From NCBI GenBank assembly GCA_964235945.1, contig CAXSDV010000003.1, forward strand, positions 32,601 through 96,600: DNA of 64,000 nt, given 5' to 3'. The notes beneath the pieces were generated by a model. That model was not told the DNA's origin. It saw only the letters and a list, made by a program, of their open reading frames with translations, and searched no databases. Each line of letters starts with the position of its first letter. The first letter of the stretch is position 1. Source of the DNA: an uncultured Caulobacteraceae bacterium (GTDB lineage Bacteria; Pseudomonadota; Alphaproteobacteria; Caulobacterales; Caulobacteraceae). Position numbers and translations under genes: made by a program. Positions 1-64,000 of this stretch are shown here, one piece after another.

Positions 1-328
1 GGCGGTAGGGCTGGTCGAGCACGGAGGCCACGCAGGCGTGCAGAAAGGAGGCGGGGGTGTCGTAGAGCGGCGTCACCACCGTGATGAGCGGGCCGTCCGC
101 CTCCAGCCGGGCGGCGCGGGCGTGGAGGTCGGCGCGCGCTTCGGCGCTCAGCACGAAGTAGGGGCGGGCGGCGTCGAAGTTCGGGCGCGTGCAGGCCAGG
201 TGCTCCTGCGCCATGCGCGCCACCGCGCGGGGGCTCCCGCCGCGCAGGAGGTGGCGCAGCGCCGCGGCCGCGAGCCCCGGCCGGCGCAGCAGAACGGGAA
301 CGGCGCGCAGCACGAGGGGGGGGCTCAC
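1..328 (-). CDS. Glycosyltransferase family 2, N-terminal fragment (gene continues past the left edge)
   Basis: Absent from the ORF track because it is open-ended. The reverse frame from GTG 328-326 (GTGA overlap with the stop of the upstream GT4 gene) reads VSPPLVLRAV...GPLITVVTPLYDTPASFLHACVASVLDQPYR. This is a typical GT-A/GT2 N-terminal strand and motif. Third positions are G/C-rich. Confidence 0.6.
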   Translation of the reverse strand, partial: MSPPLVLRAVPVLLRRPGLAAAALRHLLRGGSPRAVARMAQEHLACTRPNFDAARPYFVLSAEARADLHARAARLEADGPLITVVTPLYDTPASFLHACVASVLDQPYR

Positions 329-1578
329 GCCGCAGCCTCCCGGGCGCCGTCGGCGACGGGGCGGTATGCGGCTCCCTCCGCCCGGCGCGGGCGCGAGAGC
401 ACCCCGGTGTAGAAGCGCTCCAGCCCGTCCGCCGCGCGGTCCCAGTCGAGCCAGCGTCGGGCGAAGGCGCGCCCCGCCCGGCCGATCGCCTCCGCCCGGG
501 TCGGGTCGCGCAGCAGGCCGTCCACCGCGTCGGCGATCTCCAGGCCGTCGCCGCGCCCGAGCACCACCGCCTCCACGCCGTCCTTGAGCAGCAGGCCCAG
601 GTTGGCGCGGGGCGTCACCACCGGGCGGCCCAGCGCCAGGAACTCGGGCAGCTTGGAGGGCAGGCGGTTGAGGTTGAAGGCGTTGGGCGCGCCCGGCTGC
701 ACCAGCACGTCCGCCAGCTTCATCACCGTCAGCATCTCGCGCCGGGGCAGGCGGCCGAGCTCGCGGCTGACCACGCCGCGCAGGTGCTCGAAGGCCACGT
801 CCAGCCCCGGCCCGTAGTCTTCGCCCGTGCGGATCAGCGTCACGCCCCAGCCGCGGCGGCGCAGCACGTGGACGGCCGTGTACAGGCTGAACATCTCCCG
901 CCGGTTGGCCGCGTGCAGGTTGCCCGGGTAGACGATCACCCGGTGGCCGGCGTCCACCCCCAGCCCTTGCAGCAGGGCGGCGCGCTGGTCGGGGCGCAGG
1001 GGCGGGCCCGCCTCGTCCAGGTCCGCGCCCGGCGTCAGCACGTGGCCGGGGGCGCCCGTCGGGGCGAAGCTCAGCAAGGGCGGCACGATGGCGGTGACGC
1101 CGTCCGCCGCGTCCAGGAAGTCGCGCATGCGGCGCGGGTGGCTGAGCGAGGGAGGGATGCGCGCGTCAAGTTCGGCGGGCGGCAGGGCCAGGAGCTCGTT
1201 CCAGCCCTTGCCGGTCTGGGCGGCGGTGAGCACCGTCTCGTCGTCCTCCAGGTGGACGACGACGCGCACGGGGGCGCGGGCGCGCAGCTTCTCCACCGCC
1301 CGGCGCACGCCCTCGCGGGGCGTCCAGGCGTGGACCACCGTGTCCGCCGTCCCCGGGGCGCGCCCGTCGAAGGCCAGCGCCCGGTCGGGCTGATCGCACA
1401 GGCGCGCGCGGGGCAGGGCGGCGAAGCGCACGCTCCCGAAGGCGTCGGCCCCCGCCGGGTCGCCGTCGGCGAACACCGCCACCGCGTGGCCGCGCCGCGA
1501 CAAGCGGTCCGCGAAGCGCGCGATATGGCCGCCGCTGTTGGAGTCGAACCGCCCGTAGCTGACGAAGAGAACCTTCAC
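325..1578 (-). CDS. Glycosyltransferase family 4 (GT-B fold)
   Basis: 417-aa ORF MKVLFVSYGRFDSNSGGHIARFADRLSRRGHAV... with a GT-B C-terminal half (ADVLVQPG...NRLPSKLPEFLALGRPVV). Forms an operon with the downstream GT2 fragment. Confidence 0.85.
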   Translation of the reverse strand: MKVLFVSYGRFDSNSGGHIARFADRLSRRGHAVAVFADGDPAGADAFGSVRFAALPRARLCDQPDRALAFDGRAPGTADTVVHAWTPREGVRRAVEKLRARAPVRVVVHLEDDETVLTAAQTGKGWNELLALPPAELDARIPPSLSHPRRMRDFLDAADGVTAIVPPLLSFAPTGAPGHVLTPGADLDEAGPPLRPDQRAALLQGLGVDAGHRVIVYPGNLHAANRREMFSLYTAVHVLRRRGWGVTLIRTGEDYGPGLDVAFEHLRGVVSRELGRLPRREMLTVMKLADVLVQPGAPNAFNLNRLPSKLPEFLALGRPVVTPRANLGLLLKDGVEAVVLGRGDGLEIADAVDGLLRDPTRAEAIGRAGRAFARRWLDWDRAADGLERFYTGVLSRPRRAEGAAYRPVADGAREAAA

Positions 1579-1661
1579 CGAACCCGCCCTGATACAACCG
1601 TGGGATGTATTGAGCGGGCGGGTCGGTTAACGCCCCGTCACTGCGGACGACCGGGAACGGC

Positions 1662-2279
1662 TCAGCCCGTCTTGCCCGGCCAGCGCAGCACGTGCGGCCC
1701 GGGCTCCCCGTAGCGGGCGGCGGGATTGTAGACGGGCAGGATCACCACGGGCGGCGGAGCCGGCGGCAGGGGCCCGCGGATGCAGCAGGGCGGACGCACC
1801 GCCTGGCAGCACGGCGGCGGGGGCGGGGCGGCGCAGCAGGGCGCGGGCGCGTAGCGGACGGGCAACAAGCGGGGCGGGGCGGGCCGGCGCACCCTCGCCC
1901 GCACCCGCACGGGCGGATGCGCGCGGGGGCGCGGGGCCGGCCGGCGTCGGCGGTGGTGGGCGGGACGGCCGGTGGCGCACGCCACCCGCACCCAGCCTTC
2001 CCGCTCGGCCTGGACCTGCACCGGCGGCCCGGCGGGCTCGCTCACCAGGCACCAGACGGGGCCGGGCGCGCCCGGAGGCGGCGGCGACAAGCGCCAGCTC
2101 GACCGCGGGCCGGGCGGCGGGGCGTAGCGGGCGGCCTGGCGCACGTGGGCGTAACAGGCCCCCGGCCGCGCGTGGGCGGGCGGCGCGGCCAGCATGGCGG
2201 CGGAGGCCGGGCCGGCGAGCCCGGCGGGCGCGGCGAAGGCGAGGGCGGCCAGGACGGCGGCGACGGGGCGTGCGGGCAC
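1662..2279 (-). CDS. Secreted proline/cysteine-rich hypothetical protein
   Basis: Inside ORF 1662..2615(-). GTG at 2279 is preceded by GGAGGG (9-nt spacing). The N-terminus (M)[27 protein letters not shown] looks like a signal peptide. Third positions are strongly G/C throughout. The C-terminus carries three CC doublets ([23 protein letters not shown]). Confidence 0.5.
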
Positions 2280-2295
2280 GGGCGTGTCCCTCCGT

Positions 2296-2324
2296 GGAAC
2301 GGTCGATCCCGTTCCCGCAAACGG
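2296..2324. promoter_or_regulatory. Triple GGAACGG / CCGTTCC / AACGG motif (overlapping alternative inverted repeats) in a divergent intergenic region
   Basis: ggaacgg (2296-2302), tcgatc, ccgttcc (2309-2315), cccgca overlap, aacgg (2320-2324). There is a 7-bp perfect inverted repeat plus a competing 5-bp one. It lies between the Pro/Cys-rich gene (-) and the PCD gene (+). Confidence 0.3.
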
Positions 2325-2402
2325 CGGGCCGCGGCTTGCCGCTCTCGCCCCGCCGTGGCTCTTGGCCACGTCGAACCCCAGGAGGAGACGCAGGTGGCGG
2401 GC

Positions 2403-2699
2403 ATGGAGCGGATGGACGCGGGCGAGGCCGCGGCGGCGCTGGAGGGCTGGACGGCGTCCCCGGACGGGACGGCGCTGCACAAGCGCTACCGCTTCGCCGA
2501 CTTCAACGCGGCCTTCGGCTGGATGGCCCGGGTGGCGCTGGCGGCCGAGCGCGCCGACCACCACCCCGAATGGTCCAACGTGTACGACCGGGTGGAGGTT
2601 CGCCTGACCACCCACGACGCGGGCGGGGTGACGGCCAGGGACGTGGCCCTGGCCCGCTTCATGGACGCGGCGGTCCCCCCGGGGGCGGACGACGCCTGA
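2403..2699 (+). CDS. phhB: Pterin-4-alpha-carbinolamine dehydratase
   Basis: Last 98 codons of ORF 1692..2699, starting at ATG 2403: [17 protein letters not shown]...[49 protein letters not shown]. This carries the PCD/DCoH signature DHHPEW..Y..V...L.TH. Confidence 0.85.
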
Positions 2700-2719
2700 C
2701 GGCCGGAGGCGGTCGCGCT

Positions 2720-3118
2720 TCAGTTCACCAGGAGGGTGCCGAGCAGGAGCTTGGCCCCGGGGCGGCCCAGCACCCGGTCGGTGGCGCGCTGCAGCTCGGC
2801 CCCGACCTGCCCGGGGTCGGGCGCGCCGCCGGGCGGGATGGAGTTGGCGTACACCACCAGGAAGCGCGCGTACGCGTCGCGCAGGCGCGGCATCGACTTC
2901 TCCGCCCGGGCGCGCAGCCCCGCGTCCGGCACGTCCATGCCCGCCTCCACCTGCAGCACGCCGTGGCGGCCGGTGGAGCGCAGGATGGTGGCGGTGAGCC
3001 CCGGCAGCTGGATGTAGCTCTCGCCCCCGCCCTTCTTGTGCTCGGCGTGCTCCCCCGCGAACGCGGGCGTGGCCGCGAGCAGCAGGACGGACGGCAGGAC
3101 GCGAAGGAGGCGGCGCAT
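2720..3118 (-). CDS. Hypothetical periplasmic protein (signal peptide; weakly FliL-like C-terminal pattern)
   Basis: 132-aa ORF with MRRLLRVLPSVLLLAATPAFAGE signal peptide. The pattern YIQLPGLTATIL...LQVEAGMDV...MPRLRDAY...LLLGTLLVN resembles FliL-type proteins. There is no flagellar context. Confidence 0.55.
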   Translation of the reverse strand: MRRLLRVLPSVLLLAATPAFAGEHAEHKKGGGESYIQLPGLTATILRSTGRHGVLQVEAGMDVPDAGLRARAEKSMPRLRDAYARFLVVYANSIPPGGAPDPGQVGAELQRATDRVLGRPGAKLLLGTLLVN

Positions 3119-3181
3119 GGCGCCTTCCCTAGCCGCTCCGCGTGAACGCGCGGTTGAGGCGGGGTCGCGCAGACGGGCGCG

Positions 3182-4102
3182 TCAGGGCGCCTCGCCCGTC
3201 CATTCCCAGTGCCAGGGCTCGAACACGTAGTTGACGAAGCCGAAGCGGCGCGCGTTGGCCAGCAGCCAGCGGTAGGCGGGCCCGCGGGTCTGCGCCAGCC
3301 GGTTGACGTCCGCGGACGAGTCGACGGACAGCCCGGGCGCGTGGCCCACGTCCACGTCCATGGCCAGGCCCGTGCGGTGGGCCGAGCAGCCGGCGCGCAC
3401 CACCCCCTGGCAGTTGCCGTCCCGGGCGCAGCGCGCCGCGTCGTAGTCGGGGCTGCGGAAGCCGGAGAACAGGGCCAGCGCCTCCCGGTCGCGCCGCAGG
3501 GCGGGGATCTCGGCGCGGGCGGCCGCCGTCATGCGCCGGTAGGCCGCCAACGCCCCGGGGCGAAGCTGGATCGGCTTGCCGCCCAGGGTCTCGTCCTCGC
3601 GCGCGGCCTCCAGGCGCGAGGGGGCGGGCGGGGCGGGGCAGGGGGCGCCCGCCGCGCGCGTCGTCACGAACGGCCGGCGGCCCTGCCAGACCGCCTTGAA
3701 GCGGTCCAGCGTCTCCTGGCCGACCGCGCCCGTGGCGGAGAGCCCCTGCGCTTGTTGCCAGCGCAGCAGGTCCGCGGCGAAGCCGGGCGTCAGGTGCGGG
3801 CAGGCCGAGCCGACCTCCGCCGCCACGGCGGGGGCGTACACGGCCCAGCCCGTCTCCGGCCGGCCGAAGCCCGCCCAGGGCAGGGTGTCGAGGGTGGAAA
3901 GGTTGGCGCGGGCGGGCTCGGCGGCCCAGGCGGGCTCCGAGCAGGGCGCGGCGCGCAGCACCGGAACGGAGGCCGGGCCGTCCGCCACCGGGCGCACGGG
4001 AGGCCCGCCGACCTCGGGCCGGGGGCCGCCCGCGCAACCGGCGAGGACGAGGGCCGCGAGGGCGACCGCGCCCGGCCGCCTTCGCCGGGCGCGCGGGTTC
4101 AC
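3182..4102 (-). CDS. D-alanyl-D-alanine carboxypeptidase (VanY / peptidase M15B) lipoprotein
   Basis: C-terminal part of ORF 3182..4669. Lipobox LVLAGCAG. M15 motifs SGFRSPDYD...HRTGLAMDV...FVNYVFEPWHWEW. GTG at 4102 forms a GTGA overlap with the galE stop (4099-4101). An ATG at 4141 is an alternative start. Confidence 0.8.
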   Translation of the reverse strand: MNPRARRRRPGAVALAALVLAGCAGGPRPEVGGPPVRPVADGPASVPVLRAAPCSEPAWAAEPARANLSTLDTLPWAGFGRPETGWAVYAPAVAAEVGSACPHLTPGFAADLLRWQQAQGLSATGAVGQETLDRFKAVWQGRRPFVTTRAAGAPCPAPPAPSRLEAAREDETLGGKPIQLRPGALAAYRRMTAAARAEIPALRRDREALALFSGFRSPDYDAARCARDGNCQGVVRAGCSAHRTGLAMDVDVGHAPGLSVDSSADVNRLAQTRGPAYRWLLANARRFGFVNYVFEPWHWEWTGEAP

Positions 4103-5100
4103 GCCTTCGCGGGCGCGAGGGACTCGGGTCTCGAATGCCATGCCCAAGCGTCGCGCACGATCGTGGCGATATCGGACCGCTCGGGCGTCCAGCCCAGCAC
4201 TTCGCGCGCCCGGGCGTTGGAGGCGACCAGCACCGGCGGATCGCCCGCGCGCCGGGGCCCGACCGTGCGGTGGAGCGGCCGGCCCGCCGCGGCCTCGATG
4301 GCGTCCGCCACCTCCTTCACCGTGGTGCCCACCCCCGTGCCCAGGTTGAAGAAGCCGCCGGCGCCGCCGTTCAGCAGGTGGTCGGCGGCCAGGGCGTGCG
4401 CCGAGCCGAGGTCGGTGACGTGGACATAGTCGCGCACGCAGGTGCCGTCGCGCGTGTCGAAATCGTCGCCGAAGATGGTGAAGCGGTAGTCGGGATCGAG
4501 CACGCCGCGCATGGCGAGCGGGATCAGGTGCGTTTCGGGGTCGTGGCGCTCGCCGGTCTCGCCGTCGGCGTCGTCGCCCGCGGCGTTGAAGTAGCGTAGC
4601 GAGGCGAACCGCAGGCCGTAGGCGGCGGCGTAGTCGTGCATCATCCGCTCGACGAACAGTTTCGACCAACCATAGGGATTGATCGGCTGCTGCGGGTGCG
4701 TTTCGGGGATCGGCGTCTCCTGCGGCACGCCGTAGGTGGCGGCGGTGGAGGAGAAGATCATCCCCTTGGCCCCCGCCTCGCGCATGGCCTCCAGTATGTT
4801 CCAGGCCCCCACCGAGTTGTTCTGGTAGTAGCTGGACGGGTCCTTCACCGAGTCCCCCACGGAGGTCAGCGCGGCGAAGTGGGCCACCAGGTCGGGTTTC
4901 GCCTCCACCATGGCGCGGGTCAGCGTCCGGCGGTCCAGGATGTCGCCCTCCACCAGCGGGCCCCAGCGCACCAGGTCGCGCCAGCCGTAGGACAGGTTGT
5001 CGTAGGTCACCACGCGCCAGCCCGCCGCGGCGAAGGCCTTGCAGCAGTGGCTGCCGACATAGCCGGCCCCGCCCGTCACGAAGATGGTCTTCACCCGCAC
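4099..5100 (-). CDS. galE: UDP-glucose 4-epimerase
   Basis: 333 aa. MRVKTIFVTGGAGYVGSH..., YGWSK catalytic motif, ...LRYFNAAG...DG.CVRDYVHV; collinear with GalE/ExoB. Confidence 0.9.
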   Translation of the reverse strand: MRVKTIFVTGGAGYVGSHCCKAFAAAGWRVVTYDNLSYGWRDLVRWGPLVEGDILDRRTLTRAMVEAKPDLVAHFAALTSVGDSVKDPSSYYQNNSVGAWNILEAMREAGAKGMIFSSTAATYGVPQETPIPETHPQQPINPYGWSKLFVERMMHDYAAAYGLRFASLRYFNAAGDDADGETGERHDPETHLIPLAMRGVLDPDYRFTIFGDDFDTRDGTCVRDYVHVTDLGSAHALAADHLLNGGAGGFFNLGTGVGTTVKEVADAIEAAAGRPLHRTVGPRRAGDPPVLVASNARAREVLGWTPERSDIATIVRDAWAWHSRPESLAPAKA

Positions 5101-5189
5101 GCTCCCGAACCGTCCATGTCGCGGGGGAAGGCTCCGCGACCGGCCCCGTTCCGTTCCCCCGCCGGACGGGTTAGACGAGCGGCCTGCGA

Positions 5190-6308
5190 TTGGCCACGGT
5201 CGCCGCGCGGGATCGTGCGGCGGCCCCGGGGGAGTGCACGGTCCTGAAGGTGTTGGTCACGGGCGGGGCGGGCTTCATCGGGTCCGCCGTCTGCCGCCAG
5301 CTCGCCGCGGCGGGCGAGGAGGTCGTCAACCTCGACAAGCTCACCTACGCCGCCAGCCTCGCCTCGGTGGCGGACGCCGCCGCCACCGAGGGCTACCGCT
5401 TCGTCCAAGCGGACATCGCCGACGCGGAGGCGGTGCGCTCGGCCTTCGCCGAGCACCGGCCGGACGCGGTCATGCACCTGGCCGCCGAGAGCCACGTGGA
5501 CCGCTCCATCACCGGCCCCGGCGAGTTCGTGCGGACCAACCTGGTGGGCACCTACACCCTGCTGCAGGCGGCGCTGGAGCACCACCGAACGCTGGAGGGC
5601 GCCGCGCGCGAGCGGTTCCGCTTCCTCCACGTGTCCACGGACGAGGTGTACGGCTCGCTGGGCGCCGAGGGGCTGTTCACGGAAACGACCGCCTACGATC
5701 CGCGCTCGCCCTACTCCGCGTCCAAGGCGGGGTCCGACCACCTGGCCAGCGCCTGGTTCCACACCTTCGGCCTGCCGGTGGTCACGTCCAACTGCTCCAA
5801 CAACTACGGGCCGCACCACTTCCCCGAGAAGCTGATCCCGCTCGTCATCCTCAACGCGCTGGAGGGCCGGCCCCTGCCGGTCTACGGCGACGGCGCCAAC
5901 GTGCGCGACTGGCTGTACGTGGAGGACCACGCGCGCGCCCTGCGCCTGATCGTGGAGCGCGGCCGGCCGGGGGAGACCTACAACGTCGGCGGCAGGAACG
6001 AGCGCACCAACCTGCAGGTGGTGCAGGCCGTGTGCGACATCCTCGACCGGCTGGCGCCCGCCGAACGCCCGCGCCGCGAGCTGATCGCCTTCGTGGCCGA
6101 CCGGCCGGGCCACGACGCGCGCTACGCCATCGACGCCTCCAAGCTGGAGGGCGAGCTCGGCTGGCGCGCCCAGGAGACTTTCGAGACCGGGCTGGAGAAG
6201 ACGGTGCGCTGGTACCTCGACCGGCGCGACTGGTGGGAGCCCCTGCGCGCGCGCTACGCCGGCGAGCGGCTGGGCCTGCCCGCGGGCGGCGCGGGGGCGG
6301 CCGGGTGA
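5190..6308 (+). CDS. rfbB: dTDP-glucose 4,6-dehydratase
   Basis: [15 protein letters not shown]..., [41 protein letters not shown] are classic RmlB motifs. The start is uncertain: TTG 5190 is the longest ORF, and GTG 5250 (or CTG 5244) would give the usual short N-terminus. Confidence 0.9.
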
Positions 6309-7213
6309 GCCGGCTGCTGGTGTTCGGAAGCTCCGGCCAGCTCGCCCGCGAACTCGTGCGCCTGGGCGGCGAGGGGGGGCGCGAGGTGCGCGCCCTCGGC
6401 CGCGCCGAGCTCGACCTCGCCGATCCCGCCCTCGACCTGGACGCGGCGATGGCCGCCGTTCTCGCCGCCGAGCGGCCGGACGCGGTGGTCAACGCGTCCG
6501 GCTACACGGCGGTGGACAGGGCGGAGGGCGAGGTCGACGCCGCCCTGCGCCTCAACCAGGACGCCCCCGCCGCCATGGCGCGCGCCTGCGCGGCGGCGGG
6601 CGTCCCCTTCGTGCACGTGTCCACCGACTACGTGTTCGACGGCCGCGCCGGCCCCTACCGCGAGAACGACCCGGTCGCCCCCGCCGGGGCCTACGGCCGC
6701 TCCAAGGCGCAGGGCGAGGCGGCCGTGCGCGCGGCGGGCGGCCGCGCCGCCACCCTGCGCACGAGCTGGGTGTACGCCGCCCATGGGGCCAACTTCGTGC
6801 GCACCATGCTGCGCTTGGCGCAGACGCGCGAGGAGGTGGCGGTGGTGGCCGACCAGCGCGGCCGCCCCACCTGGGCGCGCGAACTCGCGCAGGGGTGCCT
6901 CTTGGCCGCCGACGCGCTCGGTCGCGGCGAGCTCGCGGACACGCCCGTGCTGCACGTGTCGGGCGGCGGCGAGGCGAGTTGGGCGCAGTTCGCCGGGGCG
7001 GTGTTCGAGCTGTCCGCCGCCCGGGGCGGGCCGTCCGCGCGGGTCAGGCCGATCACCACCGCCGAGTATCCCACCCCCGCGCCGCGCCCCGCCGACTCGC
7101 GCCTGGACGGGGCGCTCGCCGCCGAGCGCCTGGGCTTCCGGCCCCGGCCCTGGCGCGACAGCCTGGCGCTCTGCCTGGACGAGATGGTCCTGAACCCACC
7201 GGAGATCACCTGA
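6305..7213 (+). CDS. rfbD: dTDP-4-dehydrorhamnose reductase
   Basis: Last 302 codons of ORF 5084..7213, starting at GTG 6305 (GTGA overlap with the rfbB stop). [17 protein letters not shown]..., [22 protein letters not shown]...Y.E.D...P...YGRSK, as in RmlD. Confidence 0.9.
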
Positions 7214-8104
7214 GTGAAAGGCATCGTCATGGCCGCGGGGGACGCGGCCGCCCTGCGCCCGGCCACCCTCACCGTCGCCAAGGGCCTCCTGCCCATCTAC
7301 GACAAGCCCATGGTCTACCACCCGATCAGCACCCTGATGCTGGCGGGGGTGCGCGACATGCTGATCGTCACCACGCCCCGGGCGCGGTCCCAGTTCGAGG
7401 CGTGCCTGGGCGACGGGTCGCGCTTCGGCGTGAACTTCAGCTACGCCGAGCAGGCGGAGCCGCGGGGCCTGGCGCAGGCCTTTCTGATCGGCGAGCGCTT
7501 CCTGGACGGCGGGTGCGCCGCCATGATCCTGGGCGACAACATCTTCTTCGGCGCGGGGCTGACGGAGAACCTGCGGGACGCCGCCGCCCTCAGCTCCGGC
7601 GCGCGCGTGTTCGCCAGCCGGGTGCGCGCGCCCGAGCGCTACGCGGTGGTGGGTTTCGACGCGGAGCACCGCGCGGTGTCGCTGGAGGAGAAGCCCGTCG
7701 CCCCCGCCTCCGACTGGGCGGTGACCGGGCTCTACTTCTACGACGCGGACGTGGTGGAGATCGCCAAGGCGGTGCGCCCCTCGGTGCGGGGCCTGCTGGA
7801 GATCACGGACGTCAACCGCGCGTACCTGGCGCGAGGCACGCTGGACGTGCGGCGGCTGCGGCGCGGCGAGTCCTGGCTGGACACCCGCCGCCACGACTCC
7901 CTGTCGGAGGCGGCCGGCTTCATTCGCGCGCTCGAACACCGCCAAGGGCTCAAGATCGCCTGCCCCGAGGAGGTGGCGCTGCACAACGGCTGGCTCACCC
8001 CGGACGAGTGCGCCGCCCGCGGCCGCGCCCTGGGCAAGACCGACTACGGCCGCTACCTGATGGAGATCGCCGGCGCCCAGGGCGCGGCGGTGCGGGCGGG
8101 CTGA
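7214..8104 (+). CDS. rfbA: Glucose-1-phosphate thymidylyltransferase paralog with a degenerate N-terminal nucleotide-binding loop
   Basis: Collinear with RmlA over its full length ([45 protein letters not shown]). However, the GGSGTRL loop reads AAGDAAAL and [10 protein letters not shown] reads WLDTRRHDSL. GTG start lies directly after the rfbD stop. Confidence 0.75.
   Translation: MKGIVMAAGDAAALRPATLTVAKGLLPIYDKPMVYHPISTLMLAGVRDMLIVTTPRARSQFEACLGDGSRFGVNFSYAEQAEPRGLAQAFLIGERFLDGGCAAMILGDNIFFGAGLTENLRDAAALSSGARVFASRVRAPERYAVVGFDAEHRAVSLEEKPVAPASDWAVTGLYFYDADVVEIAKAVRPSVRGLLEITDVNRAYLARGTLDVRRLRRGESWLDTRRHDSLSEAAGFIRALEHRQGLKIACPEEVALHNGWLTPDECAARGRALGKTDYGRYLMEIAGAQGAAVRAG
7715..7783 (+). 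repeat. 69-nt tract identical to 10834-10902 (inside rfbA paralog 1)
   Basis: tgggcggtgaccgggctctacttctacgacgcggacgtggtggagatcgccaaggcggtgcgcccctcg is identical in both rfbA copies. Flanking sequence is clearly diverged. Confidence 0.9.
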
Positions 8105-8124
8105 CCGTCAAGGTCGGGTGAGTT

Positions 8125-8145
8125 CCACGCCGCCCGTCGGCGTGG
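8125..8145. terminator. GC hairpin between convergent rfbA(+) and gmhB(-)
   Basis: ccacgccg-cccgt-cggcgtgg: perfect 8-bp stem with a 5-nt loop, in the 41-nt convergent gap. There is no U-tract, so intrinsic-terminator function is only presumed. Confidence 0.4.
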
Positions 8146-8676
8146 CTAGCCCGCGTCCGCCAGCGCCTGCGCCAGCACGGCGTCCACGTCCCCGCCCGCG
8201 TCGGCGGTGGTGAAGGGCACGCCGCGCACGCCGGCGGCGGCGGCGGCGGCCATGTCGCTGTCGCGGTCGCCCAGCATGAGGCTCAGCTCGGGGTCGACGG
8301 CGTGGGCGGCGATCAGCGCCTCCAGCATGCCGGGCAGGGGCTTTCGGCAGCGGCACGCGCCGCTCAGCTCCGGGTGGTGCGGGCAGAAGCGCCAGTCGTC
8401 CACCCGCGCGCCCTCCCGCGCGAGTTCGGCCGCCATCCAGCGGTGCAGGGCGCGCACGTCCTCCTCCGAGTACAGCCCGCGCGCGATCCCCGACTGGTTG
8501 GTGACCACGAAGGCCAGCAGGCCCGCCTCGTTCACCCGGCGCACCGCCCGCGCCGCCCCCTTCACCCAGCGCACCTGGTCCGCCCGGTGGGTGAAGCCCG
8601 TGTCGAGGTTGAGCACCCCGTCGCGGTCGAAGAACACCGCGCCCCGCCGCGCCCCGCCGATCCCGTCCCGCGTCAT
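8146..8676 (-). CDS. gmhB: D-glycero-beta-D-manno-heptose 1,7-bisphosphate 7-phosphatase (HAD-IIIA)
   Basis: 176 aa. VFFDRDGVLN (HAD motif I), VVTNQSG, and the Zn-loop FCPHHPE...CRCRKPLPGM typical of GmhB. Confidence 0.85.
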   Translation of the reverse strand: MTRDGIGGARRGAVFFDRDGVLNLDTGFTHRADQVRWVKGAARAVRRVNEAGLLAFVVTNQSGIARGLYSEEDVRALHRWMAAELAREGARVDDWRFCPHHPELSGACRCRKPLPGMLEALIAAHAVDPELSLMLGDRDSDMAAAAAAGVRGVPFTTADAGGDVDAVLAQALADAG

Positions 8677-8759
8677 GGGCGGGCGCTAGCACGCGGCGGG
8701 ACGGGTCGGACAGGGGCGGGCTGGACAGGGCGGGGCGCTCCAGGCTCTAAGCCGCCCCC

Positions 8760-9314
8760 ATGCGCATCACCCCGACCGCCATCGACGGCGTGCTGATCCT
8801 CGAGCCCAAGCGGTTCGGCGACGAGCGCGGCGTGTTCACCGAGACCTTCAAGGCCGACGCCCTGGCCGAAGCCGGTTTCGCCACGCCCTTCACCCAGGAC
8901 AACTGCGCCCGGTCCGGCGCGCGGGGCGTGGTGCGCGGCCTGCACATGCAGCGCGAACCCCACGCCCAGGACAAGCTGATCCGCTGCTCGCGCGGGCGCA
9001 TCTACGACGTCGCGGTGGATTGCCGGCCGGGCTCGGCCACCTTCGGCCGCCACGTCGCCCTGGAGCTGACCGCCTCCAACTGGCTGCAGCTCCTCGTGCC
9101 CCGGGGCTTCGCCCACGGCTACGCCACCTTGGAGGAGGACTGCGAGGTGCTCTACAAGGTCACCGCCCCCTACGCCCCGGCGGAGGAGGAGGGCCTCCTC
9201 TGGAGCGACCCCGCGCTCGGGATCGACTGGCCGATCGCTCCCGCCGAGGCGACCGTGAACGCGCGCGACCAGGCGTGGCCGACGCTCGCCGCCTGGGCCG
9301 CCGACCGGGGCTGA
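8760..9314 (+). CDS. rfbC: dTDP-4-dehydrorhamnose 3,5-epimerase
   Basis: 184 aa. [21 protein letters not shown]..., [36 protein letters not shown] are RmlC cupin motifs. Confidence 0.92.
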
Positions 9315-9340
9315 GGCTCGAGGGTCGGACCTCCGCCGGC

Positions 9341-10336
9341 GTGACCGGACCGCGCGTCACGGTGGTGGTGGTCGCCTACCAGTCGGCCGGCTACCTCCAG
9401 CCCTGCGTCGACTCGCTGGCGGCCCAAAGCTTCACCGATTTCGAGGCGGTGGTGGTGGACAACGCCTCCACCGACGGCTCGGTGGACGCCCTGCGCCTGC
9501 CGGACGCGCGCTTCCGGGTGGACCGGGCGGGCGCCAACCTGGGCTTCGCCGCCGCCAACAACCGTGCGGTGCGCGCGAGCGCCGCGCCCCACGTCGCCCT
9601 CCTGAACCCGGACGCCGTGGCCGACCCCGGCTGGCTGGCGGCGCTGGTGGCGGCGGCGCAGGCCGATCCGCGCCGGGCGAGCATAGGCTCCCTGCAGATG
9701 CGGCTGGAGGACGCGGGGCGCCTCGACGGGGTGGGCGACGTTTGGCACGCGGCGGGCCTGGCCTGGCGCGCGGGGGAGGGCTGGACCGCCGACCGCGCCC
9801 CCGGCGACGGCCCCATCCTCGGCCCCTGCGGCGCCGCCGCCCTCTACGACCGCCGCGCCTTCCTGGAGGCCGGCGGCTTCGAGGAGCGCTTCTTCTGCTA
9901 TTGCGAGGACGTGGACCTGGCGCTGCGCCTGCGCCTGCTCGGCCACGCCTCCTGGCGAGCCTCGGCGGCGGTGGTGCGCCACGCGGGCTCGGCCATATCG
10001 GGGCGGGCGAGCGACTTCACCCTGTTCCACGGTCACAGGAACCGGGTGTGGACCTTCCTGCGCAACACGCCGGGAGGCTGGTTCTGGGCGCTCCTGCCCT
10101 TCCACCTCGCCTTCAACCTGCTCTACCTGGGGCTGGCGCTGCGGCGCGGGTTCCATCGGCCCGTGTGGAAGGCCTATACGGCGGCGTGGGCGGGCCGGGC
10201 CCCCATGCGGGAGGCGGCGCGCCGTCTTCCCCGGGGGAGCTTCCGGCGCCTCCTGCCCGTGGTGGTGTGGGCGCCCTGGGCGCCCTGGTCCCGGCTGCTC
10301 AAGCCCGGACCCTTGGTGGAGTCGGACGCGCGATGA
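9341..10336 (+). CDS. Glycosyltransferase family 2 (rhamnosyltransferase-like)
   Basis: Part of ORF 9020..10336, starting at GTG 9341. [62 protein letters not shown]...[13 protein letters not shown] (GT2 DxD/ED motifs), followed by a C-terminal TM segment. The stop overlaps the next ATG (ATGA). Confidence 0.8.
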
Positions 10337-11208
10337 AGGGTCTGATCCTGGCCGGCGGCTCCGGCACGCGGCTCGCGCCCGTGACGCACGCGCTCTGCAA
10401 GCAGCTCCTGCCCATCTACGACACGCCCATGATCTACCACCCCGTGTGCACGCTGATGCGCGCGGGGGTGCGCGAGATCCTGATCATCTCCACCCCGCGC
10501 GACACCCCGCTGCTGCGCGACCTCTTGGGCGACGGCTCCGCCTGGGGCGTGCGCTTCGAGTACGTGGTGCAGGACCACCCGCGAGGGCTGGCCGACGCCT
10601 TCATCCTGGGCGAGCGCTTCATCGCGGGCGGGCCCTCCGCCTTGATCCTGGGCGACAACCTGTTCCACGGGGCGGGGCTGTCCGACCTGCTGCGCCAAGC
10701 CGCCGGCCACGACGCGGGCGCGCGCGTGTTCGCCTACCAGGTGCGCGACCCCGAGCGGTACGGCGTGGTGGAGTTCGACGCGCAGGGGCGCGCCCTGTCC
10801 ATCGAGGAGAAGCCCACGCGCCCCCGCTCCGAATGGGCGGTGACCGGGCTCTACTTCTACGACGCGGACGTGGTGGAGATCGCCAAGGCGGTGCGCCCCT
10901 CGCCCCGGGGCGAGATCGAGATCACCGACATCAACCAGGCCTACCTCGACCGCGGAGACCTCCGCGTGGAGCGCCTGGGCCGCGGCTACGCCTGGCTGGA
11001 CACCGGCACCCACGACTCGCTGCTGGAGGCGGGCGACTTCATCAAGGCCATCGAGCACCGCCAGGGGCTGAAGGTCGCCTGCCCCGAGGAGATCGCCCTG
11101 CACCAGGGCTGGATCGACCCGGACGCGGTGGCCGCGCTGGGTCGCGCCATGGGCGGGGCGGACTACGGCCGCTACCTGCTGGAGGCCGCCGCCGAGGCGG
11201 GGGCTTGA
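10333..11208 (+). CDS. rfbA: Glucose-1-phosphate thymidylyltransferase (canonical copy)
   Basis: [37 protein letters not shown]..., [21 protein letters not shown]. All RmlA signature elements are intact. ATG 10333 overlaps the GT2 stop. Confidence 0.92.
10834..10902 (+). repeat. 69-nt tract identical to 7715-7783 (inside rfbA paralog 2)
   Basis: Exact identity with the copy in rfbA paralog 1, read directly from the sequence. Confidence 0.9.
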
Positions 11209-11273
11209 TCCAGCTACTTGGATGATGATGCTGGGGTGACCGGGCGTGCGGGCGCGCCCGGCGAGAGGATCGT

Positions 11274-12281
<1,008 letters not shown>

Positions 12282-12319
12282 ACCGCCCCGCCGTCCGCCC
12301 CCGGGCGCCGGGCTGAGGC

Positions 12320-13114
12320 GTGCCGGAGGGCCACACCATCCACCGCGCGGCGCGCGACCAGCGCCCGCACCTGGTGGGCCGCCGCCTGTCGGTCAGCTCG
12401 CCCCAGGGCCGCTTCGCGCTCGGGGCGGAACGGCTGGACGGGCGGACGTGCCTGTCGGTGGAGGCCTACGGCAAGCACCTGCTGTACGGCTTCGAGGGCG
12501 ACCTCGCCCTGCACCTGCACCTGGGGCTCTACGGCCGGTTCCACCTGCACGCCGGCCCCGCGCCCGAGCCCCGGGGCGCCGTGCGCGTGCGGCTGGCGAG
12601 CCTGGACTTCACCGTGGACTGCAACGGCCCGGCCGCCTGCGAGGTGCTGGACGCGCCCGAACGCGGGCGGCTGCTGGCGCGCATCGGGCCGGACGTGCTG
12701 CGCGCGGACGCCGACCCCGAGCGCGCCTGGGCCCGCATCCACACCACCCGCACGGGGATCGGCGCCCTCCTGATGGACCAGTCGGTGCTGTCGGGGATCG
12801 GCAACATCTACCGCACCGAGCTCCTGTGGCGCGCGCGCCTGCACCCGCTCCTGCGCGGCCGCGACCTGCCGCGCGCCGCCTTCGACGCCCTGTGGGCGGA
12901 TGCGCGCCGCCTGCTGGAGATCGGGGTGGAGACGAACGCCATCGTCACGGTGGAGGGCGGCGTCCGCGCCGCGCGCCGCCCCTTCCGCGACCGGGTGGAG
13001 ATCATGCGCAAGGCCGACTGCCCCCGCTGCGGCGGTTCCGTGCGCGAACTGGACATCGCGGGCCGCCGCGCCTTCGTCTGCGAGCATTGCGCGCCGCCGC
13101 CGGCCGGGGGCTAG
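12320..13114 (+). CDS. nei: Fpg/Nei family DNA glycosylase (endonuclease VIII-like)
   Basis: 264 aa, GTG start. N-terminal (M)PEGHTIH, the H2TH region LMDQSVLSGIGNIYRTELLW, and a C-terminal zinc finger CPRCGG...CEHC. Confidence 0.85.
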   Translation: MPEGHTIHRAARDQRPHLVGRRLSVSSPQGRFALGAERLDGRTCLSVEAYGKHLLYGFEGDLALHLHLGLYGRFHLHAGPAPEPRGAVRVRLASLDFTVDCNGPAACEVLDAPERGRLLARIGPDVLRADADPERAWARIHTTRTGIGALLMDQSVLSGIGNIYRTELLWRARLHPLLRGRDLPRAAFDALWADARRLLEIGVETNAIVTVEGGVRAARRPFRDRVEIMRKADCPRCGGSVRELDIAGRRAFVCEHCAPPPAGG

Positions 13115-13157
13115 CCTTGCGCGCGCCGGGGTAGCATTTACTTCACCCGCGGCGGCC

Positions 13158-14654
13158 ATGCTGCCGCACGATCTGCGGGATCATCGGGCGCTGCGCGTGG
13201 ACACCTCAATCCAGACCGGGCGGGCCGCGCCCGCCGCGGCTGGGGCCGGGCCGCCGCTGGTGGTGGACCTGGACGGCACGCTGGTGCGCTCGGACCTGCT
13301 GGTCGAGTCGTTCCTGGCGCTGGTCTCCGCCTCCCCCGGCCGCGCCCTCGCCGCCCTGTGGGCGCTGCGCCGGGGCAAAGCCGCCTTCAAGGCGGCGGTG
13401 GCCGACCACGCGGCGGTGGAGGCCGCGACCCTGCCCTACGACGAGGACGTGCTGGCGGCCGTGCGCGCCGCCCGCGCCGAAGGCCGCCCCACCGTGCTGG
13501 CCTCCGCCTCCGACGTGCGGCTGGTGCGCGCGGTCGCCGCCCACCTGGACGCCTTCGACGCGGTGCTGGGCTCCGAGCCCGGGACCAACCTCGCCGGCGA
13601 ACGCAAGGCGGACGCCCTGGCGGCGCGCTACGGCGAGGGCGGCTTCGACTATGTGGGCGACCACCCGGTCGACCGGGCCGTGTGGACTCGCGCGCGCCGG
13701 GCGCTCGTGGTGCGCCCCTCCGCCCGCTTCGCGCGCCGGCTGGAGCGCGAGGGCCTGGTCGTCGAGCCGCTGGGCGTGCGTCGGCCGGCGTTGCGGCCCC
13801 ACCTGAGGGCGCTGCGGCCGCACCAGTGGCTCAAGAACGCGCTGATCTTCGCGCCGCCCCTGGCGGGCCACGCCCCGCCGCCGGCCCTGCTGGCCTGCCT
13901 GCTCGCCTTCGTCAGCTTCAGCCTGTGCGCGTCCAGCGTGTACGTGCTCAACGACCTGCTGGACCTCGCCAGCGACCGCGACCACGCGCGCAAGCGTCGG
14001 CGGCCCTTCGCCAGCGGCGACGTGCCGCTGGCGCACGGCGCGCTCATGGCGCCGCTGCTGCTGCTGGCGGCCGTGGCGGTCGGGGCTTTCCTGCCCGGCC
14101 GGTTCCTGATGGTGCTGGCCGGCTATTTCGCCCTGACCCTGTCCTACTCGCTGGGGCTCAAGCGCTTGGTGATGATCGACGTGGTGACGCTGGCCTGCCT
14201 GTACGGCGCGCGCCTCTTGGCGGGGAGCGCGGCGTCCGACGTGCTGTTGTCCCACTGGCTGGAGGCGCTGGCGGTGTTCCTGTTCCTGAGCCTGGCGCTG
14301 GTGAAGCGCTTGGCCGAGCTCGTGGACCGCATCGCCGCCGGCAAGGGCGACCCCGCGGGCCGCGGCTACCGGCTGAGCGACCTGCCCATGGTGGAGGCCA
14401 TGGCCGCCGCCTCCGGCTTCGTGGCGGTGGTGGTGCTGGCGCTCTACCTCAACAGTCCGGACGTGGGGGTGTTGTACCGCTATCCCCACCGGCTGTGGCT
14501 GATCTGCGTGGTGGTGCTCTACTGGGTGAGCCGCATGCTCATCACCGCCCACCGGGGCGAGATGCACGACGACCCGGTGGTCTACGCCGTGCGCGACCGC
14601 GCCAGCCAGGTGTGCGGCCTGCTCTGCGCGGCGGTGGTGGCCTGCGCCCTGTGA
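13158..14654 (+). CDS. HAD phosphatase / UbiA prenyltransferase fusion (decaprenyl-phosphate phosphoribosyltransferase-like)
   Basis: Part of ORF 12900..14654, starting at ATG 13158. The N-terminal ~190 aa form a HAD domain (VVDLDGTLVRSD, VLASASD). The C-terminus is a multi-TM UbiA domain with RPHQWLKN, YVLNDLLDLASDRDHARKRRRPFASG and 7-8 hydrophobic segments. Confidence 0.8.
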   Translation: MLPHDLRDHRALRVDTSIQTGRAAPAAAGAGPPLVVDLDGTLVRSDLLVESFLALVSASPGRALAALWALRRGKAAFKAAVADHAAVEAATLPYDEDVLAAVRAARAEGRPTVLASASDVRLVRAVAAHLDAFDAVLGSEPGTNLAGERKADALAARYGEGGFDYVGDHPVDRAVWTRARRALVVRPSARFARRLEREGLVVEPLGVRRPALRPHLRALRPHQWLKNALIFAPPLAGHAPPPALLACLLAFVSFSLCASSVYVLNDLLDLASDRDHARKRRRPFASGDVPLAHGALMAPLLLLAAVAVGAFLPGRFLMVLAGYFALTLSYSLGLKRLVMIDVVTLACLYGARLLAGSAASDVLLSHWLEALAVFLFLSLALVKRLAELVDRIAAGKGDPAGRGYRLSDLPMVEAMAAASGFVAVVVLALYLNSPDVGVLYRYPHRLWLICVVVLYWVSRMLITAHRGEMHDDPVVYAVRDRASQVCGLLCAAVVACAL

Positions 14655-14676
14655 CCCGGCCCCCGAGCGTCCGCCC

Positions 14677-15198
14677 GTGATCCATCGCCTGATCCGCGGC
14701 GGCTTCGCCCTGCGTCGGCGCGCCGCCCTGATGCGGCTGACCGCCGCCTACGCCGCCTTCGCCGCCGTGACCACCTGCGTGAACCTGCTGGTCCAGTGGG
14801 CGGTGGTGCGCGTGGCGACGCCCCTGCACCTGGTCGACCCCAAGCTCCTGGTGCTGCCGGCCCTGGTCGCCGGCACCGGGGCGGGACTCGTGCTCAAGTA
14901 CGTGCTCGACAAGCGCTTCATCTTCCGCGACCGCACGGGCGGCGCCTCCCAGCACGTGCGCAAGTTCGGCCTGTACGCGGTGATGGGCCTGGCCACGACC
15001 GCCCTGTTCTGGGGGGCCGAGCTCCTGGCCCACCTGCTGAGCCCCGACCCGCGCGCCATGTACGTCGGCGGCGCCCTGGGACTGGCGGTCGGCTACGTGG
15101 TCAAGTACCGGCTGGACCGGCGCTTCGTGTTCGTCCAGGCCAGCAACGACGCGGCGGCGGAAGCGGCGGCGGCGGTTCCCGCGCCGGTTCTCCCGTGA
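14677..15198 (+). CDS. GtrA family membrane protein
   Basis: 173 aa with 4 TM segments. Contains the paired GtrA motifs KYVLDKRFIFR and KYRLDRRFVFV. Confidence 0.85.
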   Translation: MIHRLIRGGFALRRRAALMRLTAAYAAFAAVTTCVNLLVQWAVVRVATPLHLVDPKLLVLPALVAGTGAGLVLKYVLDKRFIFRDRTGGASQHVRKFGLYAVMGLATTALFWGAELLAHLLSPDPRAMYVGGALGLAVGYVVKYRLDRRFVFVQASNDAAAEAAAAVPAPVLP

Positions 15199-16523
15199 TC
15201 CTCTCCGGCTGGGGCCGCTTCCCCCGCGTCGACTGCGTGGTCCACCCGGTCCGCGACGCGGGGGACGCCCGCGCGGCGGTGGCCGGGGCGGGGCCGGGCG
15301 GCGTCATCGCGCGGGGCGCCGGCCGCGCCTACGGCGACGCGGCGCTCAACCCCCACGGCGTGCTCGCCATGGACCGCGCCGCGCGCTTCATCGACTTCGA
15401 CCCGGCCACGGGCGTCCTGACCGCCGAGGCGGGGGTGCTGCTGCGCGACCTGGTGGCCACCTTCGCGCCGCGCGGCTGGTTCGCCCCCGTCACCCCCGGC
15501 ACCCAGTTCGTGACCCTGGGCGGCATGGTCGCCTGCGACGTCCACGGCAAGAACCACCACGGCGCGGGCTCCATCTCGCGCCACCTGCTCTGGCTGGATC
15601 TGCTGCTGGCCGACGGCTCCGTGCGCCGCTGCTCGCCGGACGAGGACGCGGAGCTGTTCCACGCCACCTGCGGCGGCATGGGGCTCACCGGCGTGGTGCT
15701 GCGCCTGGCGCTCAAGCTCCTGCCCATAGAAACGGCCGTCATCCGCCAGACCACGGTGGCCGCGCCCAACCTGGACGCGGCCATGGCCGCCTTTGAGGAG
15801 AACCGCGCCGCAACCTATTCGGTGGCCTGGATCGACTGCCTGTCCCAGGGCCGCAGCCTGGGCCGCAGCCTCGTCCACCTGGGAGAGCACGCCCGCGCGG
15901 ACGAGCTTGCGCCCGAACGGCGCGGCGCCTCCAAGCCCAAGCGGCCCCGGCGCGTGCCGTTCGACTTTCCGGGCCTGGCGCTCAACCGGTTCAGCGTGGC
16001 CGCCTTCAACGCGCTCTACTACGCCCGCGGCCGCCCCGCCCCGGGGGGCGAGGTCTCGTGGGTCGACCTGCAGACCTACTTCTACCCGCTGGACGCCCTG
16101 CTCGACTGGAACCGCATCTACGGGCCGGGCGGCTTCGTGCAGCACCAGTGCGTGCTGCCGCCCGAGACCGCGCGCGCGGGGCTGACCGAACTCCTGACGC
16201 GCATCGCCGCGCGCGGGGCGGGCTCGTTCCTGGCGGTGCTCAAGCTCCTGGGCGAGGCGGGTCCGGGCCCGCTCTCCTTCCCACGCCCGGGCTACACCCT
16301 GGCGCTGGACTTCCCCGCCACCGCCGCCAACCTCAGCCTGCTCGTGGAGCTGGACGCGGTGGTCGCCGATCACGGCGGGCGCCTCTACCTCGCCAAGGAC
16401 GCGCGAACAGGGGCTTCCATGCTGCGCGGCTACCCCGACCTCCCCCGGTTCCGGGCGGTGCGCGACCGCGTCGATCCCGCCCGCCGCTTCCGCTCGCTGC
16501 AATCCGAAAGGCTCGGCCTGTGA
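15195..16523 (+). CDS. dprE1: FAD-dependent decaprenylphosphoryl-beta-D-ribose 2'-oxidase homologue
   Basis: Part of ORF 14796..16523, starting at GTG 15195 (GTGA overlap with the gtrA stop). LSGWGRFP, IARGAGRAYGD, VTLGGMVACDVHGKNHHGAGS, DAELFHATCGGMGLTGVV, YFYPLDALLDWNRIYGPGGFVQHQCVLP, GGRLYLAKD. Matches M. tuberculosis DprE1 block by block, as I recall that sequence. Confidence 0.85.
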   Translation: MILSGWGRFPRVDCVVHPVRDAGDARAAVAGAGPGGVIARGAGRAYGDAALNPHGVLAMDRAARFIDFDPATGVLTAEAGVLLRDLVATFAPRGWFAPVTPGTQFVTLGGMVACDVHGKNHHGAGSISRHLLWLDLLLADGSVRRCSPDEDAELFHATCGGMGLTGVVLRLALKLLPIETAVIRQTTVAAPNLDAAMAAFEENRAATYSVAWIDCLSQGRSLGRSLVHLGEHARADELAPERRGASKPKRPRRVPFDFPGLALNRFSVAAFNALYYARGRPAPGGEVSWVDLQTYFYPLDALLDWNRIYGPGGFVQHQCVLPPETARAGLTELLTRIAARGAGSFLAVLKLLGEAGPGPLSFPRPGYTLALDFPATAANLSLLVELDAVVADHGGRLYLAKDARTGASMLRGYPDLPRFRAVRDRVDPARRFRSLQSERLGL

Positions 16524-17263
16524 ACACCCTGCAAGGCCCCGTGCTGATCCTGGGCGCGCGCTCGGACATCGGCCGGGCGCTGGCCCGCGCCTACGCCGCC
16601 GAGGGGCTGTCGGTGATCCTGGCCGCGCGCCGGGCGGGCGAGCTGGAAGCGGACGCCGCCGACCTCGCCGTCCGCGCGAACGGGGCCGGCGCACGCACCG
16701 TTGAGCTGGACGTGCTGGACGCCGACCCCCGCGCCTTCTTCGACGCCCTTGGGGAGACGCCGCGCACGGTGGTCAGCGTGGTGGGCCTGTTGGGCGACCA
16801 GCGCCGCGCCGAGACCGACCCCGCCTACGCCCGCCAGGTGATCGACACCAACTTCACCGGCCCCGCCGCCCTCATGGCCGAGGCCGCCGAGCGCCTGCTG
16901 GCGGCGGGCGGCGGCTGCATCGTGGGGGTGAGCTCGGTGGCGGGCGAGCGCGGGCGCAAGTCCAACTACGTCTACGGCGCGGCCAAGGCGGGGCTGACCG
17001 CCTGGCTGTCGGGCCTGCGCCACCGCTTGGCGGGCTCCCCCGTGCGGGTGATCACCGTCAAGCCGGGCTTCGTCGACACGCGCATGACCGCGGGCATGAA
17101 CCTGCCCAAACCGCTGACCGCCCAGCCGGAGGAGGTGGCGCGCCTGGTGCTCGCCGCCCAGCGCCGCGGGCGCGAGGTGGTGTACGCCAAGCCCGTCTGG
17201 TGGGCGGTGATGGGGGTGGTGCGCCACCTGCCCGAGCCCGTGTTCAAGCGCATGAAAGTCTGA
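16520..17263 (+). CDS. dprE2: Short-chain dehydrogenase, decaprenylphosphoryl-2-keto-ribose reductase homologue
   Basis: Part of ORF 16058..17263, starting at GTG 16520 (GTGA overlap). VLILGARSDIGRALA, VGLLGDQ, SSVAGERGRKSNYVYGAAKAG, VITVKPGFVDTRMT, and a C-terminal VVRHLPEPVFKRMKV. Collinear with DprE2 as recalled. Confidence 0.8.
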   Translation: MNTLQGPVLILGARSDIGRALARAYAAEGLSVILAARRAGELEADAADLAVRANGAGARTVELDVLDADPRAFFDALGETPRTVVSVVGLLGDQRRAETDPAYARQVIDTNFTGPAALMAEAAERLLAAGGGCIVGVSSVAGERGRKSNYVYGAAKAGLTAWLSGLRHRLAGSPVRVITVKPGFVDTRMTAGMNLPKPLTAQPEEVARLVLAAQRRGREVVYAKPVWWAVMGVVRHLPEPVFKRMKV

Positions 17264-17274
17264 TCGGCCAAGCT

Positions 17275-17299
17275 CGAACGCCCGGCCGTGCGGCGCGTT
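17275..17299 (+). promoter_or_regulatory. EcfG-type (general stress sigma factor) promoter-like motif, one mismatch
   Basis: cGAAC-N16-CGTT (cgaac gcccggccgtgcggcg cgtt) in the 80-nt gap, 45 nt upstream of the response-regulator ATG. The consensus is GGAAC-N16/17-CGTT. Confidence 0.45.
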
Positions 17300-17343
17300 G
17301 TCGCGTGGTCCGCCGTAATAAAGGTGTTTGCGCCATGGCCTCC

Positions 17344-17700
17344 GACCGCAAGGTGGTGCTCGTCGTCGAGGACGAGCCGCTCATCATGGTGGACGCCATC
17401 CAGACCCTGGAGGCGGCCGGCTTCGAAGTGATCGACGCCTACGACGCCGAGCACGCCCTGGTGCAGCTCGACACCCGGCCGGACGTGATGGCGATTTTCA
17501 CGGACGTGAACATGCCCGGCCGCTACGACGGAGTGGCCCTGGCGCGCCTCGTCCACGAGCGGCGGCCCGACGTGCAGATCCTCGTCACCTCCGGCATGCA
17601 GGTGATCCGCGAGGACGACCTGCCCGACGGCGGCCGCTTCGTGGCCAAGCCCTACGACGGCGAGCAGGTGGCGGGGATCATCCACGACCTGATCGGCTGA
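17344..17700 (+). CDS. Single-domain response regulator (receiver only)
   Basis: Part of ORF 17200..17700, starting at ATG 17344. KVVLVVEDEPLIMVDA..., phospho-acceptor context AIFTDVNMPG, VTSG, VAKPY. No output domain. Confidence 0.85.
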   Translation, partial: DRKVVLVVEDEPLIMVDAIQTLEAAGFEVIDAYDAEHALVQLDTRPDVMAIFTDVNMPGRYDGVALARLVHERRPDVQILVTSGMQVIREDDLPDGGRFVAKPYDGEQVAGIIHDLIG

Positions 17701-17932
17701 AGCGCTCGGCCAGTTCGGGCGCGTAGAGCACCGCCAGGCAGAGTGCGACGCCCACCACCGCGCACGCCACGGCCACGACCGCCAGCACCAGTTCGGTGCG
17801 CAGCGGCAGCCACCATCCCGCGCGGGCCCAGGCGGGCAGGCGCGCCACCTCCGGCGGGACGGCGCGCCGCGCCAGGCGGAACACGCGGCCGGGCCCGCGC
17901 CGCAGGTCGATGGGCGGCTCGGGTTCGGCCAC
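17678..17932 (-). CDS. Small hypothetical membrane protein
   Basis: 84-aa ORF, 13 nt downstream of the ku stop on the same strand. One clear TM segment (LVLAVVAVACAVVGVALCLAVLY). Third positions are G/C-rich. Its 3' end overlaps the response-regulator gene by 23 nt. Confidence 0.45.
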   Translation of the reverse strand: MAEPEPPIDLRRGPGRVFRLARRAVPPEVARLPAWARAGWWLPLRTELVLAVVAVACAVVGVALCLAVLYAPELAERFSRSGRG

Positions 17933-17945
17933 GGGAGGGCTTCGG

Positions 17946-18905
17946 TCAGCCCGCGCGCTTGCGGGCCCGGGCGGGGGCGGCGACCGGCTCGGGCGCCGCG
18001 GCGCTCGCGGCCGGAGTCTTCGCGGCGCGCTTGGCGGGTGCGGGCTTGGACGGCTCCGCCTTGGTCTGGCCGGCCTTCGCCTTGGCCGCCGGCTTGGCCG
18101 CGGTCTTGGGCGCGGCGGGGGCGGGGGCGCTGCCGCGCTGCAGGCTGGCGCGCAGGGCGGCCATGAGGTCGATCACGTTGGTGTCGTCCGGCTCGGGCGC
18201 GGCCCCCACCGGCACGCGGCCGGCGGTCTTCTCCGCGATCAGCGCCTTGAGCGCCTCCTCGTAGCGGTCGACGAAGCCGCTCGGGTCGAACGGGCCCTTG
18301 CGCTGGTCGATGATGGCCTGGGCGATGCTGAGCATGGCCGGGTCGGGAGTGACGCTCTCCACCTCGGCGAAGGCTTCGCGCGCGTCCTTCACCTCCGCGG
18401 CGGAGCGCAGGCTCCACGCCATCAGGCCCTCGCCGTGGGGCTCCAGCGCCAGCAGGCGCTCGCGGGTGGACAGCACCACGCGCCCCAGGGCGATCTGGCC
18501 GGAGGCGCGCATGGCCTCGCGGATCACGGCGTAGGCCTCCTGGCCGATCTTGCCGTCCGGGGCCAGGAAGTAGGGGTGGTCCCAGTAGGTGCGGTCGATC
18601 TCCGCCTCCGGCACGAAGCGTTCGATGTCCAGCGTCTTGGTGCTCTCCAGCCGCACGGAGCGGATCTCCTCGTCGGAAAGCAGCACGTACTGGCCCTTCT
18701 CGACCTCGAAGCCCTTCACCAGGCTGCCGCGCTCCACCGGCCCCGTGTCCGGGTCGGTGGTGATCATGCGGATGCGGTTGTTGGTGGCGGGGTTGATCAG
18801 GTTGAAGTGCACGTCGCCCGCCGCCGAGGTCGCCGTGTAGAGCGCCACCGGGCAGGTCACGAGCGAGAGCTTCAGGTGGCCCCGCCAGGTCGGACGCAGC
18901 GCCAT
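17946..18905 (-). CDS. ku: Ku protein (non-homologous end joining)
   Basis: Part of ORF 17946..18962, starting at ATG 18905. MALRPTWRGHLKLSLVTCPVALYTATS..., YFLAPDG, LGRVVLSTRERL. Long Lys/Ala/Pro-rich C-terminal tail. Confidence 0.92.
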   Translation of the reverse strand: MALRPTWRGHLKLSLVTCPVALYTATSAAGDVHFNLINPATNNRIRMITTDPDTGPVERGSLVKGFEVEKGQYVLLSDEEIRSVRLESTKTLDIERFVPEAEIDRTYWDHPYFLAPDGKIGQEAYAVIREAMRASGQIALGRVVLSTRERLLALEPHGEGLMAWSLRSAAEVKDAREAFAEVESVTPDPAMLSIAQAIIDQRKGPFDPSGFVDRYEEALKALIAEKTAGRVPVGAAPEPDDTNVIDLMAALRASLQRGSAPAPAAPKTAAKPAAKAKAGQTKAEPSKPAPAKRAAKTPAASAAAPEPVAAPARARKRAG

Positions 18906-18960
18906 GTCCACACGTCTCCCGGCGGCCCGCCGGAAGGGCCGGGCCGCGAAGACTCCCACC

Positions 18961-18985
18961 AACGCCGGCGGGTGTGAATCGTTCG
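18961..18985 (-). promoter_or_regulatory. EcfG-type promoter-like motif upstream of ku, one mismatch
   Basis: The reverse strand reads cGAAC gattcacacccgccgg CGTT (N16), in the 82-nt gap upstream of the ku ATG (18905). Confidence 0.4.
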
Positions 18986-18987
18986 CT

Positions 18988-19236
18988 TCAGCCGCAGGGC
19001 CGCGCGTCGCCCTCGTCCAGGTCGACGCGGTAGCAGAGCTCGACGCCGTGCTCGTCGGCCACCAGCACCGAGACGGCGCCCGCCGCGTCCACCGGCGGGC
19101 TCCACCGCTCCACGAAGGCGACGGCCGCCTCCTCGAAGCTGCGGCCCTCCACCAGGTGGCTGCGCCGCGGGTCGTCCTGGCGCGCGTGCACGCGGTAGGC
19201 GCGGGCCTCGCCCGGGGGTGTCGCAGCGTCGGCCAC
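18988..19236 (-). CDS. Small hypothetical protein (82 aa)
   Basis: Inside ORF 18988..19344. GTG 19236 is preceded by GAGGAG at 7-nt spacing. The sequence (M)ADAATPPGEARAYRVHARQDDPRRSHLVEGRSFEEAAVAFVERW... matches no family I recognise. Confidence 0.5.
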   Translation of the reverse strand: MADAATPPGEARAYRVHARQDDPRRSHLVEGRSFEEAAVAFVERWSPPVDAAGAVSVLVADEHGVELCYRVDLDEGDARPCG

Positions 19237-19404
19237 GGCGCATCTCCTCAAGTGCGTCCGTCCGATGCGCCCGAATCGCCCCGCGCTCCAAGCGTCGCCG
19301 GCCGGTCGCGGCGGCGGCGGGCCGCCGGCGTTCCCACGGGCCATCTAATGTTAACCGCCATGGACGCACGTTGGGGACCTGCCGCGTAACCCGGAGCGTC
19401 CCCC

Positions 19405-20094
19405 ATGAAACCGATCGGCCCCGCCGTCGCCCTCTGCACCCTCCTCGCCACCGCTTCGGGCGCCCTGGCCCAGACGGGCGATGCGCCCCTGACCCACCGC
19501 TTCGCGCTCGGCGTCGGCGTCGGCACCAACGGCGGGGTGTTGGAGGGCGCATACGCCTTCAACCGCTACCTCGACGTGCGCGCCCAGGGCGCGGCCATCG
19601 GCTTCGACGCCGACTTCAAGTCGTCGGACGTCAAGTATAAGGGAAAGTTCCGCCAATTCACCGGCGGCGCCGACGTGGACCTGCACCCGTTCGGCAATCC
19701 CCTGCTGGTGGTGGGCGGCTTCGTGTCCGGCGAGCGCAAGGTGCGCGTCAAGGCCGACCCGACCGAGACGGCGACGGTGAAGATCAACGGCGTGACCTTC
19801 CCCGTCAGCCAAGTGATCTCGTTGAACGGCCAGGCCGACCTGGGCTCCACCGCCCCCTTCGCCGGGATCGGCTTCGACAACACCTTCACCCACGCGGGCC
19901 ATTGGGGCTTCCGCGCCGTGGGCGGCGTGATCTTCGGGCAGGACCCCAAGGTCCGGCTGGACGCCTCCGGCCCGTTCGCCACCAATCCGGCCGTGGTGGC
20001 GGCCGTGCAGAAGGAGGAGGCCTCGCTCCAGCACGACGTGGACGGCTACCGGTACTACCCCGTCGTCCAGGTCGGCGTGACCTACAGGTTCTGA
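19405..20094 (+). CDS. Outer-membrane beta-barrel protein (OmpW/porin-like)
   Basis: 229 aa. Signal peptide ...ATASGALAQ, alternating beta-strand pattern, C-terminal VQVGVTYRF with terminal Phe. Confidence 0.75.
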   Translation: MKPIGPAVALCTLLATASGALAQTGDAPLTHRFALGVGVGTNGGVLEGAYAFNRYLDVRAQGAAIGFDADFKSSDVKYKGKFRQFTGGADVDLHPFGNPLLVVGGFVSGERKVRVKADPTETATVKINGVTFPVSQVISLNGQADLGSTAPFAGIGFDNTFTHAGHWGFRAVGGVIFGQDPKVRLDASGPFATNPAVVAAVQKEEASLQHDVDGYRYYPVVQVGVTYRF

Positions 20095-20123
20095 GGAGGG
20101 CGCTCCCACGCCCGCGCCACCGC

Positions 20124-20142
20124 GGCCCGCTCCCGGCGGGCC
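20124..20142. terminator. GC hairpin between the OMP gene (+) and tRNA-Ala (-)
   Basis: ggcccgc-tcccg-gcgggcc: 7-bp stem with a 5-nt loop, immediately 3' of the tRNA (which ends at 20144) and 30 nt after the OMP stop. Confidence 0.35.
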
Positions 20143-20143
20143 C

Positions 20144-20219
20144 TGGTGGAGCCGAGGGGAGTCGAACCCCTGACCTCCTCATTGCGAACGAGGCGCTCTA
20201 CCAACTGAGCTACGGCCCC
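20144..20219 (-). tRNA. tRNA-Ala (anticodon CGC), CCA encoded
   Basis: The reverse complement GGGGCCGTAGCTCAGTTGGTAGAGCGCCTCGTTCGCAATGAGGAGGTCAGGGGTTCGACTCCCCTCGGCTCCACCA folds as a cloverleaf. It has the G3:U70 Ala identity pair, anticodon loop TTCGCAA and T-loop GGTTCGA. Confidence 0.93.
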
Positions 20220-20355
20220 CCGGAGGGAGGGCGGTGGATAGCTGGGGCGCTCCGGGGCTGTCAAGCGATCGGGGCCGAAGGCGCGCGTCCTTGCGGCCGA
20301 ACGGAGCGGGAGGCTAGAGAAGCGGGCGCGCCGGCTCCGGCGCCCGGGGACCCTC

Positions 20356-20661
20356 ATGGGCAGCGCGCTTCTCTTCCTGTTCGACTCGCTGATCGGCTTG
20401 GCGGAGCTGGTGATCATCGCCGGCGCCGTGCTGTCCTTGTTGATCGCCTTCGACGTGGTGAACACGCGCAACCCCAACGTCCGCCGGCTGGCGGTGATGC
20501 TGGAGCGGCTGAACGACCCCATGCTGCGGCCGATCCGCCGCCTGCTGCCCAACCTGGGCGGGATCGACATCAGCCCCATCATCCTGCTGCTGCTCCTGCA
20601 GGCGCTGCAGATCCTCGTGCACCGCACGGTCGGCCCGGCGCTGGTGGCCGCCACCGGCTGA
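20356..20661 (+). CDS. yggT: YggT family membrane protein
   Basis: 101 aa, two TM segments. N..R.L...L.RL.DP.L.PIRR.LP..GGIDISPI is typical of YggT. Confidence 0.85.
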   Translation: MGSALLFLFDSLIGLAELVIIAGAVLSLLIAFDVVNTRNPNVRRLAVMLERLNDPMLRPIRRLLPNLGGIDISPIILLLLLQALQILVHRTVGPALVAATG

Positions 20662-20745
20662 GCCGTCGTCGCCCCGACCGTCGTCGGGCGCGGGCGGGGG
20701 CGCGGACCCGCATCATCGCGCCCAGGCCCCATCAGTCCGACACGG

Positions 20746-22365
20746 TCATCGCGGCGGGTTGAGCAGGCGGGCGACGTCCGCCTCGCGCTCCACGGAGGGG
20801 CGCAGGTCCGGCGCGTGGCGCAGGTGGGAGGCCGCCTCGTAGGCCGCGCCAAGGCGCAGCAGATCGGCCTCGCGCCAGGGGCCGGCGATGAAGGACAGGC
20901 CCACGGGCAGGCCGCGCACATAGCCCATGGGCACGGTCAGGTGCGGATAGCCGGCGACGGCGGCGAGGGAGGTCGCGCCCTCGCCCTCCACATGGTCGCC
21001 GTCCACCGCGTCCGACAGCCAGGCGGGGCCGGTGGTGGGGGCGATCAGCGCGTCCAGCCGATGCTGGGCCAGGAGCTTGTCGATCCCGTCCGGCCCCGCC
21101 GCCTGCAGCGAGTCGGCGCGCGCCTGCAGGTAGGCGTGGTCGGACAGCCCCCCGGTCGCCTGGGCCGTCTCGAACTCGTCCTGGCCGAACAGGGCCAGCT
21201 CGCGCGGGTCCGCGCGGTTGAAGGCGATCAGGTCGGCCAGGGTGCGGGTGCGCACCTTCGCCGGGTCGGTGGAGGCGAGGTAGGCGTTCAGGTCCACCTT
21301 CAGCTCCGTCATCAGCACCTTGAACTCGTTGGCGGCGAGGTCGCCCGGCGGCCGGTAGTCGGCGATGTCGACCAGTTCGGCCCCCTGGGCGCGCAGGGTC
21401 GCCAGCGCCGCGGCGAACAGCGCCTTTTCGGGGGGCGACACGTCCGCGGCGTAGCGCAGCACGCCCAGCCGCTTGCCGCGCAGGGTCGCGCCCCGCAGGG
21501 CGGCGACATAGTCGACGCGGTGGGAGTCGGCGGCGGCGGTGGCCGCGTCCTCGGGGTCGGAGCCCGCCATGGCGGTGAGCAGGGCGGCGGCGTCCGCCAC
21601 CGTGCGCGCCATGGGGCCGGCGGTGTCCTGGCTGTGGCTGATGGGCGCGATGCGCGTGCGCGACACGAGCCCCACCGTGGGTTTCAGCCCCACCAGCCCG
21701 TTCACGGACGAGGGGCAGGTGATCGAGCCGTCGGTCTCCGTGCCCACGCCGGCCGCCGCCAGGTCCGCCGCCACCGCCGCTCCCGTGCCGGAGGAGGAGC
21801 CGCAGCTGTTGCGGTCGAGCGCGTAGGGGTTCCTCACCAGGCCCCCCGTCCCCGACCAGCCGGAGATGGACCGCGCCGAGCGGATGTTGGCCCATTCCGA
21901 CAGGTTGGTCTTGCCCAGGATCACCGCCCCCGCCGCCCTCAGGCGCGCCGCCACCGGCGCGTCGCGCCCCGTCACGTTCGCCGCCAGCGCCAGGGAGCCC
22001 GCGGTGGTGGCCATGCGGTCGCGCGTCTCGACATTGTCCTTGAGGAGGATCGGCACGCCGTGGAGCGGGCCGCGCACCCGCCCCGCCCGGCGCTCGGCGT
22101 CCAGGGCGCGCGCCTGGGCGAGCGCGTCCGGGTTGAGCGCGATCACGCTGTGCAGCGCGGGCCCCGCCCGGTCGATCCGGCGGATGCGGAGGAGGTAGGC
22201 GCGGGTCAGCGCCTCGGAGCTGGTGCGCCCGGCGGCCAGGTCCGCGGCGAGCTCGGCGATCGACCGCTCGGCCGCTGCGGGCGCGGGGCGGCGCGGCGGC
22301 GCGGCCCGGGCGCCGGAAGCCAGCACCAGGGCGGCGAGGAGGGCGGGCGGGAGCGCGAGTCGCAT
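20746..22365 (-). CDS. Secreted amidase (amidase-signature family)
   Basis: Part of ORF 20746..22422, starting at ATG 22365 (MRLALPPALLAALVLASGARA signal). GVPILLKDN, GGSSSGTGAAVAA, GTETDGSITCPS are amidase-signature (AS) motifs. Confidence 0.85.
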   Translation of the reverse strand: MRLALPPALLAALVLASGARAAPPRRPAPAAAERSIAELAADLAAGRTSSEALTRAYLLRIRRIDRAGPALHSVIALNPDALAQARALDAERRAGRVRGPLHGVPILLKDNVETRDRMATTAGSLALAANVTGRDAPVAARLRAAGAVILGKTNLSEWANIRSARSISGWSGTGGLVRNPYALDRNSCGSSSGTGAAVAADLAAAGVGTETDGSITCPSSVNGLVGLKPTVGLVSRTRIAPISHSQDTAGPMARTVADAAALLTAMAGSDPEDAATAAADSHRVDYVAALRGATLRGKRLGVLRYAADVSPPEKALFAAALATLRAQGAELVDIADYRPPGDLAANEFKVLMTELKVDLNAYLASTDPAKVRTRTLADLIAFNRADPRELALFGQDEFETAQATGGLSDHAYLQARADSLQAAGPDGIDKLLAQHRLDALIAPTTGPAWLSDAVDGDHVEGEGATSLAAVAGYPHLTVPMGYVRGLPVGLSFIAGPWREADLLRLGAAYEAASHLRHAPDLRPSVEREADVARLLNPPR

Positions 22366-22526
22366 GGGGTGTCCTGAACGGCCGTCCCCAGCGGAGCCGT
22401 CCGCCTTGCCGCCGTCAAGCATGCTCGGCGCGCGACGCGCAACGCGGATCGGCGGGCGGGCCCGGGCGTTGCGGCGGCGTCCGGGGCGGGCCTCCTCCTC
22501 CTCCGGCGACCAAAGGGGGATCGACC

Positions 22527-22883
22527 TTGAGAACCGTCCTGACCGCCGCCCTCGCCGCGGCCTGCGTGTGCGCCGCCGCGGCGCCCGCCTCCGCCTCGCC
22601 CTACGCGATCGACAAGCTGCACGACCGCGAGAACCGCATCCAGGACGCGGTGGACCAGCGCCGCGCGTCCACCCGGGTGGGCGACCAGCTGATCCGGGTC
22701 AAGAAGCTGGAGGAGCGGATGCGCGCGCGCCACGGGTCCAACCTGACGCGCGCCGATTTCGAGGTCCTGAACGCCAGGCTCGACGCGCTCGAAGGCGTGC
22801 GCCACCGCCACCGCCGCGGCGCCGACCACGGCCGCAGCGGGCCCCACCAGATCACGACCACCACGACCACCGTCAGGCGTTGA
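22527..22883 (+). CDS. Small secreted hypothetical protein
   Basis: 118 aa. TTG start preceded by AGGGGGA. Signal peptide MRTVLTAALAAACVCAAAAPASA, a charged helical middle, and a His/Arg- and Thr-rich tail (ITTTTTTVRR). Confidence 0.55.
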   Translation: MRTVLTAALAAACVCAAAAPASASPYAIDKLHDRENRIQDAVDQRRASTRVGDQLIRVKKLEERMRARHGSNLTRADFEVLNARLDALEGVRHRHRRGADHGRSGPHQITTTTTTVRR

Positions 22884-24621
22884 CCTCCAGGGCGGCCGCC
22901 AGCGCGCCGGCGTAGCGGGCGCGGGCGCGCAGGAGCCGCGCGTGCTCGGCCGGCCAGCCCGCGTGGGCGTCCGCCGCCATGCTCCACAGGCCGAGCTGGA
23001 AGGCGAGGTAGGCGAGCGTGTGGAAGGCGAGCCGTTCGCCGTCCACCACGAGGTCCCGCGCGAGGCGGGCGGCGGCCGCGGCGTCCAGGGCGAGTTCCAC
23101 CTGGGCGCCCGCCACGTCCCAGGCCACGTCCTGGGCGCCGATCAGGTCGTGGGCGCGGGCGTGGTCCAGCGCGTCGGTCTTGAGCAGGCCGCCGTCGGGC
23201 GGGAGCATCCACTCGTGCAGGTGCAGCCGGTTGTCGGTCCACACGCGCCGGCCGCGCGCGGCGAGGGCGGCCAGGCGCGGCTCCCACGCGTCCAGCGGTC
23301 GCGCGGCCTCTTCGCCCAACGCTTCCGCGGCGTTGGCGCGCGCCATGGCGAGGAGGGTCCGCAGGTCCGCCCCGTCGCCTTCCCCGGCGGGGAAAGCCCG
23401 CGCGCGGAAGGCGAGGTGGGCGCCCACCGCGGCGGCGGCGCGTCCGCGGTCGGCGGGCGTGTCCGCCAACGGGCGCGCGCCCTCCAGCCAAGGCTCCACC
23501 AGCCAGCCGCCGCGCAGCGCCAGCGGCTCGGGCGAGAGGCCGGCGGCGTGCAGCGCCCGGGCGCGGGCGAGCTTGGCCGCGCCCTCGCGGCCGCCCAGCC
23601 CCGCCCACTTGAGGCGGAACGCGCCGCGCGCCGTCTCCAGGCGGAACTTGAGCCGCTCGGCGCCGGCGTCCACGGCGGGCCAGTGCGCCTCCTCCGCGTA
23701 GAGGCGCGCGCGCCAGGCCCCGCCGGACAGGTCCTCCAGCGGGCCGAGGGCGGGGCCGACCACGTCCTCCAGTCGCCGCGCCAGCCCCCGAACCGCGTCG
23801 TGCGGGTCGAGCTCGGGACGGTCGCCGCCCGCGACGCGGCGGGTCGCCGCCCAGCGCGCGCGGCGCACCTCCCCCGCCTGCGGGCCGAGGTCGCCGGCGT
23901 GGCCGGGCAGGGCCACCAGCCGCGCGCGGTCCACGCCGGCCGCCTCCAGCGCGTCCAGCGCCGCGGCGAGGGAGGAGCCCGACAGGCCCGGTCCCTCGTC
24001 GGCCACCGCCCAGGTGCGCCCGGCCTCGCGCCGCCACTCGGCCAGGAGCGGCGGGGCGACGGCGAGCCGGCGGTCGAACGGGTGGCCGACCGGGCGCACG
24101 GTGACGGGAACGGGGGCGCCCACCGCCGCCGCCGCCATGGCCGCTAGCCCCGCGCCGATGGAGCGCAGGCCCAGCACCCGGCTTTGCGCGTCCAGCCCCG
24201 CGGCGCGCGCGGCCTCCGCGTGGCCCTCGGGCTGGAGCGCATAGAAGGCGTAACCCTCCGCCAGCCGCACCTCGACCTCCGGCGGGAAGGGCAGGGCGGC
24301 CAGCGCTTCGGCCGAGGCGGGCGCGCACGGCGCGTCGCCCTCGAAGCCCGCGCGCCAGGAGGCGTCCACACGCCGGGCGAGATCGGTCAGCCACGTCATC
24401 GCGGCGGCGTGCAGAGGGGTGCGCGCGTCTTCGCCGGTATCCGCGAACTCGGCGTCGACCAGGCCCTGGACGAGGGCGGCGGCGTCCACGAAGGCGTCCG
24501 TCAGCCGGGCGTGGCGCGCCGCTCCGGCGGGCGCGGCCGCCAGCCCCGCCAGTTCGGCGCGGATGCGGCGGAGTTCGGCGGCGGGGTCCAGCCGGGAGAC
24601 GGCGTCGCCGTAGACGATCAC
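22873..24621 (-). CDS. Hypothetical 582-aa two-domain protein (C-terminal half weakly kinase/APH-like); last gene of the ino1 operon
   Basis: Part of ORF 22873..24819, starting at GTG 24621 (GTGA overlap with the upstream phosphatase stop). The C-terminal half has FRLKWAG...HLHEWMLPPDGGLLKTDALDH..DLIGAQDVAWD, reminiscent of aminoglycoside/choline-kinase-type folds. The mid-region AVADEGPGLSGSS is weakly PRPP-loop-like. Function unknown. Confidence 0.6.
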   Translation of the reverse strand: MIVYGDAVSRLDPAAELRRIRAELAGLAAAPAGAARHARLTDAFVDAAALVQGLVDAEFADTGEDARTPLHAAAMTWLTDLARRVDASWRAGFEGDAPCAPASAEALAALPFPPEVEVRLAEGYAFYALQPEGHAEAARAAGLDAQSRVLGLRSIGAGLAAMAAAAVGAPVPVTVRPVGHPFDRRLAVAPPLLAEWRREAGRTWAVADEGPGLSGSSLAAALDALEAAGVDRARLVALPGHAGDLGPQAGEVRRARWAATRRVAGGDRPELDPHDAVRGLARRLEDVVGPALGPLEDLSGGAWRARLYAEEAHWPAVDAGAERLKFRLETARGAFRLKWAGLGGREGAAKLARARALHAAGLSPEPLALRGGWLVEPWLEGARPLADTPADRGRAAAAVGAHLAFRARAFPAGEGDGADLRTLLAMARANAAEALGEEAARPLDAWEPRLAALAARGRRVWTDNRLHLHEWMLPPDGGLLKTDALDHARAHDLIGAQDVAWDVAGAQVELALDAAAAARLARDLVVDGERLAFHTLAYLAFQLGLWSMAADAHAGWPAEHARLLRARARYAGALAAALEVNA

Positions 24622-25136
24622 GGGGCGGCGGCGTCCTCGCGCAGGTGGCGGTAGGCGATCGCCGCGAAGGCGTCGAAGTCCGGCGCGGCGATCCCCCGCG
24701 CCTCCAGCCACGCCGCCCAGGCCCCGTACTGGGCGGGCGAGGGTGAGACCTGCCAGCGGGCGGCCTTGGCGCGCTCCAGCGCGTCCAGGGGGGTCGCCCC
24801 CGCGTCCACCAGCGCGCACAGCGCCAGCAGGGCCGAGCGGCCCACCCCTTCGCGGCAGTGGACCACCGCGCGGCGGCCGCGCACGAACGCCACGCCCCGG
24901 TCGAGGTCGGCGCCCGTGACGGCGTGGTGGTCGGGGGTGGGCAGGTGCAGGAAGGCGATCCCCGCCGCCGCCAGCGCCCCCGGGTCGTCGCGGGCCTCCG
25001 CGCGCAGGTCCACGGCCGCGGTCACGCCCTGCGCGCCCAGGGCGGGCCAGGCCGAGGTCGGCAGCTCGCCCGCCACGGCGAGGTCCGGCGTGATCCAGTC
25101 GAGGTTCAACGCCCCGGCCGGCGCGGCCCCGGTCAC
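24618..25136 (-). CDS. Dual-specificity / PTP-like phosphatase (HCX5R)
   Basis: Part of ORF 24618..25808, starting at GTG 25136 (GTGA overlap). 172 aa with the active-site loop VVHCREGVGRSAL. Confidence 0.8.
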   Translation of the reverse strand: MTGAAPAGALNLDWITPDLAVAGELPTSAWPALGAQGVTAAVDLRAEARDDPGALAAAGIAFLHLPTPDHHAVTGADLDRGVAFVRGRRAVVHCREGVGRSALLALCALVDAGATPLDALERAKAARWQVSPSPAQYGAWAAWLEARGIAAPDFDAFAAIAYRHLREDAAAP

Positions 25137-26053
25137 GCCGGGGCGGACCGGGGCGCGGCGGCGGCGGCGGGCGCCGGGGCGTAGCGCTCCACCATCTCCG
25201 TGCAGAAGTCGGCGAAGGCGGACGGGTCGCGCGGGGCGCTGGTGTGGTGCGGCTCGATCCCCAGCTCCTCCGGGGTGAAGCAGAAGGTCGTGGTGACGTC
25301 GAAGCCGGCCAGCGCCTCCATCTGCCGGTCGAACCAGTCGAGCGCGCCCGGGCGCAGGCGGTCGGCCCAGGAGAGGCCCGTGCGCAGGTAGGTGACGCCC
25401 AGCTCCTTCATCCAGCGCACCGCGTCGTCCAGCCGGTGGTCCTCGTAGTGGAACCATTGGCACAGCCCCAGGCCGTCGGGGCCGGCGTGGGGCCGGAAGG
25501 CCTCCAGCGCCTTCTTGGGCCGGCCGGTCTCGTCCAAGAGGCCCATGGCGAAATGGCGGTAGTAGGAGGAGCCCTCCGCCTCCTTGTGGCGGGTGGTCGC
25601 CTCCCAGGCCTGGGGCAGGTCGTAGAGCGAGTACCAGTGGATGCGCGGCGCCCGGCCGACCAGAAGTTCGGCGCTGCGCGTGACGCCCCAGGCGGCCACC
25701 TCCTCCGCCCCGAAGGAGGAGACGCCCACCTCGCTGACCCACAGGGGCCGGTCGCCGATCACCGGGCGGATCTCGTCGAGCTTGCTCGGCCAGTCGTGGA
25801 TCGACCACAGGTTCCAGTCGAGCGGGAAGCCGTGCACGGCCACCACGTCGATCTCGTCCATCGCGCCGTAGCCGGTCAGTCGGTTGATGAAGGAGGGGTC
25901 GATGGGGCTCATCCCGCCCAGCACCCGGGGCAGGCGCGGGTTGGCGGCCTTGATCGCGCGGCCGCCCGCCTTCACGAGGTCGCCGAACTTGGACCAGTCC
26001 GGGTCGACGCCGGGGTCCCAGTGGCTCTTGTTGTTGGGCTCGTTCCAGATCAT
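25133..26053 (-). CDS. Clan GH-A TIM-barrel glycosidase-like protein, apparently circularly permuted
   Basis: Part of ORF 25133..26623, starting at ATG 26053. Begins MIWNEPNN (acid/base NEP motif), then VAVHGFP, LWVSEVG (nucleophile-type E) and HWYSLYD. Only after these come the segments that normally lie at the N-terminus: MKELGVTYLRTGLSWADRL...DWFDRQM...FDVTTTFCF...FADFCTEMVERY. Confidence 0.65.
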   Translation of the reverse strand: MIWNEPNNKSHWDPGVDPDWSKFGDLVKAGGRAIKAANPRLPRVLGGMSPIDPSFINRLTGYGAMDEIDVVAVHGFPLDWNLWSIHDWPSKLDEIRPVIGDRPLWVSEVGVSSFGAEEVAAWGVTRSAELLVGRAPRIHWYSLYDLPQAWEATTRHKEAEGSSYYRHFAMGLLDETGRPKKALEAFRPHAGPDGLGLCQWFHYEDHRLDDAVRWMKELGVTYLRTGLSWADRLRPGALDWFDRQMEALAGFDVTTTFCFTPEELGIEPHHTSAPRDPSAFADFCTEMVERYAPAPAAAAAPRSAPA

Positions 26054-26064
26054 CGCCGCTTCGA

Positions 26065-26679
26065 TCAAGGGCGGGGCTCCTGTGGGATGGCCGGGGCCAG
26101 GGCGTTGACGCGCAGCACCTTGGCCCCCCAGTCGCCGGTGACGACGGTGGTGACGGAGGCGGGCGAGATCTCGAGGCGGTGGTGCAGGTCCAGGCCGATT
26201 CCCAGCCACCAGCACACCAGCGCCTTGACGATGTCCGAGTGGCACACGGCCACCACCGTCCCGTCCGGGTGGGCGGCCGCCATCTCCTGCACGGCGCGGG
26301 CGGCGCGCACCTGCGCCTCGCCCAGGCTCTCGCCGTTCGGCGGGCGGTTGAGCGAGCGGCGCTCGTTCCAGGCGGTCCAGCGCGGGTCGGCTTGCAGTTC
26401 GTCGAAGGTCATCCCCGTCCAGTCGCCGAAGTCGACCTCGACCAGGCCGGGCGTCTCCACCAGCGGGGCGCCCAGCGCCTCGGCCAGGGGGGCGGCGGTC
26501 TCCCGCGCGCGCTGGAGCGGGCTCGTGTGGACGGCGTCGGCGCCCTCGGGGATCAGCGTGGCGACCCGGCGCGCCTGGGCGTGGCCCTCGTCGGACAGGC
26601 CCACCCCCTCCATGCGCCCGCACAGCACCCGGTTCAGCCGGCCGTGCGTCCCGTGGCGCACGAGGTGCAGGAGGGTCAC
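26065..26679 (-). CDS. Histidine phosphatase family protein (phosphoglycerate-mutase-like)
   Basis: Part of ORF 26065..26862, starting at GTG 26679 (GTGA overlap with the ino1 stop). [11 protein letters not shown] (RHG motif), [19 protein letters not shown]. Confidence 0.85.
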
Positions 26680-27788
26680 GCCGGCCCCGCGATGAAGGCC
26701 TCCACCTTGGCGCGCGCCTCCTCGTCGGTGAACTGCACGGCCGGGCTCTTCATGAACCAGGCGGAGGGGCCCTCCAGCGCGCCGCCCACCCCGCGGTCGA
26801 GCGCCAGCTTGGCGCAGCGCACCGCGTCGATCACCACGCCGGCGCTGTTGGGGCTGTCCCACACCTCCAGCTTGAGCTCGATGTTGAGCGGCACGTCGCC
26901 GAAGGTCGTGCCCTCCAGGCGGATGAAGGCGAACTTCCGGTCGGTCAGCCAGGGCACGAAGTCGCTGGGGCCGACGTGGACGTCGCCGGCGGGCAGGGGC
27001 GTCTCCAACTGGCTGGTGACGGCCTGGGTCTTGCTGATCTTTTTGGACTCGAGCCGCTCGCGCTCCAGCATGTTCTGGAAGTCGGCGTTGCCGCCCACGT
27101 TGAGCTGGTAGGTGCGGTCCAGCCGCACGCCGCGCTCGCGGAACAGGTTGGCCAGCACCCGGTGGACGATGGTGGCGCCCACCTGGCTCTTGATGTCGTC
27201 GCCCACGATGGGCAGGCCCGCCGCTTCGAAGCGCGCGCGCCAGGCGGGGTCCGACGCGATGAACACCGGCACGCAGTTGACGAAGCCGCAGCCCGCCGCC
27301 AGCGCCGCCTCCGCGTAGTGCTCCGTGGCCGCCTGGCTGCCCACGGGCAGGTAGGAGATCACCACGTCCGCTCCCGCCTCGCGCAGGGCGGCGGCCACGT
27401 CGCAGGGCGCTTCGGCCGCTTCGGGCACCTCGTCCTTCAGGTACTTGCCGATGCCGTCCAGCGTCGGCCCCCGCCGCACGACCACGCCGCGGGGCTCGGG
27501 CCGGGCGAACACGTGGGTGTTGTTGGGGCCGGCGAAGATCGCCTCCGACACGTCGCGCCCCACCTTGGCGGCCGACACGTCAAAGGCGGCGGCCACCTCG
27601 ATGTCCTCGATGCGGTAGCCGCCCAGGTCCGGGTGCATGAGCCCCGGGACGGGCGCGTTGGAGCGCACGCCCGAATAGTGCGCCAGCCCCTGCACGAAGG
27701 AGGAGGCGCAGTTGCCCACGCCCACGATCCCCACGCGCAGCTTGCGGCGCGACGGTTCGGTCGAGGGGGGGTGCAGCGATCCGTCCAT
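26676..27788 (-). CDS. ino1: myo-Inositol-1-phosphate synthase
   Basis: 370 aa. [112 protein letters not shown]. Near-collinear with mycobacterial/archaeal-type Ino1 as recalled. Confidence 0.93.
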
Positions 27789-27870
27789 CCGTGTCCGTAC
27801 GGTCAGCCTCGGGAAGCTTTGTAGCCTAGACGGACGGGCCCGCCCCCGCCAGCGGGTTTGTTGATCCGCC

Positions 27871-27896
27871 GGAACGGGTTATGACAAGGCCACGTT
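27871..27896 (+). promoter_or_regulatory. Consensus EcfG-type general-stress promoter (GGAAC-N17-CGTT)
   Basis: GGAAC gggttatgacaaggcca CGTT is a perfect match to the alphaproteobacterial EcfG consensus. It lies 34 nt upstream of the ATG at 27930 in the ino1-divergent intergenic region. Confidence 0.7.
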
Positions 27897-27898
27897 TC
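27873..27898 (-). promoter_or_regulatory. Reverse-strand reading of the same site: GAAAC-N17-CGTT facing ino1
   Basis: The site is a near-palindrome (GGAACG...CGTTTC). On the minus strand it reads GAAAC gtggccttgtcataacc CGTT, with one mismatch in the -35, about 85 nt upstream of the ino1 ATG (27788). Confidence 0.3.
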
Positions 27899-27929
27899 GG
27901 GCGGGCAACCGCCAAGCCCGGAGAAGCCC

Positions 27930-28199
27930 ATGTCCGCCGCCGAAACCATCATCGACCACGACCAGATCAAGAAGTGGGCCGAGTCGCGCGGCGGCCGCCC
28001 CTCCAAGGTGCAGACCAAGGACGCCCACGACGGTTCGGGCATCCTGCGGTTCGATTTCCAGGAGAAGGACGAGAACCTAGAGGAGATCTCCTGGGAGGAG
28101 TTCTTCCAGATCTTCGACGACAACAAGCTCGCCTTCCTCGAGCAGGACAAGACCGCCAGCGGCGCCACCAGCCGCTTCTTCAAGTTCGTGAAAAGGTAG
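27930..28199 (+). CDS. Small acidic conserved hypothetical protein (stress-regulon type)
   Basis: 89 aa: MSAAETIIDHDQIKKWAESRGGRPSKV...ILRFDFQEKDENLEEISWEEFFQIFDDNKLAFLEQD. I recall similar small proteins widely in Alpha/Betaproteobacteria, often mis-annotated. Visibly lower GC than the flanks. EcfG motif upstream, and SD GGAGAAG before the ATG. Confidence 0.7.
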   Translation: MSAAETIIDHDQIKKWAESRGGRPSKVQTKDAHDGSGILRFDFQEKDENLEEISWEEFFQIFDDNKLAFLEQDKTASGATSRFFKFVKR

Positions 28200-28221
28200 G
28201 CGTCAATGGAGCGACCCGCGC

Positions 28222-29331
28222 GTGGCTGAGACCGTCCTGATCACCGGCGGGGCCGGCTTCATCGGCCGTTACGTGGCCGACGAGCTTCTCGCCCGGGGCT
28301 GCCACGTGCGGGTGCTCGACTCGCTGATCGAGCAGGTCCACGGCGGCCGGGGCCGGCCGCCGGAACTGTCGAAGGAGGTAGAGCTCGTCGTGGCCGACGT
28401 GCGCGACGAAACGGAGGTGCTCAAGGCGCTCCACGGCGTGGACAGCGTGGTCCACCTCGCCGCCGAGGTGGGGGTGGGCCAGAGCATGTACGCGGTGGAC
28501 CGCTACACCTCCGTCAACGACCACGGCACCGCGGTGCTGTTCCAGCAGCTGATCGCCAAGCCCGTGCGGCGGGTGGTGACGGCCTCCTCCATGTCGATCT
28601 ACGGCGAGGGGCTGTACCGCGACGCGGACGGCGCCTTGCACGAAGAGGTGGTGCGTGGGGGCCGCAACGCCGACGGGAGCTGGGACCCGCAGGACGCCCG
28701 GGGCCGCCCGCTCACGCCGGCGCCTACGCCCGAGTGGAAGCGTCCGACGCTGGCCAGCATCTACGCCCTGGGCAAGTACGTGCAGGAGCGCATGACGCTG
28801 ACGCTCTGCCCGCCCTACGGCATGGAGTGCTCGGCCCTGCGCCTGTGGAACGCCTACGGGCCGGGCCAAGCGCTCTCCAACCCCTACACGGGCGTGCTGG
28901 CGATCTTCTCCTCGCGCCTCGCCAACGGCCAGGCCCCGCTCGTGTTCGAGGACGGGATGCAGCAGCGCGACTTCGTGCACGTGCGCGACGTGGCGCGCGC
29001 CTTCGCCGCCGCGCTCTACGAACCCCGGGCGGACGGCCAGGTGTTCAACATCGGCTCGGGCGACGTATTCACGGTCAACCAGGTGGCCGCCGCGGTGGCC
29101 AAGGCCATGGGCGTGGACGCCGAGCCGCAGGTCGCCGGCAAGGCGCGCACCGGCGACATCCGCCACTGCATCCCCGACATCTCCAAGGCGCGCGGCGAGC
29201 TGGGCTTCGCGCCGAGGGAGGACTTCATGGCGGGCCTCGCCGAGCTCGCCGAATGGGTCGGCCGCCAGGAGGCGGTGGACAACGTGGCCCACGCCGCCAA
29301 GGAGCTGGAGACGCGGGGGCTGGTCGTATGA
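28222..29331 (+). CDS. NAD-dependent epimerase/dehydratase (extended SDR) with a large internal insertion
   Basis: 369 aa, GTG start. [27 protein letters not shown] (YxxxK), and a ~40-aa insertion (DADGALHEEVVRGGRNADGSWDPQDARGRPLTPAPTP). Confidence 0.8.
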   Translation: MAETVLITGGAGFIGRYVADELLARGCHVRVLDSLIEQVHGGRGRPPELSKEVELVVADVRDETEVLKALHGVDSVVHLAAEVGVGQSMYAVDRYTSVNDHGTAVLFQQLIAKPVRRVVTASSMSIYGEGLYRDADGALHEEVVRGGRNADGSWDPQDARGRPLTPAPTPEWKRPTLASIYALGKYVQERMTLTLCPPYGMECSALRLWNAYGPGQALSNPYTGVLAIFSSRLANGQAPLVFEDGMQQRDFVHVRDVARAFAAALYEPRADGQVFNIGSGDVFTVNQVAAAVAKAMGVDAEPQVAGKARTGDIRHCIPDISKARGELGFAPREDFMAGLAELAEWVGRQEAVDNVAHAAKELETRGLVV

Positions 29332-30410
29332 GCGACGGCGAGGCCCCCGTCCTCGTCACGGGCGGGGCGGGCTTCATCGGCTGCAACATCGCCGACCGCC
29401 TGCTGCGCGACGGCCACCGGGTGCGCGTCTACGACAAGCTGGCGCGGGCGGGGGTGGAGGCCAACCTCGACTGGCTGCGCGGCCGCCACGGCGACCGGGT
29501 GGAGGCGGTGGTCGCCGACGTGCGCGACCGCGCCGCCCTGGCCGCCGCCGCCCAGGGCGTGTCCGCCGTGTTCCACATGGCCGCCCAGGTGGCGGTCACC
29601 ACCAGCCTCGTCGACCCGGTGGAGGACTTCGAGGTCAACCTGGGCGCGACCCTGGCCCTCTTGGAGGCGCTGCGCGCCCAGGGCGGGCGCATTCCGCTGG
29701 TGTTCGCCTCCACCAACAAGGTCTACGGCGACCTGGCGGACGTGGAGTTCCACCTGGAGGGCGAGCGTTACGTTCCGGCCGACGCGGCGCTCGCGGCCCA
29801 CGGGGTGGGCGAGGGCCGGCCGCTCGACTTCCACACGCCCTACGGCTGCAGCAAGGGCGCGGCCGACCAGTACGTGCTCGACTACGCCCGCAGCTACGAC
29901 CTGCCCACCTGCGTCATGCGCATGTCCTGCGTGTACGGCCCGCGCCAGATGGGCACGGAGGACCAGGGCTGGGTGGCGCACTTCCTGATCCGCGCGCTGG
30001 AGGGCGAGCCGATCACCCTCTACGGCGACGGCCGCCAGGTGCGCGACATCCTGCAGGTGGGCGACGTGGTGGAGGCCTACCTGGCCGCCTGGCGCGACAT
30101 CGAGGCGGTGCGCGGCCGCGCCTTCAACCTGGGCGGCGGGCCGGACAACGCGGTCAGCCTGCGCGAGCTCCTGGCCTACATCGGCGAGCTCACCGGCCGC
30201 CCCGTCGACGTGGCCTACGCCGACTGGCGCCGGGGCGACCAGCGCTACTTCGTCGCCGACATGCGCGCCGCGCAGTCCGCCCTGCGCCTCGCCCCCCGCA
30301 CCGACTGGCGCGACGGCGTGGCGGGCCTGGCCGACTGGCTGGCCGAGCACCGCGGCCTGCGCCGCAACGCCCCCCTTTCCGCCGCGCCCGCCCTCGCCGG
30401 CGCGGGCTGA
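29328..30410 (+). CDS. NAD-dependent sugar epimerase (CDP-paratose 2-epimerase-like extended SDR)
   Basis: Part of ORF 28734..30410, starting at ATG 29328 (ATGA overlap). [63 protein letters not shown]. Confidence 0.8.
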   Translation: MSDGEAPVLVTGGAGFIGCNIADRLLRDGHRVRVYDKLARAGVEANLDWLRGRHGDRVEAVVADVRDRAALAAAAQGVSAVFHMAAQVAVTTSLVDPVEDFEVNLGATLALLEALRAQGGRIPLVFASTNKVYGDLADVEFHLEGERYVPADAALAAHGVGEGRPLDFHTPYGCSKGAADQYVLDYARSYDLPTCVMRMSCVYGPRQMGTEDQGWVAHFLIRALEGEPITLYGDGRQVRDILQVGDVVEAYLAAWRDIEAVRGRAFNLGGGPDNAVSLRELLAYIGELTGRPVDVAYADWRRGDQRYFVADMRAAQSALRLAPRTDWRDGVAGLADWLAEHRGLRRNAPLSAAPALAGAG

Positions 30411-30468
30411 CCTTTCCCCCACGCAGCACGACGACCCGACCGCCTCACGGACGGGCGAAGGACATGCC

Positions 30469-31434
30469 TTGACCGAGACCATGCGCGCCGCCGTCGTCAC
30501 CGGGGCCGGCGTCGCCGAGACCCGCGACGCCCCACGCCCGGAGCCCGGCCCCGGCCAAGTGCGGCTGAAGCTGGAGGGGTGCGGGGTGTGCGCCTCCAAC
30601 CTCGGGCCCTGGTCCGGGCCGGAGTGGATGCAGTTCCCCACCGCCCCCGGCGACCTCGGCCACGAGGGCTGGGGCGCCGTGGACGCGGTGGGCGAGGGCG
30701 TGGAGGGGCTCGCCGTGGGCGACCGGGTGGCGGCGCTCAGCTTCAAGAGCTACGCCCAGTACGATCTGGCCGAGGCCGACGCGGTGGTGCGCCTGCCCGA
30801 GAGTCTGGCCGGCCGCGCCTTTCCGGGCGAGCCGCTGGCCTGCGCCATGAACATCTTCCGCAGGAGCCAAGTGGAGGCGGGTCAGACCGTGGCCATCGTC
30901 GGCATAGGCTTCCTGGGCGCGATCCTGACGCGGCTGTGCGTGCAGGCGGGCGCCCGGGTGATCGCGATCTCGCGCCGCGCCTACAGCCTGCAGGTGGCGC
31001 GCGACATGGGGGCCGCCGAGACCATCCCCATGGACGACCACTGGGCGATCATCGAGCAGGTGAAGCAGCTCACCGACGGCGTGTTCTGCGACCGGGTGAT
31101 CGAGGCGGTGGGCAAGCAATGGCCGCTGGACCTCGCCGCCGAGCTGACCCGCGAGGGCGGGCGGCTGATCATCGCCGGCTACCACCAGGACGGGCCGCGC
31201 CAGGTGAACATGCAGATGTGGAACTGGCGCGGCTTCGACGTGGTCAACGCCCACGAGCGCGACCCGAAGATGTACGTGCGCGGCCTGCGCGAAGCGGTGG
31301 AGGCGGTGAGCTCCGGCCGGCTCGACCCCGCGCCGCTGTTCACCCACACCTACCCGCTGGAGCGGCTGGGCGAGGCGCTGGACGCGACGCGCGACCGGCC
31401 GGACGGCTTCCTCAAGGCGCTGGTGACCCTGTGA
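30469..31434 (+). CDS. Zinc-dependent alcohol/polyol dehydrogenase (MDR family)
   Basis: 321 aa. TTG start preceded by GAAGGA; an ATG at 30481 is an alternative. GCGVCASN, GHEGWG, GDRV, and the Rossmann motif VAIVGIGFLG. Confidence 0.8.
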   Translation: MTETMRAAVVTGAGVAETRDAPRPEPGPGQVRLKLEGCGVCASNLGPWSGPEWMQFPTAPGDLGHEGWGAVDAVGEGVEGLAVGDRVAALSFKSYAQYDLAEADAVVRLPESLAGRAFPGEPLACAMNIFRRSQVEAGQTVAIVGIGFLGAILTRLCVQAGARVIAISRRAYSLQVARDMGAAETIPMDDHWAIIEQVKQLTDGVFCDRVIEAVGKQWPLDLAAELTREGGRLIIAGYHQDGPRQVNMQMWNWRGFDVVNAHERDPKMYVRGLREAVEAVSSGRLDPAPLFTHTYPLERLGEALDATRDRPDGFLKALVTL

Positions 31435-32435
31435 GCGCGCGCCCCCGAGTCGGCTTCCTGGGTGCGGGCTGGATCGGCCGCCACCGCATGGAGGCGATCC
31501 TCGCCACGGGCGCGGTGGAGGCCGTCGCCGTGGCCGAGCCGTCGGACGAGGCCGCCGCGGCCGCCCTGGCGCTGGCGCCCGGGGCCGTGCGCGCGGCCGA
31601 TCTCGACGCCCTGCTGGCCCTGGGCCTGGACGGCGTGGTGATCGCCACCCCGAGCGCGCTCCACGCCGCCCAGACGACCGCGGCGCTGGCGAAGGGCGCG
31701 GCGGTGTTCTGCCAGAAGCCGCTGGGCCGCACCGCCGCCGAGACGCGGGGCGCGGTGGAGGCGGCGCGCGCCGCCGACCGGCTGCTGGCGGTGGACCTCT
31801 CCTACCGCTTCACCGACGGCGCGCGGCGCATCCGCGACCTCGTGCGCGCGGGCGAGCTCGGGCGCGTGTCGGTGTGCGACCTCGTGTTCCACAACGCCTA
31901 CGGGCCGGACAAGCCGTGGTTCTACGACCCCGCCCAGAGCGGCGGCGGGTGCCTGCTGGACCTGGGCGTCCACCTGGTCGACCTCGCGCTGTGGGTGCTG
32001 GACTTCCCGGCGGCGGGGCGCACCACCGCCGCGCTGATGGCCGGCGGCGAGTTCCTGGCCGGGCGCACCGACGTGGTGGAGGACTTCGCCGCCGTCGCTT
32101 TCGCCACGGACGCGGGCGCGCTGGTGCGCCTCGCCTGCTCGTGGAACCTGCCGGCGGGGCGCGACGCGGTGATCGGCGCCGCCTTCTACGGCGAGGGCGG
32201 CGGCGCGGCGCTGCGCAACCTCGACGGCTCGTTCTACGACTTCACCGCCGAGCGCTTCCGCGGCCAGGCGTGCGAGACGCTCACCCTGCCGCCGGAGGGC
32301 GGGGAGCCCTGGGGCGGGCGCGCCGCCGCCGACTGGGCGCGACGCCTCGCGGCCGGCGAGCGCTTCGACCCGCAGGCCGAGCGCCTGGTGGACGTGGCGC
32401 AGGTGCTCGACCGCCTCTACGGGCGCGAGGGGTGA
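31431..32435 (+). CDS. Gfo/Idh/MocA family oxidoreductase
   Basis: Part of ORF 30579..32435, starting at GTG 31431 (GTGA overlap). RVGFLGAGWIGRHR, VVIATPSALHA, FCQKPL (EKP-type motif). Confidence 0.85.
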   Translation: MSARPRVGFLGAGWIGRHRMEAILATGAVEAVAVAEPSDEAAAAALALAPGAVRAADLDALLALGLDGVVIATPSALHAAQTTAALAKGAAVFCQKPLGRTAAETRGAVEAARAADRLLAVDLSYRFTDGARRIRDLVRAGELGRVSVCDLVFHNAYGPDKPWFYDPAQSGGGCLLDLGVHLVDLALWVLDFPAAGRTTAALMAGGEFLAGRTDVVEDFAAVAFATDAGALVRLACSWNLPAGRDAVIGAAFYGEGGGAALRNLDGSFYDFTAERFRGQACETLTLPPEGGEPWGGRAAADWARRLAAGERFDPQAERLVDVAQVLDRLYGREG

Positions 32436-32455
32436 GGGGCGGCGCGCGCCGCCCC
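32436..32455. terminator. Perfect 20-nt GC palindrome between convergent genes
   Basis: ggggcggcgc|gcgccgcccc starts immediately after the Gfo/Idh/MocA stop, 12 nt before the DJ-1 stop. Likely a bidirectional hairpin terminator, though there is no U-tract. Confidence 0.5.
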
Positions 32456-32467
32456 CCGACGGCCGCC

Positions 32468-33034
32468 TCAGGCCGCGGCGCGGTCCGATCGTGTGGTCGC
32501 GCCGAGCGCCTCGATCAGCTTGGCGCAGAAGGCGGGCAGGTCGTCCGGGTCGCGGCTGGTGATGAGGTTGCCGTCGACCACCACCTCCTCGTCGACCACC
32601 TGCGCTCCGGCGTTCTCCAGGTCGGTGCGGATGGTCTTGTAGCTGGTCAGGCGACGCCCCTTGGCCACGCCCGCGTCGATCAGGATCCAGGGCGCGTGGC
32701 AGATCACCGCCGCGGGCTTGCCGGCGTCGAAGAAGGCGCGGACGAACTGCTGCACGGCGGGCAGGGTGCGCAGGGCGTCGGGGTTGTTGGCCCCGCCGGG
32801 CAGCACCAGGGCGTCGAACTTGGCGGGGTCCGCGTCGTCCAGCGTCATGTCCACCGGGCAGGTCTTGTCGGGCTTGATGTGGTCGAAGCCCTGGATCTCT
32901 CCGGACTTCAGCGAGACCACCACCGTCTTGGCGCCCGCCTTCTCCAGTTCGGCCTTGGGGGTGAACAGTTCGGCCTCCTCGAAGCCGTCGGTGGCGAGGA
33001 TGGCGACGGTCTTGCCGGACAGGTCGGCGGGCAT
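32468..33034 (-). CDS. DJ-1/PfpI family protein (type 1 glutamine amidotransferase-like)
   Basis: 188 aa. KTVAILATDGFEE.E, LVLPGG, AAVICHAPWILIDAG (nucleophile elbow C-H), GNLITSR. Confidence 0.88.
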   Translation of the reverse strand: MPADLSGKTVAILATDGFEEAELFTPKAELEKAGAKTVVVSLKSGEIQGFDHIKPDKTCPVDMTLDDADPAKFDALVLPGGANNPDALRTLPAVQQFVRAFFDAGKPAAVICHAPWILIDAGVAKGRRLTSYKTIRTDLENAGAQVVDEEVVVDGNLITSRDPDDLPAFCAKLIEALGATTRSDRAAA

Positions 33035-33069
33035 GGGGCGCTCCTGGAGGTCGGGGATCAGGCCGGCTC

Positions 33070-33095
33070 AACCGGCGTCCGCGGCGGGACGTTCC
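33070..33095 (-). promoter_or_regulatory. EcfG-type promoter-like motif upstream of the DJ-1/PfpI gene, one mismatch
   Basis: The reverse strand reads GGAAC gtcccgccgcggacgcc GGTT (N17; -10 GGTT instead of CGTT), 36 nt upstream of the ATG at 33034. Confidence 0.4.
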
Positions 33096-33099
33096 TCCT

Positions 33100-34185
33100 G
33101 TGAAGCTCGCCATGACCGCCGACGCGGTGGGCGGCGTGTGGACCTACGCCCTGGACCTCGCCCGCGCGCTGCGCCCCCACGGCGTGGAGACGACGCTGCT
33201 GGTCGTCGGCCCCGCCCCCGCCGAGCCGCCCGGCGACTTGGAGGTGGTCGCCACCGGCCTGCCGCTAGACTGGTTGGCGCAGGGGCCCGGCGAGGTGGAG
33301 AGCGCGGGCCGCGCCCTGGCCGACCTCGCGGCGGACGCCCGCGCCGACCTCGTCCAGCTCAACAGCCCGGCCTATGCTGCGGCCGCGCGCTTCGCCGTTC
33401 CGGTGGTGGGCGTGCAGCACTCCTGCACCGCCACCTGGTGGCGCGCGGTCAGGGGCGAGGCTCCCGCGCCCGCCGACTTCGCCTGGCGGCGCGACCTGGC
33501 GCGGCGGGGCCTCCTGGCCTGCGCCCGCACCGTCGCCCCCACCCGCGCCTTTGCGGACGCGGTGGGCGCCGAGTACGCGCTGGAGCGGGCCCCCGCCGCC
33601 GTTTGGAACGGCCGCCGCGCCCTCGTCCCGGACGCGGAGGCGTCCGAGCCCGCCGAGCCCTACGTGATGACCGCCGGCCGGCTGTGGGACGAGTCCAAGG
33701 GCATGGCGGTGCTGGACGCGGCCGCCGCGCGCTTGTCGGTTCCCGTGATCGCCGCCGGCCCGCTGGCCGCGCCCGGCGGCGGGGAGGCGGCCTTCGCGCA
33801 CCTGCGGGCGACGGGGCTGCTGCCCGCGGCCGAACTGCGGGCGCGGCTGGCGGGGGCGGCGGCCTTCGTCTCGCCTTCGCTGTACGAGCCGTTCGGGCTG
33901 GCGGTGCTGGAGGCGGCGCAGCTGGCGCGACCGCTGGTGCTGTCCGACATCGCGACCCTGCGCGAGTTGTGGGACGGGGCGGCGGTGTTCACCCCTCCCG
34001 GAGACGCCCCGGCCCTGACCGCCGCCTTGGAGGCGCTGCTGGCCGACCCGTCGCGCCGCGCGGCCCTCGCCGCCGCCGCCGCCGCCCGCGCCCGCCGCTA
34101 CACGGTGGAGGCCATGGCCCGGGGCATGGCGGCGATCTACGCCCCGTTGACGGGACTCGCCCTCGGGCGGGGATCAGCTACATAG
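33100..34185 (+). CDS. Glycosyltransferase family 4
   Basis: 361 aa; GTG 33100, or ATG 33112. ADAVGGVWTYALDLA..., C-terminal EX7E region FVSPSLYEPFGLAVLEAA. Confidence 0.8.
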   Translation: MKLAMTADAVGGVWTYALDLARALRPHGVETTLLVVGPAPAEPPGDLEVVATGLPLDWLAQGPGEVESAGRALADLAADARADLVQLNSPAYAAAARFAVPVVGVQHSCTATWWRAVRGEAPAPADFAWRRDLARRGLLACARTVAPTRAFADAVGAEYALERAPAAVWNGRRALVPDAEASEPAEPYVMTAGRLWDESKGMAVLDAAAARLSVPVIAAGPLAAPGGGEAAFAHLRATGLLPAAELRARLAGAAAFVSPSLYEPFGLAVLEAAQLARPLVLSDIATLRELWDGAAVFTPPGDAPALTAALEALLADPSRRAALAAAAAARARRYTVEAMARGMAAIYAPLTGLALGRGSAT

Positions 34186-34196
34186 CTCCTCGTCCC

Positions 34197-35318
34197 ATGC
34201 GCATCGCCTACTTCACCCACTCGCTCCGCTCCTGCTGGAACCACGGCAACGCGCACTTCCTGCGCGGCGTGCTGCGCGAACTCGCCCTGCGCGGCCACGA
34301 CGTGCGCGCGTTGGAGCCCGAGACGTCCTGGAGCCTGGAGAACCTCTTGGCCGACGCGGGGGAGGCCGGGCTCGACCCCTGGCGCGCCGCTTATCCCGAG
34401 CTGTCGCCCCAGACCTACGCGCCGGAGACGGACGCGGCGGACCTGATCGACGACGCCGAGCTCGTGGTCGTGCACGAGTGGAACGACCCGGCGCTGGTGG
34501 CCGCGATCGGCCGGGCGCGGGCGCGGGGCGGGCGCTTCACCCTCTTGTTCCATGACACCCACCATCGGGCGGTGAGCGATCCCGAAGCCATCCGCGCCTT
34601 TGATCTCGGCGGCTATGACGGCGTGCTGGCCTTCGGCGAGGCGCTGTCGCAGGTCTACCGCCGTTGGGGCTGGGGCGGGCGCGTGTGGACCTGGCACGAG
34701 GCCGCCGACACCCGCCTGTTCCGTCCGCCCGCGGTCGAGGGGGAGCGCGAGGGCCTGGTCTGGATCGGCAACTGGGGCGACGGCGAGCGCACGGAGGAGC
34801 TGGAGCGGTTCCTGTTCGAGCCCGCGCGCGAGGCGGGCCTGCCGCTGGAGGTGTACGGCGTCCGCTACCCGCCCGAGGCGCTGGCCCTGTTGGAGCGCTA
34901 CGGCGCCGTCCACCGCGGCTGGACCCCCAACGCCCGCGCGCCGGAGATTTTCGCCGCGCACCTGGCCACCGTGCACGTGCCCCGGCGCTACTACACGACC
35001 TTGCTCCCCGGCATCCCGACCATCCGCGTGTTCGAGGCGCTGGCCTGCGGCATACCCCTGGTGTCGGCCCCCTGGCGCGACGACGAGGCGCTGTTCCGCC
35101 GCGGCCAGGACTTCCTGATGGTCGAGGACGGGGAGGCCATGGCCGACGCCCTGCAGGACGTGGCGGAGGACGCCGACCTGCGCGCCCACCTGGTGGAGAG
35201 CGGCCTGCACACGATCCGAACCCGCCACACCTGCGCCCACCGCGCGGACGAGCTCCTGGCGGTGGCCGCCGCCCTGGGCGCGCCCGCCCCCGCCGCCGCC
35301 GAGGTTCCCGCCCCGTGA
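34197..35318 (+). CDS. CgeB-type (DUF3880-like) glycosyltransferase family protein, paralog 1
   Basis: Part of ORF 32661..35318, starting at ATG 34197. MRIAYFTHSLRSCWNHGNAHFLRGVLREL..RGH.V, IGNWGDGER, TIRVFEALACGIPLVS. Confidence 0.7.
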   Translation: MRIAYFTHSLRSCWNHGNAHFLRGVLRELALRGHDVRALEPETSWSLENLLADAGEAGLDPWRAAYPELSPQTYAPETDAADLIDDAELVVVHEWNDPALVAAIGRARARGGRFTLLFHDTHHRAVSDPEAIRAFDLGGYDGVLAFGEALSQVYRRWGWGGRVWTWHEAADTRLFRPPAVEGEREGLVWIGNWGDGERTEELERFLFEPAREAGLPLEVYGVRYPPEALALLERYGAVHRGWTPNARAPEIFAAHLATVHVPRRYYTTLLPGIPTIRVFEALACGIPLVSAPWRDDEALFRRGQDFLMVEDGEAMADALQDVAEDADLRAHLVESGLHTIRTRHTCAHRADELLAVAAALGAPAPAAAEVPAP

Positions 35319-36427
35319 GACTCGCCTTCTACGGCTCCTCCCTCGTCTCGTCCTACTGGAACGGGGCGGCGACCTATTACCGGGGCGTGCTGTCCGAGCT
35401 GCACCGGCGCGGGTGGGAGATCACCTTCTACGAGCCGGACGCCTACGACCGGCAGAGCCACCGCGACATCGACCCGCCGCCCTACGCCCGCTCCGTGGTC
35501 TATCCCGCCACCGAAGAGGCCGCGCGCGAGGTGCTCGCGCAGGCCCGTGACGCCGACGTGGTGGTGAAGGCGAGCGGGGTGGGGGTGTTCGACGACCTCC
35601 TGCTGGAGGGCGTTCTCGACGTCGCCGCCCCCCACGCGCTCACCGTGTTGTGGGACGTGGACGCCGCCGCCACCCTGGACGAGATGCGCGCGGGCGGCCC
35701 CGACCACCCGGTGCGCCGCCTGCTGCCGCGCTACGACCGGGTGTTCACCTACGGCGGCGGCCGGCCGGTGGTGGACGCCTACACCGGCTTCGGCGCGCGC
35801 GCCTGCACGCCCGTCTACAACGCGCTGGACCCCTCGACCCACCATCCGGTCGCGCCCGAGCCGCGCTTCGACGCGGACTTGTCGTTCCTGGGCAACCGCC
35901 TGCCCGACCGCGAGGCGCGGGTGGAGGAGTTCTTCCTGGGCGCGGCGGCGGCCCTGCCCGACCGGCGCTTCTTGATCGGCGGGAGCGGCTGGGGCGACAA
36001 GGCCATGCCCGCCAACGTGCGCCACATCGGCCACGTCTACACGGCCGAGCACAACGCCTTCAACACGAGCCCGCTCGCGGTGCTGAACATCGCGCGCGAC
36101 TCCATGGCGGCCATCGGCTTCTCCCCCGCCACCCGCGTGTTCGAGGCGGCGGGGGCGGGCGGGTGCCTCATCACCGACTGGTGGGAGGGCATCCCCCTGT
36201 TCCTGGAGCCGGACGTGGAGGTGCTGGTCGCGCGCGACGGGCGGGACGTGGCCGACCACCTCGCCGCCCTCACGCCCGAGCGCGCCCGCGCGGTCGGCGA
36301 GGCCGGCCGCGCCCGCATCCTGGCCGAACACACCTACGAGAAGCGCGGGGCGCAGGTGGACCGCATCCTGCGCGCGGAGTTGGCCGCGGCGCGCGGGCGG
36401 GGCGCGGCGGCGGGCGCAAGCGCGTGA
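35315..36427 (+). CDS. CgeB-type glycosyltransferase family protein, paralog 2
   Basis: Part of ORF 34664..36427, starting at GTG 35315 (GTGA overlap). VRLAFYGSSLVSSYWNGAATYYRGVLSEL.RRG, DLSFLGNRLPDR, ATRVFEAAGAGGCLITD. Confidence 0.7.
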   Translation: MRLAFYGSSLVSSYWNGAATYYRGVLSELHRRGWEITFYEPDAYDRQSHRDIDPPPYARSVVYPATEEAAREVLAQARDADVVVKASGVGVFDDLLLEGVLDVAAPHALTVLWDVDAAATLDEMRAGGPDHPVRRLLPRYDRVFTYGGGRPVVDAYTGFGARACTPVYNALDPSTHHPVAPEPRFDADLSFLGNRLPDREARVEEFFLGAAAALPDRRFLIGGSGWGDKAMPANVRHIGHVYTAEHNAFNTSPLAVLNIARDSMAAIGFSPATRVFEAAGAGGCLITDWWEGIPLFLEPDVEVLVARDGRDVADHLAALTPERARAVGEAGRARILAEHTYEKRGAQVDRILRAELAAARGRGAAAGASA

Positions 36428-37491
36428 AGCTCGTCGTGCTCGGCCTGTCGCTGTCGTCCTCATGGGGCAACGGCCACGCCACCACCTATCGCGCGCTGTT
36501 GAAGGCGTACGCCGCGCGTGGCCACCGGGTGACCTTCCTGGAGCGCGACACGCCCTGGTACCGCGGCGCCCACCGCGACCTGCCCGACCCCGACTTCTGC
36601 GCCTTGCGTTTCTACGACGACCTCGGGGGCCTCGAAGCGCACCGGGCGGAGGTCGAGGCCGCCGACGCGGTGGTGGTCGGCTCCTACGTGCCGGACGGCG
36701 TGGAGGTCGGCCGCTGGGCGCAGGCCGCGGCGCCCGGGCGCTGCGCCTTCTACGACATCGACACCCCCGTCACCCTCGCCAAGCTGGCCCGGGGCGACTT
36801 CGAGTACCTGTCGCCCGAGCTCGTGGCCGGCTACGCCGTCTACCTGTCCTTCACCGGCGGGCCGACGCTCCGCCGGATCGAGCGCGACTACGCCAGCCCC
36901 GCCGCGCGGGCGCTGTACTGCTCGGTGGACGCCGGGCGCTACCGGCCGTTCGCCACCGCCAAGCGATGGGACCTGTCCTACCTCGGCACCTACAGCCCCG
37001 ACCGCCAGCCCGTGCTGGAGCGCCTGCTGCTGGCGCCCGCCCGCGCCCGGCCCGACCTGCGCTTCGTGGTGGCGGGCCCGCAGTACCCGGCCGATCTCGC
37101 CTGGCCTTCCAACGTGGAGCGCTTCGAACACGTGGGCCCGGCCGACCACCCGGAGTTCTACGGGGCCAGCCGCTGGACGCTGAACGTCACCCGCGCCGAC
37201 ATGGTGGCGGCGGGCTGGAGCCCCAGCGTGCGCCTGTTCGAGGCCGCCGCCTGCGCCTGCCCGGTGGTCTCCGACCGGTGGGAGGGGTTGGACGCGCTCT
37301 TCGCCCCCGGCCGCGAGATCGTGCTCGCCGACGGGGCCGAAGACGCGCTCGCCGCCCTGGCCCTGTTCGACGCGGAGCGCGACGCCCTGGCCGCGGCCGC
37401 CCGGGCGCGGGTGCTGGCCGCCCACACCGCCGCCCACCGCGCCGCCGAGCTGGAGCGCCACCTTTCCGCGGCGGTCGCGCCTCAGCCCTGA
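36424..37491 (+). CDS. CgeB-type glycosyltransferase family protein, paralog 3
   Basis: Part of ORF 35650..37491, starting at GTG 36424 (GTGA overlap). VKLVVLGLSLSSSWGNGHATTYRALLKAYAARGH, DLSYLGTYSPDR, SVRLFEAAACACPVVSD. Confidence 0.7.
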   Translation: MKLVVLGLSLSSSWGNGHATTYRALLKAYAARGHRVTFLERDTPWYRGAHRDLPDPDFCALRFYDDLGGLEAHRAEVEAADAVVVGSYVPDGVEVGRWAQAAAPGRCAFYDIDTPVTLAKLARGDFEYLSPELVAGYAVYLSFTGGPTLRRIERDYASPAARALYCSVDAGRYRPFATAKRWDLSYLGTYSPDRQPVLERLLLAPARARPDLRFVVAGPQYPADLAWPSNVERFEHVGPADHPEFYGASRWTLNVTRADMVAAGWSPSVRLFEAAACACPVVSDRWEGLDALFAPGREIVLADGAEDALAALALFDAERDALAAAARARVLAAHTAAHRAAELERHLSAAVAPQP

Positions 37492-38846
37492 TAGGCGGGC
37501 GGCGCGCCCAGCTCGCGGCCCAGCACCCGCGCGAGGCCCAGCGCCGTCTCGTCGTCCCACGCCACCGCCTGGAAGGAGAGGGGCAGGCTCTCGTCGGTCA
37601 ACCCGACCGGGAAAGCGCAGGCGGGCAGCCCCGCCAGGCTCGCCAGGCAGGTCAACTGGGAGGTGGACTCCGGCGGGTCGGCGTCCCGCGCGAAGGCGGG
37701 GCCGGGCGTGGTGGGCAGCAGCACGCCCGCGTAGGGGCTCAGCGCCTCGCGGATCGCTTCGGCCCCCGCCGCCAGGTCGCGGTAGGCGCGGGCCAGGTCG
37801 CGCGCGGGCCGCGTTCCCGCCTCCTCCAGCACCCGCCGGTAGCCGGGGGAGAAGCCCTCCGGGTCGTGCGCCAGCGCTTCCGCGTGCTCCACCGCGCTCT
37901 CGGCGGCGGCCACGAACATGGCCAAGCGCCGCAGGGCGGGCAGGTCGAGGCCGGCGGGGGCGGACACGCGCTCCACCGTCAGCCCGCGGTCCTGCGCGTC
38001 GGCCAGCAGAGCTTCGGCGGCGCGCGCGGTCTCGGGCGAGAGGTCCACGCCCGCCAGGTCCATCAGCGCGAAGGGCGACTCGGTCAGCCGGTCGAAGTCG
38101 GCGGGTTCGGCGATCTCGGCGGCGAGTTCGGCCCCGCCCTCGCACAGGCCGGCGAACAAGCGCGCGGCGTCCACGGCCGAGCGCGCCAGCACGCCCGGCT
38201 GGTCGAAGGTCCAGCTGGTCGCGACCAGGCCGTCGGCGGGGGCGAGGCCCGGCGTCGGCTTGTGGCCGAACACGCCGTTGAAGGCGGCGGGGATGCGCAC
38301 GGAGCCCAGGGTGTCGGAGGCGAGCGCCCCCGCGCACAGCCCCGCCGCCACGGCCGCCCCCGCCCCGCCGGACGAGCCGCCCGGCGTCTGGTCGAAGCTC
38401 CACGGGTTGTGGGTGCGGCCGAAGTGCGGGTTGTCGGCGGTGGGGCCGTAGCCTCCCTCCATCATGGCGGTGAGGCCCAGCAGCACCGCCCCCGCTTGGC
38501 GCAGGCGCGCCACGGCGCCCGCGTCTCCTTGCGCCAAGCGGTCGCGGTGGGCGCCGATCCCCGCGTGCCAGGGCCAGCCGTCCACCGCGATGCTGGCCTT
38601 TACCGAGACGGGGACGCCGTCCAGCCGCGAGAGCGGCGCGCCCGCACGCCACCGTTCGGCGCTGGCGGCGGCCGCGTCGCGCGCGCCGGCCGCGTCCACG
38701 TGGACGTAGGCCCCCAGCGCCCCGTCCAGCCCGGCGATGCGCGACAGGTAGGCCTCGCACGCCTCCACGGGGGTGACGGCGCGCCCGGCGTACAGGTCGT
38801 GCAGGCCGGCGACGCCGGCGGCGATGATCGGATTGGCGAAGGGCAT
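37482..38846 (-). CDS. Amidase (amidase-signature family), cytoplasmic
   Basis: 454 aa. GVPVSVKASI, GGSSGGAGAAVAAG, ASDTLGSVRIPAAFNG. The 3' end overlaps the convergent CgeB-3 gene by 10 nt. Confidence 0.85.
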   Translation of the reverse strand: MPFANPIIAAGVAGLHDLYAGRAVTPVEACEAYLSRIAGLDGALGAYVHVDAAGARDAAAASAERWRAGAPLSRLDGVPVSVKASIAVDGWPWHAGIGAHRDRLAQGDAGAVARLRQAGAVLLGLTAMMEGGYGPTADNPHFGRTHNPWSFDQTPGGSSGGAGAAVAAGLCAGALASDTLGSVRIPAAFNGVFGHKPTPGLAPADGLVATSWTFDQPGVLARSAVDAARLFAGLCEGGAELAAEIAEPADFDRLTESPFALMDLAGVDLSPETARAAEALLADAQDRGLTVERVSAPAGLDLPALRRLAMFVAAAESAVEHAEALAHDPEGFSPGYRRVLEEAGTRPARDLARAYRDLAAGAEAIREALSPYAGVLLPTTPGPAFARDADPPESTSQLTCLASLAGLPACAFPVGLTDESLPLSFQAVAWDDETALGLARVLGRELGAPPAYQG

Positions 38847-38907
38847 GACGCCTATCCTGCCTCCGACCTTGCGCGCCGTCGACGCCTTGACCTCGCGCGG
38901 ACGCGCC

Positions 38908-39378
38908 CTAGGGCGCGGTGGAGCGGACGGCGAACTTCGTGCGCACGCGGCCGGCGTGGGCGAAGTTCAGCGTCACGGGCACGGTGTCGCCGGGCTTGAG
39001 CGCGTGCCTGAGCCCCATGAGCATGAGGTGGCGCCCGCCCGGGGCCAGCCGCGCCTCGCCGCCCGCAGGCACGTCCAGGCCGGCCACGGGCGCCATGTGG
39101 GACATGGGTCCCATGGGCCCGCCCACCGTCATGCTCTCGTGCAGCTCCACCCGGGCGGCGGCCGGGCTCTGCGCGGAGATCAGCCGGTCGGGGGTGCGGC
39201 CGGTGTTGACCAGGCGCGCATAGCCCACGCCGTTGGGCAGGCCGGCGGGGACCGGCCGGCTCCAGGCCCCCTCCACCCGCACCCCCGCGGGCGCGGCGAG
39301 GGCGGGCGCGGCGACGGCCCCCGCGAGAGCGGCCCCGAGGACCATGGCGAGCGGGAGGGCGCGGCGAAGACGGGTCAT
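38908..39378 (-). CDS. Copper chaperone PCu(A)C (DUF461)
   Basis: Last 156 codons of ORF 38908..40167, starting at ATG 39378. Signal peptide, then GAWSRP...GVGYARLVNTG..DRLI, H.S...GGPMGPMSHM (Met/His Cu site), PGGRHLMLMGL. Confidence 0.85.
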   Translation of the reverse strand: MTRLRRALPLAMVLGAALAGAVAAPALAAPAGVRVEGAWSRPVPAGLPNGVGYARLVNTGRTPDRLISAQSPAAARVELHESMTVGGPMGPMSHMAPVAGLDVPAGGEARLAPGGRHLMLMGLRHALKPGDTVPVTLNFAHAGRVRTKFAVRSTAP

Positions 39379-39493
39379 GCCCGGCAGCGTTAAGGCCGCG
39401 ACCCCCGCGTGTCGATTGCGCGCGGCGCCCGCGCCCTTCCGGCGGCGGGCGGGCGCGGCTATGGCTGCGCTCGAACGGCGGGGAGTTCTGAAG

Positions 39494-40330
39494 ATGACGT
39501 GGCTGCAGGCCCTGGTGCTGGCCGTCGTGCAGGGGATCACCGAGCTCTTCCCCGTGTCCAGCCTCGGCCACGCGGTGGTGCTGCCCGCGCTCCTGGGCTG
39601 GAGGAACGTCGACCAGTCCAGCGACACCTTCCTGCCCTTCCTGGTGGTCATGCACCTGGGCACGGCGGTGGCGCTGTTCGCCTTCTTCTGGAGCGACTGG
39701 CGCGCCTTCGGCGAGGCGGTGGTGCTCAACCGCGGCCCGCGCGCGGCGGCGGAGCGGCGGCTGTTCTGGCGCATCGTGGTGGCGACGATCCCCGCGGTGA
39801 TCGTGGGCGCGGGGCTGCACAAGCTCCTGCGCGAGGCCTTCGCCAGCCCGATGATCGCCGCCGGCTTCCTGATCGTGAACGGCTTCATCCTGTTCGCGGT
39901 GGAGCGGTTGAAGAAGCCCGCCAGGAAGTCCGTCGACGCCCTGAGCTGGGCGGACGCGCTGATCGTGGGCGTGTGGCAGTGCCTGGCGCTGATCCCCGGC
40001 GTGTCGCGCTCGGGCTCCACCATCGTGGGCGGGCTGGTGCAGGGGCTGGACCACGAGGAGGCCGCGCGCTTCTCCTTCCTGATGGCGGTGCCGGTGATCC
40101 TGGGGGCCACCGTGTTCGAGGTCCCCAAGCTGCTCCACGCCCACCCGGGCGCGAACGTGCTGGCCATGGCCGCCGTGTCGGGGGTGGTCTCGGGCGTCGT
40201 CGCCTACGCCAGCCTGTGGACGCTGATGCGCTGGTTCAAGCGCCACGAGTTCAAGGCGCTGGACCCCTTCGCGATCTACTGCTGGATCGCGGGGGCGGGC
40301 GGCCTCGCCGTGCTGGCGCTGCACCGCTGA
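39494..40330 (+). CDS. uppP: Undecaprenyl-diphosphate phosphatase
   Basis: Part of ORF 39233..40330, starting at ATG 39494 (SD GGGGAG). LVLAVVQGITELFPVSSLGH, PGVSRSGSTI, FSFLMAVPVILGA are BacA/UppP motifs. Confidence 0.92.
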   Translation: MTWLQALVLAVVQGITELFPVSSLGHAVVLPALLGWRNVDQSSDTFLPFLVVMHLGTAVALFAFFWSDWRAFGEAVVLNRGPRAAAERRLFWRIVVATIPAVIVGAGLHKLLREAFASPMIAAGFLIVNGFILFAVERLKKPARKSVDALSWADALIVGVWQCLALIPGVSRSGSTIVGGLVQGLDHEEAARFSFLMAVPVILGATVFEVPKLLHAHPGANVLAMAAVSGVVSGVVAYASLWTLMRWFKRHEFKALDPFAIYCWIAGAGGLAVLALHR

Positions 40331-40341
40331 GGAGCCCCGCC

Positions 40342-40953
40342 ATGCGCCCGTCCATCCTGTCCGCCGTGGCCCTGGCCGTCGTCCCCGCCGCGGCGTGGGC
40401 GGCGACCCCGGCCGTGCAGCCGCTCGCCTTCGCCCGGCCGGAGACGGCCGCTCCCTCCACCTTGCACGTGGTCGTGCCCGAGGTCGACGCGGACGGGACG
40501 CTGCCGCTTCCCTACAGCGGCTACGGCAAGAACATCGCCCCCGCCGTGCGCTGGAGCGGCGGTCCCGCCGGCGTGCGCGCCTGGGCGCTGATGGTGGAGG
40601 ACCCGGACGGCGGCCCGCCCACCCCGGTGATCCACTGGCTCGCCTGGAACATCCCCGCCGGGCTCGACGGCCTGTCGCGGGGCACGCACAACGAGGCGGA
40701 GCCCAAGCGCACCGCCGGCTTGCGCCAGGGGATCAACAGCCACGGGGGCCTGGGCTGGACGGGGCCGCACCCGCCGGTGGGCGACCCCGCGCACCACTAC
40801 CACGTGGAGGTGTTCGCCCTGGACCGGCCGCTCGGGCTCAAGGGCGGGGCCGACCGCGAGGCGCTGATCCGCGCGCTCAAGGGGCGGGTGCTGGCGCGCG
40901 GCGAGACGGTGGCCCTCTACGCCCAGGCGCCCGACAAGGCGCGCGGCCGCTGA
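40342..40953 (+). CDS. YbhB/YbcL family Raf-kinase-inhibitor-like (PEBP) protein, secreted
   Basis: Part of ORF 39409..40953, starting at ATG 40342 (SD GGAG). Signal peptide, then MVEDPD, IHWLAWNIP, GPHPPVGD.AHHYHVEVFALD. Confidence 0.85.
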   Translation: MRPSILSAVALAVVPAAAWAATPAVQPLAFARPETAAPSTLHVVVPEVDADGTLPLPYSGYGKNIAPAVRWSGGPAGVRAWALMVEDPDGGPPTPVIHWLAWNIPAGLDGLSRGTHNEAEPKRTAGLRQGINSHGGLGWTGPHPPVGDPAHHYHVEVFALDRPLGLKGGADREALIRALKGRVLARGETVALYAQAPDKARGR

Positions 40954-40960
40954 GCGTCGT

Positions 40961-41941
40961 TCAGAGCGGGCGCAGGGTGCGGCGCAGGGTGGGCGCGTCC
41001 ACCGCCCCCCAGCCGTACTTGTAGGGCTCGCGCCCGCGAAGCCACCGCGCCTCGCCGCAGCCCTCGCGCGCCGCGCCCTCCAGCGTTTCGGCGATCAGCA
41101 GCGTGCCGGGGCCCAGGGCGACGTGGGCCGGGTCGAAGCCGGTCAGGTACATGTGGACGGCCGCCGCGTCCTGCAGCGCCAGCAGCACGGCGGCGGGCGC
41201 CCCGTCGGCCAGGCGCAGGGTGCGCAGGCGCAGGCTCCCCTCCGCCCGCCAGCCGGGGGCGGCGTCGCGCAGGAAGCCCTGCATGAGCGCATCCCCGAGC
41301 ACGCCCGGTTCGCCCTCGAGCGCCCAGCGGCGCGCGTGCAGGTCGAACAGGGCGTCCAGCGCCGCGCCCACGCCCGCCGCGTCCGCGACCTCCACCGTCC
41401 AGCCGCCCGCGCGCTCGGCCTTGCGCCGGGTGTAGTCGAGCTTCTTGCGCGGCTTGGCGAGCATGGCGCCCAGGCCGTCCGTTCCCGTCAGCGGCGAGAC
41501 GGGGCAGGTCTCGTCCTCCCCTGGCTCATCCGACCAGCCGCGCGGGGCGGGGGCGGCGAGGAGCGCGCTCACCGGGCGGAGCTGGCGCAGCTCCACCCGG
41601 TCGGCCCCGCGGCGGCGGGCCTCGGCGCACCCGGCCGCGAGGGCGAGGGCGGCGGCTTCCGGCGCGTCCGGGGCGAAGGCGCCGTCGTTGAAGTCGGTCG
41701 GGCCCGTGCCGGCGAGCAGCGCCGCCCCCTCCCAGGTGAACAGGGGCAGGAGGCCGGTGAGGCGCCCCCCCTCGCGCACGGCGGCGGCGAACACGCGGTC
41801 GGCCGCGTGGGTCCGCGCCCAGGCCAGACCGCAAGCGGGGGACTGGAAGGGCGTGGCGCGAGGGTCCGCACGGTGCAGCGCCTCCCACTCGGGCGCCAGC
41901 GCCTCCAGGCCGGCGAGATCGGGGACGACGGCGGTGTCCAC
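40961..41941 (-). CDS. GNAT acyl/acetyltransferase, CelD/BioF2-like (FemAB-type fold)
   Basis: 326 aa. APEWEALHR....TPFQSP.., KKLDYTRRKAER, LHARRW, and a C-terminal WLRGREPYKYGWGA. Confidence 0.75.
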   Translation of the reverse strand: MDTAVVPDLAGLEALAPEWEALHRADPRATPFQSPACGLAWARTHAADRVFAAAVREGGRLTGLLPLFTWEGAALLAGTGPTDFNDGAFAPDAPEAAALALAAGCAEARRRGADRVELRQLRPVSALLAAPAPRGWSDEPGEDETCPVSPLTGTDGLGAMLAKPRKKLDYTRRKAERAGGWTVEVADAAGVGAALDALFDLHARRWALEGEPGVLGDALMQGFLRDAAPGWRAEGSLRLRTLRLADGAPAAVLLALQDAAAVHMYLTGFDPAHVALGPGTLLIAETLEGAAREGCGEARWLRGREPYKYGWGAVDAPTLRRTLRPL

Positions 41942-41946
41942 GCCGG

Positions 41947-43014
41947 TCAGGCCGCGGGCCGGCGCAGGTCGGCTCCGTCCGCGGCCAAGCGGCGATACAG
42001 GTGGAGATAGCCGTCGGTCATGGCGCGCAGGGGAAAGCGGGAGCGGGCGCGGGCGCGGATCGTCGCGCGGTCGAAGCCGTCCAGGTCGGCGAGGGCCTGC
42101 GCCATGCCCGACGCGTCGTCCACCAGCCGACCGGTGACGCCCTCCTCCACCGCGTCCACCAGCGCGCCGCTGCGGAAGGCCACCACCGGCGCGCCCGCCG
42201 CCGCCGCCTCGCGCGCGACCAGGCTGGAGGTCTCGGGCGCGGTGGAGGCGATCAGCACGCCGCGGGTGGCGGCCAGCAGGCGCCGCTTGCGCGCCCCCGC
42301 CACCGGCCCGATCCAGCGCCGCCGCGCGTCCAGCCGGGGGGCGACCTCCTCCTCGAAATAGCGGCGGTGGGCGGCGTAGGGAAACACCTCGCCCGCCACC
42401 AGCAGGTCGCGGCCGGCCAGTCGGGCGGCGTCCAGCGCCAGGTGCACGCCCTTCTCCGGGCAGATGCGGCCCAGCATCAGGTGGAACCGCCGCGGCGTCA
42501 GGCGCAGTGCGAAGCCGTCCACGTCCACGCCGTTCTCGACTGGGGCGGCCAGCGCCACGCCCGCCGGCGCGCCCGCCGCCTGCCGGGCGGAGACGGGGAC
42601 CAGCGCCACCGCGCCCCGCGCCGGGCGCAGCGCGTCGGGCGCGTACCAGCCCAGCGGCAGGTGGAGGGACACGACCGCGGGCGGCACCGCCGCAGGTCCC
42701 GTCGTCGGCAGGTAGCTGTCGAAGTCGATCCCGTGGAGGTGGATCACGTCCGCCCGCGGCGCGACCTCCGCCAGGCGCGCGCGCACGGCGGCGTGGACGC
42801 GGGCGCGGGCGTCCGCGGTGATCTCCCCCGCCGCCGCGGGGACGGGCAGGAGCTCGCCCGCGGGCGTCGACCCCTCCGCCGCGATCACCAGTGAGCGTCC
42901 GCCCGCGGCGACCACCGCGCGATCGCAGGCGGAGAGCACCTGCTCGGCCCCGCCCACGGGGTCGGGCCCCACCGGCGCGAACGGATAGGCGACCTGGACG
43001 ACCACGAGGCTCAC
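41947..43014 (-). CDS. Glycosyltransferase family 4
   Basis: 355 aa, GTG start overlapping the PIG-L stop (GTGA). FPYAAHRRYFEEEV motif region, GRICPEKG, and the EX7E-type block STAPETSSLVAREAAAAGAPVV. Confidence 0.8.
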   Translation of the reverse strand: MSLVVVQVAYPFAPVGPDPVGGAEQVLSACDRAVVAAGGRSLVIAAEGSTPAGELLPVPAAAGEITADARARVHAAVRARLAEVAPRADVIHLHGIDFDSYLPTTGPAAVPPAVVSLHLPLGWYAPDALRPARGAVALVPVSARQAAGAPAGVALAAPVENGVDVDGFALRLTPRRFHLMLGRICPEKGVHLALDAARLAGRDLLVAGEVFPYAAHRRYFEEEVAPRLDARRRWIGPVAGARKRRLLAATRGVLIASTAPETSSLVAREAAAAGAPVVAFRSGALVDAVEEGVTGRLVDDASGMAQALADLDGFDRATIRARARSRFPLRAMTDGYLHLYRRLAADGADLRRPAA

Positions 43015-43847
43015 GCCGCCCGCACCCCGTCCCCCGGCGCGGCGTCGCCCAGCACCGCGTCCGCGTGGCCGCGCCAGACCGCCGAGGTCAGCGCCCAGCC
43101 GTAGCGGTCGTACAGCGCCTCGCCCGGCGGGCAGGGGGCGGACCAGTCATAGTCGGGGGCGCGGCGCAGGCGCTCGACGCGCACGGGGAAGTTGGCCAGC
43201 ACCCCCGCCTGGCTCGCGAAGGCGGCGTAGGCGGCGCGCTTGGCGGCGGCTTGAGTCCGGTTCAGGCGCACCACCGTCTCCGGCCGGTGCGGGTCGGTGT
43301 GGAAGCGGTTGGGTCGTAGCCGCCCGAGGCGCCCGTGGTAGCCCGCGAACTCCAGCCGAACGGGAGCGTCCGCGCCCAGGCGGCGGCAGGCGAGGTGGAC
43401 GGCCAGGGCGGCGGCGTCGTGGTCCGGGTGGCCCCCCTCGTAGGCGTGGACCAGCACCGCCGCCTGCCCGGCGAGGTCGGCGGCCAGCCGGTCCACCAGC
43501 TCGGGCAGGCGTGCGCTCAGCCCCTGGTCGCGCAGGCCGTAGGCGATCCGCCGCACCGGGCGCGCGCCCAGCGCTTCGAGGGCGGCGTCCAGCTCCGCCC
43601 GGCGGGCGGCGGCGTAGGCGTCGGCGGTGGCGAAGCCCGCGCGCCGGGCGTCGCCCATGTCCTCGGGCGCGCCGTCCGTCAGGTGGATCAGGGTCAGCCG
43701 GGACAGGGCGGGGAGGCGAGAGCCCGCGCCCAGGGTCTCGTCGTCCGGGTGCGCCGCCACCAGCGCCACGGGGGCGTCCACCGCCGCGCCCGTCGCCAGG
43801 GCGCGCAGCAGGGCCTCGGCGTCGGCGTCGGCGGCGGCGTCCGTCAC
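43011..43847 (-). CDS. PIG-L / LmbE family N-acetylglucosaminyl deacetylase
   Basis: 278 aa, GTG start overlapping the methyltransferase stop. VAAHPDDETLG, ...HAYEGGHPDHDA are the PIG-L zinc-site motifs. Confidence 0.85.
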   Translation of the reverse strand: MTDAAADADAEALLRALATGAAVDAPVALVAAHPDDETLGAGSRLPALSRLTLIHLTDGAPEDMGDARRAGFATADAYAAARRAELDAALEALGARPVRRIAYGLRDQGLSARLPELVDRLAADLAGQAAVLVHAYEGGHPDHDAAALAVHLACRRLGADAPVRLEFAGYHGRLGRLRPNRFHTDPHRPETVVRLNRTQAAAKRAAYAAFASQAGVLANFPVRVERLRRAPDYDWSAPCPPGEALYDRYGWALTSAVWRGHADAVLGDAAPGDGVRAA

Positions 43848-44626
43848 GGCCGACGGGCGGGGTGGACGGCGCCCACGGGGCGGGGCGGGTCCGTCACCTG
43901 GCAGACGAACACCTCGGGCTCGGGATGGGCGGTGATGCGGAAGCCCGCGCTGCGGAGCATGGCGGCGGAGGCGGCCATGTTGGGGGCGAACCAGTTGGTC
44001 CAGTCGTGGCTGTAGCTGTGCTCGATGAAGTGCAGCTTGGGCCAGCCCGGCTGGTCGAACATCGCCGTCTCGGTGATGTCGTAGTCGGGCTCGGGCGTCA
44101 TCTCCTCCTGCGAGCCGCGCTGCAGCGACTGGTAGAGCAACAGGTCGCCCGCCACGTGCTCGCGGATCAGGTCCAGCGCCAGCAGCGGGTGGCGCAGGTG
44201 GTACAGCACGCCCATGAAGATCACGAGGTCGAACCGCTCCCCCAGCGCGCCCACGTCGTAGACGTCGAGCGCCCGGAACTCGACGTCCAGCCCCAGCACC
44301 TCCGCGGCGAAGCGCGCCTGGGCGAGATAGTCCTCGTCATGGTCGGTGGCGAGCACGCGCGAAGCCCCGCGACGCTTCATCTCCAGGGCGTAGAAGCCGC
44401 CGTTGGTGCCGAGGTCGAGCACGCTCTTGCCCGTCATGTCCGCGGGCAGGGCGTGGGCGAAGCCCTGGAACTTGACGTTGGGATAGTCGCCCAGGAAGTG
44501 GTCGGGGGCGGTGCGCACGCCCGCGAGGTCCATGTTGTGGAACCAGGGACCGAGCGCCTTCACCCGCGCCTCGATCTCCTCGCGCGGAAGGGTCGTGGCC
44601 GGCAGGGGGCGGGCGTCGTCGGGCAT
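43844..44626 (-). CDS. Class I SAM-dependent methyltransferase, CmoB-like (TIGR04290-type as I recall)
   Basis: 260 aa. LGPWFHNMDL..V....HFLGDYP..KF, SVLDLGTNGGFYALEM (SAM motif I), FDLVIFMGVLYHLRHP. Confidence 0.75.
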   Translation of the reverse strand: MPDDARPLPATTLPREEIEARVKALGPWFHNMDLAGVRTAPDHFLGDYPNVKFQGFAHALPADMTGKSVLDLGTNGGFYALEMKRRGASRVLATDHDEDYLAQARFAAEVLGLDVEFRALDVYDVGALGERFDLVIFMGVLYHLRHPLLALDLIREHVAGDLLLYQSLQRGSQEEMTPEPDYDITETAMFDQPGWPKLHFIEHSYSHDWTNWFAPNMAASAAMLRSAGFRITAHPEPEVFVCQVTDPPRPVGAVHPARRP

Positions 44627-44636
44627 GCGGCGGGTC

Positions 44637-45731
44637 TCAGGTCAGGGCGGGCCGGAGGGCGGGGGCGCCCTCCAGCAGGGCGAGGAGTTCGTCGGCGCGG
44701 TGGGCGCTCGTGTGGCGCGCCAGCACCTTGGCGCGGGCGGCCTCGGCCACGGCGAGGAGCCGCTCGGGCGCAAGGTCCAGGGCGGCGGCCGCGTCGTCGG
44801 GCCCGTCGGCCAGCAGCACCTCCTCGCCGGGGGTGAAGAAGTCGCTCAGGCCGTCCCAGGCGTCCGACAGGAGCGGGGCCCCGCACAGCGCGGCCTCGAA
44901 CATGCGGCCGGACGGGCACCAGCCCATGGCCGCCATGTCCGCCCGCGTCACGTTCAGCGTCAAGCGCGACGAGGAATAGAAGGCGGCGTGCTCGGGCGGC
45001 GGCAGGTGGCGCACGAAGAAGGTGTTGCCCGTCCACGGGAAGTCGGCCGGATAGCCCGAGCCCGCCAGCACGAATTTGAGGTCGGCCCGGCGGCGGGCGG
45101 GCTCCACGAACAGCGCCTCCACCCCCGCCTGACGGTCGGCGGCGTAGGTGCCGATGTAGCTGAGGTCGCAGCGGAAGCGCGGGTCGGGCGCCGCCGGACG
45201 GTGGGCGGCGGGATCCGCGTGGCCGTAGAGCGGCGCGCACCGGCGCGCGCCCAGCCGCTCGCGCAAGGCGTCCAGCGCGCGCCCGCCCGTATAGCTCAGC
45301 ACGAGGTCGAAGCCGCCCAGCCCCTGCGCCGGCAGGTAGTCGGGCCGCGCGCCCTGCGCCAGGCGCGCCAGGGTGACGGGGGTGTCCATGTCGTAGAACA
45401 CCGCCCGCGCGGGGGAGTCGAGCAGGAGGTCGCTCGCCGCCTGGGCGTCCGGCTGGTAGCTCGTGACCAGGCCCGCGTCCGCGTCGCGCAGCTCGCGCCG
45501 GGCGCGGGGCAGGACGTCGGCCCAGTCGCGGTAGAGCACGAGTTCGGCGTCCCGGCCCAACTCGGACAGGTCGTGCAGGTCGCGGTGGTCGGCGTAGAAC
45601 GACTGGTCGCGCTCGAAGAACACCACGCGCACGCCCCGGGCGGCCAGGGCCCGCACCAGGCCGCGCCACAGGGTGGCGTGCCCGTTGCCCCAGGAGGACG
45701 ACACCGTCAGGCCGAACACGACCAGCTTCAA
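44637..45731 (-). CDS. CgeB-type glycosyltransferase family protein, paralog 4
   Basis: Part of ORF 44637..46508. TTG 45731 (or GTG 45740) gives (M)KLVVFGLTVSSSWGNGHATLWRGLVRALAARG, DLSYIGTYAADR, SGRMFEAALCGAPLLSD. Closest to paralog 3. Confidence 0.7.
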   Translation of the reverse strand: MKLVVFGLTVSSSWGNGHATLWRGLVRALAARGVRVVFFERDQSFYADHRDLHDLSELGRDAELVLYRDWADVLPRARRELRDADAGLVTSYQPDAQAASDLLLDSPARAVFYDMDTPVTLARLAQGARPDYLPAQGLGGFDLVLSYTGGRALDALRERLGARRCAPLYGHADPAAHRPAAPDPRFRCDLSYIGTYAADRQAGVEALFVEPARRRADLKFVLAGSGYPADFPWTGNTFFVRHLPPPEHAAFYSSSRLTLNVTRADMAAMGWCPSGRMFEAALCGAPLLSDAWDGLSDFFTPGEEVLLADGPDDAAAALDLAPERLLAVAEAARAKVLARHTSAHRADELLALLEGAPALRPALT

Positions 45732-45763
45732 CCCGCCCACCCCCGCTCCGGCACGTCCGTCAC

Positions 45764-45789
45764 AACGTGAGTACGTGCGTCGTTGTTCC
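45764..45789 (-). promoter_or_regulatory. Consensus EcfG-type general-stress promoter (GGAAC-N17-CGTT) upstream of the CgeB4-MT-PIG-L-GT4-GNAT operon
   Basis: The reverse strand reads GGAAC aacgacgcacgtactca CGTT, a perfect consensus, in the 83-nt gap 24-33 nt upstream of the candidate start codons. Confidence 0.65.
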
Positions 45790-45814
45790 TGCCGAGCTTG
45801 GGCGCCGCCGCGCC

Positions 45815-46840
45815 TCAGGCGGACGCGGGTTCGCGGACGGCCGCGGCGTCCTCGTCCTCGCCGCGCCGGCGGGCGTAGCGCCGCGCCAGGACGGAGCAGG
45901 CCATCAGCTGGAGCTGGTGGAACAGCATCAGCGGCACGATCAGCACGCCCACGCTCGCCGCCGGGAACAGCACGTTGGCCATGGGAACGCCGGTGGCCAG
46001 GCTTTTCTTGGAGCCGCAGAACACCAGGGTGATCTCCTCCGGCCGGCTGAAGCCCAGGGCCCGGCCCGCCAGGGTGGTCAGCGTCAGCGCGGCCGCCAGC
46101 ACGCCCGCGTCCAGCACCAGCACGGTCGCGAGGTCGCGCACGCCCAGGCGCGCCCACAGCCCTTCGACCACCGCGGCGGAGAAGGCGGCGTAGACCACCA
46201 GCAGGATCGAGCCCCGGTCCACCAGGTTCACCAGCGCCTTGCGCCGGTCGAGCCAGCGGGCGGTGAGCGGGCGCGACAGGTGGCCGATCACGAAGGGCAG
46301 GAGCAGTTGGAGCAGGATCTCCTCCACCGCGCGCGGGGACGCGCCGTGGTTCGTCCCCTTCGCGTGCATGAGCAGCCCCGCCAGCAGCGGGGTGGCGAAC
46401 ACCCCGATCAGGTTGGAGAAGGAGGCGCTGCACACGGCCGCCGGCACGTCTCCCCCCGCCACGGAGGTGAAGGCGATGGACGACTGGACCGTCGAGGGCA
46501 GCAGGCACAGGTAGAGCACCCCGGTGGTCAGCGCGGGCGGGGCCAGCCCCGCCGGCAGCAGCCGCACCAGCAGGCCCAGCACCGGGAACAGGCCGAAGGT
46601 GGAGGCGAACACCGCCAGGTGCAGCCGCCAGTTGCCCAGTCCCGCGGCGATCGCCCCCCGTGACAGCTTGGCTCCGTGCAGGAAGAACAGCAGCACGATG
46701 GCCGCGGTGACCAGCGCCTGGAACGCCCGCGCCGCCTCGTCGCGCACGGGCGCCAGCGTGGCCAGCGCCACCATGGCCAGGATGGCGAGGCCGAAGCCGT
46801 CGGGCCGGAACCGGCCGAGGAGGGAAGGGCGCGGGCTCAC
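45815..46840 (-). CDS. Bile acid:sodium symporter (BASS) family transporter, YfeH-like
   Basis: Part of ORF 45815..46954; GTG 46840 is the suggested start. About 9 TM segments. FFLHGAKLS, LPSTVQSSIAFTS and CGSKKSLATG are typical of the family. Confidence 0.8.
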   Translation of the reverse strand: MSPRPSLLGRFRPDGFGLAILAMVALATLAPVRDEAARAFQALVTAAIVLLFFLHGAKLSRGAIAAGLGNWRLHLAVFASTFGLFPVLGLLVRLLPAGLAPPALTTGVLYLCLLPSTVQSSIAFTSVAGGDVPAAVCSASFSNLIGVFATPLLAGLLMHAKGTNHGASPRAVEEILLQLLLPFVIGHLSRPLTARWLDRRKALVNLVDRGSILLVVYAAFSAAVVEGLWARLGVRDLATVLVLDAGVLAAALTLTTLAGRALGFSRPEEITLVFCGSKKSLATGVPMANVLFPAASVGVLIVPLMLFHQLQLMACSVLARRYARRRGEDEDAAAVREPASA

Positions 46841-46952
46841 CCCGGCGCGATAGCCCCCGTGGCCGGCGCGCGCCAGCGATAACCCCGGTCCACGGAGCCG
46901 CCCGGCCGCGGCGGGGGCGCTATGGCCCGGGGCGCATGGTAGCCTGGGGCGC

Positions 46953-47717
46953 ATGATCCGCCTCCACGTGTCCCACCCCTTGCACGCCGACGCGCCCGTG
47001 CCCGTCCAGGAGGCGCAGGCGCGCTACCTGTTCGGCGTCATGCGGCTGGCGGCGGGCGACGCCCTGCGCGTGTTCAACGGGACGGACGGCGAGTGGCGCG
47101 CCCAGGTGGGCGAGGTCGGCAAGCGCGGCGGCTTGCTGCGCGCGGTGGAGCGGCTCAAGCCGCAAGCCTCCCCGCCGGACCTCGAGCTGGTGGCGGCGCT
47201 GGTCAAGCGCGCCCCGCTGGAGACGATCGTGGCCAAGGCGGCCGAGCTCGGCGCGCGCCGCGTGCGCCTGGTCACGACCCGCCGCACCAACGCCGACCAC
47301 GTCCGCGTCGAGCGCCTGCGCGCCATCGCCGTGGAGGCCGCCGAGCAGACCGGTCGCCTGGACGTGCCGCAGATCGTGGAGCCCGAGCGGCTGGACCGCG
47401 TGCTGGACGCCTGGGAGCCCGGCCGGGCGCTGATGTACTGCGACGAGGCGGGGGACGACCCGGCGGCCGAGTGGGGCGGGACGCGCGGGCGCGCCGGCCC
47501 GGCGCTGGAGCGGCTGCGCGCCGCCCCGCCCGCCGCCGCCTGGGCGGTGCTGGTGGGGCCGGAGGGCGGCTTCGCGCCGGAGGAGCGCGCGCGCATCCGG
47601 GAACTCTCCTACGCCACGGCCGTAAGCCTCGGTCCGCGCATACTGAGGGCGGACACCGCGGCCGTGGCCGCCCTCACCCTCTGGCAGGCGGCGCTGGGCG
47701 ACTGGCGCGCCGATTGA
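46953..47717 (+). CDS. rsmE: 16S rRNA (uracil1498-N3)-methyltransferase
   Basis: 254 aa. Y...VMRL..GD.LRVFNG.DGEW, KR..LE.IV.KA.ELG, AVEAAEQ.GR, GPEGGF...E and LGPRILRA.TAA are RsmE motifs. Confidence 0.88.
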   Translation: MIRLHVSHPLHADAPVPVQEAQARYLFGVMRLAAGDALRVFNGTDGEWRAQVGEVGKRGGLLRAVERLKPQASPPDLELVAALVKRAPLETIVAKAAELGARRVRLVTTRRTNADHVRVERLRAIAVEAAEQTGRLDVPQIVEPERLDRVLDAWEPGRALMYCDEAGDDPAAEWGGTRGRAGPALERLRAAPPAAAWAVLVGPEGGFAPEERARIRELSYATAVSLGPRILRADTAAVAALTLWQAALGDWRAD

Positions 47718-47740
47718 CCCCGCCCTCCCGCGAGCCCGCC

Positions 47741-48415
47741 GTGCCCGATCTCGAGACCCGCGCCGAAACGCCGCCCGCCGCCGGCCAGCCGCCCCCGTCC
47801 GAGCAACTGCGCGGCAACGAGGGCCAGCCCGGCACCTCGCGGCTGGAGTCGTTCTCCGACAACGTGATCGGCGTGATCCTCACCATCATGATCTTCACCA
47901 TCCAGCCCCAGGGCGTAGACGCGCTCGACCACGGCTGGCGCACCTTCCTGAAGGGCGAGGCCCCGAAGTTCGCCAGCTTCGTGGTCAGCTTCGTCACCAT
48001 CGCCATCCTGTGGATCAACCACCACCAGGTGCTGCCCACCGCGCCCAAGTCGACGCCGCGGCTGATGTGGTGGAACATGAACCTGCTGTTCTGGATGTGC
48101 CTGATCCCCATCGGCACCTACCTCTTGGGCGAACATCCGCTGAGGCCTTTCCCCATCGCGCTCTACGCGGCCATCCAGTTCGCCGTGTCCGTCAGCTTCG
48201 CCCTGCTGCGCAACTACGTGAGCTGCCTGCGACCGGACCTGAAGACCCACCACACCCGCCTCATGCAGCGCAGCCTGGTCGGCGCGGGGCTGAACCTCGT
48301 CGCGGTGGGGCTGGCCTTCGCGGCGCCCTGGGCGGCGCTGCTGCTGCTGCTGATCCCGCCGGTGATGTTCTTCCTGCCCCACCCCCTGCCGCCCGGCGCG
48401 GTGGTGGACGGCTGA
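47741..48415 (+). CDS. TMEM175 / DUF1211 family potassium-channel-like membrane protein
   Basis: Part of ORF 47093..48415, starting at GTG 47741. SRLESFSDNVIGVILTIMI (the family RxxxFSD motif), 6 TM segments, WINHH. Confidence 0.75.
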   Translation: MPDLETRAETPPAAGQPPPSEQLRGNEGQPGTSRLESFSDNVIGVILTIMIFTIQPQGVDALDHGWRTFLKGEAPKFASFVVSFVTIAILWINHHQVLPTAPKSTPRLMWWNMNLLFWMCLIPIGTYLLGEHPLRPFPIALYAAIQFAVSVSFALLRNYVSCLRPDLKTHHTRLMQRSLVGAGLNLVAVGLAFAAPWAALLLLLIPPVMFFLPHPLPPGAVVDG

Positions 48416-48460
48416 GCCGCCGCAGCCCGCCCTCACTTGAGCGTTTCCGAAGGCTCGCCT

Positions 48461-48520
48461 ATGTGGCCGAACGCCGAATGCGGCGGAACGCGGGCGCGCC
48501 GACGGCCCCTCAGGACTTGA
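48461..48520 (+). other. Candidate 19-codon upstream ORF (leader peptide) before gshA
   Basis: ATG 48461 is preceded by GAAGG at 7-nt spacing. It encodes MWPNAECGGTRARRRPLRT and stops 7 nt before the gshA ATG, which itself has no visible SD. Purely sequence-based and unverified. Confidence 0.25.
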
Positions 48521-48527
48521 CCTCCCC

Positions 48528-49928
48528 ATGGCCGACCATTCGGGCGACCTCGTCGACTCCGCGCCTCCCGTGCTGACCCGCGAGGACCTGCTGCAGGTCT
48601 TCCGCTCCGGCGAGAAGCCCGCGGACGCCTGGCGCATGGGCTCCGAGCACGAGAAGCTCGTGTTCCGCCGGGGCGACCTGTCGCGGCCCGCCTACGCCGG
48701 CCCGGACGGGATCGAGGCGCTGCTGAGCGGGCTGCGCCGGTTCGGCTGGGCCCCGGTGGAGGAGCCGGGCGCGCACGGCCCCGTGCTGATCGGCCTGACC
48801 CGCGACGGTCCTTCGGGCCTGGAGAACGTGAGCCTGGAGCCCGGCGGCCAGTTCGAGCTCTCGGGCGCGCCCCTGGCCGACGTCCACCAGGTCGCCGCCG
48901 AAACGCGCCGCCACCTGGAGGAGGTGCGCGAGGTCGGCGACGCGCTGGACCTGGGCGTCCTGGGCCTGGGCCACGACCCGCTGCACACCCGCGCCCAGGT
49001 GCCGGTCATGCCCAAGGGCCGCTACGCCATCATGCGCGCCTACATGCCCAAGGTGGGCGCCCTGGGCCTCGACATGATGCTGCGCACCTGCACGGTGCAG
49101 ACCAACCTCGACTTCGCCGACGAGGCGGACATGGTCGCCAAGTTCCGCACCAGCCTGGCGCTGCAGCCGGTGGCCACCGCCCTGTTCGCCAACTCGCCCT
49201 TCGTGGAGGGGCGGCCCACCGGCTGGCTGTCCAGCCGCGCGCGGGTGTGGACGGACACGGACGCCGACCGCACGGGCCTCCTGGACTTCGTGTTCCAGGA
49301 GGGCTTCGGCTACGCCGCCTACGCCGACTACGCCCTGGACGTGCCCATGTATTTCGTGCGGCGCGACGGCCGCTACCTCGACTTGGCGGGCCGCTCCTTC
49401 CGCGCCTTCCAGAAGGGCGAGCTGGCCGAACTGCCCGGCGAGCGCCCGACGGCCAAGGACTGGGCCGACCACCTGACCACCGCCTTCCCCGAGGTGCGGC
49501 TCAAGGGTTATCTCGAAATGCGCGGGGCGGACGCGGGCTCCGAGCCCATGCTGAACGCCCTGTCGGCCCTGTGGGCGGGGGTGCTGTACGACGCGGACGC
49601 CCTGGCCGCGGCCTGGGAGCTGGCCCGCGGCTGGAGCCGGGCGGACCGCGAAGCGCTGCGGGTGGACGCCGCGCGCCTGGGCCTGAAGGCGCAGGTGGCG
49701 GGCCGTTCGCTCCAGGACGTGGCGCAGGACATGGTCGCCCTGGCCCGGGAAGGCCTCGCGCGCCGGGCGCGGCCGGGCGGCGGCCTCGCGGACGAAACGC
49801 CCCACCTCGCCCCGCTGGAGGAGATCGCCGCCACCGGCTTCACCCAGGCCGACCGCCTGCTCGACCTCTATCACGGCCCCTGGGAGGGCGACGTGCGCCA
49901 CGCCTACACGGAGCTGGCCTACCGCTAG
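48528..49928 (+). CDS. gshA: Glutamate--cysteine ligase (plant/alphaproteobacterial type)
   Basis: 466 aa. GSEHEKL.F, LEPGGQFELSG, MPKGRY.IMR.YMP, TCTVQTNLDF and MRGAD are collinear with GCS2-type gamma-glutamylcysteine synthetases. Confidence 0.9.
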   Translation: MADHSGDLVDSAPPVLTREDLLQVFRSGEKPADAWRMGSEHEKLVFRRGDLSRPAYAGPDGIEALLSGLRRFGWAPVEEPGAHGPVLIGLTRDGPSGLENVSLEPGGQFELSGAPLADVHQVAAETRRHLEEVREVGDALDLGVLGLGHDPLHTRAQVPVMPKGRYAIMRAYMPKVGALGLDMMLRTCTVQTNLDFADEADMVAKFRTSLALQPVATALFANSPFVEGRPTGWLSSRARVWTDTDADRTGLLDFVFQEGFGYAAYADYALDVPMYFVRRDGRYLDLAGRSFRAFQKGELAELPGERPTAKDWADHLTTAFPEVRLKGYLEMRGADAGSEPMLNALSALWAGVLYDADALAAAWELARGWSRADREALRVDAARLGLKAQVAGRSLQDVAQDMVALAREGLARRARPGGGLADETPHLAPLEEIAATGFTQADRLLDLYHGPWEGDVRHAYTELAYR

Positions 49929-50003
49929 CGGCCGCCGCCGCGCACCGTCGGAGCCCGGGGCCCGCTCGGGAGTTCCGCCCGGGCCAATGCTCGGGAGCCC
50001 TAC

Positions 50004-50603
50004 ATGGCCAAGCTTCTCGTCCTCTACTACTCCAGCTACGGGCACATCGAGACCATGGCCGGGGCCCTGGCCGCGGGCGCCCGGGAGGCGGGAGTCGAAA
50101 CGGACGTGAAGCGCGTGCCGGAGACGGCGCCGCCCGAGGTGGTGCGCGACGCCCACTTCAAGGTCGACCAGCCGGCGCCGGTCGCGTCCGTGGACGACCT
50201 GACCGGCTACGACGCCATCGTGATCGGCTGCGGCACGCGCTACGGCCGCATGGCCTCGCAGATGGCGGCCTTCTGGGACGCGACCGGTCCCTTGTGGCAG
50301 CAGGGCGCGCTGGTGGGAAAAGTGGGGTCGGCCTTCACCTCCACGGCCAGCCAGCACGGCGGCCAGGAGACGACGCTGATGGCCATGCACGTGAGCTTCC
50401 TGCACCTGGGCATGGTGGTGGCGGGCCTGCCCTACACCTTCCCCGGGATGACGGGCCTGGACGAGGTGTCGGGCGGCACGCCGTACGGCGCCTCCACCCT
50501 GGCGGGCGGCAAGGGCGAGCGCCGGCCGTCGGACAACGAGCTGGCGGGCGCCCGCTTCCAGGGCCGCACCGTGGCGGAGCTCGCCCGCAAGCTCCACGGC
50601 TAG
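50004..50603 (+). CDS. wrbA: NAD(P)H:quinone oxidoreductase, WrbA type
   Basis: 199 aa. [46 protein letters not shown]. Confidence 0.92.
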
Positions 50604-51616
50604 GGCGGCGGCGGCGGGAAGCCCCGCACCCGCAGCAGGGCGTCCAGCGCCGCCTCGTCCTCGAACCGCACGGCCACCGGCCAGGAGGCCACGCGGTCGC
50701 GCCAGGCGGGGGGCAGGCGCGCCCGGTCCTTTTCGGTGGTGAGGAGGCCCGCCCGCTCCCGCGCCGCCCGCGCCGCCAGGGCCGCGAGGTCGCGCTCGCG
50801 GTAGGGGGCGTGGTCGGGGAAGGACGCGAAGCCGACGAGGTCGCAGCCCGCCTCGCGCAGGGCGCGTTCCACCTTCCAGGGCTTGCCCACCCCCGCGAAC
50901 CCCAGTTGCGGCCCGGCGGGCGGCGGGGCGGCGGCCTCCAGTCGGGCCACCAGCACGGGCAGGGGGGCGAGGAGGGCGAGCAGCGCCGGGTCGACGGCCC
51001 CCAGCCCCGGCGGCAGCAGCACCACCGCCGCGTCCGCCCGGTGCAGGCCCGCCGCCAGCGGTTCGCGCAGGGGGCCGGCGGGGAAGACGGCGCCGTCGCC
51101 GAAGGGCCGCTCGCCCTCGCGCGTTTCGCCGTCCACCACCAGGAGGCTCAGCGCCTTGAGCACCGCGCCGTTCTGGTGGCCGTCGTCCATCACCACCGCC
51201 CGGGCGCCGGCGGCGGCGGCCGCCCGGGCGCCCGCCAGCCGGTCGCGGCTGATCCAGACGGGGCCGTCCGCCGCCAGCATCAGCGCCTCGTCGCCCACGT
51301 CGGCGGCGGTGTCGCGCGCGGGGTCGACCCGGTGGGGCCCCGCCAGCCGGCCGCCGTGCCCGCGCGACAGGCCGTGCGCCTCCACCCCCGCCGCGCGCAG
51401 CCGGTGCAGGAGGGCGCGGACCACGGGCGTCTTGCCCGTCCCGCCCATCGTCAGGTTGCCCACGCACAGCACGGGAACGCCCGCCGGCTGCGGGACGGTG
51501 CGGGCGAGGCGGCGGGCGGTGGCGGCCGCCCAGACCCGCGAGGCCGGCCGCAGCAGGATGCGGACGGCGGGGGCGTCCTCCGGCCGGTACCACCACCGCG
51601 GGGTGGAGAGCCTCAC
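50600..51616 (-). CDS. lpxK: Tetraacyldisaccharide 4'-kinase
   Basis: Part of ORF 50600..52465, starting at GTG 51616 (GTGA overlap with the waaA stop). P-loop [38 protein letters not shown]. Confidence 0.9.
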
Positions 51617-52872
51617 CTCGCCGCCGGGAGCAGGAGCAGCAGCCGCTCGACCGCCGCGTCCAGCGCTCCGTCGTCCGCCCCGGCGAGTTCGCGCCCCCGC
51701 TCCCCCCGCGCGGCCGCGGCGGCCGGGTCGTCCAGGTCCGCGCGCCAAGCGGCGGCCAGGGTGGCGGCGTCCGCGCAGGGCGCCACGGCCGCGCCCAGGC
51801 GCGCGTACACCTCCCGCCAGTTGTCGCGATGAGGGCCGGCGAGGGCGGGCGTCCCCAGGCGTGCGGGCTCCAGCGGGTTGTGGCCGCCGGGCCCGGGCAG
51901 GAGCGAGCCGGCCACCAGGGCCGTGTCCGCCAGGGCGTACCACAGGCCGAGCTCGCCCAGGGTGTCGGCCACGTGCACGGGCGCGGTCCCCAGGAGGTCG
52001 CCCGCGCTGCGCAGGCCGGCGGCGAGCCCGCGCGCGCGCGCCAATTGCGCCACCGCCCCGCCCCGAGCGGGATGGCGCGGAACCAGCACCAGCACGGCCT
52101 CCGGGTCGGCCAGGGCCGCGTAGGCGTCCAGCGCCAATTCGTCCTCGCCCGGGTGGGTGGAGGCGGCCAGCACCAACTGGCGGCCGCCCAGGCGTCCGCG
52201 TTCGGCGGTCAGGGCCGCGGCGTCCACCGGCGGGGGGGCGCCCGCGAGCTTGAGGTTGAGCCGGCCGTCGTCGCGCGCGCCCAGGCGGGCCAGCGCCCCG
52301 GCCGCCGCGTCGTCCTGGGCGAGCACCAGGTCGAAGGCGGACAGCAGCCGGCGCGCCGCGGCGGGGGCCCGCCCCCAGCCGCGCAGGCTGGCGGGCGACA
52401 AGCGCGCGGACAGCAGCGCCAGTCGCGCCCCCGCCCCCCGCGCCGCCAGGACGCGGTTGGGCCAAAGCTCGCTTTCGGCGAAGACGGCCAGGTCCGGCCG
52501 CCAGTGACGCAGGAAGCGGCGGAGCGCCCGGGGCCCGTCCACCGGGGCGTACTGGTGGAGGAAGCGGCCCTGCGTCCGCGCCGCCAGCACCGCGGCGGAG
52601 GTGGGCGTGCCCGTGGTGAGCAGGAGGCGCAGGTCCGGCCGGCGCGCGTTCAGCGCCTGCGCCAGGGGCAGGAGCGACAGGCCCTCGCCCACGCTGGCCC
52701 CGTGCAGCCAGGCGAGCGGGCCGGGCGGGCGGGGGCGGGAGGCGACGCCCAGCCGCTCGGGCAGGCGCGCGGCCTCCTCCTTGCCGGCGCGGGCGCGGCG
52801 GCGCAGCAGCAGGGGCGCCGCCGGCTCCAGCATCGCGGTGGCCGCCCGGTAGGCCAGCAGCGCGGGGGTCAT
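51613..52872 (-). CDS. waaA: 3-deoxy-D-manno-octulosonic acid transferase
   Basis: Part of ORF 51613..53436, starting at ATG 52872 (ATGA overlap). WLHGASVGE, P.D....RFL.HWRPDLAVF.ESELWPN, GGHNPLEPA. Confidence 0.9.
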   Translation of the reverse strand: MTPALLAYRAATAMLEPAAPLLLRRRARAGKEEAARLPERLGVASRPRPPGPLAWLHGASVGEGLSLLPLAQALNARRPDLRLLLTTGTPTSAAVLAARTQGRFLHQYAPVDGPRALRRFLRHWRPDLAVFAESELWPNRVLAARGAGARLALLSARLSPASLRGWGRAPAAARRLLSAFDLVLAQDDAAAGALARLGARDDGRLNLKLAGAPPPVDAAALTAERGRLGGRQLVLAASTHPGEDELALDAYAALADPEAVLVLVPRHPARGGAVAQLARARGLAAGLRSAGDLLGTAPVHVADTLGELGLWYALADTALVAGSLLPGPGGHNPLEPARLGTPALAGPHRDNWREVYARLGAAVAPCADAATLAAAWRADLDDPAAAAARGERGRELAGADDGALDAAVERLLLLLPAAR

Positions 52873-53557
52873 CCCAGCATGGCCTCCGCGCGCGCGGTGG
52901 CCGCCTCCAGCCGGGCGGCCCAGTCCAGGCGCAGGGCGTCCAGCGTCGCGGCGTCCGCGTCGGCGGGCGCGGTGAAGGGCCCGTCCCAGGCGACGGCGCC
53001 GCGGACGAAGGGCGGGGGCAGCACCGCGCGGTCCCAACTCGAGAGCCGCAGGCACGGCCGCGCGGCCAGGCCCACCAGCAGCACGGGCGCTCCCGACATC
53101 CGCGCCAGGAGGGGCGGGCCGTCCGTCATGGAGCCGGCGGGGCCGCGGGGCCCGTCCGGCGTGATGGCCACGCCGCCGCCGCCGCGGATCCAGCGCAGGA
53201 CGTCGCGGAAGGCGGCGGCCCCGCCCTTGGCCTTGGCGGGATCGCTCTTCTTGGCCGCCGAGCCGCGGATGGCGGGGAAGCCCAGCCGCTCCATGGCGGT
53301 GGCCACGAAGCCGCCGTCCGCCGAGAGGGAGATCAGCGCGCGGGGCTCCTGGGCGCGGCCCAGGGGCCAGCAGGCGGGGGACAGGCCGATGCGCCCGTGC
53401 TGGAAGCAGACGATCACCCCGCCGCCCGCGTCCCACACGCCTTCGGCCCGCTCCAGCCCCTCCTGGCGCCAGCGGATGGTGGACAGGGCGAAGCGCAGGT
53501 AGGCGGCGAACAGGCGCGCCAGCGCCCGCTGCACCCCCGGCCGGCGCAGCCAGCGCT

Positions 53558-53561
<4 letters not shown>
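52869..53561 (-). CDS. Lysophospholipid acyltransferase family protein (DUF374)
   Basis: C-terminal 230 codons of ORF 52869..56822, starting at GTG 53561 (GTGA overlap with the msbA stop). VIVCFQHGRI, ISLSADGGFVA, ITPDGPRGP. Occupies the usual position between msbA and waaA. Confidence 0.8.
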
Positions 53562-55351
<1,790 letters not shown>

Positions 55352-55496
55352 GGGCGCCGGCTTGGGTCCGGCGGGGGGGCGAAGTCAAGTCGCGCGACCG
55401 TGACCGGCGGGGCGGCCGGCATGGGATGATCCGCCGCACCGCGCGTGCTAACAAGCGCGCCGGTCGTTCGGCGGCCGACGTGCGGAGGCGACCCTC

Positions 55497-56990
55497 ATGC
55501 CGAAAACGTCCGAAGGCGGCGCCCGCCCCCGGCGCGGTCGCCGTTCGGGGTCGCCGCCCGCCGCCGGCCTGGTCCTCGCCTGCCTGCTCCACGCCCCGGC
55601 GGCGCACGCCCAGGCGGTGGACGTGGGCCTCACCACCAAGGCGGAGGCCCCCGACGGCCGCGCCCGGTTGAACGGCGGCGTGTCCCTGTCCGCGCGCCCG
55701 GCGGACGACGTGCGGACCAAGCTCGACCTGTCGGTGGGCGCGGGCGAGGCGCCGGGCGCGGTGCTGTGGCCGGGGGCCGCCCCCGCCGCGGACCGGGACT
55801 GGCGCGACCTGGGCGCGTCGCTGGAGGCCGCCTGGAGCGCCGACCCGGACGCCGTGCTGAAGGTGCAGCTCGCCGGCGGCCTGAAGAGCCAGCCCCTGGC
55901 CGTGGCCGCCGCCGGTGAGACGGGCGGGGCCTCCAACGACCGGCTGGAGCAGAGCGCGGGCGTCACCGCCGCCCTCAAGCCCGCCCGGGGCGTCGACCTG
56001 CAGTTGTCCGCCAAGGTGGACGGCGCCGACGACCAGGTCACCGTCTCCGATGCGGCCGCGCGCATGCTGGTCAAGACCCGCGCCGGCCAGGTGGAGAGCC
56101 GCCTGCGCTGGGCCGCCCGGCCGGACCTGGTGGTGGACGCGGGCGCGCGCCTGTCCTCCACCTCCGTGTTCTGGCGCGAGTCGGCCACCGCCGCGCAGGA
56201 CTACGTGGCCGTGCAGCCGGACGTGGCGGCCACCTACACCCTGCGGCCCGGCTCCACCTGGCGGGTGGACGTCACCCACGCGGTGACCCCCCTGGACGCG
56301 GCGCGCTTCGTGACGCTGGCCCGCACCGGGGGCGAGGTGGACGGCTCCACCCGGCTGGAGCCCGACCAGGAATGGCGCCTCTCGGGCGAGTGGACCCAGG
56401 CCCTGCCCGCCGACGGCCGGTTCAAGCTGGCCGTGAGCCGGGCGCGCGTGGAGAGCGCCACCGAGCTCGTGCGCCTGAGGAACGACGTGGAGGGCCCCGG
56501 CAGCGTGCCCGGCGGTCAACGCAGCCAAGTGGACCTGGCCCTCACCCTGCCGCTCAAGCCGCTGGGCCTGCGCGCCTTCGCCCTGGAGACCACGGGCTCC
56601 TGGCGCACCTCCCAGGTGCAGGACCCGCTGACGGGCGCCTATCGCCGCGCTTCGGGCGAAGCGCCCTACGAGACCCGCATCGCCCTGTCGCAGAACCTTC
56701 CCCTGCACGGGCTGAAGTGGGGGGTGGACGCCCGCGGCGTCGGCCCGCAGAGCTATTACGGCCTGTCCCAGGTCACCTCCGCCGACGCGGACCAGACGCT
56801 CGGGGCGTTCGTGGAGTACCACCCGGTCGACTTCACCCTGCGGCTGCAGCTCGACAACCTCGCCGGGGGCGAGCGCCGCTGGCAGGACGCCTATTACGCG
56901 GGCGACCGCGACCTCGGGGCCCTGTCCTCGGTGGTGCGGCGCACGGAGGGCGGCCCGAGCTTCGGCCTGTCCCTGAAGAAGCCGCTCTGA
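55497..56990 (+). CDS. Putative outer-membrane beta-barrel protein (unknown family)
   Basis: 497 aa, SD GGAGG. Signal-like LVLACLLHAPAAHAQA, a long run of alternating-polarity strands, and many Y/W-x-D turns. Ends ...FGLSLKKPL (no terminal Phe). Confidence 0.6.
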   Translation: MPKTSEGGARPRRGRRSGSPPAAGLVLACLLHAPAAHAQAVDVGLTTKAEAPDGRARLNGGVSLSARPADDVRTKLDLSVGAGEAPGAVLWPGAAPAADRDWRDLGASLEAAWSADPDAVLKVQLAGGLKSQPLAVAAAGETGGASNDRLEQSAGVTAALKPARGVDLQLSAKVDGADDQVTVSDAAARMLVKTRAGQVESRLRWAARPDLVVDAGARLSSTSVFWRESATAAQDYVAVQPDVAATYTLRPGSTWRVDVTHAVTPLDAARFVTLARTGGEVDGSTRLEPDQEWRLSGEWTQALPADGRFKLAVSRARVESATELVRLRNDVEGPGSVPGGQRSQVDLALTLPLKPLGLRAFALETTGSWRTSQVQDPLTGAYRRASGEAPYETRIALSQNLPLHGLKWGVDARGVGPQSYYGLSQVTSADADQTLGAFVEYHPVDFTLRLQLDNLAGGERRWQDAYYAGDRDLGALSSVVRRTEGGPSFGLSLKKPL

Positions 56991-57040
56991 CCGCCCTGCC
57001 CGCGCCCTCGAAGTTCGACCTGTCGACGCCCGCGGGGCGC

Positions 57041-57676
57041 GTGCGCGCTTACGCCGACTTTCTGTGGCGCGACCACGCCTACCTGCGGCTGGGCTTCCAG
57101 AACGCCCACTGGATCAGCCCGGACCTGGTGCGGATCAACCAGCCCTGGCCGTTCCAACTGCGCTGGTGGCGCGACAACGGGATCCGCACGGTGATCAACC
57201 TGCGCGGCGGCGGCTTCCAGACGAGCTTCTACGTGCTGGAGCGCGCGGCCTGCGCCAAGCTCGGGCTCAAGCTGGTGGATTTCCCCGTCTCCTCGCGCGA
57301 GGCCCCCAGCCGCGCCCAGGTGGCGGCGGCGCGCGACCTGTTCGACCGGGTGGCCTATCCGGCGGTGATGCACTGCAAGTCCGGCGCGGACCGGGCGGGG
57401 GTGATGAGCGTGCTCTACGCCCACCTCAAGCTCGGCCTGCCCCTGCGCGAGGCGTTGGCGCGCGAGCTGTCGCTGCGCACGCTGCACGTGCGCCAGGGCA
57501 AGACGGGAGTGATCGACTACGCCTTCGAGCGCTATTTCGAGGAAGGCGAGCCCAAGGGGCTGACCTTCGCCCAGTGGACGGAGACCGACGCCTACGACCC
57601 CAAGCGCATCAAGGCCGACTTCCAGGCCTCCATGTGGGGCGCGGTGCTGACCGAGCGGCTGCTCCGGCGCGAATAG
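57041..57676 (+). CDS. Protein tyrosine / dual-specificity phosphatase family protein (HCX5R)
   Basis: Part of ORF 56372..57676. INLRGGG, active site VMHCKSGADRAGV. The start is uncertain: GTG 57041, or CTG 56987 which overlaps the OMP stop (CTGA). Confidence 0.75.
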   Translation: MRAYADFLWRDHAYLRLGFQNAHWISPDLVRINQPWPFQLRWWRDNGIRTVINLRGGGFQTSFYVLERAACAKLGLKLVDFPVSSREAPSRAQVAAARDLFDRVAYPAVMHCKSGADRAGVMSVLYAHLKLGLPLREALARELSLRTLHVRQGKTGVIDYAFERYFEEGEPKGLTFAQWTETDAYDPKRIKADFQASMWGAVLTERLLRRE

Positions 57677-57680
57677 GCCC

Positions 57681-57920
57681 TCACGCCCCGGGCGCGGACG
57701 GGTCCAGCAGCCGGTGCGCGTGGACGATGACGTAGCGCATGTGGGCGTTGTCCACCGTCGCCTGGGCGCGCGACTTCCAGGCGGCGTGGGCGCTGGCGTA
57801 GTCGGGATAGGCGCCCACGAAGTCGATGCGCGACAGGTCGCGGAACTCGGTCCCGCCCACCGTCTTCAGCTCGCCGCCGAACACGAGGTGCAGGAGCTGG
57901 TGGGGGTTGGCGGCGTCCAT
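57681..57920 (-). CDS. DUF4170 domain-containing protein
   Basis: 79 aa. LHLVFGGELK...EF.DL..IDFVGAYPDYASAHAAWKSRAQATVDNAHMRYVIVHAHRLLDP is characteristic of this small alphaproteobacterial family, as recalled. Confidence 0.8.
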   Translation of the reverse strand: MDAANPHQLLHLVFGGELKTVGGTEFRDLSRIDFVGAYPDYASAHAAWKSRAQATVDNAHMRYVIVHAHRLLDPSAPGA

Positions 57921-57930
57921 GGGGGAGGGC

Positions 57931-58713
57931 TCAGGCGCGTCGGGCGGGGGATGGAGCCTCCCTAGCCGCCGTGCGCTCCAGGATCAACGGCAGGAGGGCG
58001 GGAGCGCAGGCCACCAGCCCCGGGCACAGGGCGTCCGGCGTGTTGAACCGCAGGGGCCGCCCCCCCGCGTCCGTGACCGCCGCCCCCGCCTCCGCCGCGA
58101 TCAGGGCCCCGGCCGCCAGGTCCCACTCGCGCTTGGGCGAGGCGGAGACGGCCGCGTCGAACCGGCCGTCGGCCACCAGGCAAAGGCGGTAGGCCAGGGC
58201 GTTGCGGCGCGCGACGGCCATGGCGGGCCAGGCGGGGGCGGGGAACTGGGCGGGGTCGCCCACCATGGCGCAGCCGGCGAGGGCCTCCGCGCCGTTCGCC
58301 CGCACCTGCACGCCGTTGCGGGTCGCGCCGGCGCCGGCGGCCGCGGCGTGGAGCTCGTCCAGCTCGGGCGCGAACACCACCCCCGCCACGGGCCGCCCGT
58401 GCTCCACCACCGCCAGGGACACGGCGAACCAGGGCTTGCCGCGGATGAAGGCGGTGGTGCCGTCGATGGGGTCGACCACGAAGGTGCGCGGGCGCGAGAG
58501 GCGCGCCGGATGGTCCACGCTCTCCTCCGACAGCCAGCCGTAGTCGGGTCGGGCGCCGCCCAGCCGCTCGCGCAGGAGGGCGTCCACCGCCAGGTCCGCG
58601 TCCGTGACGGGGGAGCCGTCGGCCTTGCGGCGCACGCGCACCCCCGCCCGGCGCTCCAGCATCAGGCGGCCCGCCGCGCGCGCGGCCTCCTCCAGGAGGG
58701 AAAGGTCGCTCAC
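57931..58713 (-). CDS. Inositol monophosphatase family protein (SuhB/CysQ-like)
   Basis: C-terminal 260 codons of ORF 57931..60678, starting at GTG 58713 (GTGA overlap with the pmbA stop). WLSEES, FVVDPIDGTTAF, WDLAAGALIA. Confidence 0.85.
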   Translation of the reverse strand: MSDLSLLEEAARAAGRLMLERRAGVRVRRKADGSPVTDADLAVDALLRERLGGARPDYGWLSEESVDHPARLSRPRTFVVDPIDGTTAFIRGKPWFAVSLAVVEHGRPVAGVVFAPELDELHAAAAGAGATRNGVQVRANGAEALAGCAMVGDPAQFPAPAWPAMAVARRNALAYRLCLVADGRFDAAVSASPKREWDLAAGALIAAEAGAAVTDAGGRPLRFNTPDALCPGLVACAPALLPLILERTAAREAPSPARRA

Positions 58714-60044
58714 CGCCCCGCTATGGCCAGGGCGTCGACGAGCACGGACGGGGCGTTGGTGGCGCCTCGCAGCTCCAGGTCCGAGGCGGGGACGAGGCGG
58801 GCGTAGATGTCCATCAGGTTCCCGGCCACCGTGATCTCCGTCACCGGATAGGCGGGGGCGCCCCCCTCCCACCACACGCCGGACACGCCCGCGGACCAGT
58901 CGCCCGTGTTGGGGTTGAGCGAGGGGCCGAACATGGAGGTGACCACCAGCCCCTCGCCGCCCACGTCCGCCATCAGCGCTTCGGGCGAACGGTCTCCGGC
59001 GCGCAGGGTCAGGTTGTGCGGGGCCACGCCCGGCGCCCCGGCGCCGCCGCGGCTGGCGTGGCCGGTGGTCTCCAGGCCCAGCTGGCGCGCGCTGGCGGCG
59101 TTGAGCAGCCAGGTGGTCAGCACGCCGGAGGCGATCAGGTCGCGCGGGGCGGTCTCCACCCCCTCGTCGTCGAAGGGGGCCGAGCCCAGGCCGCGCACGC
59201 GCCAGGGCTCCTCGGCGATCGTCACGCCCGGCGCGAACACCCGCTCGCCCAGCCTGTTCTTGAGGAAGGACACGCCCCGCGCCACGGACGGGCCGGCGAT
59301 CGCGCCCACCAGGGGCGAGAGCAGGGCGGTGGAGGAGCGGTTGTCGAACAGCACGGGAGCCGTGCGGCTCGTGATCTTGCGCGCGCCGAGCCGGGCGGTC
59401 GCGCGGCGTCCGGCCTCCGCGCCCAGGAGCTCGGGGGCGGGAAGGTCCGCCCGGTGGCGGGTGGAGCGGCCCTCGCCGCCGCGCTCCATGGCCGACCCCT
59501 CGCCGGCGATGGCGGAGGCCGAAGCGGAGAAGCTGGACGCCGCGTGGGCGCCCGAGAAGCCGTCGCTGGTCACCAGGCGCCAGTCGCCCGCCGACCAGGA
59601 GGCCGAGCCGCCGTCCGTGTTGGTCACGCCCGGCGCGGCCCAGGCGGCGGCGTCCGCGGCGGCGGCCAGTTCCTCCAGCGCCTGCGCGTCGGGCTCGGCG
59701 GGATCGTACAGGTCCAGGTCGCGGAACGGCCCGCGCGCCAGGCGGTCGGCGGGGGCGAAGCCGGCGTAGGGGTCCTCGGGCGCGAGCCGCGCCATGGCCA
59801 CCGCGCGCTCGACCAGCTTGGCGCGGGCGGCGGCCGACAGGTCCGTGCCCGACACCACCGCCTGGCGGCGGCCCACGAACACGCGCAGGGACAGGTCCGT
59901 CGACTCCTCGCGCTCCACCTCCTCCAGCTCGCCCTTGCGCGAGGCGACCGACAGGGAGCGGCGTCCGGCCCCCACCGCCTCCGCCGCGTCGGCTCCCGCC
60001 CGGCGGGCGGCGGAGACGACGTCGTGCAGCAGGCTCTCGTCCAT
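58710..60044 (-). CDS. pmbA: TldD/PmbA family metalloprotease
   Basis: Part of ORF 58710..60194, starting at ATG 60044. Collinear with PmbA: ...FDDEGV.T....LI..GVL...L, GHA.RG....P.V...NL....G, G.L.VT...G...N..TGD.S. Confidence 0.88.
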   Translation of the reverse strand: MDESLLHDVVSAARRAGADAAEAVGAGRRSLSVASRKGELEEVEREESTDLSLRVFVGRRQAVVSGTDLSAAARAKLVERAVAMARLAPEDPYAGFAPADRLARGPFRDLDLYDPAEPDAQALEELAAAADAAAWAAPGVTNTDGGSASWSAGDWRLVTSDGFSGAHAASSFSASASAIAGEGSAMERGGEGRSTRHRADLPAPELLGAEAGRRATARLGARKITSRTAPVLFDNRSSTALLSPLVGAIAGPSVARGVSFLKNRLGERVFAPGVTIAEEPWRVRGLGSAPFDDEGVETAPRDLIASGVLTTWLLNAASARQLGLETTGHASRGGAGAPGVAPHNLTLRAGDRSPEALMADVGGEGLVVTSMFGPSLNPNTGDWSAGVSGVWWEGGAPAYPVTEITVAGNLMDIYARLVPASDLELRGATNAPSVLVDALAIAGR

Positions 60045-60156
60045 GGAGGCGGTCCGTCCGGATTCTGGGAAGTGAAGGCGAAGCGCGGATATGGCGCGGG
60101 CGCCGCAGTGCGGCAAGGCGTTGCCGCCTCCCGTCCACGGCCGCAAGAACGCCTCC

Positions 60157-61002
60157 ATGACCGCGCGCGATCCCTTGCTCGTCCTGGGCGCCACCAGCCT
60201 GATCGGCCGCTTCCTGCCCGGCCGCGCCCAGGGCCGCCCGCTCCTGGGCGTCAGCCGCGCGGTGCGCGAGGAGCCCGGCTACGCCTGGACGCGGGCGGAC
60301 CTGGCCGACCCGGCCGCCGTCCTGCCTCGGGCGGAGGCGGCGCTCAGCCTGTCGCCGATCTGGCTCCTGCCCGCGGCCCTGCCGGCGCTGGAGCGGGCGG
60401 GGGTGCGGCGGGTGGTGGCGGTCTCCTCCACCAGCCGCTGGACCAAGGCGGCCTCCCCCCACGCCGCCGAGCGCGACACGGCGCGGCGGTTGGCGGAAGG
60501 GGAGGCGGCGCTGCAGGCGTGGGCGCAGGCGCGGGGGATCGGCTGGACGGTGCTGCGCCCGACGCTGATCTACGCCGAAGGACAGGACGGCAACGTCTCG
60601 CGGCTGGCGGCGCTGGCGCGGCGCTGGGGCGTGCTGCCGCTCTCGGGCGCGGGGGCGGGGCTGCGTCAGCCGGTCCACGCCGAGGACCTCGCGGCCGGCG
60701 TGCTGGCGGCGCTGGACGCGCCCGCCGCGGCCGGCCGCGCCTACGACCTGCCCGGGGGCGAGACGCTGAGCTACCGCGCCATGTGCGGGCGCGTGTTCGA
60801 GGGGCTGGGCCGACGCCCGCGGCTCCTCACGATTCCGCCCGCCCTCTGGCGGCTGGGGCTGTGGGCGGCCTCGCCCGTCCTGCCGGGGGCCACGGCGGCC
60901 ATGGGCGGGCGCATGTCGCAGGACCTCGTGTTCGACGCCGGACCCGCGGCGCGCGATTTCGGCTGGGCGCCGCGGGGGTTCCGGCCGCGGTTCGAGCCGT
61001 GA
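60157..61002 (+). CDS. NAD(P)-binding epimerase/dehydratase-like (atypical SDR) protein
   Basis: Part of ORF 60091..61002. ATG 60157 puts the LVLGATSLIG Rossmann motif at the N-terminus. VAVSSTS, ...TVLRPTLIY. Confidence 0.7.
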   Translation: MTARDPLLVLGATSLIGRFLPGRAQGRPLLGVSRAVREEPGYAWTRADLADPAAVLPRAEAALSLSPIWLLPAALPALERAGVRRVVAVSSTSRWTKAASPHAAERDTARRLAEGEAALQAWAQARGIGWTVLRPTLIYAEGQDGNVSRLAALARRWGVLPLSGAGAGLRQPVHAEDLAAGVLAALDAPAAAGRAYDLPGGETLSYRAMCGRVFEGLGRRPRLLTIPPALWRLGLWAASPVLPGATAAMGGRMSQDLVFDAGPAARDFGWAPRGFRPRFEP

Positions 61003-61050
61003 GGACGGGCGGCGGTGACTGGACGGTGGACGCGGAGCCCCACCGCGCCG

Positions 61051-61704
61051 TCACTCCAGCGCCCACACCCCCGTGCGCTTGACCTCGGCGTCCTCCAGCT
61101 CGCGCGTGGTGGCCACCCGGTACTCGGCCAGCGGCTCCAGGCCCTCCGTCGAGAAGTAGGTCCGCCCCGGATCGCCCACCAGCACGCGCGCGCCGCCCGC
61201 CCGGGCGCGGGCGAGCCAGGCGCGCACCCGCCCGGCCAGGGGCTGCTCGTAGGCGATGTCGCCGGCGGTGATCAGGTCGACCTCCGGCGGGTCGGCGTCC
61301 AGCAGGTCCGCATCGGTGAAGCGCAGCGCCACGCCGTTGGCGGCGGCGTTGAGCGCGCCCGCCGCCGCGCAGAACGGGTCCACGTCCGCGCACAGCACGT
61401 CGGCGGCGCCCGCGCGGGCGGCGGCGATCCCCACCAGGCCCGAGCCCGAGGCGAAGTCGAGCACGCGCCGGCCCCGCACCTCCTCCGGGTGGTCCAGCAG
61501 CCAGCGCGCCAGCGCCTGGCCGCCCGCCCAGGCGAAGGCCCAGAACGGCGGCGGCAGGCCGAACTCGCCCAGCGCCTCCTCCGTCATGCGCCAGATGGGC
61601 GTGACCTCGTCCGCCAGGTGGAGCGTGAGTTCCGGCGCGTGCGGCGGGGGCTGGAGCCGGGTGTGGGCGAGGATGAACGCGGCGCGCGCCTCCGGCCTGA
61701 TCAC
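61051..61704 (-). CDS. Class I SAM-dependent methyltransferase (PrmA/Nnt1-like)
   Basis: C-terminal 217 codons of ORF 61051..62694, starting at GTG 61704 (GTGA overlap with the ubiA stop). FWAFAWAGGQALA, RVLDFASGSGLVGIAAA, ITAGDIAY. Confidence 0.75.
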   Translation of the reverse strand: MIRPEARAAFILAHTRLQPPPHAPELTLHLADEVTPIWRMTEEALGEFGLPPPFWAFAWAGGQALARWLLDHPEEVRGRRVLDFASGSGLVGIAAARAGAADVLCADVDPFCAAAGALNAAANGVALRFTDADLLDADPPEVDLITAGDIAYEQPLAGRVRAWLARARAGGARVLVGDPGRTYFSTEGLEPLAEYRVATTRELEDAEVKRTGVWALE

Positions 61705-62651
61705 GCGGCGGCCAGGAGGCAGGCGGCGAGCAGGATCAGCCCCGCCTCCCGGTTGGAGCGGAACACCCGCAGGGCGCCCGCCGGGTCGTCCAGCCGCACC
61801 CGCGACGCCTGGCGCGCCAGGTGGCCGGCGAACAGCAGCCAGGCGAACCAGGCCGGGGCGCGGGCGTGCGCCGCCGCCAGCGCGGCCGCGGCCAGCAGCG
61901 CGGCGACGGCGTAGAACAGCGCCACCCCCCTCGGGGCCGCCCTTCCCAGCCGGCGCGCGCTGGACTTCACCCCGGCCAGGGCGTCGTCCTCCAGGTCCTG
62001 CAGGGCGTAGACGGTGTCGTAGCCCAGCGTCCACGCCACCCCCGCGGCGTAGAGCAGGAGCGCGGGCGCCTCCACCCGGCCGGTGGCGGCGGCCCAGCCC
62101 ACCAGCGCGCCCCAGTTGAAGGTCAGGCCCAGCCAGGCCTGGGGCCACCAGGTGATGCGCTTCATGAACGGGTAGGCCGCCACCAGCGCCACCGACCCCA
62201 CCCCCAGCGCGATCGCCGCCGGGCGGAGCTGCAGCAGCACGAGCAGGCCCAGCAGGCTCAGCGCCACCGCGTAGGCCAGGGCCGCCTTGCGCGACACGGC
62301 GCCGGAGGCGACGGGCCGACCGGCGGTGCGCGCCACCCGCCGGTCGATGTCGCGGTCGGCCACGTCGTTGAAGGCGCAGCCCGCCGCGCGCATCACCACC
62401 GCCCCCGCCGCGAACAGGGCGAACAAGCGCAGCAGCGCCCCCCAGCCCAGGTGCGCCTCCTCCCGCGCCAGCGCCGCCGACCACCAGCACGGCAGCAGCA
62501 GCAGCCAGGTCCCCGCCGGCCGGTCGAAGCGGCCGAGCTTGAGCCAGGGGCGCAGGGCGGCGGGGGCGCGCGCGTCCACCCAGTTGCGGGCCCCCGCGTC
62601 CGGCAGGGGGGTGTGGTCGGCGGGGGCGTCGCGGGGAGGGGCCATCGCCAC
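61701..62651 (-). CDS. ubiA: 4-hydroxybenzoate polyprenyltransferase
   Basis: 316 aa. LGRFDRPAGTWLLL.P, AFNDVADRDIDRRVARTAGRP.ASG, GYDT.YALQD.EDD are UbiA motifs. Confidence 0.9.
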   Translation of the reverse strand: MAMAPPRDAPADHTPLPDAGARNWVDARAPAALRPWLKLGRFDRPAGTWLLLLPCWWSAALAREEAHLGWGALLRLFALFAAGAVVMRAAGCAFNDVADRDIDRRVARTAGRPVASGAVSRKAALAYAVALSLLGLLVLLQLRPAAIALGVGSVALVAAYPFMKRITWWPQAWLGLTFNWGALVGWAAATGRVEAPALLLYAAGVAWTLGYDTVYALQDLEDDALAGVKSSARRLGRAAPRGVALFYAVAALLAAAALAAAHARAPAWFAWLLFAGHLARQASRVRLDDPAGALRVFRSNREAGLILLAACLLAAA

Positions 62652-62692
62652 GCCTTCTAGCCCCGGCGGGGGCGGCGGCCCATCTCCCCGCC

Positions 62693-63619
62693 ATGCCGCC
62701 CGCGTCGCCGCTTCCGATCGTCCACCACCCGCACTACCGCGCCGACATGCCGGACGGGCATCGCTTCCCCATGGACAAGTTCTCGCGCCTGGCGGCCGTG
62801 CTGGTGGAGGAGGGGATCGTGGCCCCCGGCGGCTTCCACCAACCCGAACCGGCGGACTTCGACCTGCTCTGCGGCGCCCACGACGGCGAGTACGTGCGCG
62901 CGGTGCTCGCCGCGGACGTCACCCGCGAGCAGGAGCGGCGCATCGGCCTGCCCATCACCGCGTCCGTGGCCCGGCGCGCCTGCGCGGCCACCGGGGGCAC
63001 GCTGTTGGCCGCGCGGCTGGCGCTCGCGGGGGGCCTCGCCTGCAACACGGCGGGGGGGAGCCACCACGCGGCGCGCGCCTACGGCTCGGGCTTCTGCGTG
63101 TTCAACGACGTGGCGGTGGCCGCCCGCGCGCTGCTGGACGAGGGCGCCGTGTCGCGCGTGCTGGTGGTGGACCTGGACGTGCACCAGGGCGACGGCACCG
63201 CCTTCATCTTCGAGGACGAGCCGCGGGTGACCACCTTCTCCATGCACGGGGCCAAGAACTTCCCGGTGCGCCGCGCCCGCAGCACGTTGGACGTGGACCT
63301 GCCGGACGCCACGGGGGACGGCCCCTACCTCCACGCCCTGGCCGAGCGCCTGCCGGGATTGGTGGAGAGCACGCGGCCGGACCTCGTGTTCTACAACGCC
63401 GGGGTCGACCCCCACGCGGACGACCGGCTGGGGCGGCTGGCGCTCACCGACGCGGGGCTGGCCGCGCGCGACGGCTACGTGCTGGAAGCCTGCCTCGGCC
63501 GCGGGGCCCCCGTGTGCGGGGTGATCGGCGGCGGCTACGGCGCGGACATGGACGCCCTGGCGCGCCGCCACGCCACCCTGCACCGCGCCGCCGCGGCCGC
63601 CTGGGCGCGCCACGGCTGA
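62693..63619 (+). CDS. Histone deacetylase family protein (HDAC11/AcuC-like)
   Basis: 308 aa. GGSHHA....G.GFCVFND, VVDLDVHQGDGT, FYNAGVD.H..D.LG.L. Confidence 0.88.
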   Translation: MPPASPLPIVHHPHYRADMPDGHRFPMDKFSRLAAVLVEEGIVAPGGFHQPEPADFDLLCGAHDGEYVRAVLAADVTREQERRIGLPITASVARRACAATGGTLLAARLALAGGLACNTAGGSHHAARAYGSGFCVFNDVAVAARALLDEGAVSRVLVVDLDVHQGDGTAFIFEDEPRVTTFSMHGAKNFPVRRARSTLDVDLPDATGDGPYLHALAERLPGLVESTRPDLVFYNAGVDPHADDRLGRLALTDAGLAARDGYVLEACLGRGAPVCGVIGGGYGADMDALARRHATLHRAAAAAWARHG

Positions 63620-63631
63620 GCCGCGCGGGTT

Positions 63632-63748
63632 TTACTTCGACTTGCCGGGCGGGGTGGTGAAGTCGCGGCCGACCTGCACCGCGGGCTTGGGCTTCTCCGC
63701 CTTGGGCTTGCGCACTTCCTTGTTGGACTTCTTCTGACCCTTGGCCAT
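63632..63748 (-). CDS. Small lysine-rich basic protein (38 aa), absent from the ORF track
   Basis: The reverse strand has ATG 63748 preceded by GGGAG (6-nt spacing). It encodes MAKGQKKSNKEVRKPKAEKPKPAVQVGRDFTTPPGKSK and ends in TAA. Third positions are G/C. It resembles small basic proteins common in Alphaproteobacteria. Confidence 0.5.
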   Translation of the reverse strand: MAKGQKKSNKEVRKPKAEKPKPAVQVGRDFTTPPGKSK

Positions 63749-63955
63749 GAGGCGCTCCCGTGCGGCGGCGGAACGCAATCCGTCCCGTGTGCGCCCCTGG
63801 GCGTCGAGCATGTCACGGAGGCGGGCGCGGGCCTAGCGGCGGCGTCGCTCCCGCGGGGCGCCGCGGCTGTGGACGGCCGCGCCCTCGCCCTCGACTCGCC
63901 GTCCCGCACGTGATGTTCTCCCATTGTTCAGGGTGGGTGGAGGGAGGCGCCGGGC

Positions 63956-64000
63956 ATGGCGGGCGAGTTCGACTGGGCGGGGGTGGCGTTCCGGCCGCTG
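63956..64000 (+). CDS. Possible 5' end of a CDS running off the right edge
   Basis: ATG 63956 is preceded by GGAGGGAGG (8-nt spacing). The open frame reads MAGEFDWAGVAFRPL to the window end. Too short to identify. Confidence 0.3.
   Translation, partial: MAGEFDWAGVAFRPL

Follow-up and report, generated by a model that had tools for sequence, protein, structure and literature searches.

The window analysed in this work is a stretch of 64,000 nucleotides from an uncultured Caulobacteraceae bacterium. The gene under study lies on the reverse strand of the window, in an operon that begins with an inositol-3-phosphate synthase gene (MIPS), and a divergent operon is read from the forward strand. 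The genes of this locus and a promoter motif between the operons are as follows.

22873 to 24621, reverse strand: gene for a 582-aa protein, next after the phosphatase gene, its GTG overlapping the phosphatase stop (GTGA)
24618 to 25136, reverse strand: downstream gene, Cys-based dual-specificity-type phosphatase (172 aa), its GTG overlapping the barrel TGA (GTGA)
25133 to 26068, reverse strand: coding sequence of the GH-A-like barrel, very probably permuted (311 aa plus TGA), start revised to TTG 26068
26065 to 26679, reverse strand: upstream gene, histidine phosphatase (His_Phos_1, 204 aa), its GTG overlapping the MIPS stop (GTGA) and its TGA overlapping the barrel TTG
26676 to 27788, reverse strand: MIPS, first gene of the operon (Pfam PF01658, E 5e-36)
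27871 to 27896, forward strand: GGAAC-N17-CGTT, the EcfG-type general-stress promoter consensus, 34 nt 5' of a small ORF (27930 to 28199)
28222 to 30410, forward strand: divergent operon with the SDR epimerase/dehydratase genes epiA (28222 to 29331) and epiB (29328 to 30410)

The original prediction placed the start of the barrel gene at ATG 26053, 11 nt past the upstream stop. The distance is correct, but the true start is most likely TTG 26068, five codons 5' of that ATG. The start was moved because of the N-termini of the homologues and because a start codon occupies the TTG-equivalent position in all 75 related loci in which the motif was found (ATG in 57, GTG in 15, and TTG in 3). The TTG overlaps the TGA of the upstream gene (TTGA, 26068 to 26065). 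With the moved start, too, the protein lacks none of its N-terminal strands, as had been claimed, and beta4 with the NEP acid/base motif begins one residue past Met. The motifs that had been pointed out are all present in the reverse-strand translation of 25133 to 26053, where MIWNEPNN, VAVHGFP, LWVSEVG, HWYSLYD, and GLLDETGRPKKALEAF are followed by MKELGVTYLRTGLSWADRL, DWFDRQM, FDVTTTFCF, and FADFCTEMVERYAP. An exact look-up returned no identical sequence on record for the protein. A longer in-frame ORF (25133 to 26623) was rejected as the gene; its 5' extension is an Arg/Pro/Gly-rich, out-of-frame sequence that overlaps the histidine phosphatase gene in another frame and is found in no homologue.

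The best solved relative of the protein is PslG of Pseudomonas aeruginosa (GH39; PDB 4ZN2 and 5BX9), which was matched by the family profile with an E value of 1.4e-8. The match consists of two non-collinear pieces where positions 3-186 align with PslG 132-321 and positions 200-296 align with PslG 25-131. The swapped pieces abut at PslG 131/132 in the profile search and also in the single-sequence search. The blocks of the protein and its predicted catalytic residues are as follows.

25169 to 25483, reverse strand: block of beta1-beta3 and alpha3 (residues 196-300), aligning with PslG 25-131 and with columns 15-117 of the normal-order family
25472 to 25513, reverse strand: junction from alpha8 to beta1 (residues 186-199), where the putative ancestral C-terminus runs into the N-terminus through a linker of about five residues (GPDGL)
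25484 to 26068, reverse strand: block of beta4-beta8 (residues 1-195), aligning with PslG 132-321 and with columns 118-311 of the normal-order family
25730 to 25732, reverse strand: codon GAG of Glu113 (WVSEVG), predicted nucleophile, equivalent to PslG chain residue 250 (E276)
26039 to 26041, reverse strand: codon GAG of Glu10 (WNEPNN), predicted acid/base on the first strand of the chain, invariant, equivalent to PslG chain residue 139 (E165)

The beta1-3 block alone scores 9.3 bits against PslG. Since this match is marginal by itself, the significance of the block comes from matches to a sister family with normal strand order (132 members among the sequences sampled). In the members of the sister family, the N-terminal ~110 residues match profile positions 194-296 and the next ~190 residues match positions 3-190, and each block is significant. 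In P0165, for example, residues 8-110 match positions 195-295 of profile A2 (iE 1e-22) and residues 113-297 match positions 3-189 (iE 5e-44). The two families also align block for block with hhalign, where permuted 3-197 corresponds to normal-order columns 118-311 (E 9.9e-52, 35% identity) and permuted 199-299 corresponds to columns 15-117 (E 2.6e-36, 39% identity), the blocks abutting at column 117/118. The sister family itself is collinear with PslG (15-265 to 27-304). Divergent permuted members (41-47% identity) begin at profile position 1-2. Two homologous blocks in swapped order, which abut and cover the whole domain, as defines a circular permutant, were therefore found against both the sister family and PslG.

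The swapped order is, from these alignments, far beyond chance. Pfam gives only one weak match to the protein (GH39, PF01229), at residues 2-79, as might be expected if the barrel were in normal order and the motif assignments were fortuitous. However, this match maps to mid-domain positions 154-229 of the GH39 profile, and the two-block matches in swapped order, at E values from 1e-22 to 1e-52, exclude collinearity. A normal-order barrel is accordingly given next to no probability.

The AF2 model of the protein (pLDDT 83, pTM 0.84) exhibits one closed (beta/alpha)8 barrel of eight strand-helix units, the fold of clan GH-A, in the order b4-b5-b6-b7-b8-b1-b2-b3. Residues 1-195 contain strands 2-7, 48-53, 75-80, 109-114, and 143-146 and helix alpha8 (186-194), and residues 196-300 contain strands 200-203, 227-233, and 257-263 and the last helix (282-296). 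Three invariant loops (residues 11-15, 83-86, and 158-171) have pLDDT below 50. Reversal of the block order in the window protein gave an unusable single-sequence model (pLDDT 38, pTM 0.33). A Foldseek search of the permuted model against the PDB returned only generic TIM barrels (TM 0.25-0.45, rmsd 7-14 Å), including KDO8P synthase, DERA, designed barrels, and some GH5 enzymes. This result is uninformative on the permutation since the aligner is sequential and a low TM is expected for a permuted barrel.

The model covers the monomer only and the alpha8-beta1 junction is very short, so that a barrel closed only between chains, with beta4-8 of one chain and beta1-3 of another in an obligate domain-swapped oligomer, also has to be weighed. 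Such an arrangement is quite improbable. The monomer model is confident, and a short link is enough because both ends are adjacent in normal TIM barrels. The overhangs are equally short at both ends of the normal-order relatives, which begin 3-8 residues ahead of the beta1 equivalent. The single-chain barrel is thus the preferred fold.

At least 586 species genomes encode the permuted form with 68-91% identity and the same termini, and most of them are from Alphaproteobacteria. At least 8000 database proteins or clusters have this form, and its hosts include Bradyrhizobium, Methylobacterium, Sphingomonas, and Azospirillum. This distribution shows that the gene is not a pseudogene, an outcome that the original prediction had named as one that would overturn it. 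The order is unusual and high-GC DNA yields long spurious ORFs, which would suit a motif order that arose by accident, in a pseudogene after rearrangement or truncation or through faulty assembly. Against this stand the same architecture and termini in all those species genomes and protein clusters, the GC3 of 0.98 in the barrel gene, and the conserved operon whose genes are joined by 4-nt start/stop overlaps; an accident of this kind is hardly credible. The permutation of beta4-8 ahead of beta1-3 that had been predicted is supported by the profiles, the model, the normal-order relatives, and the distribution alike. We conclude that the protein is very probably a natural circular permutant of a complete single-domain (beta/alpha)8 GH-A barrel with PslG (GH39) as its nearest solved relative.

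The sister family (for example P0165, P0271, and P0372) has 35-39% identity to the permuted family over the whole barrel after the blocks are swapped back. Both families share 43 near-invariant columns (at least 90% identical across the permuted and normal-order forms), and these include all catalytic motifs. The R of LRT, the WNEPNN and HGFP motifs, the Glu of the nucleophile motif, and the WY pair of beta8 are among these columns. The ATTRHxEAEGSSYYRHF loop is invariant in the permuted family and absent from the sister family. Judged by the source names, the sister family occurs in Cyanobacteria, Acidobacteria, Bacteroidota, Myxococcota, Planctomycetota, and other phyla. Its barrel, in normal strand order, is often fused to epiB, and because of this fused SDR domain its members are often annotated as 'CDP-paratose 2-epimerase'. 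The same partner genes accompany the sister family, with epiA upstream, epiB fused, and glycosyltransferases downstream. No MIPS was seen near the sister-family genes in the three contexts inspected.

When the de-permuted sequences and the normal-order sequences were placed in one tree (neighbour-joining, midpoint-rooted, without an outgroup), the midpoint root separated the permuted from the normal-order sequences. Block orders B-A-B or A-B-A, as duplication intermediates would have, were absent from the 385 retrieved sequences, where retrieval took the best 150 of 3427 representatives. The permutation probably arose once, from the normal-order barrel that is fused to the epiB epimerase in many other phyla. 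The ancestral chain would have been opened in the alpha3-beta4 loop, on the barrel face away from the active site, and the ancestral ends at alpha8 and beta1 would have been joined through about five residues to give the chain b4-b5-b6-b7-b8-b1-b2-b3.

The alignment places a Glu in N-E-P at the end of beta4 and a second Glu at the end of beta7, as the acid/base and the nucleophile are placed in clan GH-A. The beta1-to-beta8 chain order of the clan is absent; the acid/base lies on chain strand 1 and the nucleophile lies on chain strand 4, and topologically these remain barrel strands 4 and 7. Like PslG, the protein has the NEP acid/base and a nucleophile Glu, with E165 and E276 of PslG equivalent to E10 and E113. 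The PslG variant E165Q/E276Q is inactive (PMC4928890). Glu113 is invariant in both the permuted and the normal-order families. Glu10 on the first strand would act as the acid/base and Glu113 as the nucleophile, and the active site would be completed by residues of the C-terminal block such as the invariant Arg229 of LRTGLSWAD on beta2. We infer that the protein folds as its normal-order relatives do and is a retaining beta-glycosidase or transglycosidase. A signal peptide is absent, so that the protein would be active in the cytoplasm.

Like PslG, the protein is encoded within a polysaccharide or glycoconjugate biosynthesis operon. In PslG, however, the strands follow each other from beta1 to beta8, and the barrel is accompanied by a C-terminal beta-sandwich domain and by a membrane anchor or signal, whereas the window protein is a permuted, bare 311-aa barrel without a signal. 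The Pfam GH39 score of 14.5 bits is below the cut-off of 26, the NCBIfam scan of the barrel protein matched no model, and no Pfam or NCBIfam model covering the permuted family was found. From these profile results, the permuted barrel should not be filed as GH39, and its database name 'beta-xylosidase' is unsupported.

The conserved cluster around the barrel gene consists of inositol-3-phosphate synthase, two phosphatases, two SDR epimerases, and three glycosyltransferases. Of 56 genome loci, 45 have MIPS at most 6 kb from the barrel gene, 43 have the histidine phosphatase in that range, and epiA and epiB are each that close in 40. MIPS scores 527 bits against TIGR03450, below the 638-bit cut-off of this mycothiol-type equivalog. 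The epiB product shares 53-59% identity with the C-terminal domains of P0261 and P0268, and by this comparison epiB is orthologous to the domain that normal-order barrels elsewhere carry as a fusion. The epiA product is 53% identical to that of the gene 5' of the fusion gene in locus L006. No family was detectable for the 582-aa neighbour, which also had no match in a PDB sequence search, and the NCBIfam scan of the cluster proteins gave no system-level family. The small ORF behind the EcfG-type motif heads the epimerase/glycosyltransferase operon. Promoters of the EcfG general-stress regulon of Alphaproteobacteria follow the pattern GGAAC-N16-17-CGTT. In related loci, where the cluster often has the motif, it is enriched (46 occurrences against 12.9 expected) and lies upstream of MIPS or epiA; in this window, the region upstream of MIPS has no exact match to it. 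The cluster is probably general-stress-induced. Its context suggests, more weakly, that the barrel, the SDR epimerases, and the glycosyltransferases may act together on a sugar conjugate, possibly one linked to inositol, that the cluster would produce.

The same context raises the possibility, which we hold to be the less probable one, that the folded permuted barrel is no hydrolase in vivo and instead serves biosynthesis as a transglycosidase or as a sugar-processing partner of the epiB epimerase. The biosynthetic cluster with its MIPS, phosphatases, epimerases, and three glycosyltransferases, the physical fusion of the epiB orthologue to normal-order relatives, the cytoplasmic location, and a conservation across orders (68-91% identity) that is unusual for a degradative enzyme all speak for this role. 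However, both glutamates of retaining GH-A hydrolases are invariant, and PslG, the nearest solved relative, is a true hydrolase from a biosynthetic operon (PMC4928890; PMC9075953). A biosynthetic role is a refinement of the permuted GH-A barrel as the best explanation and does not contradict it.

The textbook natural permutation of a glycosidase (beta/alpha)8 barrel is the one by which the GH70 glucansucrases differ from GH13 (clan GH-H; for example PMC4919382 and PMC9732880). Enzymes with and without the permutation still exist there, as they do here. GH70 belongs to an alpha-retaining clan, is cut at a different site, and consists of large, secreted, multidomain enzymes with a U-shaped chain path, whereas the window family is a minimal single-domain cytoplasmic GH-A barrel. 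Transaldolase and the class I aldolases represent another natural TIM-barrel permutation, in which the register of the whole barrel is shifted and the active-site geometry is kept. In permutations of this type, sequence identity is negligible and only structures reveal the relationship, whereas the permuted and normal GH-A forms are still 35-39% identical.

The TIM barrel is the commonest enzyme fold and clan GH-A is the largest glycoside hydrolase clan. Natural TIM-barrel permutations are rare and are usually seen by structure only or within large multidomain enzymes. The original prediction knew of no permuted GH-A barrel of this kind, and our searches of the openly accessible literature likewise found no published permuted GH-A or GH39 barrel, the matches being GH70/GH13, MalS, and unrelated reports. 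Nothing relevant on the gene cluster or on a link to the EcfG regulon was found in the openly accessible literature. On balance, we lean towards regarding the barrel as the first natural circular permutant to be recognised in clan GH-A, from an unclassified family mislabelled 'beta-xylosidase' that hundreds of alphaproteobacterial species carry and that has an epimerase-fused, normal-order sister, with both families in an uncharacterised glycoconjugate pathway that in Alphaproteobacteria is coupled to inositol phosphate and probably induced by general stress.

Thousands of proteins carry the unsupported name 'beta-xylosidase' or are left without a family because collinear profile methods see half of the domain. 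Both chain orders are represented by a minimal barrel of 300 residues, at 35-39% identity and with identical catalytic motifs. This is a clean natural pair for the effect of chain order on folding, stability, and catalysis, and a guide for engineered GH-A permutants. The gene is also a marker for a conserved cluster that is widespread and, in plant-associated and soil Alphaproteobacteria, probably regulated by stress.

The permuted barrel gene is a real, conserved gene on the minus strand. The translation of 25133..26053 on that strand has 306 aa and carries all the motifs described in the original prediction, in the order described there. The same prediction had placed the start at the ATG at 26053 and had held that no N-terminal strands could be obtained upstream. 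The second part stands. The in-frame ORF that reaches 26623 was rejected as high-GC noise overlapping the phosphatase gene (GC3 of the barrel gene is 0.98 and the G+C content of the window is 75%). The start itself is most likely the TTG at 26068..26066, five codons 5' of the ATG, which gives a protein of 311 aa. This assignment is based on three observations: all close homologues share the same 13-residue N-terminal motif, a start codon occupies the TTG-equivalent position in all 75 related genome loci in which that motif was found (57 ATG, 15 GTG, and 3 TTG), and the TTG and the stop codon TGA of the histidine phosphatase gene upstream overlap (TTGA, 26068..26065).

The barrel is almost certainly circularly permuted, as four independent lines concur: solved structures, the normal-order family, profile-profile comparison, and structure prediction. 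The family profile, built from 77 members, matched PslG, the GH39 glycosidase of Pseudomonas aeruginosa, at an E-value of 1.4e-8 in two pieces. Profile positions 3-186 correspond to PslG 132-321 and positions 200-296 correspond to PslG 25-131, so that the order is swapped and the pieces abut exactly. The window sequence alone exhibits the same two-piece pattern against PslG, more weakly. When 1.8 billion representatives were searched exhaustively with the profile, 3427 matches were obtained, and re-scoring of the best 150 of these identified 21 normal-order proteins. In each of them the first ~110 residues correspond to profile ~194-296 and the next ~190 to profile ~3-190, with both blocks individually significant (iE 1e-22 and 5e-44 in the relative P0165). 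A search seeded with P0165 retrieved 111 further normal-order proteins. In the profile-profile comparison, permuted positions 3-197 match normal-order positions 118-311 (probability 100%, E 9.9e-52, 35% identity) and positions 199-299 match 15-117 (probability 99.9%, E 2.6e-36, 39% identity). The normal-order family is collinear with PslG (15-265 with 27-304, E 4.9e-12).

The AlphaFold2 model obtained with the family alignment (pLDDT 83, pTM 0.84) has eight strand-helix units. Its strands are residues 2-7, 48-53, 75-80, 109-114, 143-146, 200-203, 227-233, and 257-263, and the last helix is 282-296. By the alignments, these strands are beta4, beta5, beta6, beta7, beta8, beta1, beta2, and beta3 in chain order, and the final helix is alpha3. 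The non-collinear profile matches, the coexistence of permuted and canonical relatives, and the beta4-8 then beta1-3 order that had been anticipated were thus all recovered. As read from the aligned sequences, the chain is opened in the alpha3-beta4 loop: PslG reads SQRYPSV|AAWQVWNEPN at the cut, and the window chain ends in VERYAPA and begins with a 12-residue segment. The ancestral ends are linked by ~5 residues after helix 186-194. Foldseek returned only generic TIM barrels for the permuted model (TM 0.25-0.45), which is expected for a permuted barrel because the aligner is sequential, and is not positive proof.

Permuted sequences begin and end at the same points, deep branches at 41-47% identity included, and the midpoint-rooted neighbour-joining tree separates them from the normal-order sequences. 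The outgroups (PslG/GH39, GH53, and GH1) are all of normal order, hence the permuted form is derived and probably arose once. Within the limited set of retrieved sequences, none had the form of a duplication intermediate.

Glu10 (WNEPNN) and Glu113 (WVSEVG) are invariant. Their counterparts in the PslG chain are residues 139 and 250, which are E165 and E276 with the 26-residue offset. PslG is inactivated by Gln at E165 and E276 (PMC4928890). When the de-permuted sequences were aligned with the normal-order ones, 43 columns were at least 90% identical, including the Arg of LRTGxSWAD (beta2), WNEPNN (beta4), HGFP (beta6), the nucleophile Glu (beta7), and WY (beta8). These conserved columns come from both blocks, so the active site is built from both, as in any GH-A barrel. 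The natural reading of these residues is that the protein would use a retaining glycosidase or transglycosidase mechanism, and it is reasonably likely to be a functional enzyme of the retaining glycosidase type. Only three segments of the model have pLDDT below 50:

~26036..26022, minus strand, residues 11-15, NNKSHW
~25822..25811, minus strand, residues 83-86, PLDWNLW
~25597..25556, minus strand, residues 158-171, ATTRHxEAEGSSYYRHF

Few parts of the permuted family are as invariant as these poorly modelled loops, and the third is absent in the normal-order family. They probably form active-site loops specific to the family.

The barrel gene lies in a chain of five consecutive genes joined by 4-nt start/stop overlaps, which implies translational coupling:

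27788..26676, minus strand, inositol-3-phosphate synthase (MIPS), GTGA overlap at 26679..26676
26679..26065, minus strand, histidine phosphatase, TTGA overlap with the barrel gene
26068..25133, minus strand, permuted barrel, GTGA overlap at 25136..25133
25136..24618, minus strand, dual-specificity-type phosphatase, GTGA overlap at 24621..24618
24621..22873, minus strand, 582-aa protein, last of the five

No match to the 582-aa protein came from Pfam, NCBIfam, or PDB sequences, and only 8 of the 56 related loci with full flanks have its gene beside the barrel gene. Visual inspection of the C-terminal part of the protein shows motifs recalling a kinase-like fold (HLHEWM...KTDALDH...DVAWD). The neighbourhood itself recurs in relatives: among the same 56 loci, MIPS (45), histidine phosphatase (43), and the SDR epimerase/dehydratase genes epiA (40) and epiB (40) are found within 6 kb of the barrel gene. 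In some genomes (Microvirga, L002/L003, 7298..10004), glycosyltransferase, NTP-transferase, and methyltransferase genes lie between the histidine phosphatase and barrel genes, and PrkA/DUF444/SpoVR stress genes are near.

The following genes lie on the opposite strand and are transcribed divergently:

27930..28199, plus strand, small ORF of 89 aa
28222..29331, plus strand, epiA
29328..30410, plus strand, epiB
plus strand, zinc-type dehydrogenase
plus strand, GFO/IDH/MocA oxidoreductase
plus strand, GT4 glycosyltransferase
plus strand, at least one CgeB-like (Glyco_trans_1_2) glycosyltransferase

The small ORF product is hydrophilic and Lys/Glu/Asp-rich, a composition unusual for the genome, and has no family match; its position at the head of the epimerase operon is conserved in the related locus L001 and among the 56 loci in 9. 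Many normal-order barrels (e.g., P0240, P0247, P0256, P0261, P0268, P0270, and P0283) are fused to a C-terminal SDR domain that is orthologous to the window epiB (53-59% identity), which explains why many stand-alone barrels are mislabelled 'CDP-paratose 2-epimerase'. In one such locus (L006, fusion gene at 10001..11641), the gene 5' of the fusion is 53% identical to the window epiA and glycosyltransferases lie downstream. These fusions and the epiA-like neighbour argue that the barrel works with epiB.

GGAAC-N16-17-CGTT is the consensus of EcfG-type promoters of the alphaproteobacterial general stress response. The window has two exact matches against 0.37 expected: GGAAC-N17-CGTT at 27871..27896 (plus strand), 34 nt 5' of the small ORF, and 45764..45789 (minus strand). 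The 80 related loci contain 46 copies of the motif, where shuffled sequences give 12.9 (3.6-fold enriched); 18 copies lie 25-111 nt upstream of MIPS and 9 upstream of epiA, in the correct orientation (L016, L018, L020, L021, L024-L028, L043, L049, L053, L055, L060, L075, L078, and others). This enrichment suggests that the whole cluster may belong to the general stress regulon.

The word-indexed protein search returned at least 8000 matches to the permuted barrel; the 120 listed have 294-345 aa and 71-91% identity, and are often named 'beta-xylosidase'. In the scan of one genome per species, the nearest genome among the matches listed is an uncultured Caulobacteraceae MAG (87%), and at least 586 species carry the barrel, mostly Alphaproteobacteria (Caulobacteraceae, Roseomonas, Microvirga, Methylobacterium, Bradyrhizobium, Azospirillum, Sphingomonas, Devosia, and Paracoccus) and a few Gammaproteobacteria (Rhodanobacteraceae and Steroidobacter).

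In its fold, clan, and catalytic motifs the protein matches clan GH-A, and the nearest solved structure is that of PslG (GH39). Pfam GH39 and GH53 matches are below threshold, cover residues 2-79 only, and map mid-profile, and the NCBIfam scan gave no match. The protein also lacks the defining normal order of the chain, and should therefore be classed neither as GH39 nor as 'beta-xylosidase'. A precedent for a permuted glycosidase barrel is known from clan GH-H, namely GH70 relative to GH13. No circular permutation with clan GH-A, GH39, or GH5 was found in about 8 million open-access papers and bioRxiv, and the permuted GH-A barrel may well be genuinely undescribed.

The permuted barrel protein has no signal peptide. 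On the best reading of its genomic context, which has low confidence, it would act in the cytoplasm as a glycosidase or transglycosidase and trim, recycle, or transfer a sugar in a glycoconjugate pathway, which in Alphaproteobacteria might be coupled to inositol-phosphate synthesis; the pathway assignment is tentative. In this unclassified and very widespread family, a fold and a chemistry that are both well known are combined with a rearranged chain.
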